From the NCBI GenBank assembly GCA_038882655.1, contig JAVZNT010000016.1, positions 1 to 21,687 on the forward strand: a stretch of 21,687 bases of DNA, read 5' to 3'. The stretch is from Candidatus Bathyarchaeia archaeon (GTDB taxonomy: Archaea; Thermoproteota; Bathyarchaeia; Bathyarchaeales; Bathycorpusculaceae). The notes below the pieces were generated by a model that was not told where the DNA came from, did not search any database, and saw only the letters and a list, made by a program, of their open reading frames with translations. This document shows, piece by piece, positions 1-21,687 of the stretch (position 1 is its first letter; the number at the start of each line of letters is the position of its first letter). A program made the translations under genes and the position numbers.

Positions 1-23
1 CCATCAAGAAAAAGGGGATGTTG

Positions 24-1397
24 CTAATAGGCTGATACGCCTACAAAGCGCAGTTTTTTCAGCTTAACCATTGGCACTGTCGAGGTTTCAAGGGTTACAA
101 GCTCTTTTCCAATCATCAGAATCTTTTTAAGGGCTGAGAGCATGCTGTCTGTAAAGCGCAAATTAACAATAGGCTTTATTATTTCGCCTTTTTCGATGAG
201 GAAGGTTCCGTCCCGCGTTAGCCCGGTCAATATGAGTTTTGTGGGTTCAACTGGGTTGACGTAGTGGAAGGTCGTGACGAATATTCCATGCTTTGTTTCC
301 GCAATTGCCTCTTCCAATGTGGCGTCTCCGGGCTTCATTAACATGTTGTAGGGTAGGGGCATCTCGCCAAAATAGTCGCCCAGGGGTGGAAGTGCATGCC
401 CGGTGCTTTTCTTGCCTTCTCTGCCCGCTGTGAAAGAGTTGTAGCATATGTTCTTCTCAGAAACCACGCCATTGGTTATGAGCTCTAATGGTTTCTTGGG
501 AACCCCTTCGCCGTCAACTGGCACAGCATACAATGTTTTTGGGTTTCTGGCGTCGTCAACAACGTTTAGTTTGCTGTCGAAGACTTGCTGGTCTGCCACG
601 TATTTAACAAATGACTGCCCGTCCTGGTAGGATTTGGCTGAAAAGCCCACATAACCCATATAGTCCAAAATAACCGACACAGCCAAAGGCGACAAAACAA
701 CCTCAAACTCGCCTGGTTCAACCTTCACCGGATGTAGGCTTCGAACAGATTTTTCTGCGGCGTCGTCAGCCAAAGCCGAAGGCTCAATTTCTTTAACCCT
801 TCTAGAATATTGCTGTGCTGCGCCGAAGCCTTCGGATTCTCCATTTTTTGATATAACTGTTGTTTTCATGTAAGCCAATGAAAGCTGAGCCCATGCTGAA
901 ACACCCAGCGAGTTGGCAACAGCATAACCCATCGAACCGGTTGAAAGGTATCCGGCGACGGCAGCCACTTTAGGCGACTTGGCGTGGGCTTTGTTTATGG
1001 CTTCCCTAACCCTTTCAGCCCTAAACTTCGGCGTGCACTCAGCCGTAGCCTTGTCAAAGGCACCCTTAACAGGTTTCCAGGCTTCTGGTTCTGGAAGGCT
1101 CTTAAACTCCTTGTTGGGCGATGAAGCCTTCGCGATTTTGACGGCTTGCTCCACAGCCTCCCTTATGCCCTTTTCCTCAAGCGTGTTAGCCTGAACAGTG
1201 CTTATCCGCTGGTCTAAAACAACCTTGATGGATACTCCGCCCATTTTTTGGGCAACGTTCTGGTGAATCTGAGAGTTTGCAAAACGTGTTAAGGCATTGT
1301 CCACCATGAACGCCACGGCTTGAGCTTGGCTAACCTTAAATTTTAATGCGTACTCAGCAGTCTTTTCAGCTATTTCCCTCAACCTTTCAACATCCAT
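24..1397 (-). CDS. pmbA: TldE/PmbA family protein (non-catalytic partner of TldD)
   Basis: 457 aa; TRFANSQIHQN, DGEGVP, TGHA and LTGLTRDG motifs; no HExxxH; SD AGGAGGG upstream; directly follows tldD. Confidence 0.9.
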   Translation of the reverse strand: MDVERLREIAEKTAEYALKFKVSQAQAVAFMVDNALTRFANSQIHQNVAQKMGGVSIKVVLDQRISTVQANTLEEKGIREAVEQAVKIAKASSPNKEFKSLPEPEAWKPVKGAFDKATAECTPKFRAERVREAINKAHAKSPKVAAVAGYLSTGSMGYAVANSLGVSAWAQLSLAYMKTTVISKNGESEGFGAAQQYSRRVKEIEPSALADDAAEKSVRSLHPVKVEPGEFEVVLSPLAVSVILDYMGYVGFSAKSYQDGQSFVKYVADQQVFDSKLNVVDDARNPKTLYAVPVDGEGVPKKPLELITNGVVSEKNICYNSFTAGREGKKSTGHALPPLGDYFGEMPLPYNMLMKPGDATLEEAIAETKHGIFVTTFHYVNPVEPTKLILTGLTRDGTFLIEKGEIIKPIVNLRFTDSMLSALKKILMIGKELVTLETSTVPMVKLKKLRFVGVSAY

Positions 1398-1410
1398 TCG
1401 CCGTTCCCTC

Positions 1411-2859
1411 CTACCTTATCAGTCCAACATGGACTTTTCTGAAGCGGGCAGTGCCACATCCATGCCCAACATACATGACTTGTCCCGGCACACCCTTTCC
1501 ACAGTTTGGTGTTCCCCACATCTTCCAGTCGTCCTTGCTCACAGCGTCGCACGAACCCCAGAACTGGGGCGTCACACCCATATATGTTGGATTCTTAACC
1601 ATTTTCTCGCGGCTACCGTTCTTTATTAGCCAGCCTATTTCTGTGCCGAATTGGAAGTTTATGCGCTTGTCATCTATACTCCACGAGCGATTCGTCGTCA
1701 TCAAAACGCCATTGCGAGTGTCTTCAATTATTTCTTTAACCTTGTAGTCGCCTGGAAGCAGGTTAATGTTAGTCATTCGTATTAGGGGCAAAGCCATGGG
1801 CGAGTCAGCCCTCATGCCTCCGCTGCTTTCCTTAAGCCCAAGCTGAGCAGCGGTCTCCCTTGAACTTTGATAGCCTACAAAAATCCCTCTTCTTACGAGG
1901 TAAACCTTTTTAGCCTTCGTTCCCTCATCGTCAAAGCCAAAGGTTCCAAGCCCCAGCGGCACAGTGGCGTCAGCCACAATATTCACTTTCTCAGAGCCGT
2001 AACGGAATTTTCCACGCTTTTCAGGCGTTAGGAAACTTGTCCCAGCATAATCCGCCTCTGTTCCCAATACACGGTCAAGCTCCGTGGGGTGTCCACAACT
2101 CTCGTGAATCTGCAAAGCCAACTGGTCACCGCACAAAATCAAGTCCATCTTGTCGGATGGGCACTTCTCAGCCTCAAAAAGATGAATAAGCTCTTCCCCA
2201 ACAGTTTTTGCATGATCCATTAAGGCTAAAGACTCAAAGAACTCGTAGCCGCTTGTGGCGAAATCCCCCCTAAAAGCAGACGGATAAGACCTTATTTGGA
2301 CTTCTGAGCCTTTAATGGCTATTGCTGAGATTCCGCCGCCACACCATGTTATCTGTTGATCTATTTCTGCGCCTTCGCTACTCATGAAAAGCTTGTTTTC
2401 GCGGTAACCCCTATAGTGGGCATAGGAAACATTCACTAAAGGTGAAAACTCCTTCAAAAAGCGGCTGGCTTCAACAAGAACTTTCAGCTTTTCCTCCAAT
2501 GGCACCTTAAACGGGTCCTTCCTGAAACTTGTGGCGTACTTCTCGCGGTAAGTCTTCTCCTTCACTAGGGTTACGTCCCTCTTCTTAAGCATGGCGCTGG
2601 CTTTGGCTATGTTAACAGCCTTCTCGACGCAGCGTTTAACCTCATCTCTAGTAATATCTACTGAACCGGCAAAACCCCACGCACCATCAACGACGACTCT
2701 TACGCCGAAGCCCCCCGTTTGCGAGTAGGATATGATTTCTGGTTCACCGTTCTTCGCCGTCAAGTTTTCATTTAGGATTTCGCTTATTCTAATGTCAGCG
2801 TAGGATGCACCCCTCTTGCTAGCCTCTTCAAGGGCTAGTTTTCCAAAATCAACAGCCAT
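1411..2859 (-). CDS. tldD: TldD family metalloprotease
   Basis: HESCGHPTE (HExxxH) zinc motif, DDEG, RMTN and C-terminal CGKG; start moved to the ATG at 2859 because of SD GAGGAG upstream (ORF track starts at TTG 2925). Confidence 0.92.
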   Translation of the reverse strand: MAVDFGKLALEEASKRGASYADIRISEILNENLTAKNGEPEIISYSQTGGFGVRVVVDGAWGFAGSVDITRDEVKRCVEKAVNIAKASAMLKKRDVTLVKEKTYREKYATSFRKDPFKVPLEEKLKVLVEASRFLKEFSPLVNVSYAHYRGYRENKLFMSSEGAEIDQQITWCGGGISAIAIKGSEVQIRSYPSAFRGDFATSGYEFFESLALMDHAKTVGEELIHLFEAEKCPSDKMDLILCGDQLALQIHESCGHPTELDRVLGTEADYAGTSFLTPEKRGKFRYGSEKVNIVADATVPLGLGTFGFDDEGTKAKKVYLVRRGIFVGYQSSRETAAQLGLKESSGGMRADSPMALPLIRMTNINLLPGDYKVKEIIEDTRNGVLMTTNRSWSIDDKRINFQFGTEIGWLIKNGSREKMVKNPTYMGVTPQFWGSCDAVSKDDWKMWGTPNCGKGVPGQVMYVGHGCGTARFRKVHVGLIR

Positions 2860-2930
2860 CCCACGACACTCCTCATTCGGTCTAGAGCAGTTAAATATGT
2901 GAGGTTTGGTTTTAAGCTTTGGCAAAAGCG

Positions 2931-2942
2931 TAAAGTTTAAAG
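2931..2942 (+). promoter_or_regulatory. Putative BRE/TATA element for rpoH
   Basis: TAAAGTTTAAAG about 40-50 nt upstream of the ORF; similar AAAGTTTA/AAAGTTTTA elements precede the HAD gene (~5682) and the thiolase operon (~11020). Confidence 0.45.
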
Positions 2943-2982
2943 GTTTACATCATGTTAAGGATTCGAATGCCAGATTCAGCGC

Positions 2983-3549
2983 ATGAGGTTTAATGGTTTG
3001 AGTGTTGAGGAGGAAACCCTAGAAGAACGTAAAGCGAAAATTCTAATCAAGCTTAGGGGCTACAAACTCATCAAGAAAGAGAAGGTTAAAGACACGGCAA
3101 GCTACATTGTTGAAGCTCCAAAAGAGGAGAAAAAGAAAATCCTAATCTGGTGTGTTTCAGAAGAGACTGTTGGCATACTAACCATAAACCGCATGGCAAA
3201 AGCCATGAAAGAAGCCGAAATAGAACATGGAATTCTTATAGCAAGCGGACGCTACACCAATGCCGCAAAACAAACAGCAAAGAAAAAGCACATAGAGCTT
3301 CTACCAAAAACCTTCCCAGTCTTCGACATATTCGAACACAAGCTCGTGCCAAAACATGAAATTTTAACGCCAGAAGAACGAGAAAAAGTCCTAATCCAGT
3401 ATAGGGTAAAACCATACCAGCTGCCACAAATAAAAGCTTCAGACCCAGCAGCAAAAGCCATAGGCGCAAAACCAGGCGACATACTGCGCATAATAAGAAA
3501 AAGCCCAACAGCAGGCGAACATGTAGCCTATAGATACGTGGTGGAATAG
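2983..3549 (+). CDS. rpoH: DNA-directed RNA polymerase subunit Rpo5/RpoH with an extra ~110-aa N-terminal Rpb5-jaw-like (restriction-endonuclease-like) domain
   Basis: C-terminal [10 protein letters not shown]...[10 protein letters not shown]...[18 protein letters not shown]...YRYVV is the Rpo5/Rpb5 C-terminal domain; alternative start TTG at 2998 after GAGGT. Confidence 0.92.
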
Positions 3550-3559
3550 GCGAATAGGC

Positions 3560-3898
3560 TTATTGTTTGGCTTCTGCAAGCGCCTTGTTTAATAGGCTTT
3601 CCACATGCCTATACTCTTCTAATAGCGCTTTTCCAAAAGTTGTGAGCGTTGCGCCACCTCCGCCCTTTCGCCCTCCCCTATAAGTCTCTAATAATGGCTT
3701 GCCCAGCGTCTTCTCAACCCTCTTTATGTAACTCCAAACATAGCGATACGACATGCCAAGCCTTTTTGCAGCTCTCGATATGGAGTGTTCTCTTTCTATT
3801 TGTTCTAGGATTTGGGCTCCACCCTTCCCTATAAGCGGTTTTCCACGGTGTTCCAGCCATATTTTGAAGGACAGCTTGTGTTTTTTCTGGTTTTGCAT
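3560..3898 (-). CDS. ModE-type winged-helix transcriptional regulator (HTH only, no molybdate-binding TOBE domain)
   Basis: GKGGAQILEQI...SISRAAKRLGMSYRYVWSYI...RGGRKGGGATLT is the ModE N-terminal signature; 112 aa. Confidence 0.88.
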   Translation of the reverse strand: MQNQKKHKLSFKIWLEHRGKPLIGKGGAQILEQIEREHSISRAAKRLGMSYRYVWSYIKRVEKTLGKPLLETYRGGRKGGGGATLTTFGKALLEEYRHVESLLNKALAEAKQ

Positions 3899-3925
3899 TT
3901 TGTTTTTGATATTTGCTACGTTAGG

Positions 3926-3950
3926 TTTATAAGCTTATTCGATATGAATA
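3926..3950. promoter_or_regulatory. Bidirectional TATA box with overlapping palindromes (candidate operator)
   Basis: TTTATAAG (+) / CTTATAAA (-) at 3926-3933; perfect palindrome ATAAGCTTAT at 3929-3938; inverted repeat TATTC-N5-GAATA at 3936-3950. Confidence 0.45.
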
Positions 3951-3977
3951 CGAAAGCACAACGAGGAGGCAAACACC

Positions 3978-4778
3978 ATAAATAAAGAAACGCCGCTGTC
4001 CACAAGCAAGATTTCAGCAGCCCTAGTCTTTGGCATTCTTTTAGGCGCAGCTGCGGGACTAATAGGCGTTGGGGGAGGCGAGTTCAGAACGCCAATACTG
4101 CTCTACATTATTGGGCTTCCAGTATTGACAGCCATAGCCGTAAACCTACTTGTCGGCTTACTGACAGTCGCGGTCTCATTTTTTAGGCGCTTCCAGCTTG
4201 GCTTGCTAAATGCGCACAGCGTCAACATCGCCCTAATAATGTCTGCGACATCAATTATCGGAGCCTATGTTGGGGCGCTTTTAACGGACAAAATTCCAGA
4301 AAAGCCATTGAAAAGGCTTTTGGCTGCCTTCCTCATAATTGTGGGCTTAAAAATAGGGCTTGAACCCTTCATCCATATCCCTTTCACGTTCACTTTCGTT
4401 CTTGGTTTTTGGGAGGAATCCTTCCTAGCAGCCCTAACTGGCTCGGTGATAGGCATTATTTCCGGAACCCTCGGAGTTGCGGGCGGTGAGTTCAGAATAC
4501 CAGCCCTAATCTACATTTTCAGCCTAGACATAGTCGCAGCCGGAACAGCCAGCCTCCTCGTTTCAATACCGACTGTGGCTTCTGGCTTTTTGAAGCATCA
4601 GAACATGGGACACATGAACAGAAACGCCACAATAATAGCAATCGCCATGGGCTTAGGTTCTGTGTTGGGCGCTTTTATAGGCGCATCCTACGCAGGAGTT
4701 GTAGAAAAGGAAATTTTAAAAGTGCTGCTTGGCGCAATCCTAATTTTGGCAACAGTCCGCATGGTAACAGAACCTTAG
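3978..4778 (+). CDS. Sulfite exporter TauE/SafE family membrane protein
   Basis: Two internal repeats, GLIGVGGGEFRTP (upstream of the ORF-track start at 4125) and GTLGVAGGEFRIP; multiple TM helices; frame open back to TGA at 3945-3947; proposed ATA start at 3978 after GAGGAGG. Confidence 0.85.
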   Translation: MNKETPLSTSKISAALVFGILLGAAAGLIGVGGGEFRTPILLYIIGLPVLTAIAVNLLVGLLTVAVSFFRRFQLGLLNAHSVNIALIMSATSIIGAYVGALLTDKIPEKPLKRLLAAFLIIVGLKIGLEPFIHIPFTFTFVLGFWEESFLAALTGSVIGIISGTLGVAGGEFRIPALIYIFSLDIVAAGTASLLVSIPTVASGFLKHQNMGHMNRNATIIAIAMGLGSVLGAFIGASYAGVVEKEILKVLLGAILILATVRMVTEP

Positions 4779-5002
4779 GAGCTAACGCTTCTTCTATCGT
4801 TTTTAAGCTCATATAGAATCACTAATGCTTCGCCTAGGGGGATGCCAAGCCTAGATGCAAGCTCAGAAGGCGTAATATCAGGATTTTCGTGGAGCACAAC
4901 ATCCCTTGTGTAAGCTTTATGATGGGGATACATAACCATCGCGTGAACCGTCTCCACAAGTATTGACCAAAGCTTTTCTTTGGAGTATTCTTCAAAGTTC
5001 AT
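4775..5002 (-). CDS. Small hypothetical protein with HTH-like C-terminus
   Basis: 75 aa, ATG start, protein-like composition; ITPSELASRLGIPLGEALVIL resembles a helix-turn-helix; fills the gap between two genes. Confidence 0.7.
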   Translation of the reverse strand: MNFEEYSKEKLWSILVETVHAMVMYPHHKAYTRDVVLHENPDITPSELASRLGIPLGEALVILYELKNDRRSVSS

Positions 5003-5049
5003 AACCCATCGTAAAGAATATTCGTTAAAGTTGGTTATTCAATTTACTC

Positions 5050-5595
5050 TCAAGAGCCACCAATGTCTTGAAGCTTTTTCCCAAACTCTTCGAGGCTTAC
5101 AATTTTTTCAAGGGGTTTCCGGCGCCTAATTAAATGAAGCACTTTGCCCGTTAAATCAAATTTCCTTTTGGGGTAGCCCAGCGCCAACAGTGCCACAACA
5201 CGATAGTTTTCCGGAATTCTTAGTAATTCGCGCACTTGGTTTTCTTCGAAGCTTCCGACCCAGCAGGTTCCAAGCCCCATGCTTGTGGCTGTTAGAACCA
5301 TGTTCTGCATGGCTATGGCAACATCTACCATAAACCATTTAGACGAGGCCCTCTGGTCGCCGCAGCCAACAATAACGACGGGCGCCTCTTTAAGGAATTT
5401 TGCAAACATGCCCTGGGCAAGTCTCTCCCGCTTCTCAGCATTTGTGACAACGATGAAGTGCCATGGCTGAATGTTGCCTGCTGAAGGTGCAAGCCTACCC
5501 GCCTCCAAAACCTGCAGAAGTTTTTCTTTCGGCACTGGTGTTGGCTGATAAGCCCTTACTGAACGCCTCGCTTGAACAGCTTCAAACACATCCAT
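5050..5595 (-). CDS. Nitroreductase family protein
   Basis: RRSVRAY, LAPSAGNIQPWHF, GLGTCWVG and LALGYP motifs. Confidence 0.93.
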   Translation of the reverse strand: MDVFEAVQARRSVRAYQPTPVPKEKLLQVLEAGRLAPSAGNIQPWHFIVVTNAEKRERLAQGMFAKFLKEAPVVIVGCGDQRASSKWFMVDVAIAMQNMVLTATSMGLGTCWVGSFEENQVRELLRIPENYRVVALLALGYPKRKFDLTGKVLHLIRRRKPLEKIVSLEEFGKKLQDIGGS

Positions 5596-5733
5596 CCCAC
5601 AAACACCACAAAGTGTGATATGCTCTGCGCTTGAAAAATAAGGTTTTGCGAGGCAAAACGGTCGCCTAAAGGCTTTCGGGTAAAGTTTATCTTTAACGAT
5701 TCTGTTAGGTTACAAATTCAAAAAGGGCTAGCC

Positions 5734-6420
5734 ATGATTAGAGCTGTTGTCTTCGACCTTGACGGAACAATAGTAAAATTCAATATTGACTTTAGAGCGG
5801 TAAGAGCAGAGGTTAGAAGCCTCCTAATAAAAGAAGGGGTGCCAGCCTCAGTTTTATCCATAAACGAAAGCATTTTTGAAATGTTGAAGAAAATGGAAAT
5901 TTTCATGAAAAACAACGGAAAACCAGCCAACAAAATAGAAGAGGTTAGGAGAAAAGCCTTAACAATAGCGGAAAAACACGAGTTGGAAGCGGCAAAAACC
6001 ACAAGCCTCCAGCCCGGCGTAAAAGAAATTCTAAAAGCCTTGAAGGACATGGGCTTAAAGATTGGCGTCTGCACGGTCAACAGCCAAAAATCAGTAGACC
6101 ACATCCTCAAAAAATTCGGGATAGGCGGGTTCTTTGAAGCTGTAACCCCGCGAGACGCTGTTAAAAATGTTAAGCCCAACACAGAGCACCTAGAAGCTAC
6201 ATTAAAGGCACTGAAAGTAGACCCAAAAGAGACTTTGGTGGTTGGAGACAGCTCATCGGACATGAAATGTGCAAAAGAGCTTGGCGCAATAACCGTAGCC
6301 CTACCAACAGGTATGTCAACACAAAAAGAGTTAGCAGACGCTGGAGCAAACTACATAATAACAACGATAACAGACATACCAACTCTAATAGAACAAATCA
6401 ACACTTCCAAAAGTGTTTGA
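5734..6420 (+). CDS. HAD-superfamily hydrolase (phosphoglycolate phosphatase-like)
   Basis: Motif I FDLDGT, motif II CT, motif III KP, motif IV VGDSSSD. Confidence 0.92.
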   Translation: MIRAVVFDLDGTIVKFNIDFRAVRAEVRSLLIKEGVPASVLSINESIFEMLKKMEIFMKNNGKPANKIEEVRRKALTIAEKHELEAAKTTSLQPGVKEILKALKDMGLKIGVCTVNSQKSVDHILKKFGIGGFFEAVTPRDAVKNVKPNTEHLEATLKALKVDPKETLVVGDSSSDMKCAKELGAITVALPTGMSTQKELADAGANYIITTITDIPTLIEQINTSKSV

Positions 6421-6579
6421 GAATCTTAAACAAAGCATAGTCGTCCAAGAAGCTGTTGGAAAAGAAAACCCTAGTTATTTATAATGCTAAAACAGTGAAG
6501 AGATTCAAAACAGTTCTGGTTCTGTAGCTGGAAAATTATGAAATTAATGTTTAGAAAAAGGAGGATTTAGACGAGTTTT

Positions 6580-9132
6580 TTATGGTTGGTTTCTGTGGTT
6601 GAAGTGGAGTATTGCGTAGACCACGTCTCTTGCGTTGACTATTCTATCACCAGTTAAATCACATCCACCGAAACCATATGTACTTATCCATTTTGGATCC
6701 TGTGGAGGAATATTTGATGGATCCTGTGTTTGGGGATCTGGTGCTTTTGCCATGCAGTGTATAACGACCCACGTTACGTCCCTACCGTTCACAATCCCAT
6801 CAGGTATTCCAGGGATAATTCCTGTTACATCTGCCCAGCATGTGTCCATTTTGAATAAGTGATAGTAATAGTCTGATGGGTAGTATAGGTTATAGTACCA
6901 TCCTTTAACCCAGTATTTCATCCATTTGAAATGGTATAGTTGCCATATCCGGATAACTTTCATGTCTGGCCATATTGGATCGCTGGTTGGACTTGGTAAT
7001 TGCAGTAGATCGTACATGTAAAGTCTAGGCACATCTGCTACGTCTATATCGCCAACAATAAACATAACTTCCATTGATTCCCAATCCGATATATAGCATA
7101 TCACAATATTGTGTAAAGTAGGCAAGCTTTGCCAGTAGTTTGGGTTGTAAATTAACACTACTACTCGCGAATATGGGTCGAAATGGGCAACCCTGTAGGG
7201 CCCCGTGCCAACATAACGATCATTCAAATCGTATGGAGAAAAGAGTATGTGACGCCATGTTTCAAACCAGTCTGGGTAGCCATCGCCATCCGCATCGTTG
7301 TATAAGTTACCATCCCAACAACCGATGCTGATTGAGAATTCTTTATCAACAATAGAAGACCATGTTTGGGACATAATCCATAGGAAATATGTTTCTTGAA
7401 ATGGAATGCCCAAATTTATTCGAAACACCGGCCTATACCCCCAATCCCATATTATTTCGAAACTGTCGTCTATCAAGTGTGAAAGTGTCCATACATCCTC
7501 AGGATTTCCCGTAAGCCAGAAGTCGCTGCTCATTTGGCTGAAAAGTGCTTCGTAAAACATCCACATTGGACTGCCATACTGGTCTTGAACCATTCCTCTT
7601 TCAAATGAGTATTCAACGTCAAAAATGTCAAAGAAGCCGACCACCCTGCCACTTTCGTCAACAAAGGGTATAGCGTCTTCTCTAATCCAGAAGTCGAAGT
7701 AGCTTCTTAAGAGTTCAATCTCAATTAGGCCACCCCCATAATCCATGCAGTCTTGTACTAACCATGTGCGGTATTTGCCGTCAGGTTCAAGCATGTAGAG
7801 AACATCGCCTCTAGATAACCATCTATCTGGATATTTATCAAACCATCCTAGACACAGTGATCCATCACTCCACCATGAGCCACGTGGATCATAGAGGTTT
7901 ACGTCTGTTGACCATATGGTTTTATACAAGTCTATTCTTCCAGTCCAAGTATCAGCTAGTCCCGGAGAAAATTCCCAATATTTTTCTCTGTTCATTTTGA
8001 TTAAGGTTTCGTAGACGTTAAATATTATTTCTCGGCTTGCCGCATCGTAAGCTGCTACTGGATCAGCCCTCATAGGCATGTGGGCTATGAAGTTAACGGC
8101 TGCCAGAGCGTCTACAAGTCCATATCCATATTTGTCGTCATACCCTGGGTCGCCAAGATCCCTAGCCGTTTCAAATAGGATTTCTCTTATCTGGGCATTA
8201 GTGAGGAACGGATCCATAGACCATAATAGTGCAGCAACTCCAGCAACGTGAGGAGCAGCAAATGAAGTACCACCCGCTACATTGAAACCACCCCCTATAG
8301 TTGTAGATTTTATATTCTGTCCAGGAGCTGACAGTTCGACTTTCCAACCAGTATATGTGGGTGGAACATAATTATTGTTTTCATCAACACAAGTAACAGC
8401 TATAACGTCTGGATGACTCCAAGGAAGAGGCCAGTCGTCCGGCGGATTTTTGCTTACATTATTAGCTACGGAGGCGATAAGCAAAATTCCTTCGTCCCAA
8501 GCCTGAGTTAACGCATTCCATAAATTCTGATCCCGCGTGGCAACGAAGCTCATGCATATTATGTCTATTTCATGTTCTATAGCCCAATTTATAGCTTGAA
8601 CGTCAGTAGCAGGATTATTTGCCTTTAAGAGGTATAGGTTCACTCTGGGTGCTACCCCAACTATTCCATAATTGTTGTCTCTAGCAGCAATTACACCAGC
8701 CACCATTGTTCCATGATCATCTGGTACTAGCATCCCGTCTCTCCTAACCCAATCCCATTCAGGCTCTCTATCATTGTTGATGAAGTCCCATCCACCTCTA
8801 TAATTATCAATTAGTTCTGGATGATTCCATTCAAAACCAGCATCAATAACAGCCACGTCAACACAAGCACCTTTCGTTAACCAATGAACAAACAGGGAAT
8901 TGACACGTCTAACCCCCCACGGAACTTCTTCCACAAGTTGTTGATAGTTTACTAAATTGCTGGCTCTGTACGACGGAGAGCGCCAACCCCCTCCAACATT
9001 ATTATGCCCAACATAAAGTGTCGATGTGTCCACTGGAGGTTGAATAGCAGCAGATTCCCTAACAAAGATAAACATAGTCACAATGCAGATGATTATTAAA
9101 CAAACCATCCGCCTCCAAATCATTTTAAACAT
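6580..9132 (-). CDS. Secreted chimera: signal peptide, S8 subtilisin-like protease, partial family-5 ABC solute-binding domain, dockerin-like C-terminus
   Basis: Triad motifs VAVIDAG, DHGTMVAG, GTSFAAPHVAG; SBP5 motifs ADPVAAYD...IFNVYETLI, DVEYSFER, VGTGPY; two Dx(T/N)GDxxVNxxD-like Ca loops at the end; probable start ATG 9132 or 9123 after GAGGAGTG. Confidence 0.85.
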   Translation of the reverse strand: MFKMIWRRMVCLIIICIVTMFIFVRESAAIQPPVDTSTLYVGHNNVGGGWRSPSYRASNLVNYQQLVEEVPWGVRRVNSLFVHWLTKGACVDVAVIDAGFEWNHPELIDNYRGGWDFINNDREPEWDWVRRDGMLVPDDHGTMVAGVIAARDNNYGIVGVAPRVNLYLLKANNPATDVQAINWAIEHEIDIICMSFVATRDQNLWNALTQAWDEGILLIASVANNVSKNPPDDWPLPWSHPDVIAVTCVDENNNYVPPTYTGWKVELSAPGQNIKSTTIGGGFNVAGGTSFAAPHVAGVAALLWSMDPFLTNAQIREILFETARDLGDPGYDDKYGYGLVDALAAVNFIAHMPMRADPVAAYDAASREIIFNVYETLIKMNREKYWEFSPGLADTWTGRIDLYKTIWSTDVNLYDPRGSWWSDGSLCLGWFDKYPDRWLSRGDVLYMLEPDGKYRTWLVQDCMDYGGGLIEIELLRSYFDFWIREDAIPFVDESGRVVGFFDIFDVEYSFERGMVQDQYGSPMWMFYEALFSQMSSDFWLTGNPEDVWTLSHLIDDSFEIIWDWGYRPVFRINLGIPFQETYFLWIMSQTWSSIVDKEFSISIGCWDGNLYNDADGDGYPDWFETWRHILFSPYDLNDRYVGTGPYRVAHFDPYSRVVVLIYNPNYWQSLPTLHNIVICYISDWESMEVMFIVGDIDVADVPRLYMYDLLQLPSPTSDPIWPDMKVIRIWQLYHFKWMKYWVKGWYYNLYYPSDYYYHLFKMDTCWADVTGIIPGIPDGIVNGRDVTWVVIHCMAKAPDPQTQDPSNIPPQDPKWISTYGFGGCDLTGDRIVNARDVVYAILHFNHRNQP

Positions 9133-9349
9133 CACTCCTCTCCACCATCCCTCTTTAGCTTTATTTTTCCTTTTCAAGAAGAGGCTTCACATCCTACACA
9201 ACATCTTCACATGAGGCCTTCCATCCACCAGAGGCAAATTTAGAAGCCTCATCAATGTGTATAGAAAGTTAACCTCTCCTTTCAACGAATAATGTTGCTT
9301 CGTAAACTCTTTAAAAATTTTATGGAAAAAAGTTACAGCCTACAATTCA

Positions 9350-9751
9350 CTAAGGCACAAAATAATATCTTGGCCATTGGGGCCATTGTTGAGTCTGCTG
9401 AGTTTCCTCAAACTTCATTTTTAGAGGCATTCCAACCCTTATTTTGTCTAGGGGCACGTTTCTTATTATTCCTGGAATTTTTACTCCGTTTTCTAGCTGG
9501 ATTATGCCTACCGCGTATGGCGCCATATTCTGGAATTGGGTTGGAGCCACATGAATTATCGTGTATGTTAAGAGCTTGCCAGTTTTTGGCATTTCAACCC
9601 ATTCGAACTCTATTGATAGGCACTTGTCGCATAAGGGTCTTGGCGGCAGGTGGATTTTTCCGCATTTTCGACATTTTCCGCCAATGAGCTTTTTCTGACT
9701 TATGTTTTTGTAGAACTGTTCTATGGTGAAGGCTGGTGGCCGTTCCGCCAT
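9350..9751 (-). CDS. DUF35/ChsH2-type Zn-ribbon OB-fold protein
   Basis: CRKC...PPRPLCDKC, GKLLTYTIIH, PYAVGIIQLENG; 3 nt downstream of the thiolase stop. Confidence 0.92.
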   Translation of the reverse strand: MAERPPAFTIEQFYKNISQKKLIGGKCRKCGKIHLPPRPLCDKCLSIEFEWVEMPKTGKLLTYTIIHVAPTQFQNMAPYAVGIIQLENGVKIPGIIRNVPLDKIRVGMPLKMKFEETQQTQQWPQWPRYYFVP

Positions 9752-9754
9752 ACT

Positions 9755-10927
9755 TTATCCTCTCCTGTAGATGTGAACTGTAGCTGTGGCTCCTGAACCC
9801 CCAACATTATGGGTTAAGCCTATCTCCGCGTCTGCCACTTGCCGCCTGTCAGCTTGCCCGGTAAGCTGCAAGTATATCTCGTAAGCTTGGGCTGTTCCCG
9901 TGGCGCCTACTGGATGACCCTTTGCTTTTAGCCCTCCGCTTGTGTTGACTGGAATTCTGCCCTTCAATGTTGTTTCGCCTTTTTCTGCTATGCGTCCGCC
10001 TTCGCCCGGCTTGCAGAAGCCCAGGTCTTCGTAGGCTATTATCTCAGCTATAGTGAAGCAGTCATGCACCTCAGCCACTTCTATATCTTCTGGCGTTACA
10101 CCAGCCATTTCGTAGGCTTGTTTTGCGGCTAGTTTGGCGGCTCTAAGCGATGTGAAATCATCTCTTTCGTAGATGCCTATCGTGTCGCTCGCCTGTCCGC
10201 TTCCAATTATGTGGACTGGCGTGTCTGTGTACTTTTTGGCTATTTCAGGCTTTGTCAGTATGAGGCAGCTTGCCCCGTCAGTTATGAGTGAACAATCGTA
10301 GAGTTTTAGAGGCCAAGCAATAACCCGCGAGGATAGGGCCTGTTCTAGGGTTATTTCCTTCTGCATGTGCGCCTTCGGGTTTAGGCTTCCATTATAATGG
10401 TTTTTCACGGCAACATGAGCTAACTGCGCTTCTGTGGTGCCATACTTGTGCATGTGGGCCGTAGCCATCAATGCGAATAATCCTGGAAAGGTTATGCCAT
10501 GCCACTGTTCGAAGGGGAAATCTGAAGCCATAGCCAAAAACTCTGTGACTTCGGGAGTACTTCGATGAGTCATCTTCTCAACACCGCCAGCCATAACAAC
10601 ATCACACAAGCCCGAAGCAACCGCAAATACGGCTGCCCTTAAGGCTGCGCCAGAAGAGCTGCAAGCCGCCTCAGTTCTCGTTGCCGGTATATGCATTAAG
10701 CCAGCCCAGTCTGCCGCTGTGGCGCCAGTGTGCCCTTGATGCTCATAGGATTCACCCATATGCCCAATAAAAAGGGCTTTTATATCTTTTTTAGGGTCTA
10801 GTTTCGGGCAGCGTTCATAAGCCTCCTTTGCCGCTTGGGCGAAAATCTCGCGGGCGTATAAGCCTTCAAGTTTTCCGAACTTTGATAAGCCTGCAGAAAC
10901 TATTGAGGCTAGGGGTTTTCCCTTCAA
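9755..10927 (-). CDS. Archaeal/SCP2-type acetyl-CoA C-acyltransferase (thiolase), catalytic residues intact
   Basis: EAACSSSG nucleophile Cys89, HDCF, GHPVGATG, HNVGG; TTG start. Confidence 0.92.
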   Translation of the reverse strand: MKGKPLASIVSAGLSKFGKLEGLYAREIFAQAAKEAYERCPKLDPKKDIKALFIGHMGESYEHQGHTGATAADWAGLMHIPATRTEAACSSSGAALRAAVFAVASGLCDVVMAGGVEKMTHRSTPEVTEFLAMASDFPFEQWHGITFPGLFALMATAHMHKYGTTEAQLAHVAVKNHYNGSLNPKAHMQKEITLEQALSSRVIAWPLKLYDCSLITDGASCLILTKPEIAKKYTDTPVHIIGSGQASDTIGIYERDDFTSLRAAKLAAKQAYEMAGVTPEDIEVAEVHDCFTIAEIIAYEDLGFCKPGEGGRIAEKGETTLKGRIPVNTSGGLKAKGHPVGATGTAQAYEIYLQLTGQADRRQVADAEIGLTHNVGGSGATATVHIYRRG

Positions 10928-11085
10928 GTTAAACTTCTCCCAGAGTTAGCCTTGTGAGAAAATCCATAGTTACGAACAAGTATTTAAGTTTCTTCAACAC
11001 TTCCGCTTGTTTTCCACGAAAAGTTTTATGTGAACACCAGTTTAAACTATAGCCTCTAAAATGGAGAAAAGGGAAGGAGAAAATT

Positions 11086-12243
11086 ATGAGCGAAGTGGCA
11101 ATTGTTGGTGTTGGATGTGTCGGCTTCAGACCAATAACACCAGAGCTTTCCTATAAGGAGTTGATGTTTGAGGCGGCTGTTAAAGCCTATGAGGATGCCG
11201 GCGGAATAAACCCGAGAAAGGACATAGACGTCTTCGTAACATGCGCCGAAGACTATTTGGAAGGCTTCAGCATATTCGACGAGTTCGTCCCAGACCAGCT
11301 TGGCGCAGCCCTACGCCACCTGTTCACGGTTTCCGGCGACGGCATGCTTGGACTGGCAACGGCTTACATGCTAATAAAGACCGGCTATTTTGACACTGTT
11401 GTGGTGGAAGCCCACAGCAAAGCCTCCGACATACTAACATACATGGACATTGTGCAGTTCGGACTTGACCCGATTTTTAACAGGCCTTTAGGCGGGCATC
11501 CCTACTACATTGCTGGTTTGGAGATGAACCGTTATTTGCATGATACTGGCACGACTGAGAAGCAGTGCGCCCAAGTTGTCGTCAAAAACAGGAGAAACGC
11601 CATACTGAACCCGTATGCAGCTTATGGTGCAGACATAACTCTAGACCAAGTCATGCATTCAGAGAAGCTTTTCCATCCACTGAAAAAGTTGGAGATAAGC
11701 ACACCGGCAGACGGCTGCATAGTCTTGGTTCTAGCCTCTGAAAAGGTTGCTGAAAAGCTTACCGACAAGCCCGTCTGGGTTAAGGGTGTGGGATGGTGCA
11801 CTGAAACCCCAAGCCTAGAAACAAGAGATTGGACAAGGGCTGTTTACACGAGGCTGGCGGCTGAAATGGCCTACAAGGAGGCTAAAATCACCAATCCTTG
11901 GCGTGATATAGACTTCGCAGAAATCCACGACATGTTCACCTACAAAGAGTTGCAGCACATGGAAGCTCTAAAACTGTGTGATTATGGCATGGCTGGCAAA
12001 CTAACAGAGGAAGGTCTAACAGCCCTAGACGGTGAGTTCCCAGTAAACCCGTCTGGAGGGTTGCTTGGAATGGGTTATGGGCTGGAGGCTTCTGGACTAC
12101 AGAAAGTGCTTGAAGTCGTTTTACAGCTCAGGGGCGAGGCTGGTGCAAGGCAAGTTGAAGACGCAGAAGCGGGGTTAGCCCACACATGGCGTGGAATCCC
12201 AACGGCAACAGGTGCAGTGGCAGTTTTAAGCAACGTTAAGTAG
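11086..12243 (+). CDS. Thiolase-fold protein lacking the catalytic Cys and His
   Basis: Thiolase fold motifs (VKNRRNA, ADG, VNPSGG, QLRGEAG.RQV) but SGDG in place of the Cys loop and GYG in place of GHP. Confidence 0.88.
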   Translation: MSEVAIVGVGCVGFRPITPELSYKELMFEAAVKAYEDAGGINPRKDIDVFVTCAEDYLEGFSIFDEFVPDQLGAALRHLFTVSGDGMLGLATAYMLIKTGYFDTVVVEAHSKASDILTYMDIVQFGLDPIFNRPLGGHPYYIAGLEMNRYLHDTGTTEKQCAQVVVKNRRNAILNPYAAYGADITLDQVMHSEKLFHPLKKLEISTPADGCIVLVLASEKVAEKLTDKPVWVKGVGWCTETPSLETRDWTRAVYTRLAAEMAYKEAKITNPWRDIDFAEIHDMFTYKELQHMEALKLCDYGMAGKLTEEGLTALDGEFPVNPSGGLLGMGYGLEASGLQKVLEVVLQLRGEAGARQVEDAEAGLAHTWRGIPTATGAVAVLSNVK

Positions 12244-12259
12244 TGGAGGTGAATGTGGC

Positions 12260-13426
12260 ATGTTTGGGAAGAAGAGGGTAGCCATAGTTGGTGCAGGCGT
12301 AACCCTATTCAGAAGAAATTTGAAAGAGACTGGAAAGGAGCTGTCGTACCACGCGGCTAAAATGGCTTTGGAACAAGCGGGAATGGAGCTCCGCGACATC
12401 CAAAGCGTCGTCATGGGAACAGCGCCAGACGCCTTTGACGGAGTTCACATGAAAGGCGAATATTTGGCGGATGGGGCTGGAGCCTACCACAAACCATACA
12501 CAAGGGTTTATGTTGGCGGCGGAACAGGTGTTTTTACGCCTTTGGCTGGATGGTGGCATGTAGCCTCTGGACAATTTGACACGTGCCTTGTTGTCTGCGA
12601 GGAGAAGATGTCTTCATGTTATCCGCATCCACAGTACGCCTTCACAACAATATTTGACCCGATTCTTGAACGCCCCATTGGCATGAACCTCATATGGATT
12701 TTCGCCTTGGAAATGAACCGTTACATGCACAAGCACAACATAAAGAAGGAGGACATAGCCTTAGTCTCCGTTAAAAACAAACGGAACGCCCTAGACAACC
12801 CCATAGCCCAGTTGGCCGCCAACATAACGGTGGAAGAAGTCTTAAACTCTGAAATAATGGCTTGGCCAGTCCAACGCTTAGATGTTAGCCCAACAAGTGA
12901 CGGAGCCGCCGCAGCAGTGCTTGTCTCCGAAGACGTTGCAAAAGAGGTTACAGACAACCCCGTGTGGATTGATGGTGTTGGCTGGTGTATAGACTCAACC
13001 CATTGGACTGACCGCGACTTGTATTATCCGGACTATGTGGAGTATGCAGCTCGCATGGCTTACAAAATGGCTGGAATCAAAAACCCGCCCAAAGAGATTG
13101 ATGTGGCGGAGCCTTACGACCCCTTTGACTATAAGGAGTTGCATCACATGGAGGGCTTACTCTTGTGCAAGAAGGGTGAAGCGCCAAAACTAACAAGGGA
13201 AGGCGTAACCCAAAGGGACGGAGACTTGCCAACATGCCCCTCTGGCGGACTTCTGGGATGCGGCAACCCTATAGCAGCGGCTGGCATGATGAAAGTTTGC
13301 GAAATCTTCTGGCAACTGCGAGGCGAAGCTGGCAAGAGACAGGTGCCCGGAGACCCAAGAACCGGCGTGGCACAAGCGTGGGGTGACCTAATGCAGTACG
13401 GCTCCGTAATAGTGTTAAGACGCTGA
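12260..13426 (+). CDS. Thiolase-fold protein lacking the catalytic Cys and His
   Basis: VGGGTG in place of the Cys loop, YDPF in place of HDCF, GNP in place of GHP; SD GGAGGTGA upstream. Confidence 0.88.
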   Translation: MFGKKRVAIVGAGVTLFRRNLKETGKELSYHAAKMALEQAGMELRDIQSVVMGTAPDAFDGVHMKGEYLADGAGAYHKPYTRVYVGGGTGVFTPLAGWWHVASGQFDTCLVVCEEKMSSCYPHPQYAFTTIFDPILERPIGMNLIWIFALEMNRYMHKHNIKKEDIALVSVKNKRNALDNPIAQLAANITVEEVLNSEIMAWPVQRLDVSPTSDGAAAAVLVSEDVAKEVTDNPVWIDGVGWCIDSTHWTDRDLYYPDYVEYAARMAYKMAGIKNPPKEIDVAEPYDPFDYKELHHMEGLLLCKKGEAPKLTREGVTQRDGDLPTCPSGGLLGCGNPIAAAGMMKVCEIFWQLRGEAGKRQVPGDPRTGVAQAWGDLMQYGSVIVLRR

Positions 13427-13445
13427 AAAAGGAGGCGAGAAGAAT

Positions 13446-13961
13446 ATGAGCGTTAAGATTAAGCATTTTCCGGGCGAGGAGATTGAGACAAAAGACTTCC
13501 GCGAGGGAAAAGTACTCTTCGAGAGTTTTCATCCAAAAGCCAAGTACGCTTGGAGTGCTGGCATAGCCATAAGCCGATTCCTAGAAGAGCTTAAGAACGG
13601 CCGAATTATTGCCACCACATGCAGTAAGTGCAAGCGCATAATGGTTCCGCCACGAATTTATTGCGAAAAGTGCTTCAAGCCGACGGACGGTTGGACCTAT
13701 GTAAAGGATACCGGCGTAATCAACACATTCTCAGTCTCGTTCTTAGCGGCTGATGCTTCTAGGTTGAAGGAGCCCATAGTGGTGGCTATCATAAATTTGG
13801 ACGGCGCCTCAGAGGGCATGGGAATAGTCCACCGCATAGAAGAGTATGGCGACTGGAAGGAAATCAAAATCGGCATGCGAGTCAAAGCCGTCTGGAAGCC
13901 GCCAGAAGAGCGCACAGGAGCCATCACAGACATAAAATACTTCAAACCCATAAAGGAGTGA
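13446..13961 (+). CDS. DUF35/ChsH2-type Zn-ribbon OB-fold protein
   Basis: CSKC...VPPRIYCEKC, GVINTFS, IKIGMRVKAVW; SD AGGAGG. Confidence 0.92.
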   Translation: MSVKIKHFPGEEIETKDFREGKVLFESFHPKAKYAWSAGIAISRFLEELKNGRIIATTCSKCKRIMVPPRIYCEKCFKPTDGWTYVKDTGVINTFSVSFLAADASRLKEPIVVAIINLDGASEGMGIVHRIEEYGDWKEIKIGMRVKAVWKPPEERTGAITDIKYFKPIKE

Positions 13962-13967
13962 AAAGCC

Positions 13968-14435
13968 ATGAGTCTTGAAAAGATAACTAACCCGTTTAAT
14001 GCTCGCCATTGGATAGGTCACATGGAGGCGGATTACCGCTACACGCTCGGCGTTGCCGGAGAACGCTTCTTGAAAGAGATTAAGGAAAACGCCCGCATAA
14101 TGGGGGCTAAATGCCCAAAATGCGGCGTTGTCTTTGTTCCGCCACGGCTTTACTGCGAGAAATGTTTCGCAAAGCTTGAAGAGTGGGTTGACGTTGGCAA
14201 AAGAGGTGAGGTCTACACGTACACAATAGCCACAATAGACATCGACGGCAAAAAACTCGAAAAGCCACAAATATATGCGCTAATAAAGTTTGAGGGCGCC
14301 CACGGCGGACTAATTCACAAAATAGGCGAAACAGAAAAAGTCTGCATTGGAATGAAGGTAGAAGCAGTTTTTAAACCGCCCAGCGAGAGAAAAGCCTCAA
14401 TAAACGACATAGCCTACTTCAAACCGGTCGAATAG
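13968..14435 (+). CDS. DUF35/ChsH2-type Zn-ribbon OB-fold protein (tandem paralog)
   Basis: CPKC...VPPRLYCEKC, GEVYTYT, IGMKVEAVF; clearly similar to the preceding gene. Confidence 0.92.
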   Translation: MSLEKITNPFNARHWIGHMEADYRYTLGVAGERFLKEIKENARIMGAKCPKCGVVFVPPRLYCEKCFAKLEEWVDVGKRGEVYTYTIATIDIDGKKLEKPQIYALIKFEGAHGGLIHKIGETEKVCIGMKVEAVFKPPSERKASINDIAYFKPVE

Positions 14436-14486
14436 CTTACATCCTACCCTCTTTTTATCGTCGAAATTCAACTCTTTTGCCGTGGC

Positions 14487-14772
14487 TTAACCGCCACTCC
14501 AAAAGTTTATTGAGTCGCAGCTTTCCACGTGTTTCTTGTTGCCCATGAAGTTATTATGGTAGAAAGTGTTGTAACTAGATTCGCATCCGATGTGGAGGCC
14601 GGTCCAGTTGTTGTCAATTATGTTGTTTCCAATTATACGGTTGTAGGTGGATTCTTTCTATGTAAACGTATCCCTCACCGTCAAAAGAAGAGATGTCGAA
14701 AAACCACAATGGTAGAGATCACCTACCAATATAATTACGATTAAAGCAGCTGCGATAATCTTTATTCAGCAT
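14487..14772 (-). pseudogene. Remnant of a secreted right-handed parallel beta-helix (NosD/CASH-like) protein
   Basis: Manual translation: MLNK /frameshift/ IIAAALIVIILVG...TFT*KESTYNRIIGNNIIDNNWTGLHIGCESSYNTFYHNNFMGNKKHVESCDSINFWSGG*. Confidence 0.7.
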
Positions 14773-14823
14773 TCATAACTCTTATTTAAAGTTTAGTATT
14801 TTTTAATAAAAAAGCGAACCAAA

Positions 14824-15516
14824 ATGATAAATTGTAAGAGAATCTGTTTGATAGTAACTGCACTAATTGTCTTCTCTATCTTGCTGTCTGATGCGAACGC
14901 CGCAACAATAACTTCATGCACCCTTGATAGAACAGTGTATTACCAAGGCGAAACTGGATATATAACGCTAACAGTATACAATGATAAGGATGCTAAAATA
15001 CGGGTCTACGAGATAACGGCAACCATAAACTACTTTTACGCTGATGGAACACAGTACCTGCAAACCTTCTTCACAAACGCAACTCTCCCAACAGAAATAC
15101 CTCAAGGGCAGTCGCAAACTTTCTATATTCCATTTGTCCTACCCGCAAACGTTGCCCCAGGGTATGCGCATATCTTGGTGAGAGCGCGAACCGAGATATG
15201 GAACGAGGTGGCACAAAGATGGTATCAATCAGACAACCTGACAACTGAAATCTATCCATACATTGAATCGCCATACAAACAACAATACGAGCAGCAAAGG
15301 ATTATAAACGAGGAGTTGCAAGACCAGATAGAGGAACAAGAGGATATAATCAACGAGCTGCAAAATCAGCTTAAAACGCTTCAAGCAGCCTACGACAACA
15401 TGACCCTTCTAGTATACGTCTTCGTGGCAATCACGATAGGCTTAGGCATGGCCATAGCTTTCATTATAAAAACGCTAATAAAACCCAGAGCTATACTACA
15501 ACCAACCCCCCAATAA
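14824..15516 (+). CDS. Hypothetical cell-surface protein (signal peptide, beta-rich domain, coiled coil, C-terminal TM anchor)
   Basis: Hydrophobic N-terminus ending in ANA-A; Y/T-rich beta region; Q/E heptads; hydrophobic C-terminal helix followed by basic residues. Confidence 0.82.
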   Translation: MINCKRICLIVTALIVFSILLSDANAATITSCTLDRTVYYQGETGYITLTVYNDKDAKIRVYEITATINYFYADGTQYLQTFFTNATLPTEIPQGQSQTFYIPFVLPANVAPGYAHILVRARTEIWNEVAQRWYQSDNLTTEIYPYIESPYKQQYEQQRIINEELQDQIEEQEDIINELQNQLKTLQAAYDNMTLLVYVFVAITIGLGMAIAFIIKTLIKPRAILQPTPQ

Positions 15517-15559
15517 CCATTTTTCGTTAAAAAGCAAACATAACAGATTTCTGTCCTTA

Positions 15560-16738
15560 CTAGATTTTGTTTAGGGCTTGTTTTAGGTCTGCTATTATGT
15601 CTTTTGGGTCTTCTATTCCTAGGGCTAGGCGTACGAGCTGGTCTGTTATGCCAAGCCTTTGGCGCTGTTCCTGGGTTATGAAGTAGTGGGATGATGTGGC
15701 TGGCTGTGTTGCCAGGGTTTCTGTTCCGCCTAGGCTTGCTGCTAAAAGGCATAGTTTTAGGCTTTCCACAAACCGCACCGTTTTTTCAAAGTCTCCCTTT
15801 ATTTCGAAGCTTACAACTCCGCCGAAGCCTCGCATCTGTTTTTTGGCTAGGCTGTGTTGCGGGTGGCTCGGCAAACCAGGATAATAAACTTTTGCGACTT
15901 TTGGATGCTTTTCCAAGAATTTGGCTATTTGCATTCCATTTTTGTTGTGTCTCTTCATTCTTAATGTAAGCGTTTTCAAGCCTCTTAGCAGAAGCCAAGC
16001 CGCCATAGGGTCGAGGGTTCCGCCCAAAATTTTTCTGTTTCGCTTTAAATTTTGGATGAATTCTTTTGAGCTGCAGACAATGCCGGCGGTTACATCGTTG
16101 TGTCCGCCCAAATATTTTGTGGCGCTGTGGAGTACCACGTCTATGCCAAACTTTATTGGTGTTAAATTGTATGGTGTTGCAAGGGTGCTGTCAACAACTG
16201 TTGTTATGCCGTGCTTTTTGGCAAGGGCTGATAAGCTCGGCAAATCCACAATTTTCAATGTCGGATTTGTGAGAGTTTCGGCGTAGACTAGCCTTGTGTT
16301 CTTTTTTATGGCTTTTTCCACTTCGCCAATGTCGGTGGCGTCTACAAGGGTTACTTCAACTCCGAATCTTAGCAGAAACTCTTGGAAGAAGGTTAAGGTT
16401 CCGCCGTAAAGGTCTCTTGAAACCACAACATGGTCGCCTTTCGAAACCATTGTGAATATAGCCGTTGTTATAGCCGCCATTCCAGAAGCGAAGGCACACG
16501 CATCCTCCGAACCTTCCAAGATTGCCATTTTCTTTTCAACAGCCCGCACCGTTGGGTTGTCAAATCTTGTGTATAGGTAGCCCTCAGCCTTTCCGCTTAT
16601 GACGTCAATTAGCTCTTTAGTGCTTGTGAAGGCGAAAACTGAGGTTTCATAAATTGGCGTGGCAACCGCCCCAACGGCGTCTGGTTTTTCTCCGCCATGA
16701 ACAGCCCTTGTTGAAAAGCCAGCTCGTTTCGAAGCCAT
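15560..16738 (-). CDS. Trans-sulfuration PLP enzyme (cystathionine gamma-synthase/lyase family)
   Basis: YTRFDNPT, FASGMAA, LYGGT, HSATKYLGGH (PLP Lys), SLGG, RLALGIED; SD AGGTGAGGT. Confidence 0.92.
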   Translation of the reverse strand: MASKRAGFSTRAVHGGEKPDAVGAVATPIYETSVFAFTSTKELIDVISGKAEGYLYTRFDNPTVRAVEKKMAILEGSEDACAFASGMAAITTAIFTMVSKGDHVVVSRDLYGGTLTFFQEFLLRFGVEVTLVDATDIGEVEKAIKKNTRLVYAETLTNPTLKIVDLPSLSALAKKHGITTVVDSTLATPYNLTPIKFGIDVVLHSATKYLGGHNDVTAGIVCSSKEFIQNLKRNRKILGGTLDPMAAWLLLRGLKTLTLRMKRHNKNGMQIAKFLEKHPKVAKVYYPGLPSHPQHSLAKKQMRGFGGVVSFEIKGDFEKTVRFVESLKLCLLAASLGGTETLATQPATSSHYFITQEQRQRLGITDQLVRLALGIEDPKDIIADLKQALNKI

Positions 16739-16845
16739 TTACCTCACCTTTTAAACCATTGTTTCATGGCTTGTTTAAGAAATAACTTTTTAGGCTTGAC
16801 GCCAATATTTTAGACAAAACCGCCTTGTATAGGAGTTTAGCACTC

Positions 16846-18528
16846 ATGTTTGATAGGCAGAAGATTGAGGAAATAGCTAAGGAAAGGGAACGCTGGGAAA
16901 AATCAACACTGCCAAACTGGATTAAGCAATGTCCAGAACGGCAAAAAGAGTTCAAGAACCATTCCGGCATGAAGATTAAAGGGTTGTACACGCCAGAAGA
17001 CATCAAAGAAATGGATTACATGCGGGACTTGGGGCTTCCGGGCGAATATCCCTTCACGCGGGGTTTGCACGCCACCATGTATCGGGGACGACTATGGACA
17101 ATGAGGATGTTTGCTGGCTACGGCACAGCAGAAGACACCAACAAACGCTTCAAATACCTATTAAGTGAAGGCGAAACCGGACTGAGCACGGCTTTTGACT
17201 ATCCGACAATTATGGGTTATGATTCTGACCACCCAATGGCAAGTGGCGAGGTGGGCGTATGCGGAGTAGCCATATCATCGCTGCAAGATATGGAAGTCCT
17301 ATTTGACGGCATACCACTGGACAATGTTACAACTTCCATGACAATTAACGGTCCAGCCTCCGTTTTGCTTGCCATGTATATTGCCGTGGGCGACAAGCAA
17401 GGCGTCCCACGTGAAAAGCTCGGAGGCACGACGCAAAACGACAATTTAAAAGAGTTCTTCGCGCAGAAACTTTGTATTTTCCCGCCTAAGCCTTCGCTGA
17501 AGCTTTCAGTCGATGTGATAGAATACTGTGCTAGACACTTGCCGAAATGGAACCCAATAAGTATAAGCGGATACCACATTCGAGAGGCGGGTGCCACTGC
17601 GCTTCAGGAGTTGGCTTTCACCCTTTACGATGGAATAGCCTACGTTGAGGAAACCCTTAAAAGAGGCTTGAAAGTGGACGAATTCGCGCCTCGCTTGTCC
17701 TTCTTCTTCGCCTCCCACAACGACTTCTTCGAAGAAATAGCCAAGTTCCGCGCTGCAAGACGCCTATGGGCTAGGATAATGAAGGAGAGGTTCCACGCCA
17801 AAAACCCGCGTTCCATGTGGATGCGCATGCACGTCCAAACTTCCGGCTGCACCTTAACATCACAGCAGCCCCTAAACAACATTGTCCGCACAACCATTCA
17901 AGCCCTAGCCGCTGCTCTTGGCGGAACCCAGTCGCTGCACACAAACTCCTTCGATGAGGCTTTGTGCTTGCCAACAGAAGAATCCGTTAGAGTAGCGCTA
18001 AGAACACAGCAGATAATAGCCTATGAAAGCGGAGTGGCAAATACTGTTGACCCGCTTGCTGGCTCCTATTATGTTGAGGCTTTAACTAACGAGATGGAGG
18101 AGAAAGCCATGGAATACATTCAGAAAATCGATGACATGGGAGGGGTAATCCCAGCCATAGAGAAGGGCTTCTTACAGAAAGAAATAGCCGACAGCGCCTA
18201 CCGATACCAGCGGGAGATAGAAGAGAAAAAACGCATATTGGTGGGCGTGAACGAATACGCAATAGAAGGTGAAGAAATCCCAGTTAAGCTTTTGAGGGTT
18301 GACCCAAGCGTTGAGAAAAAGCAGATAGAGAGATTGCAGAAACTGCGAAGAGAACGCGACGACAGAAAGGTTAAGGAAGCGCTAGAAAAACTTCACTATG
18401 CAGCCGAAAAGGACGAGAATCTAATGCCAGCCATTATTGAAGCTGTTAAGGCTTACGCCACTCTAGGCGAGATAATGGATGTCCTGCGAAAAGTTTACGG
18501 AGAATATAAAGAATTAATAGTAATCTAA
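16846..18528 (+). CDS. Adenosylcobalamin-dependent acyl-CoA mutase large subunit, isobutyryl-CoA-mutase-type active site
   Basis: [53 protein letters not shown]; start placed at ATG 16846 after AGGAG. Confidence 0.92.
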
Positions 18529-18543
18529 AATGGGGTAGCAAAA

Positions 18544-18954
18544 ATGAGTGAAAGGGGAAGAAAAATAAGGGTTTTAATAGCCAAGCCGGGACTGGATAGC
18601 CACGACAGAGGAGCAAAAGTTGTTGCAAGAGCCCTTCGCGACGCTGGAATGGAGGTAATCTACACCGGATTGAGGCAGACGCCGGAGCAAATTGTTGAAA
18701 CAGCCTTGCAGGAGGATGTTGACGTCATTGGGTTAAGCATTTTGTCAGGGGCGCACTTGGCACTTTTCCCAAGGATAATGGAGTTGCTAAAAGAGAAGGG
18801 CTTAACAGACGTTCTAGTGTTTGCCGGTGGCATAATCCCAGAGGAGGACATTCCAGAACTTAAAAAAATCGGGATTAGAGAGGTTTTTGGACCAGGAACC
18901 CCGACTGAAACAATTATTAAGTATGTGTTGGAGAATGCTCCAAAGAGAAGATAG
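18544..18954 (+). CDS. Acyl-CoA mutase small (cobalamin-binding) subunit
   Basis: [10 protein letters not shown] (DxHxxG), [20 protein letters not shown]. Confidence 0.95.
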
Positions 18955-18973
18955 GAAAAGCCGGTAAAAGCCA

Positions 18974-19921
18974 TTGCAGAAAATTGAGGAAATAGCCAAA
19001 GGCGTACTCGCCGGGGACAAAAGAGGCATAGCGAAAGCCATAACCATGGCTGAGAACAGCCCAGAAGAAGCCCAAAGCCTTATCGCAGCGGTTTACCCCC
19101 ACACTGGAAAAGCCCACATAATAGGCTTGACCGGCCCGGGAGGCTCTGGAAAAAGCACCTTAATAGAAAAAATGATCCGCGAATATAGGCGGAAGGGCAA
19201 GACTGTTGGCGTAATAGCCGTCGACCCAACAAGCCCCTTCACTGGCGGAGCCTTCCTAGGCGATAGAATCCGAATGCAAGAGTTGAGCACGGACAATGGA
19301 GTTTTTATTCGCAGCATGGCAACAAGAAACAATCCAGGAGGAATAGCAAAAGCCACAAAGGACGCCGTAAAAATATTGGACGCCTCTGGAAAAGACGTGA
19401 TAATTGTTGAAACTGTTGGTGCTGGACAGTCAGAAGTGGAGATAATCAAGGTGGCGCAAACAATAATTGTTATTCATGCTCCGGGGCTTGGCGACGAGAT
19501 TCAAGCCATAAAGGCTGGGATAATGGAGATTGCCGACATATTCGTTGTTAACAAGGCTGACCGCGAAAACGCCGACAAAGCCATGATGGATATTCAAGCT
19601 ATGCTGCAACTGGATAATAAGGAGAAGGCTTGGACACCGCCAATAATAAAGACTGTTGCCCTCACCGGCGAAGGCGTTCCACAACTCATTGAGAAGATAG
19701 AGGAGCACTGGCAGTTCCTCCAGAAAGGACTATTACACAAAAGAAGCATGGAAAAGGCTGAGGCAGAGCTTGTTGAAGCCATAAAGGATAAGGTGACAAG
19801 CTCGATAATTGAGAAACTAAAGAGGGAAAAACGCTTCGAGAAAATTTTAAAGCGGATTGTTGAACGAGAAATAGACCCGGCTTCGGCTGCGGAAAAACTT
19901 CTAAACCAAATGTTAGAGTAG
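18974..19921 (+). CDS. meaB: MeaB/ArgK GTPase chaperone of B12 mutases
   Basis: GPGGSGKST, VDPTSPFTGGAFLGDRIRM, ETVGAGQSE, NKAD; TTG start. Confidence 0.95.
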   Translation: MQKIEEIAKGVLAGDKRGIAKAITMAENSPEEAQSLIAAVYPHTGKAHIIGLTGPGGSGKSTLIEKMIREYRRKGKTVGVIAVDPTSPFTGGAFLGDRIRMQELSTDNGVFIRSMATRNNPGGIAKATKDAVKILDASGKDVIIVETVGAGQSEVEIIKVAQTIIVIHAPGLGDEIQAIKAGIMEIADIFVVNKADRENADKAMMDIQAMLQLDNKEKAWTPPIIKTVALTGEGVPQLIEKIEEHWQFLQKGLLHKRSMEKAEAELVEAIKDKVTSSIIEKLKREKRFEKILKRIVEREIDPASAAEKLLNQMLE

Positions 19922-19935
19922 AAGGCTGGAAACCA

Positions 19936-20466
19936 ATGCCGAAACTTGAAAAAGGCCTTGTGCAAGTCTACACTGGAGACGGGAAGGGCAAAACTTCGGC
20001 AGCTTTTGGGCTAGCTTTAAGGGCTATAGGCAGAGGGTTAAAGGTCCACATTATACAGTTTATTAAGGGCGGATTTGATTATGGTGAACTCTACGTTGTT
20101 GATAGGCTGCCGAATCTCACATTGAAAGCCTTTGGAAGGGGAAAATTTGTGACAACGCAACCCCCATCAGAAGAGGATGTCAAGCTTGCGGAAGAAGCCC
20201 TAAAGCTGGCGGAAAAAACTATCAAAAGCGGGGAATACGACTTAGTCATACTCGACGAGATTAATGTGGCTTTAAACCTTAAACTCATAAGCCTAGAAAA
20301 AGTGTTGGAGCTTATAAAGGGCAAGCCCAAACATGTAGAGCTTGTTTTAACTGGACGATATGCACCAAAAGAAATTATTGATGTTGCGGACCTTGTCACG
20401 GAAATGCGGGAAGTTAAACACCCTTTTAAGAGGGGCTGCCAAGCGCGGGAAGGAATAGAGTTTTGA
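19936..20466 (+). CDS. cobO: Cob(I)yrinic acid a,c-diamide / cob(I)alamin adenosyltransferase (CobO/BtuR/CobA)
   Basis: YTGDGKGKTSAAFG, QFIKG, ILDEIN, LTGR, KHPF, GIEF. Confidence 0.95.
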   Translation: MPKLEKGLVQVYTGDGKGKTSAAFGLALRAIGRGLKVHIIQFIKGGFDYGELYVVDRLPNLTLKAFGRGKFVTTQPPSEEDVKLAEEALKLAEKTIKSGEYDLVILDEINVALNLKLISLEKVLELIKGKPKHVELVLTGRYAPKEIIDVADLVTEMREVKHPFKRGCQAREGIEF

Positions 20467-21101
20467 AGATGATGACGCAGAATGCGGAGCAAAAAGCAAA
20501 GCAAAATTTTTCAGATGTGATTAAGACTTCGTGGGTTAAGTCCACCCTAATCGTGGGATTAATTTTCCTTGTGACAGGGGTAGCCGCAATATTTATCTTC
20601 AAAGTCGTGAACATTGGCGATTTCCAAATAATTTCGGACATGAAAGCTTTTGCAAGGGATTATGGCGTTTTAGGCGTTTTCTTCGCCACCATACTTGCCG
20701 GAACAGTCATCCCTCTGGGAAGCCCAGCACTCGTAGTGGCAGCAGCGTCCTTAGGAATCCCCCCATTGCCACTCGTGGTTGCAGCAACAATCGGGTTCAC
20801 AATAGGCATGACAATAAACTATTTTTTGGCTTACCACCTAGGAAGGCCGTTTGTAGCCAAAAGGTTGGGCGCTGAAAAACTTGAAGAAGTTACACTTTTA
20901 TGGAGCCGTTGGGGCTGGATTCTATACACGCTTTTTGGTTTAGTTCCGTTTCTGCCAGTGGAGTTCTTAGCACTGGTCTGCGGATTGTTGAAAGCAAGCA
21001 TCAAGACCTTTCTTGTTTTGAGCTTTACGCCTAGGCTGATAGTTTTCGCTGTCCTCGCATATTTTGGAGAAGCCATCGGCGGCTGGATTGGGATAATTTA
21101 A
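20463..21101 (+). CDS. DedA/VTT (SNARE-associated) family membrane protein
   Basis: Hydrophobic; GxTIGxxINYFLAYHLG and LVPFLP motifs; start overlaps or abuts the cobO stop (TTG 20463 or ATG 20469). Confidence 0.82.
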   Translation: MKMMTQNAEQKAKQNFSDVIKTSWVKSTLIVGLIFLVTGVAAIFIFKVVNIGDFQIISDMKAFARDYGVLGVFFATILAGTVIPLGSPALVVAAASLGIPPLPLVVAATIGFTIGMTINYFLAYHLGRPFVAKRLGAEKLEEVTLLWSRWGWILYTLFGLVPFLPVEFLALVCGLLKASIKTFLVLSFTPRLIVFAVLAYFGEAIGGWIGII

Positions 21102-21117
21102 GTTAGGCGAAGGCTGA

Positions 21118-21357
21118 CTACTTTCTTATGGGTGGTGGAACAGCAATCAGGGTTTGTGTGCGGCGAACACCCCTAATCTGCTGAACTCTCTCAATTATTT
21201 TTCCAAGCTCCTCAACCTTGGCAAACTCAACATAGACAACAGCGTCAAACTGTCCAGTCACAGCATGAGCCATCTTAACACCTTCAATTTTTAGGGCTGC
21301 CTCCGCAACCTCCCAAATCATGCCAGCCTCAGCATTTATCAAAATATAGGCTTCCAA
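21118..21357 (-). CDS. Stand-alone Lrp/AsnC ligand-binding (RAM) domain protein
   Basis: AYILIN...IEGV...AVTGQFD...IRGVRRTQTLI; SD GGGAGG then TTG. Confidence 0.88.
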   Translation of the reverse strand: MEAYILINAEAGMIWEVAEAALKIEGVKMAHAVTGQFDAVVYVEFAKVEELGKIIERVQQIRGVRRTQTLIAVPPPIRK

Positions 21358-21461
21358 ATCTTTTAGCCTCCCTACATAAGGTAGTTAGTCGATTAAAAAT
21401 AAAAAACTTAGGAAAATTTTTCTATAACAATCAAGAAAATGAGTTTTAGTTGTGGTGGGTT

Positions 21462-21687
21462 ATGAGGATTTTAGGCGTTGTTGGCTCTAATAGAAAGGAT
21501 GGGAACTCCTATCTTCTGCTAAAGGAAATGTTAAAGGGTGTTTCCTCCCATGAAACGAAAATTGTTCAGATGGCAGAGTTAAACATTAAACCATGTGAAC
21601 TATGCTTCGAAAAATGTGCACTAAAACCTTTCCAATGCGCCCTAAACGATGACTTCCAGAAGCTTTTCGCCGAAATGGCACAAGCTG
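21462..21687 (+). CDS. Iron-sulfur flavoprotein / flavodoxin-like FMN reductase family protein (truncated by window end)
   Basis: Manual translation MRILGVVGSNRKDGNS...IKPCELCFEKCALKPFQCALNDDF...; not in the ORF track because it has no stop in the window. Confidence 0.85.
   Translation, partial: MRILGVVGSNRKDGNSYLLLKEMLKGVSSHETKIVQMAELNIKPCELCFEKCALKPFQCALNDDFQKLFAEMAQA

Follow-up and report, generated by a model that had tools for sequence, protein, structure and literature searches.

We examined a stretch of 21,687 nucleotides (hereafter the window) from contig JAVZNT010000016.1 of a Candidatus Bathyarchaeia archaeon (GenBank assembly GCA_038882655.1), which carries on its forward strand a long form of the gene for the RNA polymerase subunit Rpo5 (RpoH). 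The open reading frame of 188 codons from which the original prediction had started was recovered unchanged by a direct check of the window, and the features assigned at this locus are as follows, with residues given in the numbering of the 188-aa product.

2936..2941, forward strand: TTTAAA, possible archaeal TATA box, read from the sequence
2983..3549, forward strand: longest open reading frame of rpoH/rpo5, 188 aa from ATG 2983, stop codon at 3547-3549
2985..2989, forward strand: GAGGT, Shine-Dalgarno-like motif, 8 nt upstream of the conserved TTG
2998..3546, forward strand: probable real coding sequence of rpoH/rpo5, 183 aa from the conserved TTG
3019..3303, forward strand: N-terminal jaw-like domain with a dead Mrr-type fold, residues 13-107
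[quoted passage not shown]
3322..3546, forward strand: C-terminal assembly domain, canonical RpoH/Rpb5_C, residues 114-188

Comparison with related loci indicates that translation probably begins at TTG 2998 and not at ATG 2983, which would give a protein of 183 aa; most homologues are 181-184 aa long. Twenty-one loci were examined, and two of these (L036 and L037), where the anchor motif was not found, were left out. In the remaining 19, the window counted, TTG-AGY was kept at the start of rpoH without exception, while the ATG at 2983 was present in just three. In five of the 19 loci the TTG was preceded by an in-frame stop codon no more than 15 codons away; the distance was 1-2 codons in L017, L025, and L050 and 5 codons in L044. 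The Shine-Dalgarno-like GAGGT was exact in 16 of the 19 loci, again counting the window, and was replaced by GGGGT in two and by GAGGG in one. The putative TATA box is situated ~45 nt upstream of the ATG, and its ends are 57-62 nt upstream of the TTG.

The flanking reading frames that were scanned encode a PmbA/TldD peptidase, a helix-turn-helix (HTH) protein, and a TauE exporter. An Rfam scan of the window returned no match and no tRNA was found in it; neither the Rpo5 protein nor the 13 other window ORFs that were scanned contained a NACHT or other STAND NTPase. The gene lies outside the polymerase operon of this genome, where rpoB is preceded only by a 71-aa ORF with no family match. We considered this small ORF as a relic of rpoH and rejected it, given that it belongs to no Pfam family and has no profile similarity. 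Absence of rpoB from the flanks was general for the long form (48 of 48 loci examined), whereas rpoH was directly upstream of rpoB in all three loci from short-form Bathyarchaeia.

Identity of the encoded subunit

The product of the reading frame at 2983..3549 is a two-domain Rpo5/RpoH, a subunit of archaeal RNA polymerase. Residues 114-186 matched Pfam RNA_pol_Rpb5_C (PF01191) over the full model, positions 1-73 (E 1.1e-31; 108.8 bits against a cut-off of 23.5), and residues 114-188 matched the RpoH equivalog NCBIfam NF007129 (112.5 bits, cut-off 83). In RpoH it is the assembly domain that attaches the protein to the polymerase's largest subunit, of 1273 aa, and here this domain was 56-63% identical to solved archaeal RpoH chains, with rmsd values of 1.2-1.6 A. 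These canonical chains (77-84 aa; 4qiw_H, 7ok0_H, 8cro_H, 2waq_H) share the assembly domain and have no N-terminal domain, unlike the long form of Bathyarchaeia. Since they align with residues 113-188 only, the ~110 residues in front of this region are extra, as had been proposed. Whereas Thermococcus RpoH scored 92 bits over ~75 residues of the assembly domain, plant Rpb5 scored 88 bits over both domains.

Conservation of the frame in relatives, together with N-domain dN/dS values of 0.08-0.10 (three unsaturated pairs out of six tried), ruled out an artefact or chance ORF. A single Rpb5_C match was present in the whole genome, the assembly being 84% complete, so that a second copy may exist. 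In passages of two earlier studies (PMC2675907; PMC3906176) archaeal Rpo5/RpoH is described as the assembly domain only, without an N-terminal domain, and a table of PMC3424549 enters the Rpb5 jaw as restricted to Eukaryota.

Fold and active-site columns of the N-terminal domain

The predicted topology of the N-terminal domain, alpha-beta-beta-beta-alpha-beta-alpha-beta, is that of the Mrr-type restriction-endonuclease fold, with AF2 pLDDT values of 83.5 for the full-length model and 89.1 for the domain modeled alone. Pfam assigned the domain to NA-iREase1 (PF22722; E 4.7e-10, 39.8 bits, cut-off 27) and to Mrr_cat (PF04471; E 2e-8, 34.8 bits, cut-off 21), and each of these models was matched by all 20 N domains scanned. 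Taken alone, the domain has its nearest family in Mrr_cat and NA-iREase1 (1y88, AF1548), on the agreement of Pfam, profile comparison, and structure (Z 11.3). NA-iREase1 was described from NACHT conflict systems. There its partner is a NACHT NTPase, while the partner here is the Rpb5_C domain of a polymerase subunit.

The absence of a PD-(D/E)xK or QxK motif, noted when the gene was first inspected, was borne out across the family. Active Mrr domains keep an E...D...QxK signature, which the N domain here has lost: the column of the catalytic lysine held V, L, or I in 14 of 14 Bathyarchaeia rows, compared to K in 25 of 29 generic Mrr rows and F or W in 13 of 13 eukaryotic rows. The Q/E column was occupied by W, R, H, V, or F in all 14 Bathyarchaeia rows, and the catalytic aspartate was retained in two of them. 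Judged by these columns, the domain is a dead derivative of the Mrr type and cannot be a nuclease.

That the N domain should nevertheless be a working restriction or defense nuclease, or a NACHT-type conflict module joined to RpoH by chance, is thus extremely improbable. The Pfam matches to Mrr_cat and NA-iREase1 would agree with such a module; the lost catalytic columns rule out an active nuclease, the protein contains no NTPase domain, and its neighbors are the peptidase, HTH protein, and exporter named above. Moreover, this is the sole rpoH found in the genome, is fixed across the order, and is under strong purifying selection, all of which fits a core housekeeping subunit.

Relation to the eukaryotic jaw and to generic Mrr domains

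Eukaryotic Rpb5 (RPABC1 of RNA polymerases I, II, and III; 1dzf, 5xog_E, 5flm_E, 7eu0_E) has the same domain order as the Bathyarchaeia protein, with an N domain of restriction-endonuclease-like fold that lacks catalytic residues followed by Rpb5_C. The motifs in common are an RGY that ends helix 1, a (V/I)G(V/I), and a strand-helix segment of the form ..ILV..(T)..A(K). The two differ in that the N domain is ~105 aa here and ~130-135 aa in eukaryotic Rpb5, which alone carries two inserts, one of ~25 residues following helix 1 and one of 5 residues close to where the jaw ends. The N domain is furthermore basic here and mostly acidic in eukaryotic Rpb5, and the assembly domain here is of the archaeal type, unlike that of eukaryotic Rpb5.

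The pairing with yeast Rpb5 that had been drawn by eye was reproduced in the same register by HMMER and MAFFT alignments to eukaryotic Rpb5, in which LIKLRGY pairs with ..DRGY, EETVGILTI with DEPKIGIKTI, HGILIA with RAIIVV, and YTNAAKQ with MTPSAKQ. When a profile of the N domain was searched against 177,635 PDB sequences, eukaryotic Rpb5 chains were the sole matches with E < 0.01 (5.8e-6, 0.0025, and 0.0088), and at the level of sequence profiles this likeness is beyond chance. The linker residues P108 and P112 were invariant in 20 sequences, the linker had the same length as that of Arabidopsis Rpb5 in the HMMER alignment to chain 7eu0_E, and this alignment was gapless across the junction of the N and C domains.

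The best 32 Foldseek matches of the full-length model in the PDB were all Rpb5-type chains aligned over both domains (30 eukaryotic Rpb5 chains and two Rpb5 homologues of ASFV), the best of them with E 1.5e-15, TMq 0.75, and 202 columns, while archaeal RpoH chains were aligned over 75 columns only. The training set of AlphaFold included Pol II structures, and the agreement in domain arrangement may for this reason be partly learned. With the N domain alone, a search of 48,161 chains placed Arabidopsis Rpb5 third (Z 9.1, 101 residues aligned), behind the Mrr-like AF1548 (Z 11.3) and NucS (Z 10.6), and the Foldseek list for the isolated domain was headed by EndoMS.

Profile comparisons and trees were less decisive on the nearest relative of the eukaryotic jaw. 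Pfam RNA_pol_Rpb5_N (PF03871) had no match at E <=10 in the protein or in any of the 20 N domains scanned, a result of limited weight because the 89 positions of the model take in no more than the opening part of the jaw, from helix 1 through the eukaryotic insert to the first strands, and leave out its best-conserved half. By hhalign, eukaryotic jaws aligned with Bathyarchaeia N domains at a probability of 90-92% (E 1.6e-6), about as well as with generic Mrr domains (E 1.9e-7), whereas Bathyarchaeia N domains aligned far better with generic Mrr (E 1.6e-23) than with the eukaryotic jaws. The Heimdall-type N domains described below gave 96.6% with eukaryotic jaws (E 6.1e-10, 91 columns), E 6e-18 with generic Mrr, and E 2.8e-12 with Bathyarchaeia N domains.

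In a tree of N domains (92 rows and 111 columns, after removal of two Mrr rows that were long or odd in composition) a branch with support 100/98 split 27 generic Mrr sequences from all N domains linked to RNA polymerase, the eukaryotic ones included. The tree, at this number of rows and columns, does not settle the sister group of the eukaryotic jaw, and an AU test did not reject a grouping of the eukaryotic jaw with generic Mrr (delta lnL 0.66, p 0.46). The C-domain tree (78 rows, 78 columns) was star-like with bootstrap values not fully settled, and owing to this shape vertical descent and transfer are indistinguishable in it.

Taken together, these results uphold a full-length, two-domain Rpb5 in an archaeon as regards layout, dead fold, and position in the chain, but not as regards an N domain that is specifically Rpb5_N. 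The outcome that would have spoken against the original prediction, clustering of the N domain with Mrr nucleases rather than with Rpb5_N, was in part what we observed (Pfam, hhalign, Z 11.3 vs. 9.1, and the AU test at p 0.46). This preference for Mrr carries limited weight, given that the eukaryotic jaw belongs to that fold class too, as a diverged member. On balance the evidence tips slightly toward homology of the fusion with eukaryotic Rpb5.

Distribution and origin of the two-domain subunit

A search for homologues found 1677, with the extra domain in 119 of 120 among the matches listed. In a sample of 40 close relatives, four gave no match to the full-length query (completeness 86, 97, 98, and 76%). 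All 50 genomes sampled from the order to which the window belongs had the N domain. In the remaining orders of Bathyarchaeia its profile matched 64 of 150 genomes, leaving 86 of the 150 in which it was not found; the fusion is thus well represented among related genomes, where its absence would have counted against the original prediction. The weakest of these 64 matches, at E 1e-5 to 1e-8, may include some paralogues that are not rpoH. A phylum-wide sample with nine Bathyarchaeia genomes from other orders, of which eight had C-domain-only matches and one had no match, had been read as confining the fusion to one order, a reading overturned by the N-domain profile. The matches listed for the phylum's other classes showed no N domain.

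The same layout, Mrr_cat/NA-iREase1 followed by Rpb5_C with a core of ~176-220 aa, is found in two-domain RpoH proteins to which NCBI records give Asgard names (Heimdallarchaeota, Heimdallarchaeaceae, Kariarchaeaceae, Thorarchaeota, and Jordarchaeales). Our comparison set consisted of P0317, P0396, P0403, P0409, and P0405 together with clusters P0371 and P0175. The active site is dead in these proteins likewise, and their N domains are ~20-30% identical to those of Bathyarchaeia, as estimated by eye from the alignment. The Asgard N domains are acidic to neutral, whereas those of Bathyarchaeia are basic (net charge +4 to +8, pI ~9.5); because N domains of the Heimdall type, like most of those from eukaryotes, are acidic with a pI of ~5, charge does not make a shared DNA-binding role evident. 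Heimdall-type proteins additionally carry C-terminal tails that are either acidic or rich in lysine, alanine, and proline (histone H1-like). Their N domains have in common with eukaryotic ones a P..P.(V/I)GVKTIR stretch, and six of the eight scanned gave weak, sub-threshold Rpb5_N matches, compared to none in the window protein. The link to eukaryotic origins is made stronger by this Asgard layout, more than by the Bathyarchaeia copy alone.

Rpb5 proteins of giant viruses (Nucleocytoviricota; ASFV 8q3b_E and Marseillevirus, Pithovirus, and Tunisvirus in BFVD) also have two domains in ~190-230 aa, and they headed a search of the viral structure library with TMq 0.77-0.78 over both domains. In sequence they are far more diverged, with 12-27% identity across 38 Rpb5-type rows. 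Atlas clusters of giant-virus-like proteins were labeled Mrr_cat and/or Rpb5_N, with taxon labels that rest on 3-25 members. A scan of viral contigs with the full-length alignment yielded 64 pattern matches, none of which was confirmed.

In the explanation that we favor, and consider reasonably likely, the N domain corresponds in Archaea to the Rpb5 jaw: a dead nuclease of the Mrr type was recruited for the lower jaw of the polymerase, in a form ancestral to the eukaryotic one. A narrower historical version, for which we see the case as evenly poised, makes the jaw an archaeal invention: a dead Mrr nuclease captured before eukaryotes arose, which persists in much of Bathyarchaeia and in the Heimdall, Thor, and Jord lineages of Asgard archaea and was passed on to eukaryotes and giant viruses, with an insert as the sole addition. 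The main competitor, which we regard as unlikely, is that dead Mrr domains were fused to RpoH independently in Bathyarchaeia, in Asgard archaea, and in the line of eukaryotes and giant viruses; the Bathyarchaeia domain might then still work like a jaw without being the ancestor or homologue of the eukaryotic fusion. Such convergence would fit the observation that archaeal N domains match generic Mrr far better than they match eukaryotic jaws or each other, as well as the AU result and the patchy spread in Bathyarchaeia and in the phylum, and the consistent lack of a flanking rpoB in the 48 long-form loci as against the three short-form loci points to lineage-specific rearrangement. Dead Mrr-like modules are also mobile, occurring in a paralogue with a Cys-rich domain and in multi-copy forms of 436-481 aa. 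What speaks for a single origin is that the N-terminal position, dead site, and short linker are alike in every lineage; for linker length, equality was observed with Arabidopsis Rpb5 alone. The polymerase-linked N domains all fall on one side of the 100/98 branch, apart from the 27 nearest generic Mrr sequences, and the sub-threshold Rpb5_N matches and P..P.(V/I)GVKTIR stretch of the Heimdall type argue in the same direction.

Horizontal transfer appears more doubtful still, and we consider it rather improbable that a two-domain gene or an N module arrived from an Asgard or other donor, settled at a different site, and took the place of the original short rpoH in the rpoH-rpoB-rpoA operon. 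The position of the long gene outside the polymerase operon, with none of 48 long-form loci flanked by rpoB, would be expected from such an event, and Jordarchaeales and Thorarchaeota-type N domains lie on the Bathyarchaeia side of the N-domain tree. The C domain, however, speaks against transfer: paths from the window's assembly domain through its tree, measured as summed branch lengths, are shorter to short RpoH rows of other Bathyarchaeia orders (~0.19-0.21) than to the Jordarchaeales row (~0.36), the nearest neighbors row by row are all long-form Bathyarchaeia, and there is no Bathyarchaeia-Asgard grouping. The assembly domain is also 61-73% identical to those short forms, although other classes of the phylum reach 70% as well. 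Transfer of the N-domain module alone is possible.

In the jaw reading that we prefer, the dead nuclease domain would act as the archaeal equivalent of the eukaryotic Rpb5 jaw, held onto the assembly domain by a short linker of conserved length. From the fold, the linker, and published structures of Pol II and the Sulfolobus polymerase, its predicted location is the lower jaw, a site taken by Rpo13 in Sulfolobales and by the Rpb5 jaw in eukaryotes. A passage of Korkhin et al. (2009; PMC2675907) places the jaw of eukaryotic Rpb5 partly in the Rpo13 site and has it bind downstream DNA. Rpo13, a separate subunit and an unrelated helix-turn-helix protein, is by location a likely functional analogue of the N domain. 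The basic charge of the domain suggests that it most likely touches downstream duplex DNA, a contact that would aid in holding or opening the promoter and lend stability to elongation complexes. Initiation factors may dock on the domain as well. As for history, the two-domain Rpo5 is likely, though not proven, to have arisen by capture of a dead Mrr-type nuclease; similarly, eukaryotic and giant-virus Rpb5 are likely, again short of proof, to descend from a two-domain form of the Bathyarchaeia/Asgard kind, with the ~25-residue insert after the first helix a probable gain of the eukaryotic branch.

With a two-domain Rpo5 fixed in large archaeal groups, some of its bearers being Asgard by their NCBI names, one more "eukaryotic" feature of RNA polymerase would shift back into Archaea, and the jaw could be traced to a specific source, a restriction nuclease that lost its activity. 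The function of the jaw would also become testable in a simpler system, by comparing the long subunit with relatives that naturally have the short form; such a comparison could cover how promoters open, how downstream DNA is contacted, and how factors bind. A long archaeal Rpo5 was not reported in the literature that we searched, in which subscription journals were thinly covered, and a mention in the supplementary tables of Asgard genome papers is possible.

The two-domain Rpo5 may have been overlooked partly because automatic annotation often calls only the C-terminal part of 85-91 aa. Such NCBI calls sit within ORFs of 186-206 aa that others have called. Gene callers guided by short RpoH can therefore truncate long genes, with the consequence that surveys of polymerase subunits based on such annotation miss the N domain. 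Further divergent long forms include P0161, P0164, P0167, P0190, P0200, and P0207.

The two-domain reading frame and its genomic setting

The ORF at 2983..3549 (+) encodes the polymerase's Rpo5 (RpoH), carrying a folded, conserved and catalytically dead nuclease-type domain joined to the assembly domain by a short conserved linker. The 188-aa frame is present as the original prediction described it. RNA_pol_Rpb5_C (Pfam) covers residues 114-186 over the whole model (E 1.1e-31), and residues 114-188 match the NCBIfam RpoH equivalog at 112.5 bits (cut-off 83). Solved archaeal RpoH chains (77-84 residues) have their alignment confined to residues 113-188, and the alignments of eukaryotic Rpb5 chains begin at residue 30-57, thus reaching into the extra N-terminal part. 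This part, hereafter the N domain, exceeded the cut-offs of Pfam NA-iREase1 (E 4.7e-10) and Mrr_cat (E 2e-8), and did not match RNA_pol_Rpb5_N (PF03871, the eukaryotic jaw family) in a Pfam search at E up to 10.

Start codons were compared across 19 loci including the window (21 were examined, two of them without the anchor motif). Because TTG at 2998 is kept in 19 of 19 loci, is preceded 8 nt upstream by GAGGT (exact in 16), competes with an ATG at 2983 found in only 3, and has in-frame stops at most 15 codons upstream in 5, the sequence comparison indicates that the real protein is most likely 183 aa; the usual homologue length is 181-184 aa. Values of dN/dS were 0.08-0.10 for the N domain (3 unsaturated pairs of 6 tried) and 0.04-0.06 for the C domain (2 of 6), the remaining pairs being saturated. 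Two antisense ORFs within rpoH, 3236..3508 and 3252..3491 (−), would encode 90 and 79 aa of low-complexity sequence rich in Leu and Cys and very probably do not represent genes.

Other features of the window are:
1411..2925 (−), PmbA/TldD peptidase gene, a neighbour of rpoH
24..1397 and 1411..2925, adjoining pair of PmbA/TldD paralogues, side by side
3560..3898 (−), small HTH protein gene, the other neighbour of rpoH, with a TauE exporter next
9755..10927 (−), thiolase-like gene, part of the cluster 9755..13961
11086..12243 and 12260..13426 (+), two thiolase-like genes of the same cluster
13446..13961, ChsH2-type zinc-ribbon/OB-fold protein, after the three thiolase-like genes

A thiolase with a ChsH2-type protein is the usual partnership in archaeal complexes of the acetoacetyl-CoA thiolase/HMG-CoA synthase type.

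The window's own genome (1.02 Mb, 84% complete) contains one Rpb5_C match, and its polymerase operon lies on a different contig, without rpoH, in the order 71-aa ORF, rpoB (1121 aa), rpoA (1273 aa), an L7Ae/L30e-family ribosomal protein (PF01248) and a KH-domain NusA. Short rpoH, encoding the assembly domain only, stands directly upstream of rpoB in three Bathyarchaeia from other orders; none of 48 long-form loci had rpoB nearby within flanks of up to 3 kb each, some of which end at contig ends. On the operon contig (C18) the 71-aa ORF, which has no family match, occupies the usual place of rpoH, and the largest subunit is a single unsplit 1273-aa gene (L071:2811-6632, −) rather than A' plus A''.

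Fold, active site and relationship to the Rpb5 jaw

AlphaFold2 models built with a 20-sequence alignment reached a pLDDT of 83.5 at full length and 89.1 when just residues 1-110 were modelled, and the modelled N domain follows the order alpha-beta-beta-beta-alpha-beta-alpha-beta of the restriction-endonuclease core. The top 32 PDB matches of the full-length model were all of Rpb5 type with both domains covered (30 eukaryotic Rpb5 and 2 ASFV Rpb5 homologues; best match 1.5e-15, TMq 0.75, 202 columns), archaeal RpoH chains covered just 75 columns, and giant-virus Rpb5 homologues headed the viral structure library (TMq up to 0.78); the matching domain arrangement counts for less than it appears to, because AlphaFold was trained with Pol II. 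For predicted models, structural matching of the N domain alone is less specific than that of the full-length model: VIA-align placed the Mrr-like AF1548 (Z 11.3) and NucS (Z 10.6) ahead of Arabidopsis Rpb5 (Z 9.1, 101 residues), and Foldseek placed EndoMS first (2.4e-5), followed by Rpb5 chains (1.8e-4, 72-78 columns).

In a MAFFT alignment of 94 N domains, generic Mrr domains retain the catalytic E in 25, D in 26, Q in 24 and K in 25 of 29 rows. The 14 Bathyarchaeia rows have V, L or I at the K column throughout, lack both Q and E at the Q column and keep D in just 2, which confirms the nuclease-like but inactive domain that had been predicted. In all 13 eukaryotic rows the Q column holds V and the K column F or W. 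By the same alignment, the eukaryotic jaw amounts to the archaeal core with two additions, ~25 residues inserted after helix 1 and 5 more close to the end.

Several comparisons connect the N domain with the jaw. With a 20-sequence N-domain profile, eukaryotic Rpb5 gave the only PDB hits with E <0.01 (5.8e-6 for a Drosophila entry, 0.0025 for mammals, 0.0088 for Arabidopsis), and the Arabidopsis HMMER alignment runs from N domain through linker into assembly domain, ungapped at the junction. A profile of 13 eukaryotic jaw sequences aligned by hhalign with the Bathyarchaeia profile at 90-92% probability and with Heimdall-type and other divergent long forms at 96.6% (E 6e-10, 91-97 columns). In a 92-row maximum-likelihood tree, a 100/98 branch has 27 generic Mrr domains on one side and all polymerase-linked N domains on the other. 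Other results weigh against this connection. PF03871 was matched by none of 20 N domains, and Mrr_cat and NA-iREase1 by all 20; the Bathyarchaeia profile reached E 1.6e-23 with generic Mrr domains; the score of eukaryotic jaws against the generic Mrr set was 1.9e-7, about equal to their score against Bathyarchaeia; and the AU test did not reject a grouping of eukaryotic jaws with generic Mrr domains (p 0.46). The caveats cut both ways, since the PF03871 model has just 89 positions and stops short of the jaw's best-conserved half, and the generic Mrr set was chosen by similarity to the Bathyarchaeia profile. The observation of a long archaeal Rpo5 is confirmed, and its reading as a eukaryote-like Rpb5 is partly supported: the two domains and the dead nuclease fold hold, but a PF03871 match is absent and Mrr domains score higher.

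Distribution and annotation of the long form

A search at E up to 0.001 retrieved 1677 homologues of 103-329 aa, with the extra domain in 119 of 120 among those listed. The genomes of close relatives were assembled from metagenomes, in many cases of hot springs, and bear the label Candidatus Bathyarchaeia or Bathyarchaeota. The full-length query matched 36 of 40, with one ORF spanning both domains in 34; G007 had just a piece at a contig end, and in G032 just a C-terminal piece matched, with a weak hit to the N domain by itself on a separate contig. The four relatives without a match to this query are 86, 97, 98 and 76% complete. In the phylum sample of 300 genomes, both domains were found in 34 of 34 genomes from the window's order (in one case as two pieces); absence of the fusion from related genomes, which would have counted against the original prediction, was not seen. 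The other classes had the C domain only, among the matches listed. In a 200-genome class sample the N-domain profile matched 50/50 genomes of the window's order and 64/150 of other orders, with matching families including f62 (42/43), f59 (7/7) and f60 (5/5) and families without matches including f72 (0/22), f13 (0/14) and f17 (0/9). At G296:C43:7567-8220, in the window's order, the N- and C-domain matches are separate same-strand pieces ~80 nt apart, which would fit a split gene, a frameshift or a misassembly.

A profile from 18 divergent long forms retrieved 255 proteins. Two-domain proteins among the 120 listed include, by NCBI name, Kariarchaeaceae (188 aa), Heimdallarchaeota (277 aa), Heimdallarchaeaceae (219 and 280 aa) and Jordarchaeales (218 aa), and protein-cluster look-ups add Thorarchaeota and another Heimdallarchaeota protein. 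These Asgard occurrences strengthen the interpretation originally given. Atlas clusters labelled Rpb5_C plus Mrr_cat are assigned to Bathyarchaeota and Nucleocytoviricota on the basis of few labelled members. At 90% identity, the Thorarchaeota cluster (P0371) holds NCBI calls of 85 aa vs JGI/ENA calls of 186-206 aa, including one short/long pair on contigs of identical length, and the Bathyarchaeia cluster (P0159) holds 91 aa vs 189 aa; the long calls in these clusters come from JGI, ENA and Logan, the short ones from NCBI. From the NCBI calls of 85-91 aa beside 186-206 aa in the same clusters, we infer that start selection guided by the short RpoH model often hides the N domain.

Origin and possible role

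The C-domain tree is star-like, with separate groups for eukaryotes (99/97), Heimdall plus Kari (99/92), a Thor-containing group (95/87) and the window's Bathyarchaeia (83/86), and contains no Bathyarchaeia-Asgard grouping. The identity of the window's assembly domain to short RpoH from other Bathyarchaeia orders, 61-73%, does not point to a foreign origin of this domain, although values of up to 70% also occur with other classes of the phylum. Possible histories are an old two-domain gene followed by losses, a spread of the N-domain module, or independent captures of the N domain. A single old origin of two-domain Rpo5, the eukaryotic line included, is favoured with moderate support, because the domain's position and its dead site are shared by every lineage, the linker is of equal length in the Arabidopsis Rpb5 alignment, and the architecture occurs in proteins named as Heimdall-group or other Asgard.

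The N domain would stand where the eukaryotic jaw does, at the cleft's downstream end. According to Korkhin et al. (PMC2675907), the jaw in eukaryotes fills part of the site of Rpo13 and binds downstream DNA there. In Bathyarchaeia this domain is basic (pI 9.4-9.6, net +4 to +8), a predicted charge that fits direct DNA contact. Heimdall-type N domains are acidic, and the proteins carry lysine-rich or acidic C-terminal tails; functional details probably differ between lineages.

Earlier accounts describe archaeal RpoH without any N-terminal domain (PMC3906176; PMC2675907) and Rpb5_N as Eukaryota-only within the PD-(D/E)XK superfamily (PMC3424549). A 2026 survey of archaeal polymerase subunits (PMC13257274) covers Rpo6 and Rpo8 and includes a model of a Bathyarchaeota Rpo5, with no mention of a long form in the portions consulted. 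Our literature search, with subscription journals mostly and supplements outside its reach, found no report of a long archaeal Rpo5; others may have noticed the architecture, since it is visible in precomputed Pfam annotations. The two-domain Rpo5 bears clearly on the question of how the eukaryotic transcription machinery arose.

Among Heimdall-type RpoH, the C-terminal tails are long in proteins P0396, P0409, P0393, P0399, P0401 and P0407, some being K/A/P/T-rich short repeats with a weak match to the histone H1-like HC2 family, and acidic in P0403, P0394 and P0315. Two or three tandem dead-nuclease domains precede Rpb5_C in P0239 (436 aa), P0198 (481 aa), P0210 (222 aa) and P0202 (456 aa), the last eukaryotic-looking with three Rpb5_N repeats.

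In a paralogous family (~190-280 aa), a dead nuclease domain of the same kind is followed by a conserved Cys-rich C-terminal domain, which matches no significant Pfam family and has motifs like LC..KCG.IPK...C.GY and IRL.SDNADFH. Its members (loci L066, at G032:C106:22440-22991, L067, L068 and L069; proteins P0157, P0165, P0166, P0178, P0208, P0215, P0240 and P0244) are absent from the window's genome and present in 6 of 40 relatives. In the N-domain tree they nest within a Bathyarchaeia RpoH-N subclade (93/92), and P0157 has a weak TFIIB-type zinc-ribbon match at its N terminus.
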